This document shows, one piece after another, positions 1 to 64,000 of a DNA stretch of 64,000 nt; position 1 is the first letter of the stretch, and every line of letters starts with the position of its first letter. Position numbers and translations under genes: made by a program. Source of the DNA: Halanaerobiales bacterium (GTDB taxonomy: Bacteria; Bacillota; Halanaerobiia; Halanaerobiales; M55B127). The stretch is from assembly GCA_018334565.1 (NCBI GenBank), contig JAGXLU010000002.1, positions 49,466 through 113,465 of the forward strand, read 5' to 3'. The notes under the pieces are model-generated. The model saw only the letters and a list, made by a program, of their open reading frames with translations. It was not told the origin of the DNA and ran no database searches.

Positions 1-128
<128 letters not shown>

Positions 129-270
129 AATAAATTGATTAAATATAAAAATAGTAGGTGGAGTATTTTAACCGGTGTTTTTGAAACAATATATATTTCT
201 TCATGTTATATTCATAATTAACTTCTATAATATAATCAAATTCAAAAATAAGATTAAGAGAGAGATAAAT

Positions 271-798
271 ATGAAGAAATTAATAGTAACCACACTAGTT
301 ATATCATTAATTGTTTTAGGCTTTGGGGTATTTTCTGTAGAGGCTCAGAGTATGGAAGGTTCAAAAATGGGAAATAGAGGCATAAATGATGATACCACTA
401 GACCTTATTATCAAAGAGATTTTCAAGATAGCACGTGTTTTTTAGACTTAGAAAAAGAATAACTTGATCAAATAACATCAATTAGAGAAGAACAAATAAC
501 AGCAAGAGAAGAAATATTTGAAGCAATGCAAACTCTTAGAAACGAGTTGAGGGAAGCAATATTTACCGATCAACCAGCAGATATAATTGATGATCTTGAA
601 AAAGAGATGTCAGAATTTAGGGCAGAGATGGATGAGATTAGAATTGAATATCTGGCTTAACTAAGAAATATACTGACAGAAGAACAGCTGGCAAGACTTG
701 CTGATAATGATTATAGAATAGGTATAGCAGGTAATACCAATAAAGGATTAGCTGATGTACAATTAAGGAGAGATAATAGTATAAAGAATAGTTATTGA
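271..798 (+). pseudogene. Spy/CpxP-family (LTxxQ) exported helical protein with two in-frame TAA stops
   Basis: ATG at 271 starts a signal peptide (MKKLIVTTLVISLIVLGFGVFSVEA). The same frame continues through TAA 460-462 and TAA 658-660 (LDLEKE*LDQI; YLA*LRNILTEEQLARL) to TGA 796-798. Confidence 0.7.
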
Positions 799-858
799 AA
801 AAACCAAAGATCTAAAAAATGTAATAAGTTCTAAAAATTAAAAACTTATTATTATCAC

Positions 859-883
859 AGGGCTCCTTAATAGGAGCTCTTTT
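859..883 (+). terminator. Intrinsic terminator
   Basis: AGGGCTCCT-TAAT-AGGAGCTCT followed by T's. Confidence 0.7.
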
Positions 884-1179
884 AATTTGCAAAAAAATAT
901 CTATAAGTAAAGTATTTGCTTAGTGGAAAATAAGTTTTGGAGATTAAAAATAAAGTACTTGGAACTATATTGAGTAATGTCAAATAAAGTGATATAATTT
1001 AATACAAAGAAACTATTATTACTAACCTATTCCCCGGAAAAGATAAAATTGTATTCAGGGGTTTTTCTGTTTTTATATTTTTTATGGTGATTAGCTTAAC
1101 ATAGGAGTAAAGTTTTACGATTATATTGTTTTTTAAAAGAATCAGGGCACAAGAACAGATTGTAAAGTTTGAATAAATA

Positions 1180-1233
1180 TTGACATCACATAGTATATTT
1201 GTTAGTATTAATTTACTAAACTGAACGGTCAGT
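1180..1233 (+). promoter_or_regulatory. SigmaA promoter plus TetR-type operator for the efflux operon
   Basis: TTGACA (1180-85), 17 nt, TG-n-TAGTAT (1203-08); palindrome ACTGA-ACGG-TCAGT at 1220-1233, just downstream. Confidence 0.7.
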
Positions 1234-1256
1234 CGAGAATTACAGGAGTTGATTTA

Positions 1257-1841
1257 ATGACCATAAATACTAAAATAAATATAATGGATACAGCATTGAA
1301 ATTATTTGCTGAGAAGGGATTTAGCGATACTTCAATTTCAGCTATTGCCGAAGAAGCGGGTATAGGTAAGGGAACTATTTATTGGTACTTTGAAAGCAAA
1401 AAAGATTTGTTTTTTTCAATTGTTGAACAAAGAGGCCAAGATTACTTTAATAAGGTTTTAAAACTTGATAATGATAGTATAGAATCAGAGCAGATAATCT
1501 ATAAGTATATAAAATATACGATTGAATTTATTGATAATAATTATGATGTTGCCAAAATGTTGATAACCAATACGGAGATAATAAATAATGAATTCAAAAA
1601 AATGATGGAACTTAAACAGCAGCAGGTTATTAGTATCTTAGAAAAGGCCCTTAAAAGAGGCCAAAAGGAAGATAAGTTCAGAGGTTTTAAAAGTAGAGAT
1701 ATTGCTTTTATGATTATGAATATAGCAAAAAGTGGGCATAATCAATTTAATTTTTCTATAGAAGGGAATATAGATCAAAAAACGCAGAAAATTTATGATT
1801 TCATCATGTATGGGTTAATTAAGGAGGAGAGGAAAACATGA
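1257..1841 (+). CDS. TetR/AcrR family transcriptional regulator
   Basis: N-terminal HTH: ALKLFAEKGF..TSISAIAEEAGIGKGTIYWYFESK. Confidence 0.95.
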   Translation: MTINTKINIMDTALKLFAEKGFSDTSISAIAEEAGIGKGTIYWYFESKKDLFFSIVEQRGQDYFNKVLKLDNDSIESEQIIYKYIKYTIEFIDNNYDVAKMLITNTEIINNEFKKMMELKQQQVISILEKALKRGQKEDKFRGFKSRDIAFMIMNIAKSGHNQFNFSIEGNIDQKTQKIYDFIMYGLIKEERKT

Positions 1842-3226
1842 AAAACAAAAGTATATTTTATATATTTATCTGCCTGTTGTTTATACTTTTATCTATAAAT
1901 TTTAACATAGCAGCGGAAGAAATATCGTTAAATGGGGCTGTAAAACTTTTAAATAAAAGCAGTTCACAGTTAGATAATGTCCAAAGAGATATTGAATCAG
2001 CGGAGATTGACTTAAAGTTAGCTGAAAAAGGTTTAGCAGCTGAAGTGACCTTACAGACTTCTTATACCAGACTGGATGAGGCCCCTCAATCACCAACTGA
2101 ATATGTATTGAGTCCAACTGGCAAAATCAACTTTCAGGGAAGTGAAGTTAATAAATATAGGTTTATACCGGTTACATTTAAAAAATTATCTCAGGATAAT
2201 TACAGGGCAAGTTTATCCATTAACAAGCCGCTATATCTGGGCGGGCAGGTAAAAAATGCTGTAAAATTAAGTGAAAAAGCTGTACAGTTGAGTAAATTAA
2301 ATTATGAAAAGACCCTAAATGAAAGGATAAATTCAATTATCCAAGCATACTTCAATGTGCTGATAAAAGACAGCCTTTTGTCGGTACAAAAGAATTCGCT
2401 TAAATTAGTTCAAGAACATTTAGATAATGTGATAAGAAATTATGAAGCGGGTATGGCCATAAAAAGTGATGTAAACGAGGTTGAAATCGAGCTAAATAAG
2501 TCTAAACAGTCTCTTTATCAGTCCGAAAATGAATTAAAAATTGCAAAAAAAAGGTTGGCAGATCTCTTAAATCTTCCAGATCTTGATTTCAGCTTAATTG
2601 AACCCAAACTGCCAGAGTTAAAAGAGGAGTTGAATTTTCATTTACAGCGAGCTTATAATAACAGTTTTGAGCTACAGAGCCTTTTATTAAAACAAAAGAT
2701 GAATGACATCAACAAGGAAATGGAAAATAAGCTTTTCAAACCATCCTTTTTTTTAAACGGCAATTATACAGTACAGGGCGATAAACTCGATTTAGATCAG
2801 GGCGATTTTAATATTACCCTAAGTGGATCTGTTACACTTTATGATGGAAATAAATCAAAATTAAACCTAAAAAAAATAAATCTAGAAGAAGCCAGCCTTA
2901 AAAATAATCAAAAACAGTTAAGAAACAATATAGAGACTGAAATAATGGCAGCTTTATATAAGATAGATGAAAACAAAAAGAAATTAAAAATAGCAGAAAA
3001 AAATAAGATACATGCTCTTGAGAACTATAATCAGGCTGTAAAGAGTTTTAATAACGGTGTGGCAAATAGTCTAGATGTATTGCGGGCAGAGACTAATCTA
3101 AATCAGATTAAGATTTCCCAAAGCCAAACATATTATCAATATATGATGAGTGTTTATAACCTGTTATATCAAACGGGGACTTTAAATAATTATTTTGAGG
3201 AAGTGATTAAAAGTGAAAATAAATAA
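1838..3226 (+). CDS. TolC-family outer membrane efflux protein
   Basis: Signal peptide, two OEP-like repeats (INKPLYLGG; VTLYDG; GVANSLDVLRAE), first gene of a tripartite efflux set. Confidence 0.85.
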   Translation: MKNKSIFYIFICLLFILLSINFNIAAEEISLNGAVKLLNKSSSQLDNVQRDIESAEIDLKLAEKGLAAEVTLQTSYTRLDEAPQSPTEYVLSPTGKINFQGSEVNKYRFIPVTFKKLSQDNYRASLSINKPLYLGGQVKNAVKLSEKAVQLSKLNYEKTLNERINSIIQAYFNVLIKDSLLSVQKNSLKLVQEHLDNVIRNYEAGMAIKSDVNEVEIELNKSKQSLYQSENELKIAKKRLADLLNLPDLDFSLIEPKLPELKEELNFHLQRAYNNSFELQSLLLKQKMNDINKEMENKLFKPSFFLNGNYTVQGDKLDLDQGDFNITLSGSVTLYDGNKSKLNLKKINLEEASLKNNQKQLRNNIETEIMAALYKIDENKKKLKIAEKNKIHALENYNQAVKSFNNGVANSLDVLRAETNLNQIKISQSQTYYQYMMSVYNLLYQTGTLNNYFEEVIKSENK

Positions 3227-4811
3227 AATAATATACATGACTTTAATTATCATATTATCTTTTAGTATATTAAGTGGTGCACAGGAGCCTGTAAAGGTAG
3301 TTCAGCCTAAAAGGGGAGATATTAATATATCAGAAACTGTTGCAGGCAAAATTGTACCTGCCAAAACGATTAATCTTCCCTCAGAGATTAATGGTGTAGT
3401 TAAAAAGATATATGTATCTATTGGCGAAAAGGTTAATCAGGGTGATAAACTTTTAGAATTTGATAAAAGTCAGATATTAATACAAAAAAAACAGTCTGAG
3501 GCAACCTTAGAAGTTGCTCAGTCCAATTTTAATCAGGTGTTGAGGGGGGCCTCTCAGGAAGATATTGAGACAGCCGAAGCCAACTATAAGCAGGCCCAAA
3601 TATCTTTGGCAAGTACTAAAAAAAGCCTGGAAATAGTCCGGGAAACTTATCAAGACAAGACCTCTTTAAAACAGCAGCTGATTAATGCTGAAATGCAACT
3701 TGCCAGTGCAGAAAAACAGCTTCAGTCTGCTGCTGAAAGAGTAAAACAAGCTGAAAAAGCCCTACAGCAGGCAGAAGTTGGGGTAAAAAAGGCTAAAAAT
3801 AACTTGACTCAGGCTAAAAACGATTATGATAGAATGGGAAAATTGTATAAGGATAATGTTATAAGTAAACAGCAGATGGAAGGGGCTAAATTACAGTTAG
3901 AAAATGCGCAATCTTCTTATGATAATGCCCACCTCCAGGTTGAAAATGCACATTTATCTATTAAAAGTGCTGAAATTGCTGAAGAGCAAGCAGAAATATC
4001 TTTAACTTCCTCTAAACAGATCTATGAGATAACTAAAAAGACCTATGACAATCCAACTCAGCTTAAACAACAGCTCCATTCAGCTGAAACACAGGTGGAG
4101 GTATCAGAAGTTAATTTGGTTATCGCAGAAACCAATCTAAAAAAGATCAAAAAAGGGGCGGATCAAGATCAAATTCAAGCAGCTCGTGCTAGTGTTAAAC
4201 AGGCTGAAGCAGGATTAGAACAGATTAATCTTCAGCTGTCTAAAACTATAATAAAAAGTCCGATAAGTGCACATATAGCATCTGTAAATACGGAAGAAAA
4301 CGAGATGGTTGCGGCAGGGACCCCTGTAGTAAATTTAGCTGTAATTGATCAACTGAACGTAGATACAACTGTCACCCCGGACTTAAGACCATATATAAAA
4401 GTGGGAGATGAAGTAGAGATAATAATAAAAAACGGGGGGAGCAAACAATATGCTGCTGTCATTAAAAATATATCGCCTATAATAAATCCTCAGAACGAAG
4501 CTTATCCTATAAAATTACAATTTATTGATGTGCCTCAAAATATTTATGCAGGTATGTTTGTGGATGTCAGATTTCAAAAAAGTAGTTCCAAAGAGGCTTT
4601 AAGTGTACCTATAGATTCAGTTTTTAATTTGTATGATGTTCCCTATCTATTTGTGGTAGAGGACGGAAAGGTAGCAAAAAGAGAACTAGAAGTTGGTTTA
4701 ATTTTTCAAGACAGAGTGGAAGTCTTAGGTGGTCTAAATGAGGATGATCAACTAATAATTCAAGGTCAGCAGAAGGTTGCAGATGGAGACACTGTTGAGG
4801 TGGTTGAATAA
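3213..4811 (+). CDS. RND periplasmic adaptor (MFP) with an unusually long coiled coil
   Basis: Lipoyl half-motifs GVVKKIYVSIGEKVNQGDKL and IKSPISAHI; C-terminal VEVLGGLNEDDQLIIQG. Confidence 0.9.
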   Translation: MKINKIIYMTLIIILSFSILSGAQEPVKVVQPKRGDINISETVAGKIVPAKTINLPSEINGVVKKIYVSIGEKVNQGDKLLEFDKSQILIQKKQSEATLEVAQSNFNQVLRGASQEDIETAEANYKQAQISLASTKKSLEIVRETYQDKTSLKQQLINAEMQLASAEKQLQSAAERVKQAEKALQQAEVGVKKAKNNLTQAKNDYDRMGKLYKDNVISKQQMEGAKLQLENAQSSYDNAHLQVENAHLSIKSAEIAEEQAEISLTSSKQIYEITKKTYDNPTQLKQQLHSAETQVEVSEVNLVIAETNLKKIKKGADQDQIQAARASVKQAEAGLEQINLQLSKTIIKSPISAHIASVNTEENEMVAAGTPVVNLAVIDQLNVDTTVTPDLRPYIKVGDEVEIIIKNGGSKQYAAVIKNISPIINPQNEAYPIKLQFIDVPQNIYAGMFVDVRFQKSSSKEALSVPIDSVFNLYDVPYLFVVEDGKVAKRELEVGLIFQDRVEVLGGLNEDDQLIIQGQQKVADGDTVEVVE

Positions 4812-7800
4812 TGAAACTATCGGATTTTTCGATCAAACGCAGTGTAACAACTGTTATGCTGATCTTATTGGTTATGATCTTGGGCTTTATTTCTCTGGAT
4901 AGGTTGAATATCGATCTACTGCCGGAAATAAATTTTCCGGGGGCAGCTGTTGTTACAACTTATGAAGGGGCAGGACCAGAGGAAATAGAATCTCTTATCA
5001 CAAAACCTCTGGAAAATTCTCTGGCAACTGTGACCAATGTGGAGACAATTAACTCTACTTCCGATAGTGGTCAGTCAACTATTATTATGGAGTTTAACTT
5101 CGGGACAGATATGGACTTTGCAGCTTTAGACATGAGAGAACAGACCGATCTAGTTTCTGACTTTTTGCCTGAAGATGCCAGCAAACCCTTAATTGTTAAG
5201 TTTGATCCCTCTATGATCCCTGTTTTACAGTTGGGAGTATACAGCGGTCAAAATTTAGCAGACTTAAAAGCAAAAGTTGAAGACAATATAATCCCTAAAT
5301 TGGAGAGGATAAAAGGGGTTGCTTCTGTTAATCTAACGGGAGGGCTTGATAGGGAAATATTGATCGAACTAGATAAAAATAAGATGGAAAATTATGGGGT
5401 GAGCTTTAATTCTGTTACGCAAAATTTACTTCTGGAAAATTTAGACCTTTCGGGTGGAGAGGTCAAAAGAGGTAATATTGAGTATATTGTAAGGGTGACT
5501 GGTAAATTTGAAAATGTTGATCAGATCCGAGAGGTTTTAATACCGACTGGTTCTGGCCAGGGGCTTGTTAAACTTAGCGATATTGCAAATGTAAAAGACA
5601 CCTACAAAGAAGTTAGCACGAGTGCCAGAGTTAACGGAGAAGAAAGTGTTGGACTAACTATACAAAAACAAACTGATTCCAATACGGTATCTGTAGCAAA
5701 TAGAGTTAGAGATGAAATAGAAGAGCTTAAAAAAGATTATAAGAACTTGAATATTGTTCCCATTGCAGATCAAGCTGAATATATAGAGCTTTCCATTAAT
5801 AGTGTTTATAGAAATGCATTGTTCGGTGGATTGCTTGCTATCATCGTACTTTTCTTATTTCTCAGAAATTTAAGGAGTACCATTATTATAGGTCTAACCA
5901 TTCCGATTTCTGTTGTGGCGACCTTTTTATTAATTTATTTTTCCGGATTAACTATCAATATTGTATCCTTGGGTGGGCTCGCTCTCGGAATCGGAATGCT
6001 TGTTGATAATTCAATTGTTGTGCTGGAAAATATATTTCGTTTTAAACAGTACGGATTAAATCGAGTAGAGGCAGCTAGCCGGGGAAGTGAAGAGGTTGGG
6101 ATGGCTATAACAGCATCTACTTTCACAACTATTGTTGTTTTTTTACCCGTAATATTTGTAGAGGGGTTAACAGCTCAAATATTTAGAGAGCTAGCTCTTA
6201 CGGTTAGTTTTTCCTTATTTGCTTCTCTGATTGTGGCTTTAACTTTAATTCCGATGCTGTCGTCAAAGATATTGAAGTTAAGCAAAAAACAGATGAATAT
6301 AGAAAAGAAAACCGGGTTAGGTTTTATCAGAAGAAATTACAAGAGATCTCTGAATTGGATTTTAAATCAGCGTTGGATAGTATTTGCTTCGATATTAATT
6401 ATAGCAGCTGTAGGTTGGTTTTTTTATCAAAAACTGGGGGCGGAGTTTTTACCTCCCTTCGATCAGGGGCAAATTACAGTCAACTTTAGTTTACCTGTTG
6501 GAACAACTCTGGATGAGACCAATAAGGTGGCAGAGGATATAGAAGAAACCCTAAAAAAAGTTCCGGAAGTTAAAACCATATTTACAAATATTGGAGTGGG
6601 AGATATGATGACCGGTTCAACGGCTTCGGAATCGGGTTCGTTTACAGTTATTTTAAAAAAATTAGCTGAGAGAGACCGTTCCACTAATCATGTTATGGAG
6701 AGCCTGCGAACTAAAATTAAAGTACCCGGTGCAGATCTTAATATTGAATCAGAGAGTGGTTTTTTAGGAGTTACTGGAGGAAAACCTATCAATATTAAAG
6801 TGGTCGGTCAAAACTTAAAAGAGCTTGAACGTCTAACTGGTCTTGTTATTAAAGAGATAAAACAGGTTGAAGGCGTTAGAGAGGTGCAAGATTCTTTTGA
6901 AGAAGGCAGGCCGGAATTTTTGATAAATATCGATAGGACAAGAGCAGCCAGGTTTGGTTTAAGAGTAAGCAGTGTGGCTAGTACAGTTAAAACCGCTATA
7001 ACCGGAGATATTGCTACGCGTTATGAAGTTGGAGGCAGTGAATATGATGTACGGGTTACTTTAAATGAAGAAAACAAAAAGAGTTTAGATCAGGTGAGAG
7101 ATATCTTGCTACCCTCACCTACAGGTGCCAAGGTTCCCCTGTCAAGGGTGGCTGATTTTGAATTATCAGAAGGGCCGAGGGAGATATTGAGGATTAACCA
7201 AGAAAGATATGGAGAGATAACTGCTTCACTTTATGAGGTGGATCTAGATACTGCTGTCAGCAATATTCAAAAAAGAATAAATGAAAATGTAGAATTTCCG
7301 GAGGAATACAGCATAAAATATGGGGGACAATTTCAGGATCTTCAGCAATCTTTCACTGACCTTTATTATGCTTTCGCTTTAGCCATTATTTTGGTATATA
7401 TGGTAATGGCTTCTCAGTTTGAGTCCCTTGTTCATCCTTTAATAATAATGTTTACTGTTCCTCTGGCCTTGGTTGGAGTGATATTGGGACTGTATATCTT
7501 TGATATAACTATCTCAGTTCCAGCGTTAATAGGCATTATAACACTGGCCGGTATAGTTGTTAATAATGCGATTGTTCTAGTTGATTATATCAATAGGTTG
7601 AGAAAAGAAGGACGTACCAAAAAGGAGGCTATTTTGGAAGCCGGTCCTATCCGAATGAGACCGATAATGATGACAGCTATGACAACAATATTAGCTTTAA
7701 TCCCCTTATCTCTTGGCATTGGGGAGGGTTCAGAATTGGAACAACCACTGGCTGTCGTAGTTATTAGTGGTCTTTTCTTCTCGACCTTTTTAACACTTTA

Positions 7801-7876
7801 TGTAATTCCGGTTCTATATTCATCACTTACAGATATAAGTGATAAAATAAAGGCAGGATTAAAGCAATTGATATAA
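4811..7876 (+). CDS. RND efflux permease (AcrB/SwrC family)
   Basis: 1021 aa; GMLVDNSIVVLENI, GIVVNNAIVLVD and RMRPIMMT motifs. Confidence 0.96.
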   Translation: MKLSDFSIKRSVTTVMLILLVMILGFISLDRLNIDLLPEINFPGAAVVTTYEGAGPEEIESLITKPLENSLATVTNVETINSTSDSGQSTIIMEFNFGTDMDFAALDMREQTDLVSDFLPEDASKPLIVKFDPSMIPVLQLGVYSGQNLADLKAKVEDNIIPKLERIKGVASVNLTGGLDREILIELDKNKMENYGVSFNSVTQNLLLENLDLSGGEVKRGNIEYIVRVTGKFENVDQIREVLIPTGSGQGLVKLSDIANVKDTYKEVSTSARVNGEESVGLTIQKQTDSNTVSVANRVRDEIEELKKDYKNLNIVPIADQAEYIELSINSVYRNALFGGLLAIIVLFLFLRNLRSTIIIGLTIPISVVATFLLIYFSGLTINIVSLGGLALGIGMLVDNSIVVLENIFRFKQYGLNRVEAASRGSEEVGMAITASTFTTIVVFLPVIFVEGLTAQIFRELALTVSFSLFASLIVALTLIPMLSSKILKLSKKQMNIEKKTGLGFIRRNYKRSLNWILNQRWIVFASILIIAAVGWFFYQKLGAEFLPPFDQGQITVNFSLPVGTTLDETNKVAEDIEETLKKVPEVKTIFTNIGVGDMMTGSTASESGSFTVILKKLAERDRSTNHVMESLRTKIKVPGADLNIESESGFLGVTGGKPINIKVVGQNLKELERLTGLVIKEIKQVEGVREVQDSFEEGRPEFLINIDRTRAARFGLRVSSVASTVKTAITGDIATRYEVGGSEYDVRVTLNEENKKSLDQVRDILLPSPTGAKVPLSRVADFELSEGPREILRINQERYGEITASLYEVDLDTAVSNIQKRINENVEFPEEYSIKYGGQFQDLQQSFTDLYYAFALAIILVYMVMASQFESLVHPLIIMFTVPLALVGVILGLYIFDITISVPALIGIITLAGIVVNNAIVLVDYINRLRKEGRTKKEAILEAGPIRMRPIMMTAMTTILALIPLSLGIGEGSELEQPLAVVVISGLFFSTFLTLYVIPVLYSSLTDISDKIKAGLKQLI

Positions 7877-8042
7877 ATGAACTAACTATTTATGGAAAAC
7901 AACCAAAAAAGAACTCAAAAAATTGTGGTTGAAATAAGTTAATAATTATATTATTGCGTTGTATTTTCATCATGATTATGTTAAAATATATAAGTGCTCA
8001 AGGAATGAATAGCGAAAAAATAATAGCTGGGGGTGACCTTTA

Positions 8043-8264
8043 ATGTTTGTATTAAAAATTATCCACCTGTTGATAGCAATTTCTGTTATTGTAGGTGTTT
8101 TGCTCCAATCAGGTAAAAGTGCTGGTATGTCTGGGGTTATTGATGGTGGAGCAAGTCAATTCTTAGGTAACAAAAGTAAAGGCTTAGATGAAAAGTTGAG
8201 TAAATTTACAACAGTAGCCGCTGTAGTATTTATGGTTACTTCATTAATTTTAGCAATTATCTAA
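8043..8264 (+). CDS. secG: Preprotein translocase subunit SecG
   Basis: [16 protein letters not shown] motif, two TM segments, position in the eno...secG...rnr-smpB locus. Confidence 0.93.
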
Positions 8265-8290
8265 AAAAGATTGAAATGGAGGGCTCTAAA

Positions 8291-10243
8291 ATGATATTTT
8301 ATACTCCTTTAGCAGGAGTAATCGCACTACTATTCGCTTTATATATGGCCTCCAAAGTCAAAAAAGCCGATATGGGTAATGATAAGATGCGGGAATTATC
8401 TTTATCTATTAATGAAGGTGCAATGGCTTTTTTGGGCCGGGAATATAGGATATTAGTGTTTTTTGTTTTAATAGTAGCACTCATCATGTTGTTTACCAGC
8501 AGTTTGGGTTGGCAGACTGCACTATCTTTTATATTGGGTGCTTTATTTTCAGGTCTAGCCGGATTTATTGGCATGCAGATTGCTACTAAATCAAATGCCA
8601 GAACAACCAATGCAGCACGTAGTTCCTTAAATGAAGCTCTACAGATTGCATTTTCAGGTGGTTCTGTGATGGGGATGACAGTTGTTGGTTTAGGTACACT
8701 TGGTTTAGGTATATTATATATCTTTTTTACAAAAAATATTGATTATATAAGGGGTTTTGCTTTTGGAGCCAGTTCAATAGCTCTTTTTGCACGTGTAGGT
8801 GGAGGAATTTATACCAAAGCTGCTGATGTAGGTGCAGATTTAGTGGGCAAAGTCGAGGCTGGTATTCCTGAAGATGATCCTCGTAATCCAGCTGTAATTG
8901 CTGATAACGTGGGAGATAATGTTGGTGATGTAGCTGGTATGGGAGCAGACCTTTTTGAATCATATGTTGGTTCCATAGTAGCCGCAATGACTCTAGGGAC
9001 TATAATAAGTGTTAATCATGTGTTAACACCTCTATTACTTGCATCGATTGGAATTATTGCCGCAATTATTGGGAGCCAAATGATTAAAGCTAAAGAAGAT
9101 GGTAATCCAGCTAAAGCATTGGAGAAAGGGTCAATCTCCAGTGGTATTTTAACAATAGTTGGAGCATTCTTCTTAATTAGATATATGATTGGAGATATGG
9201 GAGTATTTTATGCTGTAGTAGCAGGGTTGCTTGCCGGTATTTTAATTGGTAGAATTACAGAATACTATACTTCAGAACGTTTTAAACCGGTTAAGTACAT
9301 AGCAGAACAGTCAGAATCGGGTGCTGCCACTAATATAATTAGTGGTCTTTCCGTTGGAATGAGAAGTACAATGTTCCCAATTTTAGTAATTGCAGTTGTA
9401 ATTTACATTGCATATAATTTTGCCGGACTTTACGGCATTGCAATGGCTGCAGTTGGCATGTTGTCTACAACAGGGGTCACTTTATCTATTGATGCCTATG
9501 GACCAATTGCTGATAATGCAGGTGGAATTGCAGAAATGGCAGAGCTTCCGTCTGAAGTGAGAGACATTACAGATAAGCTGGACTCGGTTGGTAATACAAC
9601 AGCTGCTATTGGCAAAGGTTTTGCTATTGGTTCAGCTGCCCTAACAGCCTTATCATTATTTGCAGCTTTCTCTTCGGCAGTAAATTTAAATGGGATGAGT
9701 TTGACAAATCCCAATGTTATTATTGGACTTTTCATTGGTGCAATGTTACCATTTTTATTTTCATCTTTAACTATGAATGCTGTCGGGAAAGCGGCTTTTC
9801 AGATGATTGCAGAAGTGCGAAGACAGTTTAAAGAAATTCCAGGTATTATGGAAGGTGATACACCTCCAGATTATAAGAAATGTATAGATATTTCCACAGC
9901 AGCAGCATTAAAGCAGATGGTAATTCCCGGTTTATTAGCAGTTATTGTCCCGGTTGTAGTTGGTTTATGGAATGTTAAGACTCTGGGTGGGCTTCTGGCT
10001 GGTTCGTTGAGTTCAGGAGTTCTACTGGCCATTATGATGGCCAATGCAGGGGGGGCCTGGGATAATGCTAAAAAATATATTGAATCCGGTAACTTAGGTG
10101 GAAAGGGTACAGATACCCATGCAGCCTCAGTTGTTGGGGATACAGTAGGTGATCCCTTTAAAGATACCGCGGGACCATCACTAAATATATTAATTAAATT
10201 GATGACAATAGTATCCTTGGTATTTGCACCATTATTTATCTAA
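8291..10243 (+). CDS. hppA: Membrane-bound pyrophosphatase, K+-dependent, probably Na+-translocating
   Basis: [42 protein letters not shown] (Ala indicates K+ dependence), [20 protein letters not shown] 8291 follows a GGAGGG RBS. Confidence 0.95.
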
Positions 10244-10275
10244 AACAAAAAGATACTATTATCTATAAGATATAG

Positions 10276-10319
10276 AAAGGGCAATTATCTTCTTTAAAAG
10301 GAGATTTTTGTCCTTTTTT
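10276..10319 (+). terminator. Probable intrinsic terminator after hppA
   Basis: AAAGGGCAA..ATCTTCT/AGGAGAT..TTGTCCTTT followed by a T-tract. Confidence 0.55.
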
Positions 10320-10343
10320 AATTTTTAGGACTGAGGTGATATA

Positions 10344-10748
10344 ATGAAATTAGGAAATGATAAAATGTGTTTTGCTTGTGGTGAAGACAACCCTATTTCA
10401 TTGGGGCTTAAATTTATAAAAACAGGCGAAAAGACAGCCCAGGCAGAGTTTGTTCCAAAAGAAGTTCATCAGGGTTTTGATGGTATAATGCACGGGGGTT
10501 TAGTGACTACGCTTTTGGATGAAGGAATGGCCAAGGTCTTAAATTTGAATGAGATAATGGCCCTTACTGCAAAATTAAGTGTGAGGTTTAAAAAGCCTGT
10601 TTCTATCAACGGTAATTTGGTTATCAAGTCAAAGATTATTAAAAACAGAGCAGGATTATACTTTACAAAGGCAGAACTAAGAGATAAAAAGGGAGAATTA
10701 TTAGCTAAAGCAGAAGCTAAATTTATGGAAGTCAAGGAGGAGAAATAA
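10344..10748 (+). CDS. PaaI-family thioesterase (hotdog fold)
   Basis: CFACGEDNPISLGL; HQGFDGIMHGGLVTTLLDE. Confidence 0.9.
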   Translation: MKLGNDKMCFACGEDNPISLGLKFIKTGEKTAQAEFVPKEVHQGFDGIMHGGLVTTLLDEGMAKVLNLNEIMALTAKLSVRFKKPVSINGNLVIKSKIIKNRAGLYFTKAELRDKKGELLAKAEAKFMEVKEEK

Positions 10749-11300
10749 ATGGAAAGAGAAGAAGCCTATCAACTAGTAAAAGAAAATATTAAACAAAAAA
10801 ACCTGGTTAAACATTGTTTAGCAGTAGAAGCTGTGATGCGGAGGTTAGCGAAATATTTTGATGAGGATGTAAAAAAATGGGGATTAACCGGTTTATTACA
10901 TGATATTGATTATGAACAGACCGCAGATCAACCGAAAAAACATAGCCTGGTTGGGGCCAAGATGCTCAAAGAAATGGGTTTGGATGATGATTTAATTTAT
11001 GCGGTTAAGGTCCATAACCATGAACATGCTCTTGAAAGAAAGTCGTTATTAGATAAAGCCCTTTATGCATCAGATCCTTTAACTGGTCTTATCGTTGCTT
11101 CAGCTTTGATTCATCCCGAAAAAAGCCTGAAGGCAGTTGATACTGAGTTTGTCTTGAACCGATATTCGGAAAGTTCTTTTGCAAAAGGTGCAGACCGTGA
11201 TGTAATAGCCTCCTGTCAAGAGATGGGTTTGAGTTTGGATGAATTTGTAAGATTAGCTTTGGAGGGTATGAAGTCTATCTCAGATGATTTAGGCCTTTAA
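10749..11300 (+). CDS. HD-domain (HDIG) phosphohydrolase
   Basis: KHCLAVEA...GLLHDIDYE...LYASDPLTG. Confidence 0.9.
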   Translation: MEREEAYQLVKENIKQKNLVKHCLAVEAVMRRLAKYFDEDVKKWGLTGLLHDIDYEQTADQPKKHSLVGAKMLKEMGLDDDLIYAVKVHNHEHALERKSLLDKALYASDPLTGLIVASALIHPEKSLKAVDTEFVLNRYSESSFAKGADRDVIASCQEMGLSLDEFVRLALEGMKSISDDLGL

Positions 11301-11340
11301 ATTTTTGGGTACTCCGGTGATTTGAAAGGAAGAGATAACT

Positions 11341-12321
11341 ATGATCTTAGTAACTGGGGCAACAGGGCATTTAGGCAATGTCTTAATTAGAAGGCTAATA
11401 CTAAATGGGCAAAGAGATATTAGAGCACTAGTATTATTAGGCGATGATGATATCAGTGTTTTAGATGATTTTGATCTTGAAATATTTAAAGGTAATATTT
11501 GTGACTTAAAATCGATAATGCCTGCTTTTGCAGATGTAGATATTGTATACCATCTTGCAGGAAAAGTCTCGATTAAAGATTTTGATCCAACTTTGAAAAA
11601 AGTGAATCTAATTGGAACAAAAAATGTGATAAAAGCTTGTATTGATAATAATGTTAAACGCATGGTTTATGTGAGCACGGTTCACGTTTTTGCGCCTGAT
11701 GTATGTACAGAAATAAAAGAAGATAACCCTATAGTTAGAAAGCAACTAAGGGGGGAATACAGTAAGACAAAAGCAAGGGCTACATTAGAAGTAATGCGAA
11801 CTTCTAGGCAGGATTTGGATACTATAATAGTTTATCCCAGCGGTATTGTTGGGCCTTTTGATCATAGAATATCACCGATGAGCAGGATGATAATAGACCA
11901 CATCAAAGGTAAGTTAATTTGTTCTGTAGAAGGCTCATATGATTTTGTTGATGTAAGGGATGTTGCGGACGGAACTATTAAAGCTGCTAAACTGGGTGCA
12001 GAAGGCGAAGGATATATTCTTTCTAATAAAAATATTTCAATTAAAGAGATATTTGCGATTATAGATGGATTAAGAAAGCCTTTTTTAAAATCTTTTAATT
12101 TGCCCATGTGGATGGCGAAAATCGGAGTCCCTTTTTCTTATTCTTATAATAAGATAATTGGTTGTGAAAATATCCTGACTAAATATGCGCTTTATACCTT
12201 AAATACAGATACAAAATTTTCTAATATTAAAGCTAGAGTTGATTTAGGTTTTAAGACAAGACCGATTAAGGCCACCCTAGCAGATACTATAACCTGGTTT
12301 GAAGAGCGTGGCTTAATCTAA
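11341..12321 (+). CDS. NAD-dependent epimerase/dehydratase (dihydroflavonol-reductase-like extended SDR)
   Basis: ILVTGATGHLG Rossmann motif; YSKTK catalytic motif; FVDVRDVA. Confidence 0.88.
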   Translation: MILVTGATGHLGNVLIRRLILNGQRDIRALVLLGDDDISVLDDFDLEIFKGNICDLKSIMPAFADVDIVYHLAGKVSIKDFDPTLKKVNLIGTKNVIKACIDNNVKRMVYVSTVHVFAPDVCTEIKEDNPIVRKQLRGEYSKTKARATLEVMRTSRQDLDTIIVYPSGIVGPFDHRISPMSRMIIDHIKGKLICSVEGSYDFVDVRDVADGTIKAAKLGAEGEGYILSNKNISIKEIFAIIDGLRKPFLKSFNLPMWMAKIGVPFSYSYNKIIGCENILTKYALYTLNTDTKFSNIKARVDLGFKTRPIKATLADTITWFEERGLI

Positions 12322-12335
12322 GAGGAGGTATTTTT

Positions 12336-14459
12336 ATGAGTGCAAGAAAGAAATTGCTTAATTTTTTAAAGACAGAAGCGAAACAACCGATGACTAAAGA
12401 AGAACTGTTAAATGAATTTGATATAGTTGAACAACAAAAGCATTTTTTCTATAAGATATTAGACCAACTGGAAAAAGATGGACTATTATTTAAAAACAAA
12501 AAGGACAAGTATGGCTTACCTGAAAAATTAGATCTAATTGTAGGTAGAATTGATAAAAACCCGCGGGGTTTTGGGTTTTTAATTCCAGAAGATCCCGGAC
12601 ATAAAGATATATTTATTAGCCCACCTAACCTGGCTGGGGCTATGCATAATGATAAAGTTTTCGTTAAGAAAGTTCCGAGCAGCCGGGCTAATAAGATTGA
12701 AGGAAAAGTAGTCGAAATTATCGAAAGGGTTAACCATCAAGTTGTTGGGAAGTTTGAGCGTGTTAAAAATTATGGTTTCGTAGTACCTGATAACAAGAGA
12801 ATATGTTATGATATTTTCATTCCTGGAGAATATATAAACGATGCTAAAAATAATCAGACCGTTGTTGCCAAGATAAGAACTTGGCCTAAAAAAAACAGAA
12901 ATCCTGAGGGTAAGATTATTGAGATTTTGGGATATAAAGAGGAAAAGGGTGTTGATATTGAATCAATAATAAGGCAGCTGGAATTGCCGGGAGACTTTCC
13001 GGATGAGGTAAAAAATGAAGCAGAAAGACTTTCCCAAGAAATTCCCACTGATGAAATTGAAAGAAGAACTGATTTAAGAGAATTACCTATGGTCACAATT
13101 GATGGTGAAGATGCTAAGGATTTTGATGATGCTGTTTCCATAGAAAAATTATCAAATAATAGTTTAAGATTGGGAGTTCATATAGCTGATGTAGCTTATT
13201 ATGTTAAAGAAAACTCCAGCTTAGATGAGGAAGCATTAAATAGAGGAACCAGTATTTATTTGGTAGATAGGGTCATACCTATGCTGCCAGAGAAGTTGTC
13301 CAATAATCTCTGTAGTTTGAAACCTCATGAAGACAGATTGACTTTGACGGTTTTTATGGACTTTAATTTAAAGCCTTTCTCTTTAGAGAGTTACGAAATA
13401 ACCACTTCTATAATTAATTCCAATCATAGGATGACGTATAATGAAGTTAAAGGGATTTTGGTTCAAGAAAATCAGGAGTTGTTAGAGTTATATGATGACT
13501 TTGTTGATCAGTTGCAATTAATGAACAGTTTAAGAGAAAAACTTAGAGAGCAGCGATTTGAACAAGGGAGTATCAACTTTGAAAGTAAAGAAGTAAAGGT
13601 TATACTCAATAATCAGGGTAAAGCCATTGATATACAAAAGGCCGAACAAGGTATAGCCGAGCAGTTAATTGAAGAGTTTATGATTATGGCAAATAAAGTA
13701 ATAGCAGAAGATATGTACTGGAAGGAAGAACCTTTTGTTTACAGGATACACGACCAACCAGATCAGGAGAGATTAAAAGATTTTAATGAATTTATCCATA
13801 ACTTTGGCTACCACGTGCGCGGTATAGAAAATGAGGTATATTCCAGTGCCCTACAGGAAATCTTAAACCAGGTTGAGGGCGAACCGGAAGAAAGATTAAT
13901 CAATACAGTTTTATTACGTACTATGAAAAAAGCTATCTATACCAGACATAATATCGGACATTATGGATTGGGACTTGATTATTACTGTCATTTCACTTCT
14001 CCTATTAGAAGGTATCCTGATCTTATTATTCACAGGATAATCAAAGAAGTAATTAAAGATGGTATGTTATCAGAAAAGAGAAGGGATTATTTAGAAGAAA
14101 AAATACCCAGTATTGCTGATCATAGTTCTTTGCAGGAAAGAAGAGCAGTAGAAGCAGAGAGGGATTCAATAGATCTTAAAAAAATTGAGTATATGCAAGA
14201 TGAAGTGGGAGAAGAATTTGAGGGTATTATAAGTGGAATTACAGGATTTGGATTTTTTGTAGAACTAGAAAATACGGTAGAAGGTCTGGTCCATGTTGAA
14301 GATTTAAAAGATGATTACTACCATTTGAGAGAAGATTTACATGCTCTTGTTGGTGAAAGGACCAATAAGAGATATAGATTGAGTGATCAAATTAAGGTTA
14401 AGGTTATCAAAGTCGATCCAGAAGAAAGAGAAATAGACTTTGTTGTAGTGGATGATTAA
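12336..14459 (+). CDS. rnr: Ribonuclease R
   Basis: [26 protein letters not shown]-terminal S1 domain; lies upstream of smpB. Confidence 0.97.
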
Positions 14460-14470
14460 GGGGTGTTAAG

Positions 14471-14944
14471 ATGAGTGATGATACAAAAATTATAGCTAAA
14501 AATAAAAGAGCCCGGCACGACTATAATATTGAAGAAACTTATGAAGCAGGTATAATTTTAAAAGGGACTGAGATTAAGTCGATCCGGTCTGGAAATGTTC
14601 ATTTAAAAGATAGTTTTGCGATGGTGGAAAATGGTGAAGTATTCTTATATAATATGCATATAAGCCCATATAAAGAGGGAAATAGATATAACCACGATCC
14701 TGAGCGCAAGAGGAAACTGCTCTTACACAAAAATGAAATCAGAAAATTGATAGGTTATACAAAACGCAGAGGTTATACACTTGTCCCTTTAAAAATTTAT
14801 CTAAGAAATAATCTTGCCAAGCTAGAATTGGCTCTGGCAAAGGGTAAAAATGTACGTGACAAACGTAGAGATATAGCTAAAGAAACAGCCGAGCAAGATA
14901 TTGAGAGAGCCTTCCGTAGGAGATTGAAAGGAAAAGATTACTAA
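14471..14944 (+). CDS. smpB: SsrA-binding protein
   Basis: [27 protein letters not shown]; RKRKLLLHK. Confidence 0.98.
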
Positions 14945-15051
14945 ATAAAAGTGATTCAACATTATTTTCCCAATTAAGCTTAACGGTGGGATTAAATTGT
15001 GTATAACTTTAGATTATTTTAAATATTCAATAAACAAAAAGCAAAAGAGGG

Positions 15052-15609
15052 ATGAACATGAAAATTTATACCAGAAGTGGAGATAAGGGGAAAACCAGTT
15101 TGTATGATAATTCTAGGGTATTAAAAGATTCAGTCCGAGTGGAAAGCTATGGTACAGTTGATGAGTTAAATTCATATTTGGGATATGCTCGTAGTTTGAT
15201 TGAGCAAAAGGATGTTTGCAAAATAATAAAAGATATTCAAATAGAATTATTTAATGTTGCAGGAGAATTAGCCACTCCAGATAGTAAGGATTATCCTAAA
15301 AAGGTTGCACAAGAAAATATAAAACAACTTGAAGATATTATTGATAGTTTTATAGAAGGGATGGGAGAAAAGCAGTTCAATAAATTTATTGTTCCCGGCA
15401 GCAATAGATCATCATCGGCATTACATGTTGCGAGAACGATATGCAGGAGAGCTGAAAGAAGGGTTATATCTCTAGCCAATAAAGAGGAAATAAGAGGAGA
15501 AATTATCAGATATATCAATAGGCTATCTGATTTAATATATATACTAGCAGTTTATCTGGAGAGTGACATGGAGTATATAAATTTTAATAAAGACCAAAAA
15601 GAAGGATGA
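15052..15609 (+). CDS. pduO: PduO-type ATP:cob(I)alamin adenosyltransferase
   Basis: IYTRSGDKGKTSL; YGTVDELNS; LHVARTICRRAER; YINRLSD. Confidence 0.92.
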   Translation: MNMKIYTRSGDKGKTSLYDNSRVLKDSVRVESYGTVDELNSYLGYARSLIEQKDVCKIIKDIQIELFNVAGELATPDSKDYPKKVAQENIKQLEDIIDSFIEGMGEKQFNKFIVPGSNRSSSALHVARTICRRAERRVISLANKEEIRGEIIRYINRLSDLIYILAVYLESDMEYINFNKDQKEG

Positions 15610-16670
15610 GTTTTATGAGATTTGACGAAAGAGATATCATGTTTGCCCGCATAAATTATGAACCGGGTACACAAATATATAAAGATTATTACGAAAAAAA
15701 TCCTGAAAAAAAAGAGATGGATGATTTCTTAAGATCACTGCCTGGATTTATGACAGAAGAGTCTTTTTCCTTTGATTCATTAAATTCTAGTCTGGTCAAT
15801 GGGACATATAGATTTTTAAATGATCTGAAAAAACAGGCTGAGGGAGAAGTATATAATGATAAATATGAAGTTGATAAAGAAGTAGTCAGCCTCAAATTAA
15901 AAAATATTGCAAGATATTATGGGGCAGACCTGGTGGGGATTACCAAGATGAAGAAAAAATTTTATTATACTCACCGAGGAAGAGAGCAGAAATCCTATGG
16001 GCAAAAAGTCAAAAATATCCATAAATACGGTATCGTTTTTGCTGTAGAATTAAAAAGAAATATGGTCAATCAGGCCCCTGGATTGGGAGAATCATTAGAA
16101 ACTTCTCGAGGATATGTTAAAGCAGGTTTGATTGGTATGATTTTAAGCTATTATTTGAGGGAATTAGGCTATGAGGCCCGTAACCATATGGATGGCAATT
16201 ATTTAATTACGGTACCTTTTACTGCTGAACAAGCTGGGCTTGGTGAAATTGGCAGGATGGGGATATTAATTACCAAGAAATATGGACCCAGAGTAAGATT
16301 GGGTGTGGTAACAACTGACCTTGCCTTAAAAACAGATTCCAGGAATTCTTTTGGTCTTAAAGAATTTTGTAAAATATGTAATAAATGCGCTGATAATTGC
16401 CCATCTGGAGCTATTGCAAGTGATAATCCCGGAATATTAAATGGTGAGGAGAGGTGGAAAACAGAGGTAGAAAAGTGTTTTAAGGTTTGGCAGATGTCGG
16501 GGACTGACTGTGGGATTTGTATTGCTTCCTGTCCTTTTGCTCAGAAACTTGATTTAAGTAAAATAAATAAAATGAGGGGTAATCCAAAAGTAATGAAAAA
16601 AATTCTGAGGGAGTATAATAAAAATCATGTAGAACCGGTTTTTAATCAGGATAAGAGCAGCTGGCTTTAA
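15606..16670 (+). CDS. Reductive dehalogenase-like cobalamin/2x[4Fe-4S] protein (RdhA/QueG superfamily) without a TAT leader
   Basis: GADLVGIT; AGLGEIGRMG.LIT..YGPRVRL..VTTDL; FCKICNKCADNCP and C..W....TDCGICIASCP. Confidence 0.8.
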   Translation: MSFMRFDERDIMFARINYEPGTQIYKDYYEKNPEKKEMDDFLRSLPGFMTEESFSFDSLNSSLVNGTYRFLNDLKKQAEGEVYNDKYEVDKEVVSLKLKNIARYYGADLVGITKMKKKFYYTHRGREQKSYGQKVKNIHKYGIVFAVELKRNMVNQAPGLGESLETSRGYVKAGLIGMILSYYLRELGYEARNHMDGNYLITVPFTAEQAGLGEIGRMGILITKKYGPRVRLGVVTTDLALKTDSRNSFGLKEFCKICNKCADNCPSGAIASDNPGILNGEERWKTEVEKCFKVWQMSGTDCGICIASCPFAQKLDLSKINKMRGNPKVMKKILREYNKNHVEPVFNQDKSSWL

Positions 16671-16704
16671 GTTTGTGAAGATAAATTAGATGGGGGGAAA
16701 GATA

Positions 16705-18093
16705 GTGAAAAAATTTTTCTATAACTCAGCTTTATTAATTTTTTTAATCATAATTTTTTCAATTACAGCTGCAGCTGAAGAGATTAACTACTTATCCATT
16801 CAAAGTATAAAAGAAGAGACCGGTATCAACAGAGAAGTAAGTATTATCGACAAAAAATCCGCAGATATAACCGGAGACCACGTTGAAGATCAAATATATT
16901 TAATCGGGCAAAAGTACAGCGATAACATTCCAATTTTTTATACCTATCTAGAGGTTATAGTTTATGATATTAATCAAAAAGAATTTCATAGGGCTACTTA
17001 TCAGGATTTTTCCGGTTATGAGCCCAAAATAGCTTTATATGAATTGACCGGAGATAAACTAAAGGATATTTTCGTGGAGTCGGCCTCCGCAGGCAGTGGT
17101 GGTATTTATTTTCATCTCATTTTATCTTTTCAAAAAGGCAATTTGAAGATTATTTTTGATGATCAGCAAAATAAAGGTGTAAATTTAACAGGGGAATATA
17201 AGGATGGATTTACGTCAGTTCTTCATATTGCCGGTGTTGAAGAAGAGATAGAACTAAATTTATCTTTTAATAAGAGCAGATACATAAGAGAAAAAATTTA
17301 TGATAAAAATGGGAAAGTTTTAAGAGATATTAATCCTTATCCTTATCCTTACAGCCAATTAAGGCCGGTTGATTATGATCTTGATGGTAATTTTGAACTT
17401 AAAGGGATACAGAGAATAGTGGGGGCATATGGTGCTGATAGAATAGGTTATTTAGAGTCTATATTAAAATATGAATCAGGATGGAAGGTAAAAGAAATAA
17501 AGTTAAGCACATTTTTAAGAATATATAGGCCAGATTATTATCTAAATGAGGATAAAAATGATTATAATATAAGCCGTCATTCTTCGGTTACTAAAAGCGG
17601 AGAAGTACATTTTCCCCAGATAGAAAATCTACCGGCAGATGTAAACTCTATATATATAAACAAACAATTAAAAGAAACAATAAAGCCCTTTTTGAATCAA
17701 ACCAATCAATTTAAAATTGATTATAAGGTTGTATATAATAGCAGAAATATACTAAGCATTAAATATTCTGGTTACCAGCATCACGAAGGCGGCAAATATG
17801 AGGTTATCAAGTCATTTAACTATGATTTAAAAAATAACCGCAGACTAAATGTTGAAAACTTATTTAAAAATACAGGTGAAGTTCACCAAAAGGTTAATAT
17901 TATTATAAAAGGTTCTATAAAAGATAGTTCTATTAAGGATAAATTTCCTGGTATAAAAGAATGGATGGGCTTTTATATTGATGAAAAAGAGTTTACAGTA
18001 TATTATTTGCTCAACGATTATCAGACCGAATTCATTGAAATAGCTGTACCCTTAAGCAGAATAAAAGAATATTTAGATGTTGATATTACATAA
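16705..18093 (+). CDS. Exported protein with FG-GAP/VCBS-like Ca-binding motifs and a C-terminal PdaC/RsiV-like (DUF4163/DUF3298) region
   Basis: Probable GTG start at 16705 with a signal peptide; DITGDHVED, ELTGDKLKD, DYDLDGNFE; C-terminal FPQIENL..IN..LSIKY..SFNYDLKN..FYI. Confidence 0.55.
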   Translation: MKKFFYNSALLIFLIIIFSITAAAEEINYLSIQSIKEETGINREVSIIDKKSADITGDHVEDQIYLIGQKYSDNIPIFYTYLEVIVYDINQKEFHRATYQDFSGYEPKIALYELTGDKLKDIFVESASAGSGGIYFHLILSFQKGNLKIIFDDQQNKGVNLTGEYKDGFTSVLHIAGVEEEIELNLSFNKSRYIREKIYDKNGKVLRDINPYPYPYSQLRPVDYDLDGNFELKGIQRIVGAYGADRIGYLESILKYESGWKVKEIKLSTFLRIYRPDYYLNEDKNDYNISRHSSVTKSGEVHFPQIENLPADVNSIYINKQLKETIKPFLNQTNQFKIDYKVVYNSRNILSIKYSGYQHHEGGKYEVIKSFNYDLKNNRRLNVENLFKNTGEVHQKVNIIIKGSIKDSSIKDKFPGIKEWMGFYIDEKEFTVYYLLNDYQTEFIEIAVPLSRIKEYLDVDIT

Positions 18094-18144
18094 ATTTTTA
18101 TAAAAAGAAAGTACTGACATTATAATTAAATTTAAAGAGGTGGT

Positions 18145-18648
18145 TTGTTGATTATAAAAAAGTATGAAGAGATCAAAGCGAATAAACAAGAAATTGCTCA
18201 AATGATTAAGAGTTTTAGAAATTTTTTGGCTAGTTTAAAAAAAAGAGATCAAGATATGACAGTTAAAGAAGCATTAAAAGAGCTTGAATATTATAATGAT
18301 AAGATTTATCCTATTTATACAGCAGTAATAAATAAAGATGATTATGCTGGTTACTTTATACTAAAATACGATGATGATGGGGTTTGGCTAGAGCATTTTT
18401 TTGTTAAAGAGGTTTATCGGAAGCAGGATATTGGCTCAAAACTGTTCCAAAAAGCAGAGAAGGTAGTAGAGCAATTAGGTTATGTGTATCTATATAATTG
18501 GGTTCATCCCAACAATTACCGCATGATAAATTTTTTGAAAAAGCAGGGATATGATGTGTTAAACATGATAGAGATCAGAAAAAAAATTAAAAAAGAGAAG
18601 TTCAAAAGCAGTATTAATGTTGGAAAAAGTAAATTTAGATATAATTAG
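18145..18648 (+). CDS. GNAT family N-acetyltransferase
   Basis: FVKEVYRKQDIGSKL; VHPNN..MINFLKKQGY. Confidence 0.85.
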   Translation: MLIIKKYEEIKANKQEIAQMIKSFRNFLASLKKRDQDMTVKEALKELEYYNDKIYPIYTAVINKDDYAGYFILKYDDDGVWLEHFFVKEVYRKQDIGSKLFQKAEKVVEQLGYVYLYNWVHPNNYRMINFLKKQGYDVLNMIEIRKKIKKEKFKSSINVGKSKFRYN

Positions 18649-18741
18649 TAGAGATATAGAAAGTAGTCATTGTAGTTAATGGTAAATATGTATGCTATCT
18701 AAGGTAATACAAAATGTTATAAGCAAGAGGAGGAATTATTT

Positions 18742-19533
18742 ATGAAATTACCTGCAGAAAAATGGTTTGAGGCTGTTAAAAAAAGAAGTTCAGTGAGAAA
18801 CTTTCTATCTGCAAAATTAAAGGAGGAAGATGCAGGAAAATTAATTACATTTTTAGAATTATTTAATCAATATTACAACGGTGTAAGGATCAGATATGTT
18901 AGTACCGGTTTTCAAGAGGTTGCTAAAGGTTTTATCGGTTCTTACGGCAAGATAGATGGGGCCCAATCCTATCTGGTTTGCCTGGCAGAAAAAAATACAC
19001 CACATAAAAATGAAAAGATTGGTTATGTGGGTGAAGCAGCAGTTTTGGAAGCGGTTTCTAAAGGGATATCATCCTGCTGGATTACAGGTACTTACAAAAA
19101 AGAGGATGTTGCAAAGCAAATAAAGATTGCTGAGAATGAATACATAAAATCTATTATTGCCCTTGGTTACGCCAAGAAGAAAACAAAGCTATCAGAAAAA
19201 GTTATCAAGGCTATCGTATCAAGCAAGAGAAGAAAATCGTTAGAGGAACTTTGCGAAAATGGGGTGGATAGTAGTTGGCCAGATTGGGTGAAAACCGCTT
19301 TAGAAACAGCTAGATTAGCACCTTCTGCTATCAATAGACAGCCCTGGAGATTTAGAGTTTCTGAAAATGAAATTACTATATATATAGAAAACAAATCAGG
19401 AAAAAAAGATTTGAAAAAGCTGGATTGTGGAATAGCAATGCTGCATTTAGAAGTAGGAGCCCTTTATTCAGGTGTTAAAGGACATTGGGAATATTTATTG
19501 GATCCAGAAATCGCAAAATTTGTAAAGGGATAA
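18742..19533 (+). CDS. Nitroreductase family protein (two-domain)
   Basis: RSSVRNF; ARLAPSAINRQPWRF; LDCGIAMLH. Confidence 0.9.
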   Translation: MKLPAEKWFEAVKKRSSVRNFLSAKLKEEDAGKLITFLELFNQYYNGVRIRYVSTGFQEVAKGFIGSYGKIDGAQSYLVCLAEKNTPHKNEKIGYVGEAAVLEAVSKGISSCWITGTYKKEDVAKQIKIAENEYIKSIIALGYAKKKTKLSEKVIKAIVSSKRRKSLEELCENGVDSSWPDWVKTALETARLAPSAINRQPWRFRVSENEITIYIENKSGKKDLKKLDCGIAMLHLEVGALYSGVKGHWEYLLDPEIAKFVKG

Positions 19534-19699
19534 AAAATAAACAATGTAGAGGATATTAAATTTCATAAAAAATAAGCTTGTTAAAAAGCGTTTTTACAAA
19601 AGATCAAAAGCAGACTATTTTTAAATTGATATCGATAGTATAATTAAATATTCACTTTCTTTTAAAACTCTTTGATCAAAGTGTTATCAACAATTATCT

Positions 19700-19737
19700 A
19701 AGCCCTTATTGCTTATCTATCTGCAGTGAGGGTTTTT
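19700..19737 (+). terminator. Intrinsic terminator-like hairpin 70 nt upstream of the MBL hydrolase gene
   Basis: AAGCCCTTATTGC...GCAGTGAGGGTTTTT. Confidence 0.6.
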
Positions 19738-19807
19738 ATCTTAATTATGTAGGCTACATTGTTTAATAATTTATTTCTATTTAAATAAAAATAAGGGGTC
19801 TAATTTT

Positions 19808-20755
19808 ATGAATAATATTAAGATTATTGCCACTGAGTCTCTGGGAGTTAGAGGTCTATGTTGCTCAGTAGGAACTACAGATAAAAAAATAGTTATAGAT
19901 CCAGGCATATCACTTGGTTATATCAGGAATGGTAGATTGCCTCATCCTGTTCAAATAGCCGTGGATGAAATCATAAGAAATCAAATTATTGAAGAATTGA
20001 ATGATGCTACTGACATTGTTTTTAGTCACTATCATGGAGATCATATTCCACTTGCAGATGCTAATCCATATCAGTTGGCTTTAAAAGAAGCTGAAGCGCC
20101 TTTAAAAGAACTTAAAGTGTGGGCAAAGGGTTTGAAAAATGAGTCTCATAAAATGCAAGAAAGAGGTTGGAACTTAAAAATGAGTTCTGTTCACTTTACA
20201 GTTTCTGAGGGTAAAAATAATGGATTACTTCAATTTAGCAAACCAGTTCCACATGGAAAAAGAAATACACACTTAGGTAATGTAATGATGACAAAAATCA
20301 AATTTAAGGATATGATTTTTTTGCATGCCTCAGATATTCAATTTCTCTGTTCTGATACTATAGATTATATTATTAAGTTAAAAGCTGACGTCGTCTTAGC
20401 CAGCGGTCCACCAATTTATTTAAACCATTTGGAAAAAGAAGACTTAAAAAGAGCTTCTCAAAATATACTAAAATTAAGTGAAAAAGTTGAGACTTTAATT
20501 GTTGATCATCATCTTTTAAGGTGTGAAGAGGGTTTGAGTTATTTAAAAAAAATGAATAGGCAAAGTAAGAATAAAATTATTTGTGCGGCAGATTATATGG
20601 AAGTAAAGCCACAACTTTTAGAGGCAAGGCGGGAAGAAATATATAATAAATTGCCAGTACTAGAAGACTGGCATGAGAAGTATAAAAAAGGAGAAGTAAG
20701 TACTGAACCTTACTTACAAAAGGCCAGAGAACTCATAAAAGATTTTATATATTAA
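19808..20755 (+). CDS. Metallo-beta-lactamase-fold hydrolase (UPF0282-like)
   Basis: ESLGVRG; IDPG; SHYHGDH; HASDIQ; VDHHLLR. Confidence 0.8.
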   Translation: MNNIKIIATESLGVRGLCCSVGTTDKKIVIDPGISLGYIRNGRLPHPVQIAVDEIIRNQIIEELNDATDIVFSHYHGDHIPLADANPYQLALKEAEAPLKELKVWAKGLKNESHKMQERGWNLKMSSVHFTVSEGKNNGLLQFSKPVPHGKRNTHLGNVMMTKIKFKDMIFLHASDIQFLCSDTIDYIIKLKADVVLASGPPIYLNHLEKEDLKRASQNILKLSEKVETLIVDHHLLRCEEGLSYLKKMNRQSKNKIICAADYMEVKPQLLEARREEIYNKLPVLEDWHEKYKKGEVSTEPYLQKARELIKDFIY

Positions 20756-20882
20756 GCTTTGCGAGGTGATCATAAGTACAAATATTAAAAGTAATATTTT
20801 AATATAATATAAAGTTGTGTGATAATATTGAAATGTATGGAAAAGTATAATAAAATAAAAATAAATTGAAGGAGGGTTATTT

Positions 20883-21047
20883 CTTAAGGTTAATAAAGAA
20901 ATTGTGATCATTTCTGTTGTCAGCTGAATCATTGCAGCAAATGGGGCTCTCAAAGTGGAGGGATGGTCCTTATCCCTTTTAATAGTTGTTTTAATAGGTT
21001 TATTAGTCGGTTTAATTGGTAGTAAGATATTTAATAGAGAGTCATGA
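20883..21047 (+). pseudogene. Degenerate small two-TM membrane protein
   Basis: GGAGGG RBS at 20871 but no canonical start. The frame reads LKVNKEIVIISVVS*IIAANGALKVEGWSLSLLIVVLIGLLVGLIGSKIFNRES*, with an internal TGA. Confidence 0.4.
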
Positions 21048-21246
21048 TTTAATTCATCGTATTAAATTAGATGCATATTAATATAGAAATCAACTATCAT
21101 ATTAGATTATATAACTTTTTAAAAATTATATCTAAACATTAAAGATTATTGCTTTGATTTTCTGAAATCAGATAATTACTTTTTAAGAATATTTTATAGA
21201 GATTTGTTAAATGATCTCTAATTATATTATATGAGGAGTGGTTTTT

Positions 21247-21795
21247 ATGGAAGATATGATTGCCGGAGTAAAATTAGAATTTGTTAAAGGGGATATTACT
21301 TCACAGCCTGATATCGATGCAATTGTTAATGCAGCCAATGCCCAACTTAGGACAGGTGGAGGCGTAGCCGGTGCAATCCATAGAGCAGCCGGGCCTGAAC
21401 TTGTTAAAGAATGTAAGCCTTTAGCACCTATCAGACCGGGAGAAGCAGTGTTGACAAGGGCTTATAAATTACCAAATAGTCATGTGATTCACTGTCTGGG
21501 ACCTGTTTATGGGCGAGATAAGCCTGAGGATAAATTACTAGCAAACTGTTATAAAAATGCCCTTAAAATTGCTGAAGAAAACGAGATAGAATCTATCGCT
21601 TTTCCGGCTCTCTCAACCGGTGCTTTTGGTTATCCTATAAAAGAGGCTACCGATGTAGTATTAAAAACTGTTTTGGATATACTTCCCGGTATAGAGAATT
21701 TAAAATTAATCCGCTTTGTTCTTTACAGCCAAAAAAAACTTAATGTTTATAGGGAGCATTTCTTTAAATTAAAAAATAATAAAATAGAAGGTTAA
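21247..21795 (+). CDS. Macro domain protein (YmdB-like ADP-ribosylhydrolase)
   Basis: GDIT..DAIVNAAN..L..GGGVAGAIHRAAG; VIHCLGP; AFPALSTGAFGYP. Confidence 0.93.
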   Translation: MEDMIAGVKLEFVKGDITSQPDIDAIVNAANAQLRTGGGVAGAIHRAAGPELVKECKPLAPIRPGEAVLTRAYKLPNSHVIHCLGPVYGRDKPEDKLLANCYKNALKIAEENEIESIAFPALSTGAFGYPIKEATDVVLKTVLDILPGIENLKLIRFVLYSQKKLNVYREHFFKLKNNKIEG

Positions 21796-21994
21796 AAATT
21801 TAAAATAGTATTTTAGGTTAAAAAAGAGTCATCCTTGCTGTCTGTTTATTATAATTTTGCTGATTAGTAAAAAGAAAGGCAGCAGGGTGAATTTATTTTT
21901 CAGCAGTTATTAACATCTTTTTAAATAGAATAATATATATAGAATATTTTTTTAAAAATAGGTATAAGTTTTTATATATTGGGAGGTATAAACA

Positions 21995-22687
21995 ATGAAA
22001 ATAATCGGTTTAATTGGAGGCATGAGTTGGGAGTCTTCTCTACAATATTATAGAATAATCAATCAGCTTGTTAAAGCAAAATTGGGGGAACCCCATTCCA
22101 GTAAATGTATAATGTATTCTGTAGATTTTGCCGAATATGAAAAGTTGCAGCACGCAAATGAATGGGGATTGTTAACCGAAAAGATGATCGATATTGCCCA
22201 AAAATTAGAAAAAGCGGGTGCTGATCTTGTCTTAATATGTACAAATACCATGCATAAAATGGCACCGGAAGTAGAAAAGAATATAAAGGTCCCACTATTG
22301 CATATTGCTGATGCAGCTGGGGAAGAAATCAAAAAGAAAAAAATTAAAAAGGTGGGTCTCTTAGGTACCAAGTTCACTATGGAACAAGAATTTTATAAGG
22401 GGAGACTGCGTAAAAAACACGGAATAAAGGTTTTAATACCAGATGATAAAGAGAGGCAAATTGTACATGATGTTATATATAAAGAATTAATCTCTGGTAT
22501 AATAAAAAATTCATCAAAGGAAAAGTTCAAAAAAATAATTGAAAAACTTGCCCAGAGGGGAGCTGAAGGTGTTATTTTGGGATGTACAGAAATACCCCTT
22601 TTAATAAAAGAAAAAGACAGCTCTATTCAGATATTTGATACCACAACTATTCATGCAAAAATGGCGGTAAAAGAGGCTTTAAAATAA
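21995..22687 (+). CDS. Aspartate/glutamate racemase family (YgeA/RacX-like)
   Basis: IGLIGGMSWESS; ICTNTMH; ILGCTEIP. Confidence 0.93.
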   Translation: MKIIGLIGGMSWESSLQYYRIINQLVKAKLGEPHSSKCIMYSVDFAEYEKLQHANEWGLLTEKMIDIAQKLEKAGADLVLICTNTMHKMAPEVEKNIKVPLLHIADAAGEEIKKKKIKKVGLLGTKFTMEQEFYKGRLRKKHGIKVLIPDDKERQIVHDVIYKELISGIIKNSSKEKFKKIIEKLAQRGAEGVILGCTEIPLLIKEKDSSIQIFDTTTIHAKMAVKEALK

Positions 22688-22832
22688 GTTCAATTTATGC
22701 TATTTTTTATATATCAGTATTATTTTTCAGAAGTTATTAAAAATTTATCATAGTATAGATTAAAGAGGTGTTGTTTATAGGCCGAAATGAAAAAAGAGGG
22801 ATCATAGATCTGAAGAAATTGATAATTGAGAT

Positions 22833-23591
22833 TTAGACATCGATTTTTCTGACTTTATTAGGAAAGAGAAAGGTTTCAACCTTCTCAATTGAAGTGTTGA
22901 TCAAATCTTCATTATCTATTTCAGCTTTTTTCAAGACAGGTGAAAGGTGTTGTACTTTTCCAACCTGAGTATGAAAGTGAGCATCACTATTTAAACTCAA
23001 CCGTACACCATACTGTTTGGCCAGTTTACATAATCTGGTTGTCAAATTTACACTTCCTCTGCTTTGCTTTTTAAAGGGATGAAAGGAACTGGCATTCAGT
23101 TCTAGGATGACATCATATAGGCTGGCTGCTTTAACAACTTTTTCTATGTCTAATGGATAATAGATATTGGCCGGATGGGTGATCATATGAACCAGTGGAT
23201 CTTTAATAGCTTCTATGGTTGCATTTGTGTAGTCTTCTTTGTTCATCAAATTATGTCCTGTATTAAAATGCAGTCCAGCGGCAACAAAGTCAAGGCTTTT
23301 TAATCGTTCTTTACTAAGATCGAGCTTTCCTCTATCAAGAATATTTGCTTCGATACCTTTTAGTATTCTAACCCCGTATATTTCAGCCGGCAGGATACTC
23401 ATATTGCTAAAAAAGTATTTATGAGGACCGCCAGGCATATTAGGACCGTGTTCTGTGATGGCGATCATTTTCAAACCTTTATCAGAGGCAGTTCTTGCGA
23501 GTTCATCGATGGTTGAATAACCATGACCGCTGTTAACTGTATGAGTGTGTAAATCGGCTTTTATATTATACAATTGTTTACCTCTTTTCAT
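22833..23591 (-). CDS. PHP-family phosphatase (YcdX-like)
   Basis: DLHTHT..SGHGYST; AITEHGP; GIEANI; LNSDAH. Confidence 0.9.
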   Translation of the reverse strand: MKRGKQLYNIKADLHTHTVNSGHGYSTIDELARTASDKGLKMIAITEHGPNMPGGPHKYFFSNMSILPAEIYGVRILKGIEANILDRGKLDLSKERLKSLDFVAAGLHFNTGHNLMNKEDYTNATIEAIKDPLVHMITHPANIYYPLDIEKVVKAASLYDVILELNASSFHPFKKQSRGSVNLTTRLCKLAKQYGVRLSLNSDAHFHTQVGKVQHLSPVLKKAEIDNEDLINTSIEKVETFLFPNKVRKIDV

Positions 23592-23687
23592 TTTTTGACT
23601 TAATTGTATAATATAATATTATTATTACAGGCAAGTTAAAATAATTTTAAGAAAATGTTAATTTTCTCAAAAATAGGAGGGCTCACC

Positions 23688-24500
23688 ATGGGAGACCAAG
23701 AAATACTATTGAGTAAAGAAAAAGAAACCCTATTAGGACCACTATACTGTAGGGCAAGAGAAACAAAAAAAGAGGATCCCATCTTAGAAGATAAAAAAGC
23801 ACTAGAGATTTTTGAAAAAATGAAATATGACTTTTCTAAGATTAAAATGCCCGAAAAATCATGTATAACCCTGGTTATTAGAGCTGATAAAATTGATCAA
23901 TATGTAAGGGAATTTATAGCTGACAAAAAACAGGTTACTATTATCAATTTGGGAGTTGGTCTTGATAATAGATATGGCAGGATAAACCCCTGTAATACAG
24001 CTTGGTATGAACTTGATTTTTTAGAAGTAATTGAATTAAGGAAGAAATTCTATCAAAAACCTGATAACGTAGATTATATCGCTTCCTCTGTAACTGATTT
24101 GAAATGGATAAATCAAGTTAATTCAACCGGTGAGATATTAATTGTGGCGGAAGGATTGTTTATGTATCTGAAAGAAAAAAACCTTAAAGAACTATTGTTG
24201 AAACTACATAAAAGGTTTCCTGGCGCTAATCTCGTTTTTGATGCATATAGCACCTACACTGTCAAGAATATTAGCAAACATGCTTTCTTAAAAAAAACTA
24301 AAGCAGAGATATTTTGGGGCATTGATGATCCAAAACAGTTAGAAAAGTGGGGGGAAGGTATACAGTTTAAAGAAGAATGGTTTTTTACAGAGTATGAAGA
24401 TATTAAAAAATTATCTTTTTTTTATAGATTGGCATTTAAAGCAGCAGGCCTGTCTAAAATAGCCAGAAAGGCCCACCGTATTCTATATTATAAAATATAG
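23688..24500 (+). CDS. Class I SAM-dependent methyltransferase (LCM/TcmP-like)
   Basis: ETLLGPLYCRA; INLGVGLDNR; AEGLFMYL. ATG 23688 follows GGAGGG. Confidence 0.85.
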   Translation: MGDQEILLSKEKETLLGPLYCRARETKKEDPILEDKKALEIFEKMKYDFSKIKMPEKSCITLVIRADKIDQYVREFIADKKQVTIINLGVGLDNRYGRINPCNTAWYELDFLEVIELRKKFYQKPDNVDYIASSVTDLKWINQVNSTGEILIVAEGLFMYLKEKNLKELLLKLHKRFPGANLVFDAYSTYTVKNISKHAFLKKTKAEIFWGIDDPKQLEKWGEGIQFKEEWFFTEYEDIKKLSFFYRLAFKAAGLSKIARKAHRILYYKI

Positions 24501-24575
24501 CAAATTGTATTATGGTTAAAAACAATTCAGCTTAATCATCTATAAAAGAGGGAGGCAATGTTTTCTGTTTTGTAA

Positions 24576-25334
24576 TTACATTAATGTGCCTGCAAAGACC
24601 TGCCAAGCGAGTGCTGTTTTTGCAAATAAACTCAACACGATATACATTTTTTCACCATAGAGATAATCTTGCCAGCGTCCCACCTTTTTATATTGCAGGA
24701 GTTGATTTATAGCAAATATATTAAAGAAGATAAAGAGGGAGACAAATATTCCGATAACGAAGTTGGGTATGCCAACGGGTGATTTTGAACTGGCCGTCAA
24801 TAGTCTGATAAAAATAGTTATCCAGGGAGCTGCACCAGCTATACAGCCAAAGATAAAAGGTGACCAGACTACTTTTTCTGTATGTTGATTTAAGGATTCC
24901 ATAAGCCATCCGAAAAAAATCATCGAGGCATTGACGATAAATATTGATACTAATACACCGGCATCTGTGATACCTACTAACATAGCGATTATGATAATCA
25001 TCAGAGAACTGCTCAAAGAATATTCAATCCAGCGTGCTCGATTAATATGGTTTTTAATATTTTTTTGATACCATTTATAGGCAAAAGTAGCTACAGAGAA
25101 ATGGGCAATTGATGATAGAAACATAAAAAGGGCGACTAATATCCCCACTCGCACATCAAAGAAAGTTTCTGTACCGAATCTATCTGTGCCGGGCGGGCCC
25201 ATCATATATGAACTAGTAATAGAAATGGCAAAATCACTGCTGAGCCAGACCATAAATATAGCTTGTATTAAGTGGATAAAGCCCACAATCAAATTAAAAG
25301 ACCTTAATTTTTTAAACTTATTATTTTGAGTCAT
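24576..25334 (-). CDS. Heliorhodopsin
   Basis: LRSFNL..GFIHLIQA (TM1 His), SSIAHF (TM2 His), INRARWIEYSLSSSLM (Arg, counterion Glu), FGWLME, FNIFAINQ, Y..GEK.YIVLSLFAKTALAWQVF (Schiff-base Lys); basic N-terminus; AAGGGGG RBS. Confidence 0.95.
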   Translation of the reverse strand: MTQNNKFKKLRSFNLIVGFIHLIQAIFMVWLSSDFAISITSSYMMGPPGTDRFGTETFFDVRVGILVALFMFLSSIAHFSVATFAYKWYQKNIKNHINRARWIEYSLSSSLMIIIIAMLVGITDAGVLVSIFIVNASMIFFGWLMESLNQHTEKVVWSPFIFGCIAGAAPWITIFIRLLTASSKSPVGIPNFVIGIFVSLFIFFNIFAINQLLQYKKVGRWQDYLYGEKMYIVLSLFAKTALAWQVFAGTLM

Positions 25335-25489
25335 ACTTATAAACCCCCCTTAATTATTATTTCTATTTATATAATTAAAGATTTAATCGATAACTCCTTT
25401 TTATCAACAAAAGAAGTTGCATTTCGAGAAGGTACTTAAGTGAAGGTTTATATAGAAGATCTATTTAATTTATGTAAAGGAGAATGTAG

Positions 25490-26389
25490 ATGTTTAAGTC
25501 AAAAAACAATAAGCTAATCAGTATCACCTGGTTGATAATGATCTTTAGTTCCATATTGCCTGTCATCCTGTTCAGAGAGCTATTTAATTTAAAAACAGAT
25601 TGGATAGAACCAACTCAATTGATAATATTAATTATTTTACTGCTTGTTTCATTTTTTGCAGACAGTCTTAAAGAAATACGCTTATTCTTATTTTTAATTT
25701 TTATTTTAAAGCTAACACAAGAACTGACTTTCTATATAAAGAACTCAGAACTCTGGAGTTTATGGTTTGAATTAGAATCTCCCAATTTTATTATGTGGCT
25801 TTTAAGTGGTCAACTTCTTAGGTTAACAGCCGCAGTTATAATATTTTTAATCCTGCTTTATTTTAAAAAGAAACCAGGTAATTTCTTTATTAAGAAAGGT
25901 GATATCGATGCAGAAGTTAAGCCAATTAAATGGATATTAAAAAAACCGACAACTTGGAAGAAATTTGGTACTGTTTTTATGTTTTATATAAGTTTAGGTA
26001 CAGTAATATTTTTACTGATAGCAGGAGGTATACCTTCTTTTATTCAATTAACAGGTTTATTAAAATTATTACCGTTTATTGTATTTTTTGCAGTGATCAA
26101 TGCATTTTATGAAGAACTGGCCTATCGGGCATCTTTTCTAAGTGTACTGGAAGAGCAAATAGGAGGTCCGCAGTCCGTATACATGACTTCAGTTCTTTTT
26201 GGAATAGGGCATTTTTATGGAGTGCCTTATGGAATGATTGGTGTTTTGATGGCAACATTTTTAGGGTATCTTTTAGGCAAAAGTATGTTAGAAACACGGG
26301 GCTTTTTCTGGGCATTTTTAATACATATGGTTCAAGATATTATCATATTTTCATTTTTAGCATTAAATATGTTCAAGGTAGGTGGGTAA
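25490..26389 (+). CDS. CPBP/Abi (CAAX protease-like) intramembrane metalloprotease
   Basis: EELAYR; FGIGHF; AFLIHMVQD; multiple TM segments. Confidence 0.88.
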   Translation: MFKSKNNKLISITWLIMIFSSILPVILFRELFNLKTDWIEPTQLIILIILLLVSFFADSLKEIRLFLFLIFILKLTQELTFYIKNSELWSLWFELESPNFIMWLLSGQLLRLTAAVIIFLILLYFKKKPGNFFIKKGDIDAEVKPIKWILKKPTTWKKFGTVFMFYISLGTVIFLLIAGGIPSFIQLTGLLKLLPFIVFFAVINAFYEELAYRASFLSVLEEQIGGPQSVYMTSVLFGIGHFYGVPYGMIGVLMATFLGYLLGKSMLETRGFFWAFLIHMVQDIIIFSFLALNMFKVGG

Positions 26390-26472
26390 AAAATTGCATA
26401 TAAATTTTTAAATTAATATTAGAAGACATTTTTTTAAAAAGTTTTCATATGAAGATTAAAAAGGGAGGGTAG

Positions 26473-26955
26473 GTGTTTGAATTGAAGATAGGCATCATAG
26501 TGTATTCACAGACTGGCAATACTTTTTCTGCGGTAGAACAACTGCAGAAAAAGCTTAGTAAAAATGGTCATAACGCTTATATTGAGAGGCTAAAACCACT
26601 TAATCCAGATAAAATAAAACCCGGTACTGAAAATATTAAGTATAAAGAAGTGCCTGATTTAACAAAATATGAGGGGTATATATTTGCTGGACCTGTACAT
26701 GCTTTTTCCATATCAGCAGGTTTACAAAGTTATCTAAATGAGATTCATAGCCTTGATAATAAGAAGACAGCCTGTTTAATAACTAAGGGTTTACCGTTTA
26801 ATTGGACGGGAGGTAATAGGGCTTTAAATCAGCTAAAAAGATTAGTTAAATCTAAAGAAGGTGAATATATTGCAGGAGGTATAATTAATTGGATGAACTA
26901 TAAAAGAAAAAAGGATATTGAAAAAGTAACAGCGAAAATCAGCAGTTCATTTTAG
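26473..26955 (+). CDS. Flavodoxin-like protein
   Basis: IIVYSQTGNT FMN-binding loop; FAGPVHAF. Confidence 0.82.
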   Translation: MFELKIGIIVYSQTGNTFSAVEQLQKKLSKNGHNAYIERLKPLNPDKIKPGTENIKYKEVPDLTKYEGYIFAGPVHAFSISAGLQSYLNEIHSLDNKKTACLITKGLPFNWTGGNRALNQLKRLVKSKEGEYIAGGIINWMNYKRKKDIEKVTAKISSSF

Positions 26956-27002
26956 AAGATAAATATTTGTGGTAATATTTACATATTCAATCCAAATAAA
27001 GG

Positions 27003-27860
27003 ATGAAAATTATGCATAAAAATTTAGTCATTATTGAAGGGTTGCCCGGTTCTGGTAAGAGTACTACAGCAAAATTAGCTAAAGAATTACTTGATAAAAA
27101 TAATGTGGATAGTAAATTAATTCTGGAAGGAAATCTCAATCATCCAGCAGATTATGATAAAGTGGCTTACTTTAATAAAAAAGAATTTGATCAACTCTTG
27201 AGAAATAATAGTAGTTATAGAGATCTCATTATTGATATTTCTGTTAAAAAATCTGATGGTTATTTTATTTCATATTATATACAGAAAAAAAGGCGCAAAG
27301 AAGAAATATCGGATGATTTATATAAAAGAATAATAGACAATGACATCTATGAACTGCCTTTAAAAGTTAATAAAAATGTTATATTAAAAAACTGGCAGAG
27401 ATTTGTAAAAAAAGCTAAAAGAGAAGATGATATTTACATATTTGAATGTTGTTTTATACAAAACCCCTTAACTATCGGCCTAGTCAAATACAATGCGTCA
27501 AAAGAAAGGATATTTAACTATATATTGGATATTGAAAAAATAATCAATAAACTGAATCCAATCTTGATATATTTAAAACAAAATTATATAGAGAAAACTT
27601 TTTATAAAATATCAAAAGAGAGGCACAGTAAATGGTTAAATAGTTTTTTAAATTATTATACCAAACAAGGTTATGGACTTTCTAAAAAGTTGTCTGGATT
27701 TAGTGGGACAATTGAAGTCTTAAAAAAAAGGTTGGAATTAGAATTAGAAATATATAATAAATTGAATATTAATAAATATTTAATTGATAATTCTCATTAC
27801 AATATCGAAATCTTAAAGAGTGCTTTATTAAATATTTTTCAAAGAGAAACTTTGCTTTAA
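27003..27860 (+). CDS. P-loop NTPase/kinase of unknown substrate
   Basis: LVIIEGLPGSGKST Walker A; EGNLNHPAD; IFECCFIQNP. Confidence 0.7.
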   Translation: MKIMHKNLVIIEGLPGSGKSTTAKLAKELLDKNNVDSKLILEGNLNHPADYDKVAYFNKKEFDQLLRNNSSYRDLIIDISVKKSDGYFISYYIQKKRRKEEISDDLYKRIIDNDIYELPLKVNKNVILKNWQRFVKKAKREDDIYIFECCFIQNPLTIGLVKYNASKERIFNYILDIEKIINKLNPILIYLKQNYIEKTFYKISKERHSKWLNSFLNYYTKQGYGLSKKLSGFSGTIEVLKKRLELELEIYNKLNINKYLIDNSHYNIEILKSALLNIFQRETLL

Positions 27861-28002
27861 ATAACAAAAAAGGGTTTCACTACAGTTTAAAGAAGCTAAT
27901 TAATATAAAAAAGTAAAAAAGATTTTTGATAGTTTTTTAAAAAAAGCTCAAGCAATTCCAATATTTTAGATGAATATAAACTGAAAAAGAGGTGATGTAA
28001 AA

Positions 28003-28836
28003 ATGATCTTGGGTATTGATATTGGTGGTTCTACCACAGATATAGTAGCTTTTGATCAAGGGGAGATAATTGACTTATTTACAGTTGAAGCGAGTGATCC
28101 CACCACATCTGCTTATGGCGCGTTAGGCAAGATGTTAACAAAAAATCAGTTGGGAATATCAGATATAGAAAAGATAGCTATCACGGGAGTTGGTTCTTCT
28201 TATATTGATTCAACAATTTTTGGTTTAGATACTATTAATGTCAAAGAAATTGATGCTATAGGTTTGGGAGGCTCTTATCTTTCAAATATGGATAAAACTT
28301 TGGTAGTTAGTCTGGGAACCGGAACTGCCATGGTCAGTGTCGATGGTAAAAAAATTAGACATATAGGTGGAACTGGCATTGGTGGTGGAACTTTACTTGG
28401 CCTGGGCAAAGGCATCATAAATGTTATGGATTTTGATGAGATAATAGACCTTGCCAAAAAAGGGGATCTAAAAAAAGTCGACTTAACAATAGGTGATATT
28501 TCTAATGAAGCAGTGGGTAATTTAACGCGCTCAACTACAGCGTCTAACCTGGGTAATATATATAAAGTAGCTGAGAAAAAGGATTATGCTAAGGGAATCT
28601 TGAATCTTATTTATCAAACTATAGGCATGTTAGCTGTATTTGGTGCTGAAATGACCAATAATAAAGATATAGTATTTACAGGTAAATTAGCACAGATAGA
28701 TATTGGTATTGAGATTTTAAACAGCCTGAGAAATATTAAAGCTGATGATTTAATTTTTCATTTTCCTGAACACGCTACATTTTCTACAGCAATAGGTGCG
28801 GCAATAGCTGTCTTGAACAACAGCAGAAAAGAATAA
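28003..28836 (+). CDS. Type II (fumble/CoaW-like) pantothenate kinase
   Basis: GIDIGGSTT; ITGVG; SLGTGT; GGTGIGGGTLLGL; VDLTIGDI; TASNLG. Confidence 0.82.
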   Translation: MILGIDIGGSTTDIVAFDQGEIIDLFTVEASDPTTSAYGALGKMLTKNQLGISDIEKIAITGVGSSYIDSTIFGLDTINVKEIDAIGLGGSYLSNMDKTLVVSLGTGTAMVSVDGKKIRHIGGTGIGGGTLLGLGKGIINVMDFDEIIDLAKKGDLKKVDLTIGDISNEAVGNLTRSTTASNLGNIYKVAEKKDYAKGILNLIYQTIGMLAVFGAEMTNNKDIVFTGKLAQIDIGIEILNSLRNIKADDLIFHFPEHATFSTAIGAAIAVLNNSRKE

Positions 28837-28858
28837 TGTATCAAGAACACGAGGTGGT

Positions 28859-29716
28859 TTGATGAAAATATTTTATGGAATTTTAGCCCTATTATTAATA
28901 GTTTTAATCCTAATTTTTTTGGTTTCTCAATTTGGTAATATAACTTTTCAAAAAAAAGCAGAAGAAGAAATTTCAAGAATATTGTCTGAAAAAAGTGAGA
29001 AAGACCCCAAAATAATCAGTGAAGATGATTTGAATGATCTACCTGAACCGGTAGCAAGGTGGATGAGGTTTAGTCAGGTAGTGGGGAAAGAGAACATTAA
29101 GACTCTCAGGTTAAAACAATCAGGATTAATGAGGATAAAACCCGGTCAGACGGGCATGAAAACTACTGCTGTCCAGTATTTTAACACAGAAAATCCTTCT
29201 TTTGTCTGGCTGGCAAGAGTTAATATGGCTCCCTTTATCTTTTTTGCTGGTAAGGACAAATACGAAAACGGCAGAGGCCAGATGTTGATTAAAGCATTAT
29301 CTATATTAACTGTGGTGGATGCTGAGGGAAAAGAGATAGATCAGGGGACATTGACCAGGTACTTAGGCGAGATAATCTGGTTTCCCACCACAGCTTTGAG
29401 TGATTATATTAGCTGGGAAGAAATAGATGATTATTCAGCTCAGGCCAAGATGAGTTATAGAGGAGTGTCTGCTTCAGCAGTATTTAACTTTGATCAAAAA
29501 GGTAGGGTAAAGAGTTTTACCTGTGACCGATACTATAGTGGAGAAGAGGGATATAGCTTAAAAGAATATTACGCTCCGGTTTGGGATTATCAGGAATTTG
29601 CCGGCATAAAAATACCCACCCAGGCAAAAGCTATATGGAAACTTAAATCAGGTGATTATGAATATTACGAGATGAAAATAACTGAGATAGATTATAACAT
29701 TGAGGACCTTTATTGA
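28859..29716 (+). CDS. Membrane-anchored conserved protein (DUF6544/DUF6920-like)
   Basis: N-terminal TM; DLPEPVARW; RYLGEIIWFPT; ISWEEIDD. Confidence 0.65.
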   Translation: MMKIFYGILALLLIVLILIFLVSQFGNITFQKKAEEEISRILSEKSEKDPKIISEDDLNDLPEPVARWMRFSQVVGKENIKTLRLKQSGLMRIKPGQTGMKTTAVQYFNTENPSFVWLARVNMAPFIFFAGKDKYENGRGQMLIKALSILTVVDAEGKEIDQGTLTRYLGEIIWFPTTALSDYISWEEIDDYSAQAKMSYRGVSASAVFNFDQKGRVKSFTCDRYYSGEEGYSLKEYYAPVWDYQEFAGIKIPTQAKAIWKLKSGDYEYYEMKITEIDYNIEDLY

Positions 29717-29717
29717 T

Positions 29718-29789
29718 ATAATTTCAATTAAAGTGATAGAAACTACGGTTTCCTCGCAAACCTCATGGGCTTACCCCGAGGAGGTTCAA
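29718..29789 (+). mobile_element. Possible miniature or remnant IS200/IS605-type element
   Basis: GC-rich patch with hairpins GAAAC-TACG-GTTTC and AACCTC-ATGGGCTTACCCCGAG-GAGGTT, ending in TTCAA and preceded by TTGAT. Confidence 0.4.
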
Positions 29790-29871
29790 TAACAATGGTC
29801 TTAAGCATTTTATTTAATTAATTGATCAATTTGATATCAATATGATTTTAGTTTAGGAGGAGTTAAATTTT

Positions 29872-30708
29872 ATGGAAGTATCTATTTTAGTTGATAATAA
29901 CACGATTATTGATAAGTATTTTAAAGGTGAACCAGGTTTTTCTGTTTATATCAAAGAAGCCGATAAAAATATTTTATTCGATCTGGGTTACTCGGATATA
30001 TTTATTGAAAATGCCCAACAGTTAAATCTTAACTTAAATGATATCGATTATTTAGTTTTTTCCCACGGGCACATAGACCACACCGGTGGTCTAGATCCAC
30101 TGATTAAATACTACTTTGAAACAAAAGAACATAAGAGAGGGAAGATACCTCAAATAATAGCTCACCCGGACTGTTTTGCCAATAAATATTATGGCAATAA
30201 TTCTTCAATAGGAATGAATGTGGATAAAGAAGTAGTTTATAATCTATTTGAAGTAAAAAAGAGTAAAGCCCCACTATGGCTAACTGAAAAATTGGTCTAT
30301 CTGGGAGAAATTCCTCGTGAAAATGATTTTGAAGCTGATCAACCAATTGGATATCAAAATGAAATCAAAGCAGGCTATGAAGATTATATGTTAGACGATA
30401 CTGCTTTGGCATATAAGGCTAAAGAAGGCCTAATAATTATCACTGGATGTTCTCATGCCGGTATTTGTAATATAGTAAGTCGGGCCAAAAAGGTTACAGA
30501 TGTTAAAAATGTTATTGATATCATAGGTGGTTTCCATTTGATGGAGCCGGGAAAAGAAAAATTAGAAAAGACCAAAAAATATTTAAACGATCTTAACCTT
30601 AATCAACTACATGCTTGTCACTGTACCGATTTAAAAAGCAAAATTAAATTGGCTCAAATAGCCGACTTGCAGGAAGTAGGAGTGGGAATGCAGTTTAAGT
30701 ATGAATAA
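29872..30708 (+). CDS. MBL-fold metallohydrolase (COG1237-like)
   Basis: ILFDLG; SHGHIDHTGG; ITGCSHAGI; IGGFHL; CHCT. Confidence 0.88.
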   Translation: MEVSILVDNNTIIDKYFKGEPGFSVYIKEADKNILFDLGYSDIFIENAQQLNLNLNDIDYLVFSHGHIDHTGGLDPLIKYYFETKEHKRGKIPQIIAHPDCFANKYYGNNSSIGMNVDKEVVYNLFEVKKSKAPLWLTEKLVYLGEIPRENDFEADQPIGYQNEIKAGYEDYMLDDTALAYKAKEGLIIITGCSHAGICNIVSRAKKVTDVKNVIDIIGGFHLMEPGKEKLEKTKKYLNDLNLNQLHACHCTDLKSKIKLAQIADLQEVGVGMQFKYE

Positions 30709-30768
30709 TTTAAAAAATTCCAATAAAAGATAATTTAGATGGAGTTTATGAATAAAGGTTGGTGCACT

Positions 30769-31632
30769 ATGAACTTTTTAAATTATGTATATAATAATGA
30801 TATTACCCTTTTAGATGGAGCAATGGGTACAGAGTTAGAAAAAATGAATGTGATGGGCAATTTCGCCAATAATATAGATAATAAAGAAATAGTAAAAAAG
30901 ATACATCAAGGCTATATTGAAGCAGGCAGTAAGGCGATTATCACGAACACTTTTTCATTGAATAGGATTTATCTAGCAGATAAAGATCTAAATTTAGCAT
31001 TGATTAATAGTCAAGGAGTGAAAATAGCCAAGGAGGTAGAAGGCAATGACATATTTGTTCTGGGAGATATCAGTTCTACAGGTAAGTTATTACAACCTTA
31101 TGGTCGTTATAAAGAAGAGGAATTTATCAAGGTTTTTTCTGAAAAAGCTGAGATCCTTGCCAGAGCAGGCGTAGATGCTTTTATAATTGAAACAATGGTT
31201 GATCTTAGAGAAGCCGTTTGTGCATTGAAGGGATGTAAGAGGAGTTCTGACTTACCGGTGATAGTATCTATTTCTTTTGATAGGTTAAAGGGTGGAGGAA
31301 GAACTGTGATGGGTGATACTGTTAAAGAATCCGTAATAAAATTACAAGAAGAAGAGGCAGATATAATAGGAAGTAATTGTGGTTCTTTAGGACCTCATCA
31401 AATGGCCGAGGTTATAAAAATTATGGAAGAACATACTGATCTACCAATTTTAGCTAAACCAAATGCGGGTTTACCTATCTTACAGGGGAAAGAAACCTTA
31501 TATATAATGGAACCTGCTGATTTTACAGAAGGTATCCTGGCCTGTATAGAAGCAGGTGCTTCTCTGGTAGGCGGTTGTTGTGGTACAACCCCTGAGCACA
31601 TCAGAGATTTACACAATACTATCAATAAATAG
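30769..31632 (+). CDS. Homocysteine S-methyltransferase domain protein (stand-alone N-terminal module of MetH)
   Basis: LLDGAMGTEL; IITNTF; IIETM; GSNC; AKPNAGLP; VGGCCGTTPEHI. Confidence 0.9.
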   Translation: MNFLNYVYNNDITLLDGAMGTELEKMNVMGNFANNIDNKEIVKKIHQGYIEAGSKAIITNTFSLNRIYLADKDLNLALINSQGVKIAKEVEGNDIFVLGDISSTGKLLQPYGRYKEEEFIKVFSEKAEILARAGVDAFIIETMVDLREAVCALKGCKRSSDLPVIVSISFDRLKGGGRTVMGDTVKESVIKLQEEEADIIGSNCGSLGPHQMAEVIKIMEEHTDLPILAKPNAGLPILQGKETLYIMEPADFTEGILACIEAGASLVGGCCGTTPEHIRDLHNTINK

Positions 31633-31663
31633 CTCGAAATATATTAAAAACGCAAATAAATGC

Positions 31664-31692
31664 TTGACTTTTATTTTATAATTATGTATTAT
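31664..31692 (+). promoter_or_regulatory. SigmaA promoter of the T-box/proBAC transcript
   Basis: TTGACT (31664-69), 17 nt, TATTAT (31687-92). Confidence 0.65.
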
Positions 31693-31721
31693 AATAGATA
31701 ATTATAAGTGAATAAAGATTA

Positions 31722-31983
31722 TTGACAGTGAACAGGATAAGTAGTTAAAATGATATTCAAAGAGAGTTGGGGTTGGTGAGAGCCCGATAATATTTATTTT
31801 AATGAAACCCACCTGGGAGTTGTAAGCTGAAAATAGTAAGCTTTGCCGGAAGTCAACCGTTATCGAGACAGGTTATATAAGTTTTTATACTTGTGTAGCT
31901 TAAATTAAGTGGACTTATAAGAAGTCAACAAGGATGGTACCGCGAGAGCAACCTCGTTCCTATTAAGGGAATGAGGTTTTTTG
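31722..31983 (+). ncRNA. T-box riboswitch, proline specifier
   Basis: Stem I features (CAGG..AGTA..AGAGAG..GGTGAGA..GAA-A-CCC-A-CCTG; specifier CCC = Pro), CCGTTA, T-box AAGGATGGTACCGCG (about 31930-44), then terminator AACCTCGTTCC..GGAATGAGGTTTTTT; upstream of proB. Confidence 0.93.
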
Positions 31984-32018
31984 TATTTAGAACACTTTTA
32001 TATTTTTAAGAAAGGGAG

Positions 32019-32864
32019 ATGATAATATTGCGAAAAGATAAAATTAATAGGGTAGTTGTGAAAATAGGGACCAGCTGCCTTACTCATCAAAATCAAAAGC
32101 TGAACTATACGGCTATTGAACATTATTTACGTCAGCTTGTTGATCTGAAAAATTCAGGTAAGGAGGTTTTATTAGTTACTTCTGGGGCTGTGGGGGCAGG
32201 GATGGGTGAATTAAAAATAAACTTACCTTGTAAAATGGCTGAAAAACAAGGGATGGCAGCGATAGGTCAGGGATTGTTAATTTCTTTATATAATAAAATA
32301 TTAAGACAATTTGGAGAATTAGGAGGGCAGGTTTTGCTCAGTTCCAGTGATATAAATGAGAAAAAGAAATATAATAATATCTTCAATACCCTTGAAGTAC
32401 TAATCAAAAATGATATTATTCCGATCATAAATGAAAACGATACGGTAGCCACAGATGAAATTAAATTTGGTGACAATGACACACTTTCCGCTCAAGTGAG
32501 CAGTTTAATTAAGGCTGATCTATTGATATTATTAACAGATGTCGAAGGCCTTTATAATAGAGCACCCTCTTTAAAGGTCGAAGAAGATCTTAAGTTAATT
32601 AATAAGGTGGAGAAAATAACATCTGATATAGAAAAAAAGGCAGGTTGTTCAGAAAGCATTGTTGGTACGGGAGGTATGAAGACAAAACTTCAGGCAGCTA
32701 AAATTGTTAATGCAGCCGGAATAACGATGGTGATCGGTTCAGCTTATAAAAAAAATATTATATCTAAGATTATTAATATGCTGGAAGAAGAAAAAGAGTA
32801 TAAGATAGGCACTACTTTTTTGCCGGATGATAATCATCAGCAAAGCGGAACATCAAATAAATAA
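32019..32864 (+). CDS. proB: Glutamate 5-kinase (no PUA domain)
   Basis: VVVKIGTS; LVTSGAVGAG; IPIINENDTV; FGDNDTL; GTGGMKTK. Confidence 0.96.
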   Translation: MIILRKDKINRVVVKIGTSCLTHQNQKLNYTAIEHYLRQLVDLKNSGKEVLLVTSGAVGAGMGELKINLPCKMAEKQGMAAIGQGLLISLYNKILRQFGELGGQVLLSSSDINEKKKYNNIFNTLEVLIKNDIIPIINENDTVATDEIKFGDNDTLSAQVSSLIKADLLILLTDVEGLYNRAPSLKVEEDLKLINKVEKITSDIEKKAGCSESIVGTGGMKTKLQAAKIVNAAGITMVIGSAYKKNIISKIINMLEEEKEYKIGTTFLPDDNHQQSGTSNK

Positions 32865-32878
32865 AAGGGGGATTTTAA

Positions 32879-34135
32879 GTGAGTATTAAAGAAGAAGTAA
32901 TCGTTCAGGCTAAATTAGCTAAAAAAGCATCTTTGGTGATGGCCAATATTTCTACAGAAAAAAAGAATAATGCACTTTATATGATTGCCGATGGACTAGA
33001 AAAAAGAAGGAAAGAAATAATTGAAATCAACCAGTTGGATTTAGAAATTGCAGAGAAAAAGGGGGCTTCCAGGGCTTTTTTAGACAGGTTATCTCTAAAT
33101 AACAGGCGTATAGATAGTATGGCTGCTGGATTAAGAGAATTATCGGAGCTTTCTGATCCTATTGGTGATATATTAGAAATGGAAAAGCAGCCAAATGGAT
33201 TACAGATTGGTAAAATGAGGGTTCCACTCGGAGTTATTGGAATCATATATGAGGCCCGACCGAATGTAACTGTAGATGCAGCGGCACTTTGTTTAAAGTC
33301 TGGCAACCCCGTTATTTTAAGGGGAGGTTCAAATGCAATAAATTCAAATAAGATTTTAGCTAAGATAATCAAAGAAAATATAGTGAAAGCTGGTTTGCCA
33401 GTTGGTGCTACTCAATTAATTCAAACTACTGATAGAAAGGCCGTAAAGGTATTGTTAGAGCTCAGTCAATATCTTGATTTATTGATTCCCAGAGGTGGAT
33501 CTGAGTTGATCAATAGAGTTGTTAATGAAGCAAAGGTACCGGTTATTCAAACCGGTGTTGGTAACTGCCATATTTTTGTAGATGAAAGTGGGGATTTAAA
33601 TAAGGCTAAAGATATTATTATCAACGCTAAAACGAGTCACCCAGCAGTTTGTAATGCAGCAGAAAGCCTGCTTATTCATCAGAATGTTGCAGAAAAGTTT
33701 ATCCCCATAATTGTAGATGGATTGTCAGAATATGATGTTGAAGTCAGGGGAGATAAAAATGCAGTAAAATATGATGAGCGAATCGAGGAGGCTGAAGAAA
33801 GTGACTGGGGTAGAGAATATCTAGACTACATTATTTCTTTAAAGATAGTTCAAAATGTTCAAGAAGCAGTTGATCATATCAATAAATATGGAACCATGCA
33901 TTCTGAAGCGATAGTCACAGAAAGTTATACAAACAGCCAGGAATTTTTAAATAACGTAGATGCAGCTGCAGTATATGTGAATGCTTCTACTCGCTTTACA
34001 GATGGAAGTCAGTTTGGGTTGGGGGCTGAAATAGGAATCAGCACACAAAAAATACACGCTAGAGGTCCTATGGGCCTAAATGAATTAACTACCATAAAAT
34101 ATGTTGTATATGGTCATGGACAAATCAGGGAGTAG
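32879..34135 (+). CDS. proA: Gamma-glutamyl phosphate reductase
   Basis: VPLGVIGIIYEARPNVT; IPRGG; VCNAAE; NASTRFTDG; STQKIHARGP. Confidence 0.97.
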   Translation: MSIKEEVIVQAKLAKKASLVMANISTEKKNNALYMIADGLEKRRKEIIEINQLDLEIAEKKGASRAFLDRLSLNNRRIDSMAAGLRELSELSDPIGDILEMEKQPNGLQIGKMRVPLGVIGIIYEARPNVTVDAAALCLKSGNPVILRGGSNAINSNKILAKIIKENIVKAGLPVGATQLIQTTDRKAVKVLLELSQYLDLLIPRGGSELINRVVNEAKVPVIQTGVGNCHIFVDESGDLNKAKDIIINAKTSHPAVCNAAESLLIHQNVAEKFIPIIVDGLSEYDVEVRGDKNAVKYDERIEEAEESDWGREYLDYIISLKIVQNVQEAVDHINKYGTMHSEAIVTESYTNSQEFLNNVDAAAVYVNASTRFTDGSQFGLGAEIGISTQKIHARGPMGLNELTTIKYVVYGHGQIRE

Positions 34136-34137
34136 GT

Positions 34138-34950
34138 GTGAAAATGAAATTATGTGTAATAGGTTTGGGAAAAATAGGTACAGCTCTTATTCAGGGAATT
34201 TTAAATTCTGGCCTTTACAGTCAAAATAAAATCATTGGTTCTGACATCAAGGTAAAAAACACAGATATTAATGAAGAATATTTTAATATTGAAACAACCA
34301 ACAACAATGTAGAATCTGTTAAAAAAGCTGATGCTGTATTGCTGGCCATTAAACCCCAGGTCATGGATCATGTACTGGAAGAAATAAGGGAAGCCGTCAA
34401 AGGTAAATTGATCATTTCAATAGCAGCCGGAATCAGTAACTCACATCTTAAAGAAAAATTAGCTCTTGATGTGAGAACAATTCGAGTTATGCCCAACACT
34501 CCAGTTTTAGTTAAATCGGGTATATCAGCCGTAGCACCTGGTCAGAATGCGACTGATTCTGATGTAAAATTGGTTAAAAATATACTTGAAGGGGTTGGTG
34601 AAGTAGTTGAGGTTAAAGAAAATCTGATGGATGCAATTACAGGATTAAGCGGTAGTGGACCAGCCTTTATCTATATTATGATTGAGGCGCTTGCTGATGG
34701 TGGAGTATTAGCAGGTATTTCACGCGAGATGGCAGTCCAGCTAACTGCCCAAACCATGCTGGGCTCGGCTAAAATGGTGCTTGAAACCAAAAACCACCCT
34801 GGTTTATTAAAAGACATGGTAACTTCACCTGCTGGTACTTCTATAAGGGGAATAGAGGTATTAGAAAAACATGGGATCAGGGGTATTTTAATTGATGCTG
34901 TAAAAGAAGCGGCTTTAAGATCTAAGGAATTAAATTCAATAGATAATTAA
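34138..34950 (+). CDS. proC: Pyrroline-5-carboxylate reductase
   Basis: IGLGKIG; LAIKPQ; IRVMPNTP; TGLSGSGPA; VTSPAGT. Confidence 0.96.
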   Translation: MKMKLCVIGLGKIGTALIQGILNSGLYSQNKIIGSDIKVKNTDINEEYFNIETTNNNVESVKKADAVLLAIKPQVMDHVLEEIREAVKGKLIISIAAGISNSHLKEKLALDVRTIRVMPNTPVLVKSGISAVAPGQNATDSDVKLVKNILEGVGEVVEVKENLMDAITGLSGSGPAFIYIMIEALADGGVLAGISREMAVQLTAQTMLGSAKMVLETKNHPGLLKDMVTSPAGTSIRGIEVLEKHGIRGILIDAVKEAALRSKELNSIDN

Positions 34951-35309
34951 TCCATATCTTATTTTAAATAATATGATTAAGATAAAAAAGAAGTATTTAA
35001 CAGCTAAACAGCTAAGTGATCTAAAACAAAAATAAATTCGCACTTAGAGGTAATTTAAAGCAGATAATCTCAACCTTTAAGTGCTAGATCATAAAATAGT
35101 GAAATTTATTTCTATAAATTGGAATTTTTATAAAAGAGAAATTTAAGCCTGCTTTTAGCTGTTTGTATAAGCAACATAACAGGCAGTAATCTTGAAGGAA
35201 ATTACAAACCTTTTAATCCTTGCTTCTTCTACTCATTCTGTCATTATAAATTTCTTGAGAAATTTTATATAACATATCAGTTAGAAATGTGCTTAATTAT
35301 AAATTATTT

Positions 35310-35338
35310 AAAGGATTAAATGAATACTTAGAGAATTT
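35310..35338 (+). promoter_or_regulatory. SigmaH-like promoter upstream of the DMT transporter
   Basis: AGGA (35312-15), 17 nt, GAAT (35333-36), matching the Firmicute sigmaH consensus. Confidence 0.45.
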
Positions 35339-35477
35339 AAAATAGTGAAAGATATAATCGCGATTATTCAATTTATCTTAGATTATGCAAATAAAGCGCA
35401 ATTTTTTTAAACGAAACTAAATAGCAGATAAATATTTATTTGACATTAAATTTATTATTTAAAGCACAGGTGAATAT

Positions 35478-36383
35478 ATGATGAATAAAACAAAAGGAAT
35501 TATACTAACAATATTTGCAGCTATGAGTTTTGGCTTCCAGGCTTTTTTTGCTAAGGTGGCTTATGCTAATGGATTTAACCCATTTAGTTTTACCCTATAC
35601 AGATCATTATTTGCAGCAGTGGCCTTATTTATATTGATAAAGGTATATAATATTGATATTAAAGCAACTAAAGCTCAATATATAACACTTTTGAAATTGA
35701 GTTTTTTTGGTTATTCTATTATGTTGATAACTCTCTATATATCCTTTTTGTATATGTCAACCGGTCTGGCTATGACCTTGCATTTTATTTACCCTGTAGT
35801 AGTAATGGTAGCTTCAGTGTTTATATATAAAGAAAAAATTATTGCCAAGAAGGTTTTGGCTCTTATTTTATCAATTATAGGGATATATTTTTTAATAGGT
35901 TTTGGTTCATTTTCTAATATCAGCATGATAGGTTTTTGGCTGGCTTTAATTTCCGGTATTCTCTACGCGTATTATATACTGACGGTAGCTAATAGTAATA
36001 TAAAACAAATGAATAGTTTTGTAATTACCTTTTATCTTTCCTTATTTAATACCTATATCGTATTTTTCTTGACTTTGATTTCTGGAAATTTAAGTTTTGA
36101 ATATAATTATATAGGATTATTAAGCACTGTTATGGTAGCATTAGTTTGTAACATTTTCGGCATGGTCTCTATTCAAATAGGTCTAAAATATATTACTGCA
36201 ACAGCTGCTTCTATACTCAGCACTTTTGAACCGATTACCAGCCTTATAGTTGGTATAGTAATTTTAAATGAGTTTTTAGCCTGGTATCATTTTGTGGGCA
36301 GTCTATTTATTTTGATATCCGTAGTTTTAGTTACATTATCTGAAAAGAAAATACAGAGAGTATCTGAAAAAACCAGGATTTAA
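35478..36383 (+). CDS. EamA/DMT family transporter
   Basis: About 10 TM segments; LHFIYPVVV; ASILSTFEPI. Confidence 0.92.
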   Translation: MMNKTKGIILTIFAAMSFGFQAFFAKVAYANGFNPFSFTLYRSLFAAVALFILIKVYNIDIKATKAQYITLLKLSFFGYSIMLITLYISFLYMSTGLAMTLHFIYPVVVMVASVFIYKEKIIAKKVLALILSIIGIYFLIGFGSFSNISMIGFWLALISGILYAYYILTVANSNIKQMNSFVITFYLSLFNTYIVFFLTLISGNLSFEYNYIGLLSTVMVALVCNIFGMVSIQIGLKYITATAASILSTFEPITSLIVGIVILNEFLAWYHFVGSLFILISVVLVTLSEKKIQRVSEKTRI

Positions 36384-36441
36384 TTTAAAAAGCTGGAAGT
36401 TTTATTATAATTATAAGAAAGGATGTAGGGAGGAATAGATA

Positions 36442-36813
36442 TTGATGGATTTTATTTTCAATACTATTGAGGTTTCAGATATTGATAAATCCTTTAACTT
36501 TTATAAAGATATATTAAATTTAAAGCTTTCCCGAAGATTTTCACCTATAGAGGGAGTTGAGATCATATTCTTAGAAGATGGCAAAGGTTATGAATTGGAG
36601 TTAATCACCTATAAAAACCATAAAAATTCTTGCAAAGAAAAGGAATCAAAAATTAAGATGGGTTTTGAAATTGAGAATTTAGATGTAACAATTGATTTTT
36701 TAAAAGATAAAAATATTGAGATAAAAGAAGGCCCCGTAATGATTAAAGGAGGAAGATTCATTAATATAGAAGATCCAGATGGAGTGATGATTGGCCTCTT
36801 TCAATTTAATTAA
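36442..36813 (+). CDS. VOC/glyoxalase family protein
   Basis: VSDIDKSFNFYKDILNL; LELI; IEDPDGVMI. Confidence 0.9.
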   Translation: MMDFIFNTIEVSDIDKSFNFYKDILNLKLSRRFSPIEGVEIIFLEDGKGYELELITYKNHKNSCKEKESKIKMGFEIENLDVTIDFLKDKNIEIKEGPVMIKGGRFINIEDPDGVMIGLFQFN

Positions 36814-36835
36814 GGTATAAAAAAGAAAACTTTTT

Positions 36836-36868
36836 AAAAGGTTCCTATATATCTATGGGAGCCTTTTT
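36836..36868 (+). terminator. Intrinsic terminator after the VOC gene
   Basis: AAAAGGTTCCTATA-TATC-TATGGGAGCCTTTTT. Confidence 0.75.
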
Positions 36869-36869
36869 A

Positions 36870-37407
36870 TATTTGTCTCTTTCGTAAATACAGAGATAGT
36901 GGATAAAATCGGAGCCTTACCCGGGTATTTCGCTTTATCGGTATATTATCTAAAAGGGTTAAAACACCTAAAGCATTTTTTGTCTAAATAAGATAGATAA
37001 GCTATATTTGAGGTTTGTTACAACAGGATAAATTTACAATTTAAAACGAAATCTATATCACCATAAATGTACTGGAAATCTAACTGCAATTATTAGGAAG
37101 ATACTAAAGGCAAAAATAAGTAATTAGAAGAGAAATTAGAATCTATTTTTGCAAACAACAGAACAAAAATATTAAAAAAGATCACAAAATTTTAAATTAT
37201 ACAAAAAAGAGCTATTGGAATATCTCGAATAACCTGCTTTACCATATTTATAGCCGCACAAAGACTAACTGAGCCTTAATACGAGATTTTGATTTTACAG
37301 TAGATAAGAGCAAGCCTCTTTTGAAAAAGTGTTAAGTATTAAATTCTTAAGTTTTCTTATACGAGGGCGGTATTCGAACTAATCAGTAACCCGCTTTTTA
37401 TTTCTAT
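36870..37407 (+). mobile_element. Heavily decayed group II intron remnant (class IIC-like)
   Basis: Maturase-domain relics KIDKL..RFVTTG*IY and IRREIRIYFCKQ...TKKSYWNISNN; CTTACCCGGG at 36916; domain-VI-like 3' end; lies right after a terminator. Confidence 0.65.
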
Positions 37408-38831
37408 TAGACGTCAAAGTACAATTTATATTCATCTGGGGTCGGCCGATTATAGATATATTGGCATTCCCTCTTCTTGCTTTCCAGCCAGGCTTCAATT
37501 ACGTTTTTCGAAAAGACATCCCCTTTTAATAAAAATTCATGATCATTTTCTAAAGCCTCTATAGCTTCCTCTAAGTCCTTAGGTAAAAATTCGAGGTCTG
37601 CCTTTTTTTGAGGACTAAGATCGTATATATTTTCATCGATAGGTCCATAACCAAGTTCAATTGGATCTATTTTTTGTTCAATTCCATCCAGACCTGCCAT
37701 CAAGAGTGAGGCATAGGTAAGATACGAATTACCGGAAGCATCGCCCGGCCTAAATTCAAATCGCCTGTCTTCAGGTTTTGTTGCATAACCGGGTATTCTG
37801 ATTACTGCAGAACGATTTGCTTTTGAGAAACAAATAGCAACCGGGGCCTCATATCCGTTAACCAGCCTTTTATAAGAATTTGTTGAAGGTGCTGCTAATC
37901 CCATCAGGGCAGGGGTGTGTTTTAATATACCACCCATAAAATAGAAGGCTTTTTGGGAAAGGTTGGCATAATTATCATTTTGACTGCTGAATATCGAATT
38001 ACCATCTTTAAAGAGCTGCATGTGAACATGGAAGCCGTTACCGGCTTCTCCATAAAGTGGCTTGGGCATAAAGGTAGCAGTTTTGCCGTGCTTTACAGCC
38101 ATGTTTTTTATAAAGTACTTGATCTTAATTGTGTCATCAGCCATCTTGGCTGCTTCAACCCTTTCTGTTTCAATTTCATGCTGACCGGGCCCACCTACTT
38201 CATGGTGATGATATTTTACTTTAATATCTATATCTTCCAGAGCTAGAGTAATGGCTGAGCGTAGATCCCTGAACCTATCATGGGGAGCATCTGCATGGTA
38301 GCCTTCTTTAGGATTAATTTTAAAGCCATCATAGTTATCACGGTCCCATTCTGCCTGCCGGGAATATACATTAAAGCCACTATTGTGGTTTTGATTCCAG
38401 AAATAAATTTCATCGAAGATATAATATTCAAATTCAGGTCCTAAAACAAATTGATCGGCATGGTCATTATACCGCATATACTCTAAGGAGTTGAGCAGTA
38501 TGTTACGTGATTCACCCTTAAAGGGAATATCTCCACTATCATTTACTTCATAAATATTACCCAGAAAAGCCAATGTCTTTTCTTCCCAAAACGGATCGGG
38601 GAAGGCCGTCCTAAAATCAGGTTTAAAAACCATATCACTTGTTTCAACATTGGCATAGCCATAATTAGAACCATCAAAGCCGAAACCCTCTGTAAAAATT
38701 TCCGGCCTTAAATTGTTTGCTGTAACAGAGAGATGCTTCCAGTTACCATTGAGCTGTGGAATTTTAAAATCAAGAGTTTTTACATTGTTTTTTTTAACGT
38801 ATTTTTTTAATTGATTATAGCTGTCAAACAT
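37407..38831 (-). CDS. glnA: Glutamine synthetase, type I
   Basis: FDGS; HHHEVGGPGQHEI; ATFMPKP..GNGFHVH; NSYKRLV.GYEAP; NRSAVIRIP; RFEFR. ATG 38831 follows GGAGG. Confidence 0.95.
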   Translation of the reverse strand: MFDSYNQLKKYVKKNNVKTLDFKIPQLNGNWKHLSVTANNLRPEIFTEGFGFDGSNYGYANVETSDMVFKPDFRTAFPDPFWEEKTLAFLGNIYEVNDSGDIPFKGESRNILLNSLEYMRYNDHADQFVLGPEFEYYIFDEIYFWNQNHNSGFNVYSRQAEWDRDNYDGFKINPKEGYHADAPHDRFRDLRSAITLALEDIDIKVKYHHHEVGGPGQHEIETERVEAAKMADDTIKIKYFIKNMAVKHGKTATFMPKPLYGEAGNGFHVHMQLFKDGNSIFSSQNDNYANLSQKAFYFMGGILKHTPALMGLAAPSTNSYKRLVNGYEAPVAICFSKANRSAVIRIPGYATKPEDRRFEFRPGDASGNSYLTYASLLMAGLDGIEQKIDPIELGYGPIDENIYDLSPQKKADLEFLPKDLEEAIEALENDHEFLLKGDVFSKNVIEAWLESKKRECQYIYNRPTPDEYKLYFDV

Positions 38832-38893
38832 TCGATTACCTCCTTTGATTTTCAAACCGTTTATAAAATCATTATCTTATCATTATAATATAA

Positions 38894-38910
38894 TGCATAA
38901 AATATGCCGT
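38894..38910 (-). promoter_or_regulatory. Sigma54 (-24/-12) promoter of glnA
   Basis: The minus strand reads ACGGCATATTTTATGCA (GG-N10-GC), about 60 nt upstream of glnA and facing away from the bEBP gene. Confidence 0.75.
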
Positions 38911-38978
38911 TTCAGATTTAGAATCAAGGGTTTAAATAAAGGAGAATCAAGCCGCTATGTCTAATATATAATATAATC

Positions 38979-39018
38979 AATGGGATTAACAAATGAACAC
39001 TATAAGTCAAATCCCATT
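38979..39018. promoter_or_regulatory. Candidate upstream activator sequence for the bEBP
   Basis: Perfect inverted repeat AATGGGATT-N22-AATCCCATT, about 70-110 nt upstream of the -24 element. Confidence 0.5.
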
Positions 39019-39042
39019 AGTAAAGGGAAAAGGTGTTAGAAA

Positions 39043-41052
39043 ATGAACAGGAAGGTTACAATATTGGCCATAGATGAACAGGTTTCTAGGTTTTTTAAGA
39101 GTGAACTTAAAAAAATCTTTTCTGATCTGCTGAGCATAGACTACAGATATCCAGACATGGAAGTAGTTAATCAAGTATATAATACTGATTTAATATTGTA
39201 TACTGACCCAGAGATCTTAAATATAATGGTTGATAAGATCAAATGTGATGCTCCCACTTTGATGATGAAGAGGACTATTACAAAAGAGACCTTAAACAGG
39301 ATCAGAGAAATACCTCCTGGTAAAAAGGTGTTGGTCAGCAATATAAATCAATACATGGCCAATGAAACGATGGCCTTATTTTACCAACTGGGTATAACAG
39401 ATGTCCAGTTTTACCCTTATTATGAGGGGAAAAGTAGTTACCCTGAGGAAATAGAATATATTATAGTACCGGAAGATGAAGCCTATGATTTTTTACCAGA
39501 TATCGAGGCAGAGATTATTTTGATTGGTAATCGGGTATTTGATATTTCAAATATTTTAGATATTCTTTCAATATTAAGGATAGACAGTGTTAATTCTGAG
39601 AGGATTATAAAGAAATACCTAATTAAGGTACCTACAATCTGGTATGCCTTTGACTATGGCTGGGAAAATAGGAGAATATTATTAAACCAGTGGGAACTTC
39701 TATTAGATGAGTTAATGAGCGGGGTTATAGTAACAGATCAGGAAAAACAGATTGAGCTGATTAATAATAAGGCCAAGAACATATTAAATATAAAAAAACA
39801 GGAAATAGTTGGTCGAGGAATCGATATATTGATTAAAAGATTTAAAAATTTAAACTTTATTTTAGACCAAAAAGAAATTAAAGATAAACTGGTTAAATTC
39901 GAAGGTAAAGAATTGGTTTTTACAGTCAAGATGGTTGAATTTGATGGACAATTCTATGGTAAAATAATTATAATATCACCGTATCGAGATATGATCGAAA
40001 CTCAGCAAAAAGTTCATAAGCAATTAATTGGTAAGGGTCATTTCACGGATTATCAATTTTCAGATATAATAGGGAATAATATTTTGATAAAAAAGGCAAA
40101 AGAGATCAGCAGACGTGTTGCCCAGAGTGATTCAACCGTTCTTTTGCTGGGAGATAGCGGAACCGGCAAAGAACTTTTTGCAGGGGCTATTCATAATTGT
40201 TCTCAGCGGAGTAGAAAGCCTTTTGTTGCTGTAAACTGTGCCACCCTGCCGGAAAATTTACTGGAATCAGAATTATTTGGATATGAAGAAGGGGCATTTA
40301 CCGGGGCAAGAAAGGGTGGGAAAATAGGTCTTTTTGAACAGGCTAATGCCGGTACAATATTACTTGACGAGATAGGTGATCTACCCCTTAATTTACAAGC
40401 CAGATTACTTAGAGCAATAGAAGAAAAAGAGATAATGAGGCTGGGTGGTGATTCAATAATCACCATAGATACGAGAATAATAGCTGCGACAAATCAAAAC
40501 CTCATGCAGTTGATGAAAAAAAATAAATTTAGAAAAGACCTTTTTTATAGATTAAACGTGTTTCAAATAAAGATTCCTGCTTTAAAAGAGAGAGAAAATG
40601 ACATATTATTATTAACAGAACACTATTTAAATAGCTGGGGTGAAGCCAGACAGATTACCTGTGATTTAAAAGAATATTTATTAAAATATGAATGGCCTGG
40701 CAATGTGAGGGAGTTAAAAAATACCCTTAAATTTATCACAACTGTCAGTCATGAAAAGTTATCTTTTAAAAACCTGCCCGCCTATTTAAAAACAAAGCAA
40801 AATTCTCCCGATAAAGAGGTCTTATTATTAAAGAGATTATTTTATTTAAATGAGACAAACGCAAGTACGGGTAGGAGGAGCTTACGAAAGGATTTTAAAC
40901 AAAATTATTATGACATCTCGGAAATGGAAATCAGGAAATTGTTACATAACCTAAATGAAAAGGATATGGTTAATATTGCCCGGGGCAGAGCCGGTAGTTC
41001 AATCAGCGAAAAGGGAATAAATTATTTGAAAAAAAATAAATATATTTTTTAA
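39043..41052 (+). CDS. Sigma54-dependent enhancer-binding protein (N-terminal sensor, PAS, AAA+, winged-helix C-terminus)
   Basis: GDSGTGKE; [15 protein letters not shown]; LLDEIGD; DLFYRL; WPGNVREL. The C-terminus is wHTH-like (GRRSL...[12 protein letters not shown]) rather than Fis-type. Confidence 0.94.
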
Positions 41053-41142
41053 AATTTAAAGATATTTTTTTAAAAAAGTTATATAATATTGTTACAGCAA
41101 GATAGTTAAGTGCTATGATAAATACAATAAGGGAGGCATAAT

Positions 41143-41808
41143 ATGAAGGCAAAACAGTTGGCTGGAGAAAGAGCTGTTCAATATGTTAAAGACGGTATGA
41201 TTGTTGGTCTCGGAACTGGTTCTACGGCCTATTGGGCTATTCAAAAAATTGCACAAAAGGTTAAAGAGGGTCTAGATATTAGGGCGATCCCTACTTCCCG
41301 GGAGACAAAAAAATTAGCAGAAGAGTTAGATATTCCTCTCGTAAGCCTTGCCGAGGTTAAGCATATAGATCTGACCATTGATGGAGCAGATGAAGTAAAT
41401 AGAGACCTTAATTTGATTAAAGGAGGCGGGGGTGCCCTTGTTAGAGAAAAAATAGTTGCCTTCGCCAGCAAAAAATTAATTATCGTTGTAGATCAATCTA
41501 AGATGGTTGATACCCTCGGTACTTTTCCTTTACCGGTCGAGATCGTTCATTTCGGAGCTAATCAAACTCTCTTTAACTTAGAAAAGCTGAAATGTCAGGC
41601 CAAGTTAAGGAGAGAGGATGAAGAGATATTTAATTCAGATAATGATAACTACATAGTTGACTGCCAATTTGGTCAAATCGAAGCCCCTGAACAGTTGAAC
41701 ACTATAATAAATAATATGCCGGGAGTAGTAGAATCCGGTTTATTTGTCAACATGACAGACATGGTGATCGTGGGAAACAATCAGGGTGAAGTGAGTATAT
41801 TAAAGTAA
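41143..41808 (+). CDS. rpiA: Ribose-5-phosphate isomerase A
   Basis: GLGTGST; IDGADEV; IKGGGGALVREK; PGVVESGLF. Confidence 0.97.
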   Translation: MKAKQLAGERAVQYVKDGMIVGLGTGSTAYWAIQKIAQKVKEGLDIRAIPTSRETKKLAEELDIPLVSLAEVKHIDLTIDGADEVNRDLNLIKGGGGALVREKIVAFASKKLIIVVDQSKMVDTLGTFPLPVEIVHFGANQTLFNLEKLKCQAKLRREDEEIFNSDNDNYIVDCQFGQIEAPEQLNTIINNMPGVVESGLFVNMTDMVIVGNNQGEVSILK

Positions 41809-41880
41809 TTTAAAAAGCTGAGTAAACATTTATATTTTTCTGCTTAAAAATTATACTTTAAAGAAAAGAGGTATATTAAT

Positions 41881-42039
41881 ATGAAAAAAGTGGCAGATGT
41901 GTTTTCCATCGGAGCTCAGTTTATTGATTACTGTAAAAAAGAGGGTTGGATAATTGAAAAAGGCAGTGGTGAAAACAAAGAGTGGTATATAATTGAAGAA
42001 GGTGAAGAGGAACTTAAAAAATTTAACATTAAGATATAA
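41881..42039 (+). CDS. Small 52-aa hypothetical protein (absent from the ORF track)
   Basis: GAGGT RBS, then MKKVADVFSIGAQFIDYCKKEGWIIEKGSGENKEWYIIEEGEEELKKFNIKI*; it fills the gap between rpiA and the cupin gene. Confidence 0.7.
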   Translation: MKKVADVFSIGAQFIDYCKKEGWIIEKGSGENKEWYIIEEGEEELKKFNIKI

Positions 42040-42065
42040 GAAGGAGAAAATAGGGGTGATAGAAG

Positions 42066-42425
42066 TTGAATGAAATAATATTAAAAGAAAAATTTAAGAA
42101 AATTGATGATTACTGGGATCCCAAAATTGTCGGCGAGGTAAATGATATGTATGTAAAGATTGCAAAAATAAAAGGGGAATTTGAATTTCATACTCACCCT
42201 GAGTATGATGAGTTATTTTATGTTGTTAAGGGAGAGATAACAATGCATTATTCCGAAAGCGAGAGCAAACTTAAAGAGGGTGAGATGGTGATTGTACCAC
42301 ATGGAGTAAAACACAGACCTGCTGCCCAAGAAGAGGCTCACATAATGATGTTTGAGTCCAAAGAAACATTAAATACAGGTGATCAAGAAAATAAGCATAC
42401 TAGAAAAAAACTGGACTGGATTTAA
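42066..42425 (+). CDS. Cupin domain protein
   Basis: WDPKIVGEVN; FHTHPEYDELF; VPHGVKHRP. Confidence 0.9.
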   Translation: MNEIILKEKFKKIDDYWDPKIVGEVNDMYVKIAKIKGEFEFHTHPEYDELFYVVKGEITMHYSESESKLKEGEMVIVPHGVKHRPAAQEEAHIMMFESKETLNTGDQENKHTRKKLDWI

Positions 42426-42505
42426 AAAAGTTGCTTTTAGATAACAGCTTTTAATGATTCATATACTAAAATGTTTTAAATATAAATCATAAAAATAATA
42501 GGAAG

Positions 42506-43000
42506 GTGCTAAAAATTAATAAATATCTAAAAATATTGATATTGGTCTTATTAACTATTTTACTTTTCTCGCTCCCAGTTAGCCAACAAGAAGTTACGAT
42601 ACTTAATGATTATGAATATGGTAATATAAAAAATGTATATCTAATAGAGGATAATAATCAACCTTACAAACTACTTCAAATAATTTCAGTAAAGGGATAT
42701 CATGAACAAATAATAATGTTTCTAGCGCTAGATATGACTAAAGGAAAGATAGATGTCCTGGATATTATTCAAGAAAATGAGAGTTTGGATTATGGTGGTT
42801 ATATTAGTGAAGAGTGGTTTTTAAGTCGTTTTAAAGGTAAAGACATTAATCTTAAATTAAAGTTGGTTAAAATGTCTGCTAAAGAGCCTCAAGAAGTAGT
42901 AGCCGTTACCGGGGCTACTATTAGTAGTAGAGCTGTGGTCGATGGAGTAAATGAGGCATTAGAAAATTATAAAGAGATCCGAGATAGTTTAAATAATTGA
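42506..43000 (+). CDS. FMN-binding (flavinylated) exported protein, RnfG/NqrC-like domain
   Basis: N-terminal TM; KGY; flavinylation motif AVTGATISS. Confidence 0.82.
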   Translation: MLKINKYLKILILVLLTILLFSLPVSQQEVTILNDYEYGNIKNVYLIEDNNQPYKLLQIISVKGYHEQIIMFLALDMTKGKIDVLDIIQENESLDYGGYISEEWFLSRFKGKDINLKLKLVKMSAKEPQEVVAVTGATISSRAVVDGVNEALENYKEIRDSLNN

Positions 43001-43299
43001 TTTATATTAGAGAATGTATGTTTTTCTAATTATATGTTTTAATGTTTAAAAAGAAGTCAACTATAAAGAGGAAAACTTTAAGTTGAAAAAAATTATCTAA
43101 AAATACCTACAGGTCAAATATAGCAGGTAAATTAAGTTTTAAAAAATGCAAAACTGTCTTGATCGAGACCAATTATCTATATTAAATGCTGGTTGGGATT
43201 GCCCTTGAGCACGGTAATTTTTGTATAGATCAGGCAGTCAATGAAAAATGTAATCAAAAGCCATATTTACTGTTAAATAAAAGTTTAGGAGGGAGAAAG

Positions 43300-43584
43300 A
43301 TGTCCATAGTTGATGAATTTAACTTAGAAAAAATTGAAGAAAGTTCAGTCTATGAAATATATGAGGGAGAATATTCATCAGATGAAGAGATTGAAAGAAA
43401 GCTGAAGCTAGCCGGTTACAAATTCATCGGGCAGGAAGAAAAAATTTATCTTACCCGGTACTTTGCTGACGATCTAGAATTACGTATTGCTATTTTAGAT
43501 TCCGGCAACATCAGGATATGGGATTTTGCTTCTGAAGAATACTATGACCAGGAGTTAGAACTTTATAAGAATAATATTCAATAG
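43300..43584 (+). CDS. Small acidic hypothetical protein
   Basis: ATG 43300 follows an AGGAGGGAG RBS (the ORF-track start at 43186 is unlikely); 94 aa. Confidence 0.7.
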   Translation: MSIVDEFNLEKIEESSVYEIYEGEYSSDEEIERKLKLAGYKFIGQEEKIYLTRYFADDLELRIAILDSGNIRIWDFASEEYYDQELELYKNNIQ

Positions 43585-43622
43585 TATAAAAATTATATTA
43601 CCAGAAGATTATGGAGGCTAAT

Positions 43623-44087
43623 ATGTTTAAAAAAATGAGAAAAGATGAAAAACAGCTTGTTGATGATAAGGCCTTTAAAATTTTAAAAGATAATGAATAT
43701 GGGATATTAACAACAATTGGACCCAATCGATATCCATATGGGGTACCGATAAATTATGTAATTATGGATAAAAAAATCTATCTGCACAGTGCACTAAAAG
43801 GACACAAAATAGATAATATAAAACATAATAAAAAGGTATCATTTACCGTTGTGGACAGTTATAAATTAAAACCCAAAAAATTTACGGCCGATTATAAGAG
43901 CGTAATAGTATTTGGCTGTGTTGGGTTTGTGAAAGGAGAATTAAAGAAAAAAGCATTACAGCAGTTTATTTATAAGTTTTCACCTGACTTCAAAAATAAG
44001 GGTTTCCACTACATAGATAGTGATATAGATAAAACTAAAATCATAGAGATAACTATAGAAGATATTAAAGCAAAACAAAACAGTTGA
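43623..44087 (+). CDS. Pyridoxamine 5'-phosphate oxidase / NimA-like flavin-binding protein
   Basis: YGILTT..YPYGVPINY; IYLHSA..GHK; YKSVIVFG. Confidence 0.88.
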   Translation: MFKKMRKDEKQLVDDKAFKILKDNEYGILTTIGPNRYPYGVPINYVIMDKKIYLHSALKGHKIDNIKHNKKVSFTVVDSYKLKPKKFTADYKSVIVFGCVGFVKGELKKKALQQFIYKFSPDFKNKGFHYIDSDIDKTKIIEITIEDIKAKQNS

Positions 44088-44161
44088 ACTTTAAATATTC
44101 TCAATCAAATGGAAATGATATTTTATTAGTTAAAATTAAATCTTTAAGAGAGGTGGAAAAA

Positions 44162-44641
44162 GTGAAAGATTTAACTTATATTTTACTTAAGATGATGGGC
44201 ATATACTTTTTGATAAACCTGATAAGAAGGGGTTTGCTTTCAGGACTTTATTTACTCTTTTCCGGGCAGATGCCTCTGATGAGTAAAATAGGCTATCTTT
44301 TGTCTGGTTTCTTATTTTTCTTGATAATTTATCTCTTGTTATCTAAAACAAGTTATCTGACTGAAATGATTAACAAAGAATTGGATAAAAAATATAAAGA
44401 TAGATTAGAAATTGATATAGAAGGGCTCTATCAAATTTTATTATCACTGACTGGAGTAATAATTTTAGTTATTTCCTTACCCGAGATGGTCAGATATATA
44501 CTGGAAATATTTACTGTTTATCATATATCTTTATTCAAAGAATTACCCCGTTTTATTGCCAAAGTTCTCGAGATATTCTTGGGTTTATATCTGGTTTTTA
44601 AATCTCATAGCTTATCAACTATACTTCTTGAAAAATATTGA
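44162..44641 (+). CDS. Hypothetical membrane protein (about 4 TM)
   Basis: Hydrophobic segments; GTG 44162 follows GAGGTG. Confidence 0.6.
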   Translation: MKDLTYILLKMMGIYFLINLIRRGLLSGLYLLFSGQMPLMSKIGYLLSGFLFFLIIYLLLSKTSYLTEMINKELDKKYKDRLEIDIEGLYQILLSLTGVIILVISLPEMVRYILEIFTVYHISLFKELPRFIAKVLEIFLGLYLVFKSHSLSTILLEKY

Positions 44642-44902
44642 CAGCCAGCGAGAGAAAAATTAATTAGTGTTTATTTAATATGGTTATGAATACAAAAACG
44701 CGGTTAATACGAGTGATGAACAATCAAAAAAGTTATGTATTTTTTTTAAAATTTGTAAAATCCTTACTTTCTTTATTTTAACTAAAAATGATATCCTTAT
44801 TATCAAGGTAAGTATATTACTGAAAAAAGCCTACTTAATCTTAAAGGAGTTTATTTATTTGTCATGCTACGAAATTTAACTAAAAAAGGGGAAATAGTAA
44901 TA

Positions 44903-45556
44903 ATGGAAAAGAATTTTTTTTGTTCATGGAGCGGTGGAAAAGATTCTGCCCTTTCATTGTATAAAGCAGTCGATTTAGGTTGGAAGCCTCAGGCCTTATT
45001 AAACATTTTAAATGAAGATGGGAAAAACTCCCGCTCACATAACTTGCCGCTTTCTATACTAAAAGCCCAAGCTGACTCATTAAACATACCGCTTGTTACT
45101 AAAAATGCCACCTGGGATGATTATGAAAAAATTTTTATTGAGGCTTTAAAAGAATTCAAAAAACAGGGTATAGATTCGGGCGTGTTTGGTGATATTGATA
45201 TTAAAGATCACAGAAAGTGGGAAGAAATGGTATGTGAAAAAGCCGGGCTTAAGGCGCATTTGCCACTCTGGAATCAATCAAGAGAAGAACTTCTTTTTGA
45301 ATTTTTAGATCTAGGTTTTATTACAATGATTGTCGTTGTAAATCAGTCTTATCTCGGAAAAAAATATCTGGGTGAAATCATTGATAAAGAATTGATAGCT
45401 GAATTTAAGAAAATAGGCATTGATCCCAGTGGTGAGAATGGAGAATACCATACAGTAGTTCTGGATGGTCCAATATTTGATCATTTGGTCGAGATTGAAA
45501 AGAAAGACCAAGTTGAAAACAAGGGTTACTATTTTCAAAATTTAAATTTAAAATAA
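44903..45556 (+). CDS. Diphthine-ammonia ligase-like PP-loop ATPase (Dph6/MJ0570 family)
   Basis: SWSGGKDS; VFGDI; PLW; DPSGENGEYHTVVLDGPIF. Confidence 0.9.
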   Translation: MEKNFFCSWSGGKDSALSLYKAVDLGWKPQALLNILNEDGKNSRSHNLPLSILKAQADSLNIPLVTKNATWDDYEKIFIEALKEFKKQGIDSGVFGDIDIKDHRKWEEMVCEKAGLKAHLPLWNQSREELLFEFLDLGFITMIVVVNQSYLGKKYLGEIIDKELIAEFKKIGIDPSGENGEYHTVVLDGPIFDHLVEIEKKDQVENKGYYFQNLNLK

Positions 45557-45579
45557 TTTAAAGAGATGGGGTTGAAATA

Positions 45580-46095
45580 ATGGAAAAAGGATATATCCAT
45601 GTTTATACTGGAAATGGTAAAGGGAAAACGACTGCTTCTTTAGGGCTTGCTTTAAGGTCGGTATGTGCTGGTAATAAAGTTTTTATGGGACAGTTCGTTA
45701 AAAATATGAAGTATAATGAAGCCCGGGCGGGTAATTATTTACCTAATTTTAAAATTGAACAATTTGGAGAGGGGTGCTTTTTTGATAGAAAGCCTGTTCA
45801 AAAAGATATTGAGGCTGCGAAAAGGGGCTTAAAAAAAATAGAAGAGATATTAAAAAAAGGCGAATATGATCTAGTTATCATGGATGAAATAAATATTGCT
45901 ACTCACTATAATTTACTGTCTCCGGATAGGGTTCTACAGGTTATAAAACAGAGAAAAGAAAATGTTGAAGTAGTTTTAACCGGTCGTTATGCCTCTGATC
46001 TTATAATTCGAGAGGCAAATTTAGTCACAGAGATGAAAGAAATCAAGCATTATTATACTCAGGGAGTTAAAGCACGTGACGGGATTGAAAGATAA
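45580..46095 (+). CDS. cobO: CobO/BtuR-type cob(I)yrinic acid a,c-diamide adenosyltransferase
   Basis: HVYTGNGKGKTTA; DLVIMDEI; VVLTGR; VTEMKEIKH..ARDGIE. Confidence 0.92.
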   Translation: MEKGYIHVYTGNGKGKTTASLGLALRSVCAGNKVFMGQFVKNMKYNEARAGNYLPNFKIEQFGEGCFFDRKPVQKDIEAAKRGLKKIEEILKKGEYDLVIMDEINIATHYNLLSPDRVLQVIKQRKENVEVVLTGRYASDLIIREANLVTEMKEIKHYYTQGVKARDGIER

Positions 46096-46116
46096 ATAAA
46101 ATATTTAAGGTGTGGT

Positions 46117-46800
46117 TTGATGAATTTAGCTATTTTTGATTTCAATGGTACCATATTTCCCAAAGAGACGATCCCCTTTCTTTTAAAGACCTGGAAAAAA
46201 CTGAATTATTCAAAATACAGGCTCTACAAATTATATATATGCCTATCCCCTTTAATTGTAAAATACAAATATCCTTTTTTAACGAGTTTGAGTAAAGAGG
46301 AAATGAAGATGAGGTTCATGTATGGGTTCCCTGAAATTTTTGCTAAAATGTCGGAAGATGAAATTGATAGCTATTTTTTTAAGGCGGAACAAAAAGCAGA
46401 ACAGTATTATAATACTTTAGTTATTGAAGAAATAGAAAAATTAAAAAAAAGAGATTTTAAACTGATCTTACTATCAGGTGCATTTATTGAATTATTAGAT
46501 TATGTGGGTGACAGGTTTGGTTTTGATGAGGTGATCGGAAGTACTATTATTACAGACCGTAGAGATGGATTACATGATTTATCTGTCTTAAGTGGTTCGA
46601 AAAAGATAAACGCATTAAAGAAGAAATACAGTTTGCATGATATTGATTGGGATAGTTCCTATGCCTTTGCAGATAGTATCGATGATCTGCAATTACTACT
46701 AACTGTTGGTAATCCGGTTGCTGTAGAACCGGATCAATATTTGCTACAGGAAGCTGAAAAAAATAATTGGAGAGTAATAAATAACAAACGGGAGATTTAA
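46117..46800 (+). CDS. HAD-IB family hydrolase (SerB-like)
   Basis: AIFDFNGTI (second Asp replaced by Asn); LLSGA; YAFADSIDDLQLL..VGNPVAV. Confidence 0.85.
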   Translation: MMNLAIFDFNGTIFPKETIPFLLKTWKKLNYSKYRLYKLYICLSPLIVKYKYPFLTSLSKEEMKMRFMYGFPEIFAKMSEDEIDSYFFKAEQKAEQYYNTLVIEEIEKLKKRDFKLILLSGAFIELLDYVGDRFGFDEVIGSTIITDRRDGLHDLSVLSGSKKINALKKKYSLHDIDWDSSYAFADSIDDLQLLLTVGNPVAVEPDQYLLQEAEKNNWRVINNKREI

Positions 46801-46802
46801 AT

Positions 46803-47045
46803 ATGCATTATGTATATATAGTAAGATGTTCAGACAACACTTATTATACCGGTTATACAAATAATTTAAAACGCAGAATCAATATGCATAATAATGGTGA
46901 AGGTGCTAAATATACGAAAGGGCGCAGGCCGGTTGAGCTGGTTTATGCAAAAGAATATGATTCAAAAAGCAAAGCAATGCAAAAAGAATATCAAATAAAA
47001 CAAATGCCGAGAGAAAAGAAGATAAAATTAATCGAAGAAAGGTAA
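46803..47045 (+). CDS. GIY-YIG nuclease family (UPF0213/YazA-like)
   Basis: YVYIVRCSD.TYYTGYT; GAKYT..RRPV. Confidence 0.92.
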   Translation: MHYVYIVRCSDNTYYTGYTNNLKRRINMHNNGEGAKYTKGRRPVELVYAKEYDSKSKAMQKEYQIKQMPREKKIKLIEER

Positions 47046-47145
47046 ATAAGTTTTATATTTAAGAATATAATTGAAGATCTTGTAATTATATCTATTATTA
47101 ATAATTTAATATAATTGTAAATTCAAGCCTAAGGAGGTTCTCTCT

Positions 47146-47391
47146 ATGAATGAATACAAAAAGATATTGATTTTAGACAATGAAATTGAGGCCAATATTA
47201 TGGAAGATATCTTAAAAGAACGAGAAATACCTCATATAATCCAATCTTACCATGTTCCCGGATATGATGGTGTTTTCCAATTCCACATGGGCTGGGGTCA
47301 CATCGAAGCAAGTCAAGAAAATAAACAAGAAATACTAAAGATATATGAAGATGTAAAAAACAGTTCAAAAGATACAAATCAAAAAAGATGA
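47146..47391 (+). CDS. Small DUF2007-like protein
   Basis: NEIEA..MEDIL.EREIPH.IQSYH..YDG.FQ...GWG. Confidence 0.6.
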   Translation: MNEYKKILILDNEIEANIMEDILKEREIPHIIQSYHVPGYDGVFQFHMGWGHIEASQENKQEILKIYEDVKNSSKDTNQKR

Positions 47392-47497
47392 AAAATTGAG
47401 CAAGATCAACTTAAGTTTAATTGAATAAGCTGTTAAATTTTAAAAATTATTTTATCTGTGTTCGGGTTTGCATATATAAGTTTTGTTTAATAATCCT

Positions 47498-47527
47498 AAT
47501 TCACATAATTTCACATTATTTTGTGAT
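47498..47527 (+). promoter_or_regulatory. Tandem TTCACA repeats, candidate OmpR-family (CssR-like) binding site
   Basis: TTCACA at 47500 and 47510 (10-bp period) plus an inverted TGTGA at 47522, upstream of the operon that ends in the RR/HK pair. Confidence 0.6.
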
Positions 47528-47583
47528 ATTTATTTGATAATTATAAAATAATATTACCTTAATAGAGTGGCGGGAGGAAGAAA

Positions 47584-48648
47584 ATGAGAAAAAGAATTAC
47601 TGTTTTATCAATGACCTTATTAACAATTGTGGTTTTAACACCAACGATTTTTGCCGATACTATTAATCTTAACTTAGAAAAAGCTTATCAGATGACCCTA
47701 GAGGATAATATTTCTTTAAAGATAGCACAAAAGAATTTAAAGAATAAAGAAATTCAGTACAAAAAAAGTAATGCACAAAATCTCTTAAATCAATCCAATT
47801 ACAGTGAAATATCAGCTGAATATAATTTATTGGCAGCTAAAAAGAATTATATAGATACCGCCAACAACCTATTGAAGCAGACTTTACAGCAGTACGGTAA
47901 TATTTTAATAACAGAAAAGAATATCGAGACATATAAAAAGCAGATCACCTTAAACAAAAAGCTGCTGGATGAAGTAAAAGCCCAGTATAATGTAGGTGAA
48001 AAAAGTCAACTGGATATATTAGATCAACAGATAAAGTTAAATGATTTTATACAGGAGAAAAATCAGTTAGAAAATGAATATGAACATTTAAAAACTAAGT
48101 TTAAACAACAGTTAGGTTTAAATAGGGAAACGAGTATCAATCTTAAAGAATTACTTGAACCGGAGTATATAAATTTAAGTGAAGAGGAAATTATAAACAG
48201 TGCATTAAATAATAACTTGAATAGTAAATTAAATGAATTAAATCTGCAGCTGGCTCAAATTGATTATAAGAAAAAGGAAGTAGTTTCTTCTTCAGAGATG
48301 GATATAAACATTGCTAAAAATATGGTAGATGTCGCTGAGTTTGAAATTGAAAAAAGCGAACAGGAAATAAAAAATCAGGCCCGCGATTTCTATAATCAGA
48401 TTAATAATACTAAAAGTAATATCGAACTCCTAAATGATAAGATCAAACAGTCCAATGATACCTATAATATTTTAAAAGAACAGAATAAATCGGGACTTAT
48501 CACAGAAAATGATCTTTATCAGGGAGAAATTTCTGTACTACAGTCTAACCTGCAGTTGTATAATGCTTATATCAACTATTATCTACAAAAACAAAGTATT
48601 GAGCAGTTTATGAACCCGGGAGCAGGGGTGTTAAGAGATGAGCAATAA
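47584..48648 (+). CDS. TolC-like protein, short form (354 aa)
   Basis: Signal peptide; LNLEKAYQMTLEDN; YNVGEKSQLDIL; KSGLITENDL OEP-type helices. Confidence 0.75.
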   Translation: MRKRITVLSMTLLTIVVLTPTIFADTINLNLEKAYQMTLEDNISLKIAQKNLKNKEIQYKKSNAQNLLNQSNYSEISAEYNLLAAKKNYIDTANNLLKQTLQQYGNILITEKNIETYKKQITLNKKLLDEVKAQYNVGEKSQLDILDQQIKLNDFIQEKNQLENEYEHLKTKFKQQLGLNRETSINLKELLEPEYINLSEEEIINSALNNNLNSKLNELNLQLAQIDYKKKEVVSSSEMDINIAKNMVDVAEFEIEKSEQEIKNQARDFYNQINNTKSNIELLNDKIKQSNDTYNILKEQNKSGLITENDLYQGEISVLQSNLQLYNAYINYYLQKQSIEQFMNPGAGVLRDEQ

Positions 48649-50029
48649 AAAACATCGGGTTATATTATCTGTAGTACTATTTATAGTTATATTATTAGCC
48701 TCTACAGCTGTGAAAGCTGCTGACTCTGATTTAAAAAAGCTGTTTACAACAGGACTTGATAATAATTTGGACATCGTCAAATTAGAAAATGAAATATCAA
48801 CCTTAAAAAGGAATTTACAATTAAACAAAGCCAGAACTGACTGGCAGGTAGATGTAGGTGTTAATAAATTAATAGTTGAAGACGATTCCCCTGTATCGAT
48901 GAACAGTGATAAAATAGATTTGTCTACCAATAAAAACTTTCTAAATGATAAAATCAATTTTAGCACAAACGCTAGCTATGATTTTGATGGAACTGAGATC
49001 ATATATGGAGTTAATCTTAATATTAATCTTTTTCCCAATATTCCATCTAAGAGTATAAAGAATTTGATGAATTTAAATAACCAGCTAAATACTAAATTAA
49101 AAGAGCTTTATAGCAAAAAAGCCAAACTTGTTAAGGACTGGCTGGAGAAATACTTACAGTTGGTTAATTTGGATGAGAACATTGATATATTAAATCAAAG
49201 GTTAAAGATAGCCAAAGATAATTATACAGAAATACAGCAGAGCATAGAAATTGATGAAGCAGGCCAGCAAAAATTGTGGGAAGCAGAACTAATATTAAAA
49301 GATGCTGAATATAATCTTACAGATAGTCATCAGCAGTTTAATCAATTAAAGAAAACCTTATTAGTTGCTCTCCAGTTAGACCAGGAAACAGAACTAATTT
49401 TAAACCGAGATGACAGTATTTTAATAAAGTTAAGAGAGTTGACAGAGGTTGTTAATATAGATAATATCGACAGGGAACAAATCCTTGCTCAAATAGTAAA
49501 AACAAGCAGTCAATTTGCAGCCAATGTTAGCCAAAATGAGTATTTAAAACAGGAACTTAAATGGTTAAAAAAGGAAGAGGCTCCAGAAATAACGCTCCAG
49601 AACAATTATAATAGCGAAAGAGAGTTTTCTGCTACACTTAATGTAAACTATAATTTATTTGATAGCGGCATACAGGATATGCAAAAAGAAAATAAGAGGC
49701 TGGAAATAGTTAATAATGAGATCACTTTTGAACAACTTTATGAACAATCAACCAACCGTTTGGATAATATAATAAACCAAATAGAATTAGCTAATTTAAA
49801 TTTAAAAAGAAAACAGTTAAAATACGATAAAGCAGTTCATAACAGTCTGATTGCCTCCCGTCAGTATGAAGCAGGTGCAGTCGAAAAAGAGGTCCTAAAA
49901 AATAGTCTATTATCTGAGAATTCATCTTTAGCAGCACTTAATGGAGCATACGATAATGTATTTTTAAATAAACTGGATATTTTAATATTGACACAACCTG
50001 ATGAAATCATCAAGGAGGTAACCAAATAA
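48638..50029 (+). CDS. TolC-family protein (463 aa)
   Basis: Signal peptide; alternating beta-strand segments; NYNLFDSG; YEAGAV. Confidence 0.75.
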   Translation: MSNKKHRVILSVVLFIVILLASTAVKAADSDLKKLFTTGLDNNLDIVKLENEISTLKRNLQLNKARTDWQVDVGVNKLIVEDDSPVSMNSDKIDLSTNKNFLNDKINFSTNASYDFDGTEIIYGVNLNINLFPNIPSKSIKNLMNLNNQLNTKLKELYSKKAKLVKDWLEKYLQLVNLDENIDILNQRLKIAKDNYTEIQQSIEIDEAGQQKLWEAELILKDAEYNLTDSHQQFNQLKKTLLVALQLDQETELILNRDDSILIKLRELTEVVNIDNIDREQILAQIVKTSSQFAANVSQNEYLKQELKWLKKEEAPEITLQNNYNSEREFSATLNVNYNLFDSGIQDMQKENKRLEIVNNEITFEQLYEQSTNRLDNIINQIELANLNLKRKQLKYDKAVHNSLIASRQYEAGAVEKEVLKNSLLSENSSLAALNGAYDNVFLNKLDILILTQPDEIIKEVTK

Positions 50030-51063
50030 TGAAAAAGATCCTGTTAATTACAGCAGCAGTTATCATAATAGCAGTAGGTGGATACTTTGGTTACAGCAGA
50101 TTTTTTGCAGAAGATTCTACAGAAAACGCCATTAAGATTACCCAACAAAATATCTATAAGGTAAAAACAGGTACTTTAAAAAATACCATCTCAGTTAGTG
50201 GTAATATATATCCAATTGAAGAACAGGGTTTAACATTTTCTACTTCTGGGAAGATAGAGTCCGTTAATATTGAAGATGGTGACAGTGTTTTAGAGGATGA
50301 TATATTGATAGAATTAAAGAATAATCAGGCACAGCTAGAGTATTTTAGAGCTGAAAATAATTATAATAATGCTAAAATAAACGGTTCACCCAATGCGGTT
50401 AAAGAAGCAGAATTGAACTATGAAATCTCTAAAGAAAACTTAGAGAATACTAAGTTAGAAGCCCCCTACTCCGGAGTAATTACAGAGCTGTTAGTGCAAA
50501 CAGGAGATTATATAAATAGTGGTCAAAGTGTGGCAACTTTAATTGACAACTCATCCTATGAAGTAAAGGCAAACATTGATGAAAGTGATTTAGCCGATTT
50601 AAAGATCGGCCAGGATGTTGAAATTAGCATGGAGGCTTTACCCGGGCAACAGCTAACAGGTAAATTAACGGAGATTAGTTCACAGGCAGTGAGCAACAGT
50701 GGGGTTGTAACAATTCCAATAACAATATTGATTGATGAAATTTTTGACTCCTTTAAACCCGGGTTATCAGCCGATATGGAGATTATAGTAGATAAAATGG
50801 AAGATCAAGTGATTATACCATTAACTGCGATCCTCTCTCAAAAGGGGAAAAAGATGGTGCAAAAAGTAGTTGATGATCAAATAGAGATGACAGAAATAGA
50901 CACGGGATTAACAGATGGATTAAAGGTAGCTGTATTGTCCGGTTTAAGTAGTGGAGATACAATTATTTTAAATATTGCAGCTACAGTTAATTCTGAGCTG
51001 TCAAACACAGGATTTATGCCTGCCGGTCGTGGAATGAACGGCCCTCCAGGTGGTGACAAATAA
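50029..51063 (+). CDS. MacA-like periplasmic adaptor
   Basis: N-terminal TM; [13 protein letters not shown]; LEAPYSGVI; IDESDL..LKIGQ. Confidence 0.9.
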
Positions 51064-51739
51064 TATGATAAATATTAAAGATATAGCAAAGACATATCAG
51101 AATGGGGAGATAGAAGTACAGGCCTTAAAAGGTGTATCTTTTGAAATAGAGGAGGGTGAGATGGTTTCGATTATGGGCCCTTCTGGTTCCGGTAAATCGA
51201 CTTTAATGAATATTTTGGGCTGTTTGGATACGGCAACTTCAGGATACTACAGTCTTAATGATCAGGATATATCACAGGCTAGTGAAAAAGAACTAGCTTA
51301 TATAAGAAACAAAGAAGTGGGTTTTGTCTTTCAACAGTTCAATCTATTAGGGCGTAAAACAGTACTTAGTAATGTTGAAGTTCCATTAATATACAGTGGA
51401 GCCAAGAAAAAAAAGAGGATAAAAAGAGCCGAAGATCTTTTAGTCAAAGTTGGTCTAGGTCACAGAATGAAGCATTATCCCAATGAAATATCAGGTGGTC
51501 AAAAGCAGAGAGTTGCAATAGCAAGGGCTTTGGCCAACAATCCTTCTCTGGTTCTGGCAGATGAGCCGACCGGTAATCTGGATACGAACACAGGTGAGGA
51601 GATCATGGACTTATTTCAGCAGTTAAACGATCAGGGCCATACCATTATACTTGTTACACATGAGCATAATATTGCTGCTTATGCTGAAAGAACGATTGAA
51701 TTGATTGACGGCCGTATTCAGCGAGATGTGGTAGCATGA
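51050..51739 (+). CDS. MacB/LolD-type ABC transporter ATP-binding protein
   Basis: GPSGSGKST; [15 protein letters not shown]; [10 protein letters not shown]. Confidence 0.96.
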
Positions 51740-52947
51740 TATTTGAAACCTTCAAAATTGCTATTCAGAGTCTATTTGCAAATAAGCTGAGAACCCTCTT
51801 ATCGATGTTAGGTATCATTATTGGAGTTGCTGCAGTGATTGCTGTGGTATCTATTGCATCAGGTTCACAGGCCCAGATCACGTCACAAATTTCTGATTTA
51901 GGTTCAAATCTAATTAATATTTCACCCGGAATAAGCAGTGGAGCAGGTGGTCAAATAAGTCGTACTTCTGCTGATATATTTACGCTTGATCTGGGTAAGC
52001 ACATTGAAGAAAATAGTCCTAATGTAAAGAGGGTTGTCCCTACAAGCAGTGCCAATGGTTTGTTGATTAAATCCAATAATAATTATAGGGCTACTATTGT
52101 GGGTACAGAGGCTGACTATCAGGTTATTAATAAATATTACCCAGCCAAAGGTATATTTTTCTCTCATTATGATGTTGATAACAGTACAGAAGTTATTGTT
52201 CTCGGGACAGATCTGGTAGAGGAATTATTTCCTGATTCAGAGCCCTTAGGACAATCAGTCAAGTTCAATATAAATAGCAGCACACAGGTTTTTAGAGTGA
52301 TCGGTGTTATGGAAGATAAAGCCAGAGGTCTGATTGGTGATTTAAACAGTCAGGCTTATATTCCGATAACAACATTTATGAATAAGGTTAGCAATAGCAA
52401 TTATGTAAGTAACTTTGTTGCCCAGGCTGTTTCCAGCGAAAATGCTACTATGGCCTTGTATGAAATCGAATATCTTTTGGATAGGTATATTTCTGAAGAG
52501 GATGAATATAATATTTTCAGCCAGGACCAATTATTGGATACAATTAATAGTGTGACAAACACTTTAAAATTAATGTTAATCGGTATCGCAGGCATATCAC
52601 TTTTAGTGGGCGGTATTGGTATTATGAATATAATGTTAGTTTCTGTTACGGAAAGAACCAGAGAAATAGGGATCAGAAAAGCCCTGGGAGCTAAAAAAAG
52701 CAATATACTTTTTCAGTTTATCATGGAGGCCTTAGCCTTAAGTAGTGTGGGCGGTATTATAGGTATTTTTTTAGGTGGTCTGGCTTCGTATTCAATATCT
52801 CAAATTGGAGGCTGGCCCTTTGTAATGTCCACACTAACAGTTTTGATAGCTTTCACATTTTCGCTTTTTGTAGGGATGTTTTTCGGAATTTATCCCGCTT
52901 ACAGGGCATCTAAATTAAATCCGGTTGATGCACTAAGTTATGAATAG
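51736..52947 (+). CDS. MacB/FtsX-type ABC transporter permease
   Basis: [15 protein letters not shown]; [28 protein letters not shown]. Confidence 0.96.
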
Positions 52948-52984
52948 CCGATAATAATAATAAATCTTTTTGGAAGGTGTAAAT

Positions 52985-53662
52985 ATGTCTTATAAAGTAT
53001 ATCTTGTAGAGGATGATAAGAGCCTAAATAAAATATTAACTTCCTATCTTCAAAATGAAGACTGGGCTGTTAAATCTTTTCAAAATGGTTTGTCGGCAAA
53101 AAATGCAATAGATGAAAAGCCGGATATCTGGATTTTAGATATTATGCTACCGGACATAGATGGGTTTGAATTAATTGATATCATCAAAGAAAAGTATCCT
53201 GATAAACCTGTTATCTTTATCTCAGCCAGAGACCAGGACCTTGACAGAATTACCGGATTAGAGAAAGGTAGTGATGATTATATTGCCAAGCCCTTTTCCC
53301 CTCGTGAATTGGTTATCAGGATAAAAAAAATATTTAAAAGAATATACGGTAATAACGAGAAAAACAAAAATATTGAATACGGTGAATATGTTATTGACCT
53401 TACAGGTAGAGTAGTTAAGAAAAAAGATGATCCAGAAGAAATTGTTGATTTAACCTCCCGGGAGTTTGATTTGCTTAGGTATTTTGTTGATAATATTTCA
53501 CATGCTTTGACCAGGGAACAGATTTTAAATAATGTATGGGGTATGGATTATTATGGTTCAGATAGAGTTGTGGATGATTTGATTAGAAGATTGAGAAAAA
53601 AGCTGCCTGACTTAAAAATTAATACTATATATGGACATGGTTATAGGCTGGTGGAAAAATGA
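52985..53662 (+). CDS. OmpR-family response regulator (CssR-like)
   Basis: VYLVEDD; WILDIMLPD; FISARD.DLDR..GLE.GSDDY; SDRVVDDL.RRLRKK. Confidence 0.9.
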   Translation: MSYKVYLVEDDKSLNKILTSYLQNEDWAVKSFQNGLSAKNAIDEKPDIWILDIMLPDIDGFELIDIIKEKYPDKPVIFISARDQDLDRITGLEKGSDDYIAKPFSPRELVIRIKKIFKRIYGNNEKNKNIEYGEYVIDLTGRVVKKKDDPEEIVDLTSREFDLLRYFVDNISHALTREQILNNVWGMDYYGSDRVVDDLIRRLRKKLPDLKINTIYGHGYRLVEK

Positions 53663-55026
53663 GTTTTAGACCTAAAAATCTTCCTCTGACATTTCAAATT
53701 TGGATTATACTGGGGCTAATACTAGGTGGTATAGCTGTTATTATTTCCTTTATTATACCGGTTATTTTGCAGTCTTCTTTTACAAATGAAACCTATGCCC
53801 GTCTGGAAGATGCCCAGGAGTATTTAGTTAGGCATGATGATATAAAAGAGGAGTTATTCAGCTCTTTTTCTATAGTCCCCGAGAGAAATAAGATGGAAAT
53901 ACCTTCTTTTAGGATAATAAGACATACTGTAATTACAAAAGAAGGTTTAATGATCAGTGGTTATACTCCTTCTCAATATAATGCATTATTTGTTGAGGGT
54001 GCCCTTAACCAGGACTCAAAGTTAAAAAGATATCAAAAAATACTTGATGATAAGGAGCTTTTTTATCTGATCAGGGAGATTGAGATCGATAGTACTTCTT
54101 TTTATCTGGTTTCTTATATTACGAGTGCTTATCGAGATAACCTAGTAGAAATGGTCTTTGATCAGTTATTGAGGGTGTTGTTGATTATTTCTGTAATCAC
54201 CTGGATAGCTTCTCTACTTCTGGCCCGTTATCTAACCCGACCGCTCAAGAAGTTGGAGAGCAAGGTCAAAAATATTGCTAATAAAAAATGGGATGTAGCC
54301 GTAGACTTAAACAGAGGAGATGAGATAGGCAGATTGGGTGAAGCCATAGATTGGATGCGCAGACAACTGATTGCCAGAGACAAAAAACAGCAGGAGTTCT
54401 TACAGGAAGCCTCTCATGAACTGAAGACCCCTATTATGGTTATCAGGAGTTATGTCCAGTCCATGATGGATGGGATAATTCCACAAGAAGATGAATCTGA
54501 AACCCTAAAAAATATTGAAGATGAAACCTTTAAGATGGAAAAAAGAGTCCGTTCTTTACTCAATATAACTAAAATGGATCACCTGGCAAATCAATCACTT
54601 AAATTAGAAAAGGTTAATTTGCATGATCTAATTTTAAAGAAAGTCAATAGATTTGAATGGCGTAATATAGATATAGATTGGGAGTTGAACTTAAATGAGA
54701 TTATCTGTGATTGTGATAAAGAAAAATTAGAGGTTGTGATTGACAATATATTTGATAATCAGTTAAAATATGCGGCTGAAAAGGTTAAGGTAGATCTCTA
54801 CAAAGAAAATGAAGAAATAATTATCAAGGTATTTAATGATGGCCCGCAAATTGAAGAGGATAATGTAGATAATATATTTAAGAAATTTAAAAAAGGCAAA
54901 GATGGTGAATTTGGATTAGGACTGGCAATTGCTAAGTTTATTATAGAGTTACATGAAGGCAAGATAAGTGTTGAAAATGAAAAAGACGGTGTAAGTTTTT
55001 ATATAAGAATTCCTCCATATAAATAA
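53659..55026 (+). CDS. Sensor histidine kinase (CssS-like)
   Basis: PLTFQIW; HAMP domain; SHELKTPIMVIRSY; NQLKYA; FGLGLAI. Confidence 0.9.
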   Translation: MSFRPKNLPLTFQIWIILGLILGGIAVIISFIIPVILQSSFTNETYARLEDAQEYLVRHDDIKEELFSSFSIVPERNKMEIPSFRIIRHTVITKEGLMISGYTPSQYNALFVEGALNQDSKLKRYQKILDDKELFYLIREIEIDSTSFYLVSYITSAYRDNLVEMVFDQLLRVLLIISVITWIASLLLARYLTRPLKKLESKVKNIANKKWDVAVDLNRGDEIGRLGEAIDWMRRQLIARDKKQQEFLQEASHELKTPIMVIRSYVQSMMDGIIPQEDESETLKNIEDETFKMEKRVRSLLNITKMDHLANQSLKLEKVNLHDLILKKVNRFEWRNIDIDWELNLNEIICDCDKEKLEVVIDNIFDNQLKYAAEKVKVDLYKENEEIIIKVFNDGPQIEEDNVDNIFKKFKKGKDGEFGLGLAIAKFIIELHEGKISVENEKDGVSFYIRIPPYK

Positions 55027-55034
55027 GATAAAGT

Positions 55035-55061
55035 AGTGGCCGCCGGAAGGCGGTCACTCTT
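55035..55061 (+). terminator. Hairpin terminating the efflux/two-component operon
   Basis: AGTGGCCGCC-GGAA-GGCGGTCACT; weak T-tail. Confidence 0.6.
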
Positions 55062-55397
55062 GTTAAGATGATGTGCTTTTTAAATAAGTGAAAGTTATAT
55101 CTGTACTTTAAGAAAAAAGCATAATGATAGTTCATTAAGTAAAGATTGATATAGTGGTTAACCTTTCCTAAAAATCCTATGAGAAACAGTTAATTAAAAA
55201 CAATATATGAACTAAAAAATAGGTGGTATGTTGATTTAAACAATAAGGACTTTTATTTAAGATCAAGGGCAAATATAAATAATAAAATTATAAATAATAA
55301 AGGGTTTTTATTTATTTTTTTTCTTATATATATTATTATACACTTAAGAGTTTGTCACTTTAACTAAGACTTTATGAACAAGAGGAGGAGTTAAATA

Positions 55398-56270
55398 TTG
55401 ATTGAAAAAAGGTTGAAATTAAAGAATAATATAGAAATTAATTTAAAAGACAATCAAAAGGATAAACCCGCTCTCCTATTTTTGCATTTTGATTCCGCTA
55501 ATTTACATATGTGGGATGGGTTGATACCGCATTTTAAAGATGATTACAGATTACTTATGCCTGATTTGAGGGGGCATGGTAAATCATCTAAACCGGATCA
55601 TGGTTATCGTATTGAAGATTTGGCCATAGACATGCAGCTTTTATTAAAAGAATTAAAAGTTGATAGTTTTTATGTAATCGGAAGTTCAATGGGGGCAGAA
55701 GTAGGAACTGTACTGGCAGCTGAGAGTTCAAATAAAGTAAAAGCCATTATTAATGAAGGAGCTTTATATAAAAAAATTGGCAAAAGTAGTATAAAAAAAG
55801 ATAATATCGAACAAACAGAGAAGATTAATGAAAAGTTAAATGAAATAGATAAAAAAAGAGATGAGTATTATCAAACAGAACAAGAATATATTGAAACCCA
55901 GAAAAGGTTTTTCCAGAGGGCAGGTTTGTGGAACGATTATTTTGAAACCTATATAGAAAACAATGTTTGTAAAACAGATCAATCCAAATATAGATCATGT
56001 CATCCGGTCTATGCTTATAAAGAATATTTAAAAAATTACATTAATTTCGATTTTGCAGAGTATTATAAAAAAATCAATTGCCCTGTTCTCTTTTTACCCG
56101 ATAGATATGAATGGGAAAACGAGAACATAAAAGCATCAATTGAATCGTTCGGTAAGTTAGCCGGGCATTATGAAATAAAGATACTAAAGGGATTTATTCA
56201 CGAGTATGGTTGGATGAATGTGCCGAAAAAATCTGCCCAGTTGGTTCAAGGCTTTATCAAAAAGTACTGA
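55398..56270 (+). CDS. Alpha/beta-fold hydrolase
   Basis: PDLRGHGKS; nucleophile elbow GSSMG; INCPVLF. Confidence 0.88.
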   Translation: MIEKRLKLKNNIEINLKDNQKDKPALLFLHFDSANLHMWDGLIPHFKDDYRLLMPDLRGHGKSSKPDHGYRIEDLAIDMQLLLKELKVDSFYVIGSSMGAEVGTVLAAESSNKVKAIINEGALYKKIGKSSIKKDNIEQTEKINEKLNEIDKKRDEYYQTEQEYIETQKRFFQRAGLWNDYFETYIENNVCKTDQSKYRSCHPVYAYKEYLKNYINFDFAEYYKKINCPVLFLPDRYEWENENIKASIESFGKLAGHYEIKILKGFIHEYGWMNVPKKSAQLVQGFIKKY

Positions 56271-56295
56271 GATATAATATAATTTCATAACTATT

Positions 56296-56339
56296 ATTAA
56301 GGTCACACGGCATCTCACCGTGTGGCCTTAATTAATTTT
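56296..56339. terminator. Strong hairpin, probable (bidirectional) terminator
   Basis: TTAAGGTCACACGG-CATCTCA-CCGTGTGGCCTTAA. Confidence 0.7.
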
Positions 56340-56362
56340 ATCAAAAAAAATGAAATAAAGTC

Positions 56363-56419
56363 TTGACAGGGCACAAATCCTATGTTATATTAATAGTGCA
56401 TTAGTAAAGTAGTGCACTA
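56363..56419 (+). promoter_or_regulatory. SigmaA promoter with YtrA-type GntR operator
   Basis: TTGACA (56363), 17 nt, TG-n-TATATT (56386); inverted repeat TAGTGCA-N12-TGCACTA (56394-56419). Confidence 0.8.
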
Positions 56420-56443
56420 AATCAATAAGGAAGGAGGTAGCAG

Positions 56444-56833
56444 ATGAAAATAGAATTTAACACCTCTAAACCAATATATGAACAGGTTATTGATGAGATA
56501 AAAAGACAAATTGCGCGAGGGGAGATAGAGCCTAACGGTAAGCTACCTTCCCAGAGGGAACTGGCAAAAGAGATCGAGGTAAACCCTAATACAGTTCAGA
56601 GGGCCTACCGGGAGATGGAGAACCAAAACTTAGTTGAAACAAAAAGAGGTCGTGGGACCTTTGTAAAGGATGATGATAAAGTGATAAAAGATATTAATCA
56701 ACAGTTGGCTCATTCAGCTGTTAAGAAATTTATTGATGAGATGTCGGCAATTAATTATCAACAAAAAGAGATGATTGAATTATTGAAAAATGAGTTAGAG
56801 GGGAGGACTTATAATGAGCAAAACAGCAATTGA
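56444..56833 (+). CDS. GntR family regulator, YtrA subfamily
   Basis: PIYEQ; KLPSQRELA...VNPNTVQRAY; RGRGTFV; short C-terminus; precedes ABC genes. Confidence 0.93.
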   Translation: MKIEFNTSKPIYEQVIDEIKRQIARGEIEPNGKLPSQRELAKEIEVNPNTVQRAYREMENQNLVETKRGRGTFVKDDDKVIKDINQQLAHSAVKKFIDEMSAINYQQKEMIELLKNELEGRTYNEQNSN

Positions 56834-57512
56834 AGTGAGTAATATTAGAAAAAAATATCCCGGAGTGTTAGCCTTAAATGATATAAGTTTGAACTTTCCA
56901 GCCGGGCAAATTACCGGCCTAATAGGTCCAAATGGGAGTGGGAAATCAACCTTGCTGAAAATATTATCGGGATTGGTAGTTAAAGATTCAGGACGAATTA
57001 AAATCAAGGGAAGAAGGAAAGAAATTTTAATGAACGACATCGCCTTTTTACCTGAGTTAAATCATCTATATGTATGGATGACGATTAAACAAGCAATTAA
57101 ATTTTTTGATGAACAGTATCAAGACTTCAATACTAACAAAGCTGAAGAACTAGTGGAATTCATGAACTTGAAATTAGACCAAAAAATTAAGTCTCTTTCT
57201 AAAGGTATGGTAGGTAGATTGAAGCTCATACTTGTTCTTTCCAGAAGAACTCCTATCTTAATACTGGATGAACCGCTGGCAGGTATAGATCCTAATTCCA
57301 GGGCAAGGATACTGGAAAGTTTAATCAGTGAATATGAAGCGGACTTTCAATCAATAATAATTGCAACTCATGAAGTAGTAGAAGCAGAGAAATTTTTTGA
57401 TCATGTTGTGTTTTTAGAAGAAGGCAGTGTAGTATTAGAAGGCAATACAGATGACTTAAGAGCAGAATATAATAAATCAGTACAGGAACTGGTAAGGGAG
57501 GTATTTAAATGA
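56814..57512 (+). CDS. ABC transporter ATP-binding protein (YtrB-like)
   Basis: GPNGSGKST; LSKGM; ILDEP. Confidence 0.93.
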   Translation: MSKTAIEVSNIRKKYPGVLALNDISLNFPAGQITGLIGPNGSGKSTLLKILSGLVVKDSGRIKIKGRRKEILMNDIAFLPELNHLYVWMTIKQAIKFFDEQYQDFNTNKAEELVEFMNLKLDQKIKSLSKGMVGRLKLILVLSRRTPILILDEPLAGIDPNSRARILESLISEYEADFQSIIIATHEVVEAEKFFDHVVFLEEGSVVLEGNTDDLRAEYNKSVQELVREVFK

Positions 57513-58270
57513 GAGGTTGGCTGTCACTATTTAAAAAGGAACTGAGAACAAAGTTGTTTACTATTCTGGTATCTATCTTATTGATATCAGGCTGGGAGAT
57601 CTTTTTAATGACGAAGACAGAGGTGTGGCCGCTTGGTTTAAGTTTTGCGCTTGGCTTTCTACCCTTAACAATTTTTCCCTTGATTATGTTGATACAGGGG
57701 TATCAAAGTTTCAGAAAAGAGTGGAATAATCAAACAATATATTTATTGAAATCTTTACCCAGGAAGGGCTATGAAGTGGTTTCATCAAAATTGGTTTCCA
57801 GTACTTTAATATATATATTACTTACCCTTTATACACTGGGATTACATATGTTTTTTCACTGGTATCAGGTTAAATATTTGTTGAGAAATGTTCCTCCAGG
57901 AGTAGCGAACAATTATTCGCATCGGATGGCAGTTATTGCAGTGTTAATATATCTGGCAGTTGGGTTTGTACCCTATGTACTAAGTCAGTTTTCCTATCTG
58001 GTCAGCGGCTTTTTCAGTAAATTCAGATGGCTGGTAAGTATTGTGGTTTTTATTTTGAGTCATTACATATTGCTAAGATTAGGTGGATTAGTTGCGAGAT
58101 GGTTTAACTGGATGCCTGATATTCCTTTAGATGCGAGGTGGACTGGAGCAGGTGGAGAACAGTCCGTAACAATATATCTGGGAAGTGGTCCAATTATTGC
58201 TGAACTTATCATAATAATAGGCTTTTTCTTTACAGGGGCCTGGATTTTAGAAAAACAATTAGATGTTTAG
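57509..58270 (+). CDS. ABC-2 type permease
   Basis: About 6 TM segments; YLLKSLP....VVSSK motif. Confidence 0.8.
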   Translation: MRGWLSLFKKELRTKLFTILVSILLISGWEIFLMTKTEVWPLGLSFALGFLPLTIFPLIMLIQGYQSFRKEWNNQTIYLLKSLPRKGYEVVSSKLVSSTLIYILLTLYTLGLHMFFHWYQVKYLLRNVPPGVANNYSHRMAVIAVLIYLAVGFVPYVLSQFSYLVSGFFSKFRWLVSIVVFILSHYILLRLGGLVARWFNWMPDIPLDARWTGAGGEQSVTIYLGSGPIIAELIIIIGFFFTGAWILEKQLDV

Positions 58271-58282
58271 GGGTTGATTTAA

Positions 58283-59419
58283 ATGAAAAGAAAAAACATG
58301 ATAGCATTGATACTAATAGTACTGGTTTTAATAATGGTTATAGATTTTCAGATTAATGAAGAGGGTGTTTTAGAAGACTTTTTCAGTCAATTTGCTACAG
58401 AATCAATGTTGGAGCTAAGAGGTTCGGCTGGCATGTTCCCACATGATGAGGAGCCGCTGGCAGTAAGGAAAGCTAACTTCAGTTATACTGCCCAGGATAT
58501 AGAGGTCTTTTATTTGCAAAACGAGGTAGGTTCGATTGATATTAAGGGACATAATGGAGATAAAATAATTGTGGAGTATGAAATTAATATTTATGCAGAA
58601 GATAAAGCAGAAGCAGAACAATATCTAAATCAGGTAGTGATAGATTACGCTGTAACTAAAAGAGATTTTGAACTTTTTACAGATCGGCCCGAGTCTTTAC
58701 CAGACAGTGTCAGGGGGGTTGAAATATTATTTGATATAGCGGTCCCCCGGGATATATTTTTGGATTTATCCAATAAATATGGGGATGTTAATGTGCGAGA
58801 TTTCCAATCCGGCCTTATTTTAGAATCCAGATATACCACAACAAAAGTTGCTTTTGTCAGAGGGGATATTTCTATAAATAATGATTATGGGACTTTAAAT
58901 TTATCTGATCTGGAGGGTAAAGTTTTTGTGGAAAGTTCTTATAATAAAAATGTTATGCAAAATATTGAAGGCAGCCTTATTTTAAAGACCAACTTCACGC
59001 AGAATTATTTAAAAGACATATCTGCAAATACGGAATTGATAGGTAGATATGGCCAAGGTGATATAGAAAACTTAACAGGAGAACTTAATTTAGATATTCA
59101 GTACATGGGGCTTAACTTAGATGAGATAGATGCCAAAATAAAAGGCAGTATGGAATATGGTGATGTTAATATAGAAAGCCTAAATAATGATCTTGAAGTG
59201 AGTTCGCGTTATTCAGACCTGAAAATTTGGATGAAAAAAAATTTGAGAGATCTAAATGTAGATGTTACTGCAAGACACGGCAGTCTTAAATCCGACCTAG
59301 ATTTGAATACAATCAAAGAAAATAATACTTATAAAGTGTCAGGTATAATCGGTCAGGGAAGTGTTGATCTAATTATCGATGCCTATCAGGCTGATCTTGA
59401 ATTAATCTATGAAAATTAA
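58283..59419 (+). CDS. Membrane-anchored beta-repeat protein (DUF4097/adhesin-like)
   Basis: N-terminal TM; repeated units such as NKYGDVNV, NDYGTLNL, MEYGDVNI. Confidence 0.75.
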   Translation: MKRKNMIALILIVLVLIMVIDFQINEEGVLEDFFSQFATESMLELRGSAGMFPHDEEPLAVRKANFSYTAQDIEVFYLQNEVGSIDIKGHNGDKIIVEYEINIYAEDKAEAEQYLNQVVIDYAVTKRDFELFTDRPESLPDSVRGVEILFDIAVPRDIFLDLSNKYGDVNVRDFQSGLILESRYTTTKVAFVRGDISINNDYGTLNLSDLEGKVFVESSYNKNVMQNIEGSLILKTNFTQNYLKDISANTELIGRYGQGDIENLTGELNLDIQYMGLNLDEIDAKIKGSMEYGDVNIESLNNDLEVSSRYSDLKIWMKKNLRDLNVDVTARHGSLKSDLDLNTIKENNTYKVSGIIGQGSVDLIIDAYQADLELIYEN

Positions 59420-59427
59420 CAAGGTAT

Positions 59428-59460
59428 AGTCCGCCTTGAAGAGGTGGGCTTTATTTTGTT
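59428..59460 (+). terminator. Intrinsic terminator
   Basis: AGTCCGCCT-TGAAG-AGGTGGGCT followed by a T-rich tail. Confidence 0.7.
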
Positions 59461-59646
59461 TGTTGTTGAATAGCAATTTGATGGTTAAAGTACATTATAA
59501 TATAATTTCTTCATTTTTTAATATTTATTTTAAAAAATGCATTACCTTCAAAGGACTTTTAAATTGATAATAGAGTAGAATTCTAAAAAATTATTAAGGG
59601 TTTGTAGTATAAGGTAGAATTAATTAACTGTCTCTGCTCAATTTAA

Positions 59647-59675
59647 AAAGGATTTTAAGATATATTATTGAATTT
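59647..59675 (+). promoter_or_regulatory. SigmaH-like promoter upstream of the hemolysin III gene
   Basis: AGGA (59649-52), 17 nt, GAAT (59670-73). Confidence 0.45.
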
Positions 59676-59788
59676 AGTATATAAGTAAAAATATTTTAAA
59701 TATATAATAAATGCTGTTAATATATTAATCTTAAATATATTATCGCTGACATACTCAATTTTTTAAAAATAAATTTAAGGCGAGGTTT

Positions 59789-60436
59789 TTGATGATGACT
59801 GAACATATACATTATACTAAAAATGAACAAATAACAAATACAATTACACACGGCATAGGTGTTATTTTTGCTATTTTTGCCCTAATATATTTAATAGTCA
59901 ACAACCAGAATTCAAGTGATTTTTATGAGATGATGAGTTACGTCATATATGGTTCAACCATGATAATTTTGTATCTCTCTTCTACTCTATACCACGGAAT
60001 ACAGGTTGAAAAAGCCAAAAGATATCTACGTAGTTTAGATCATGCCTCTATTTTTCTTTTGATAGCAGGTACTTATACCCCGATTACCCTGATTGCTTTG
60101 AGAGGCAGATTGGGCTGGATATTATTTATTACGGTCTGGACGATAGCTTTAATTGGTGTTATATTTAAGGTGTTTTTTGTAAACAAGCTAAAAATATTGA
60201 GCGTAATTATCTATCTTTTAATGGGCTGGATGATCATTTTTGCCATAAAGCCTTTGCTGGCTGCTTTAAGTGTTCAAAGTATATTATTTATGGCAGTAGG
60301 TGGTCTGGTTTATACAGTGGGTATACTCTTTTATGCTCTACAGAGTTTGGGCTATAAATACAGTCACTCTATCTGGCACCTCTTTGTTTTAGCAGGTAGT
60401 GTTTCTCATTTTATTATGATATGTTTTTTAGAATAG
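59789..60436 (+). CDS. Hemolysin III / PAQR (TrhA) family membrane protein
   Basis: NTITHGIG; SSTLYH; LDHASIFLLIAGTYTP; HSIWHLFVLAGS..HF. Confidence 0.95.
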   Translation: MMMTEHIHYTKNEQITNTITHGIGVIFAIFALIYLIVNNQNSSDFYEMMSYVIYGSTMIILYLSSTLYHGIQVEKAKRYLRSLDHASIFLLIAGTYTPITLIALRGRLGWILFITVWTIALIGVIFKVFFVNKLKILSVIIYLLMGWMIIFAIKPLLAALSVQSILFMAVGGLVYTVGILFYALQSLGYKYSHSIWHLFVLAGSVSHFIMICFLE

Positions 60437-60446
60437 GTGATAAATA

Positions 60447-61157
60447 ATGGAAAAGAATAAATTAGTTAAAGTGTTAAAAAACAATCCCTGTAAGAATATG
60501 GGTGTGATTGGTTTTGTGGAGAACAACCCCATAAAAAATATTTTCCAGAAAGGTGATTCTTATATTATTATAGGCAAAAGCGATCATCTTTGGGCTTATC
60601 CAGTAAGCTCTAATAAAAAGGAATTTTTAAGTTTAATTGGAGATATTGAGATTTCAACTAGATACTATGCTAATCTGCAAGATTGGATGATTCCTTTAAT
60701 TACAAAAGGAGCCCAGCCAGAATGGCACTTAAAAACCAGAAGATATTACTTTTCTGAAGATATATTTATAGAAGAACCCAGACATGAGGTAGATATTTTA
60801 AAAAAAGAGGATATAGATGTAATAATCAAAAATTTGAAATATGGGGATCACTTGACTTATGAGACCGTGTTAAACAGGATTGAATCAGGAATTTCAGCCG
60901 GGATCAGAATCGATAATAGTCTGGTAGCCTGGGCTATTACCCACGATGATAAATCGTTGGGGTTTTTACATGTTCTGCCCCAATATAGAAACAGGGGCTT
61001 GGCCAGTGATATCGCAAGGTATCTTATAAAAAAGAAAAGAGCCAGAGATGAAGCGGTCTATATTAATATAGAACCTGATAATCAAAAATCGATAAGAATG
61101 TCAGAAGGCCTTGGTTTTAAGTATGATAGAAATATCAGTTGGCTTAAACTAAAATAA
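60447..61157 (+). CDS. GNAT family acetyltransferase (FR47-like C-terminus)
   Basis: LHVLPQYRNRGLA; NQKSIRMSEGLGF. Confidence 0.85.
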   Translation: MEKNKLVKVLKNNPCKNMGVIGFVENNPIKNIFQKGDSYIIIGKSDHLWAYPVSSNKKEFLSLIGDIEISTRYYANLQDWMIPLITKGAQPEWHLKTRRYYFSEDIFIEEPRHEVDILKKEDIDVIIKNLKYGDHLTYETVLNRIESGISAGIRIDNSLVAWAITHDDKSLGFLHVLPQYRNRGLASDIARYLIKKKRARDEAVYINIEPDNQKSIRMSEGLGFKYDRNISWLKLK

Positions 61158-61174
61158 TACCATGGAGTGAGATT

Positions 61175-62104
61175 ATGATCGCAGTAATAGGAAGTACAAA
61201 CTTGGATACCGTTTACGAAGTTGATCATTTTACCCTGCCGGGCGAGACTCAAACTGCCTTAAGTTTAAACCAATATTTTGGCGGAAAAGGGGCAAATCAA
61301 GCAATAGCAGTAGCCAAAATAACAGATAGTGGGCTGCTTTTTTCTACTTCTATAGGTGATGATAAAGAAGGTGAAGAGATTAGTAAGAGATTTGATAGAT
61401 TTAAGATAGAAGGTTATCAAATACATAATGACACATCAAGTGGAAGAGCCTTTATTGAAGTAAACCGTAAAGGAGAGAATAAAATTGTATCAAATCCAGG
61501 TGCTAATAATTCCCACAGCCCGGACATTGTGAAAAGATTTTTGACTAAACATGGTCCAAAATTTAATTTTTGTCTGATCCAAAATGAGATTCCCAAAGAG
61601 ACCATTGCTGAATCCCTGAGATTATTAAAAGAAAAAAACATCAAAATTATATATGATCCTGCTACCAAGGAAAAAACTGAGATCGAATGGCTTACAGATG
61701 TGGATTATCTCACACCAAACCAGACTGAATTTCACTATTTGAAAGATAAGCTGAAAATCAAGAAAAATCATCTAAAAAAAGAGGCATTAGAGTTTAAACT
61801 AAGATCCGGTGTTAAAAACTTGATTTTAAAAAGGGGTTCTGACTATATTATTATAGTGAATAATGAAAATGAGATTATAAGGTTTAATACCTTTAAGGTG
61901 AAAGCAGTTGATACTACTGCAGCTGGAGATATATTCAATGCGGGACTGGCCGCAGCTTTAAATAATGGACTTTCTTTAGAAAGAGCCTGCCAATTTGCTT
62001 CAGCCGGGGCAGCAGTGTCAGTTACAAGAAAAGGCGCACAGAGTTCTATACCTAATAGAGATGAAATAGATGAATTGTTGAGCTCACATGACTTCGAAAA
62101 ATAA
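61175..62104 (+). CDS. rbsK: Ribokinase (PfkB family)
   Basis: GSTNLD; PGET; GGKGANQA; QNEIP; VDTTAAGDIF; GAQSSIP. Confidence 0.88.
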   Translation: MIAVIGSTNLDTVYEVDHFTLPGETQTALSLNQYFGGKGANQAIAVAKITDSGLLFSTSIGDDKEGEEISKRFDRFKIEGYQIHNDTSSGRAFIEVNRKGENKIVSNPGANNSHSPDIVKRFLTKHGPKFNFCLIQNEIPKETIAESLRLLKEKNIKIIYDPATKEKTEIEWLTDVDYLTPNQTEFHYLKDKLKIKKNHLKKEALEFKLRSGVKNLILKRGSDYIIIVNNENEIIRFNTFKVKAVDTTAAGDIFNAGLAAALNNGLSLERACQFASAGAAVSVTRKGAQSSIPNRDEIDELLSSHDFEK

Positions 62105-62128
62105 ATTAAAAGGAGCAGAGTTTAATAA

Positions 62129-62578
62129 ATGTATGAATTAAGAGAACCTGATTTGGATAATGGTAGAGATATAAAAAAATGTTGCAGGATATTAAAAAAA
62201 TAAAAATGGCTTTCAAAATAAGGCGAAGGGATTAAATTTTACAGAATTTAAATATTATTTAAAGGCTAATAAGAGGATGTCGAAAGGAAAAAACTGTTTC
62301 CAGATTATTTATTAGTTTTTAGTAGATTGCTATCCAGTTGGAATAGAAAAGTTGAGGCATCATCTAAATGATCTTTTTTAAAAAAGAGGCGGTCATGCTT
62401 CTTATGCTGTACGCAGATTAGAGCGAAAAAAGGTTAGGGGAAATTAATATTAATAGGACTTATAAAAAAAGCTGAGAAAAAAAACTTAACAGAACAACTG
62501 ATCACCTGTGATAGTAATAATACTGCTTCAAAAAAGATAATTGAAGCTAATGGGGGAAAATTAGAGAAGACAGTTTAA
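62129..62578 (+). pseudogene. Frameshifted GNAT acetyltransferase (COG3981-like)
   Basis: Fragments in shifting frames: MYELREPDL; LRHHLND..KRGGHASYAVRRLERKK; LITCDSNNTASKKIIEANGGKLE. Confidence 0.75.
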
Positions 62579-62637
62579 AAAGAATGCTTTTATAAGAAAA
62601 AGATCAGCTTATGATGTCTAATGTTAGGAGGAATATA

Positions 62638-63126
62638 ATGGGTAAAGATATTATGGAAGTTTTTGTTGAAATTCCTAAGGGAAGCAATAATAAATATGAA
62701 TATGATAAAAAAAAGGAAGCGTTTAGATTGGATCGGGTTCTCTTTTCACCTGTATATTACCCTGCTGACTACGGTTATATAGAAGAAACTCTGGCTGATG
62801 ATGGAGATGCTCTGGATGCTATGGTATTAACAACCTTCCCCACTTTTCCCGGTTGTATTATAAGAGCTCGCATCATAGGGATGTTCATCATGAAAGATGA
62901 AAAAGGTAGAGATGAAAAAATCTTGGGAGTTCCTCTCAATGATCCTAGGTTTGATAATATTGAATCTATTGATGATCTGGAAGTGCATATTCTCAAAGAA
63001 TTTAGGCATTTTTTTGAAGTGTATAAAAACTTAGAAGATAAAAAAGTAAGTATCAAGGGCTGGGCAAATATAAAAGAAGCGGTTTCAATAATAGAGAAAG
63101 CTAAAGAAAGGTATAAAAATAATTAA
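62638..63126 (+). CDS. ppa: Soluble inorganic pyrophosphatase, family I
   Basis: EIPKGS.NKYE; LDRVL....YP.DYG; DGDALD; DEKI; FFEVYK.LE. ATG 62638 follows AGGAGG. Confidence 0.95.
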   Translation: MGKDIMEVFVEIPKGSNNKYEYDKKKEAFRLDRVLFSPVYYPADYGYIEETLADDGDALDAMVLTTFPTFPGCIIRARIIGMFIMKDEKGRDEKILGVPLNDPRFDNIESIDDLEVHILKEFRHFFEVYKNLEDKKVSIKGWANIKEAVSIIEKAKERYKNN

Positions 63127-63140
63127 TGAGGTTTTAATAG

Positions 63141-63625
63141 ATGAAAGTAATAGGTATTTTGGGGAGGCCAGAAAAAAGAGGGACTCATTTTCTGTTAAAA
63201 ACGTCATTAAAAGTTTTATCAGATAAGAATATATAAAATGAATTATTACACATACAGATTATGATATTAAGTTTTGTACGGATTGTAATAAGTGTTTAAG
63301 AGGTGGTAAAGGTGTGCTCGATGATGATATGGAAAAAATCGGGGATAAATTAATAAAAGCCGATGGCATTTTAATGGTTTCTCTCTATTATTTTGGAACA
63401 CCTACTGCTCAGATTAAAAAATTTATGGACCGCACCCGTTATCTCAAAATGGATAATCAAAGATTAAAAGATAAAGTACTGGGTGTTATTTATGTGGATA
63501 TTGGGTTTTCATTTTATTTGGAATTTAAGCCAGACTATGTTTCTGGGTTTTATGGATATGGGTATAAGACTTCAAATAAGAGAAGGCATGATTGCTGGAA
63601 TAAAAATGGTTCCGGAAGCAGGTAG
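63141..63625 (+). pseudogene. Disrupted iron-sulfur flavoprotein / NADPH-dependent FMN reductase family gene
   Basis: MKVIGILGRP..., TAA at 63234-36, a frameshift, then DIKFCTDCNKC...DDME...ADGILM.S.YYFG..TAQIKKFMDR; the normal C-terminus is lost. Confidence 0.75.
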
Positions 63626-63831
63626 AATAACAACTTTTATTATAATATTTCTCTGTATCTATGTTTTAAATAAATATTTTGGTTTAAATTTATTGACTTA
63701 CTTATTTAAATCGGGAAACATTTTTTTCAACTAATAATAACAAGCTTATATAGATGTGATTGAATAATATCTTAATTTTTTGGTTGGAAAAGTTAAAGAA
63801 ATATTATTGTTTCAATAAGGAGGTATTTATT

Positions 63832-64000
63832 TTGGATGAAAAAGAAAAGATGGTAAGGGGTGACTTTTATGACCCTATGGATAGGCAGTTAATAACAGAA
63901 CGTATGAAAACCCGTAAACTACTGCATACTTTAAATCATTCTTCACCTGTTGATCAAATTAAGCGTCGTGAACTGTTTAAAGAGTTATTCGGGAAAATTG
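63832..64000 (+). CDS. maa: Maltose/galactoside O-acetyltransferase, N-terminal part (runs off the window end)
   Basis: AGGAGG RBS, TTG start; EKEKMVRGDFYDPMD.QL..ER...RKL...N...R..LFKELFGKI. Confidence 0.85.
   Translation, partial: MDEKEKMVRGDFYDPMDRQLITERMKTRKLLHTLNHSSPVDQIKRRELFKELFGKI

Follow-up and report, generated by a model that had tools for sequence, protein, structure and literature searches.

We describe a heliorhodopsin (HeR) gene in a Halanaerobiales genome whose gene content points to a lipopolysaccharide (LPS) outer membrane. The gene was found in a stretch of 64,000 nucleotides (hereafter the window), which comes from a 117.8-kb contig (C76) belonging to a Halanaerobiales MAG. 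As a protein, this is an ordinary HeR, already named by PGAP, and the gene call is not new, as the GenBank records already say 'heliorhodopsin HeR'; the interest lies in the host, not in the protein. That this is an ordinary HeR in an unexpected host, and an exception to the distribution rule that extends across many genomes, is well supported. We consider it very probable, taking both points together, that the gene is a HeR and that its host is a diderm.

The absence of HeRs from diderms has served as a key pointer to their function, and an LPS-bearing Firmicute clade is a direct counter-example. Flores-Uribe et al. (2019) reportedly built the idea of amphiphile transport on this absence. The rule that HeRs are confined to monoderms is repeated in PMC9601134, and a preprint (10.1101/2025.11.27.691015) refers, in its excerpted text, to the monoderm restriction as a 'central mystery' and to outer membranes blocking exogenous xanthophylls. 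Diderm cases were claimed from database labels by Kovalev et al. 2020 (PMC7049168, as excerpted) and disputed by Bulzu et al. 2021 (PMC8612252). The latter scanned 24,706 genomes, named Halanaerobiales among the diderm Firmicute lineages, accepted no conclusive diderm case in the excerpted text, and declared the question settled. A previous interpretation of this DNA (hereafter the sequence-only reading) had assumed that the literature holds few diderm exceptions; this has to be corrected, because the same excerpts of Bulzu et al. accept none as conclusive, which makes the window HeR more exceptional than that reading had thought.

In the full-text literature, taken without the supplements of Bulzu et al., we found no published report of a HeR in diderm Halanaerobiales. 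A search of the same literature for heliorhodopsin together with Negativicutes gave nothing beyond Bulzu et al. 2021, and the word 'rhodopsin' does not occur in a paper mentioning Halonatronomonas. The diderm nature of HeR hosts appears to be unreported. Whether the monoderm rule is false as such, with an LPS outer membrane being no hindrance to HeR function, is to us an evenly balanced question; the argument for it is that a Halanaerobiales clade and a second lineage (that of Halonatronomonas betaini in RefSeq) have both kept HeR under selection. If true, functional hypotheses that depend on direct access to the medium (e.g., amphiphile transport or a xanthophyll antenna) would need to be dropped or restricted, and the distribution of HeRs would mirror descent and gene exchange among Terrabacteria and archaea, not envelope architecture. 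One member of the group apparently comes from a cultured strain, so the question can be tested at the bench.

The heliorhodopsin gene and its product

Table 1 Features of the window discussed in the text, with positions counted from its first nucleotide.
Feature	Position	Strand	Evidence or remark
Heliorhodopsin (HeR) gene	24576..25334	-	ATG start, 252 aa, intact; PF18761 and NF038020
G-rich ribosome-binding site AGGGGGG	25343..25350	-	9-10 nt 5' of the HeR ATG; direct sequence reading
LCM-type SAM methyltransferase, convergent neighbour	23655..24500	+	profile match
Rce1-like/CPBP intramembrane protease (PF02517), divergent neighbour	25490..26389	+	profile match
TolC (OEP)-HlyD adaptor-AcrB RND pump	1838..7876	+	profile matches; on the HeR contig
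Two OEP/TolC-family genes-HlyD adaptor-MacB-type ABC ATPase and permease	47584..52947	+	second tripartite system
Sodium-translocating pyrophosphatase	8276..10243	+	profile match; context only

The predicted protein matched the family profile PF18761 over all of its positions (1-242 of 242; E 1.1e-99; 333.1 bits, cut-off 26.7). The match to the NCBIfam equivalog NF038020 'heliorhodopsin HeR' reached 335.6 bits (cut-off 100). Its closest solved relatives were TaHeR (6is6, E 1.2e-73) and 48C12 (6su3, E 4.7e-71), both in end-to-end alignments. At the chromophore site, residues H21, H78, E104 (in RWIEY), S235, and K239 (both in SLFAK) align to positions 23, 80, 107, 237, and 241 of the 48C12-type chain, which we take to be functional residues of that protein (the two histidines, the glutamate counterion E107, and the Schiff-base lysine in SxxxK). 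All five were invariant in the 15 aligned HeRs (10 clade members and five archaeal relatives).

The profile matches and alignments confirm the full-length 252-residue HeR of the sequence-only reading, with both histidines, the RWIEY counterion, and the SLFAK lysine. Its own ribosome-binding site was likewise located (Table 1), and AGGAGG-type sites occur at the same position in 11 related HeR loci. The gene is monocistronic on the minus strand, as had been claimed, because both flanking genes lie on the plus strand. A consensus scan returned five promoter-like sites, compared with a mean of 7.0 in shuffled sequence, and no terminator downstream of the HeR gene; no upstream motif common to the related loci was seen by eye.

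The hydropathy profile is compatible with seven helices. There are 13-14 lysine and arginine residues in the loops of the N-terminal side versus two on the opposite side, and this excess predicts a cytoplasmic N-terminus, i.e., the inverted topology of the HeR family. TaHeR, from Thermoplasmatales archaeon SG8-52-1 (6is6, 7u55, 7clj), is alike in its RWxEY and SLxAK motifs and two histidines (residues 6-251 aligned) and groups within the broad branch that also holds the archaeal sisters of the Halanaerobiales clade. Unlike the window HeR, it comes from a single-membraned archaeon, and it lacks five residues that are inserted in the E-F loop of the window HeR. 48C12, the founder of the family (freshwater actinobacterium; 6su3, 6su4, 6uh3, 9ljj), corresponds to the window HeR one to one in its chromophore-site residues but has a monoderm host and falls elsewhere in the tree, on the Actinomycetota branch.

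A stretch of 2.8 kb that includes the HeR gene is contained in DNA runs whose labels read salt lake or soil metagenome; 11 DNA runs hold at least half of its sampled words, and one of these may be the source of this DNA. In four salt lake metatranscriptome libraries from two studies, contigs that are 90-99% alike together cover the HeR coding sequence, and a single 975-nt contig spans positions 24376-25342, the flanking genes being covered only in patches. Parts of the stretch have no RNA-contig cover (e.g., 25386-25761), which proves nothing. These contigs were assembled from a close relative and speak for presence only, not for strand, ends, or level, with DNA carry-over being possible; on this basis, the HeR clade looks transcribed.

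Outer-membrane genes of the host and its relatives

The host assembly comprises 2.16 Mb in 94 contigs (31.9% G+C) and is 97% complete with 0.12% contamination; no 16S rRNA gene was found in it. A row of genes on contig C67 encodes TamB, BamA (Omp85 with POTRA), OmpH/Skp, LpxD, LpxC, FabZ, LpxA, LpxI, and LpxB, of which the lipid A genes from LpxD to LpxB are consecutive. LpxB is followed by LptF/G, an 809-aa SLH-domain protein, a porin-like protein (a weak Porin_4 match of 25.3 bits, below the cut-off of 27), and an LptD_N/LptA-type protein. The SLH-domain and porin-like proteins were considered as a possible OmpM-type tether. Such an outer-membrane cluster is said to have been described for diderm Firmicutes by Antunes et al. 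in 2016 and Taib et al. in 2020. Furthermore, three OEP/TolC genes lie on the HeR contig itself and a secretin gene on contig C90. Among 14 control genomes, the OEP, Omp85, and secretin profiles matched diderm genomes only.

Judged by these genes, the host probably bears an LPS outer membrane. The sequence-only reading had already taken it for a diderm Firmicute and had listed tripartite TolC systems and a Na+-pyrophosphatase in the window. Two such systems and the pyrophosphatase are present (Table 1), the first preceded by a TetR gene (TetR-TolC-HlyD-AcrB, 1257-7876). The three gene groups that it proposed as a check (BamA, Lpx, and Lpt) are all represented, and the closest HeR loci belong to Halanaerobiales MAGs. 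Specifically, the nearest loci in species-representative genomes come from Halanaerobiales/Halanaerobiaceae MAGs, with protein identities of 97, 89, 80, 79, 77, 77, 74, and 74%; one further near locus (75% identity) is labelled only Bacillota.

HeR is present in 13 of the 72 Halanaerobiales species genomes (8 of 48 high-quality ones), which span 5 of 22 genus codes and 3 of 8 family codes. When the host is left aside, it was found in 6 of 12 genomes of family f1, 2 of 4 of f3, and 4 of 17 of f6, and in none of f2, f4, f5, f7, and f8. The copy in one of these genomes (G069) is a pseudogene: an in-frame stop interrupts it, and helix 7 is lost through a C-terminal frameshift. LpxC was detected in 62 of the 72 genomes, including 12 of the 13 with HeR; the exception (G067, 92% complete) carries a HeR and had no match to LpxC, BamA, or secretin. 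Three genomes have outer-membrane genes on the same contig as HeR. In G063, a six-contig assembly, HeR lies 78 kb from a secretin fragment on a 963-kb contig, and in G046 it lies 200 kb from a full secretin gene on a 427-kb contig. The HeR of G046 has exactly the same sequence as the RefSeq entry WP_270453829.1, 'heliorhodopsin HeR [Halonatronomonas betaini]'. This species is named as a cultured member of Halanaerobiales in the excerpted text of PMC10536098.

These data bear on the concern that the HeR of a brine monoderm or archaeon was mis-joined to a Halanaerobiales genome during binning or assembly. Such an artefact would fit with the nearest HeRs outside the order being archaeal, with other MAG labels that look wrong, and with a Myxococcota HeR case that Bulzu et al. 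(PMC8612252, as excerpted) traced to contamination. Regarding labels, HeRs assigned to 'Gammaproteobacteria' and 'Pleurocapsa' cluster with those of Patescibacteria and Chloroflexota, and these labels are doubtful. However, the window HeR is flanked on either side, at 21 and 23 kb, by TolC operons on one contig. Composition is also uniform: among 36 contigs of at least 20 kb, tetranucleotide use correlated with that of the rest of the genome at r 0.997 for C76 and r 0.995 for C67, and a 3-kb segment around HeR (r 0.972, 33% G+C) is neither deviant nor an island. In addition, 13 genomes of the order carry the gene, a syntenic locus (L007) was recovered from another MAG, the HeRs of G063 and G046 share long contigs with secretin sequences, and the G046 protein is identical to one assigned to a cultured strain. 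We consider an artefact extremely improbable.

Descent and selection

A quick IQ-TREE analysis of 83 rows (the window HeR, 79 of 80 relative loci, and three further loci; the pseudogene L016 was left out) recovered 10 Halanaerobiales HeRs, which come from three family-level groups, as one clade, here called clade A. The second tree, from a careful run, contained 46 rows, namely 45 of the 83 and the Isachenkonia protein, without near-duplicates and long-branch rows (e.g., L072, L073, L085, L037, L033, L077, L086). Clade A has a support of 100/98 in this tree and is sister to four Thermoplasmata HeRs (96/93); the enclosing clade (98/96) otherwise consists of Hadarchaeota, Thermococci, and one sequence labelled Paceibacterota. 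The nearest HeRs outside Halanaerobiales belong to halophilic archaea, with which the lineage probably has a recent ancestor in common.

Interdomain transfer between archaea and Halanaerobiales is implied by this placement, and the HeR lineage may have reached or left the order in this way. A tree that holds the archaeal sequences together was not rejected (AU test, p 0.12), and the position of clade A inside the archaeal clade is not secured. The HeR tree proposed by the sequence-only reading as a check for lateral transfer thus supports transfer between domains but does not fix its direction. Horizontal transfer within genus g1 was also considered and dropped: its six HeRs do not form one group in the tree, but a topology that unites them was not rejected (AU test, p 0.08), and vertical descent is not significantly contradicted.

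The HeRs of G046 and G050 form a second lineage that is 45% identical to clade A. They group with the HeR of Isachenkonia alkalipeptolytica (100/100) and share a 90% cluster with it. We take Isachenkonia to be a monoderm member of the Clostridia; if this is the case, the grouping would be a recent exchange of HeR between two soda-lake Firmicutes, one diderm and one monoderm.

Clade A is under strong purifying selection. The dN/dS ratio was 0.04-0.12 in 9 of 13 pairs (dS was saturated in the other four), and the key residues are invariant in all 10 members.

Retinal supply, proposed light sensing, and candidate partners

The overall reading that we consider likely is that of a genuine, functional HeR in the cytoplasmic membrane of a bacterium with an LPS outer membrane, working as a light sensor with scavenged retinal. 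The protein would sit in the cytoplasmic membrane beneath the outer membrane and bind all-trans retinal scavenged from the hypersaline community. It would pump no ions and act as a slow-cycling sensor, probably binding directly to, and thereby modulating, a partner protein from an unlinked gene, as other HeRs do. By analogy with these, we hold with moderate confidence that it may be a non-pumping, slow-cycling photosensor with scavenged retinal that acts on a cytoplasmic or membrane partner.

The search for a haem-copper oxidase in the host genome gave no match. To our knowledge, all described Halanaerobiales are strict anaerobes, and the host looks anaerobic, in agreement with the sequence-only reading. 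That reading had also reported no blh or crt genes in the window, and we found none genome-wide. In the 97% complete genome there was no match to Blh/Brp (PF15461) or to an RPE65-type carotenoid oxygenase (PF03055), and searches for CrtI (TIGR02734) gave only N-terminal FAD-fold stubs of at most 41 bits against a cut-off of 238. The single SQS_PSY gene is squalene-synthase-like and stands alone between unrelated genes, 38 kb upstream on C76. A type-1 rhodopsin was not found in the host and is present in 1 of the 72 Halanaerobiales genomes. Blh was found in none of the 72, at a threshold at which no control genome matched either, so that this count alone does not prove its absence.

Given that the host lacks genes for retinal synthesis, retinal would have to come from outside. 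The sequence-only reading had noted that it would then need to be scavenged across an outer membrane. Such a membrane is no real obstacle, because intact E. coli cells assemble holo-HeR in cultures supplied with 7 uM all-trans retinal, according to the excerpted text of PMC9769723. HeRs in strict anaerobes without evident retinal synthesis have already been described by Bulzu et al. 2021 (PMC8612252, as excerpted). The MORN-HeRs of strictly anaerobic monoderm Firmicutes, as presented in the same excerpts, are alike in coming from anaerobic Firmicutes with no evident retinal synthesis. They differ in having a MORN fusion and lying near histidine kinases, whereas the window HeR is a bare seven-helix protein with no kinase neighbour and an outer-membrane host.

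It could be argued that a HeR in an anaerobe that makes no retinal has a light-independent role and no chromophore. The missing Blh, carotenoid oxygenase, and CrtI genes, and the Blh count across the order (with the same reservation about controls), would agree with this. Nonetheless, the lysine, the glutamate, and both histidines occur without exception in the 10 clade members and five archaeal relatives; a retinal-free role would not be expected to preserve them, and all 13 HeR genomes keep a light-dependent photolyase. We regard a retinal-free function as very unlikely and continue to favour a light sensor.

Hypersaline waters are rich in carotenoids, which would suit a role in light harvesting with an exogenous xanthophyll antenna, or in transport of an amphiphilic substrate. 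Lateral fenestrations occur in 91.3% of HeRs, as given in the excerpted text of 10.1101/2025.11.27.691015, and would also suit an antenna. However, such models predict no HeR behind an LPS outer membrane, and here a whole clade has been kept behind one. An antenna or amphiphile role seems quite unlikely to us, and the retinal-scavenging sensor remains our preferred reading.

The best candidate for a partner of this sensor would be the host's class II CPD photolyase. It is encoded on contig C31 (TIGR00591 phr2, 512 bits, slightly short of the 550-bit cut-off), and its best PDB matches, 8oet (E 3e-98) and 2xry (E 2.7e-97), are deposited as deoxyribodipyrimidine photo-lyase and are presumably class II enzymes. 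A photolyase was found in 13 of 13 HeR genomes versus 40 of 59 others, which is a weak test since the genomes are kin. That the HeR genomes keep this light-dependent enzyme suggests that these organisms meet light.

A precedent is TfHeR of Trichococcus flocculiformis, which is described in PMC9769723 (as excerpted) as binding a class II CPD photolyase directly and raising its repair activity about 3-fold, with residues R162 and K227 of the cytoplasmic loops needed for binding. Both are Firmicute HeRs with a class II CPD photolyase in the genome, but TfHeR belongs to a monoderm and shares one operon with its photolyase, while in the window host the two genes are on separate contigs (C76 and C31). 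A prediction of the HeR-photolyase complex scored 0.00 against a mark of 0.32, which speaks neither for nor against binding. Overall, we consider it doubtful that the photolyase is the partner.

For comparison of the neighbourhoods, ORFs within about 6 kb of HeR at 19 loci were compared all against all. Nothing except HeR itself is common to the Halanaerobiales clade, so that no conserved operon partner emerged and any partner is probably unlinked. The surroundings differ among loci even at 89% protein identity, and, of the 11 other Halanaerobiales loci, L007 alone has those of the window.

Alternatively, the partner could belong to c-di-GMP signalling or be the divergent CPBP protease. A MASE3-GAF-GGDEF gene begins 94 nt after HeR at L008, an HD-GYP-type gene lies downstream of HeR at L010, and an EAL-HDOD gene lies upstream at the pseudogene locus L105. 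Against a c-di-GMP link of the kind suggested by L008, the host has no MASE3 gene, and MASE3 shows no enrichment among genomes with HeR (6 of 13 versus 16 of 59 others); this candidate was set aside. The CPBP protease adjoins HeR only in the window and at L007, its closest relative. A partner of either kind is unlikely in our estimate. A shared flavodoxin neighbour was rejected as well, as the flavodoxin-like gene of the window has no similarity to the flavodoxin directly upstream of HeR at L014 and L103 (E 3.5). As a minor observation, a transposase adjoins one of the HeR copies.

Probable heliorhodopsin exchange and doubtful host labels

The heliorhodopsin (HeR) of the Halanaerobiales genome G046 (locus L096, contig C10; RefSeq source name Halonatronomonas betaini) shared a 90%-identity cluster with that of Isachenkonia alkalipeptolytica (protein P0004), and the two formed a joint group in the tree with support of 100/100. 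I. alkalipeptolytica is a monoderm, and the pair looks like the product of a recent gene exchange between diderm and monoderm soda-lake Firmicutes. Among four other HeR loci (L043, L047, L057, and L021), contigs labelled Gammaproteobacteria and Pleurocapsa clustered tightly with HeRs of Patescibacteria and Chloroflexota, and one "Paceibacterota" HeR was nearly identical to a Thermococci HeR. All of these MAG contigs have probably been binned or labelled wrongly, and contigs of this type are a source of false diderm HeRs. The sole type-1 rhodopsin match among the 72 Halanaerobiales genomes may be foreign sequence, since its host (G011) is a 4.0-Mb MAG with ~4% contamination.

Neighbours and decay of heliorhodopsin genes

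In two relatives, c-di-GMP genes lie 3' of the HeR gene (L008 and L010); no MASE3 gene was found in the genome that carries the window. Flavodoxin and HeR may form a lineage-specific two-gene operon in family f3 (L014 and L103). One HeR pseudogene was detected, in G069, a member of the same genus as the window's host. It has an in-frame TAG at the B-C loop Trp and a frameshift through which helix 7 is lost, and is flanked by an EAL-HDOD gene on one side and flgI (flagellar P-ring) on the other.

Features of the loci, the window and its contig
Feature	Location	Remark
MASE3-GAF-GGDEF gene	L008 6853-8631	94 nt downstream of HeR
HD-GYP-type gene	L010 7609-8661	downstream of HeR
Flavodoxin gene	L014 1140-1670	HeR strand; ends 9 nt before HeR start
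Flavodoxin gene	L103 2689-3192	HeR strand; ends 119 nt before HeR start
HeR pseudogene	L105 7260-8020 (G069:C12)	
Type-1 rhodopsin match	G011:C65:154045-154686	E 5e-51
T-box leader (RF00230)	window 31719-31964 (+)	137 bits
Amino-acid-kinase gene	window 32019-32864	downstream of T-box leader
OEP/TolC-family gene pair	window 47584-50029 (+)	354 and 463 aa; adjacent, overlapping
SQS_PSY gene (squalene-synthase-like)	L005 9830-10825 (G000:C76:35829-36824)	

Other features of the window and its contig

The SQS_PSY gene stands alone, with no other isoprenoid genes adjoining it; its neighbours are a glucodextranase-type SLH-like module on one side and a diacylglycerol kinase on the other. The OEP/TolC pair heads a MacAB-like operon and is also present in three relatives (G064:C19, G004:C15, and G046:C14).
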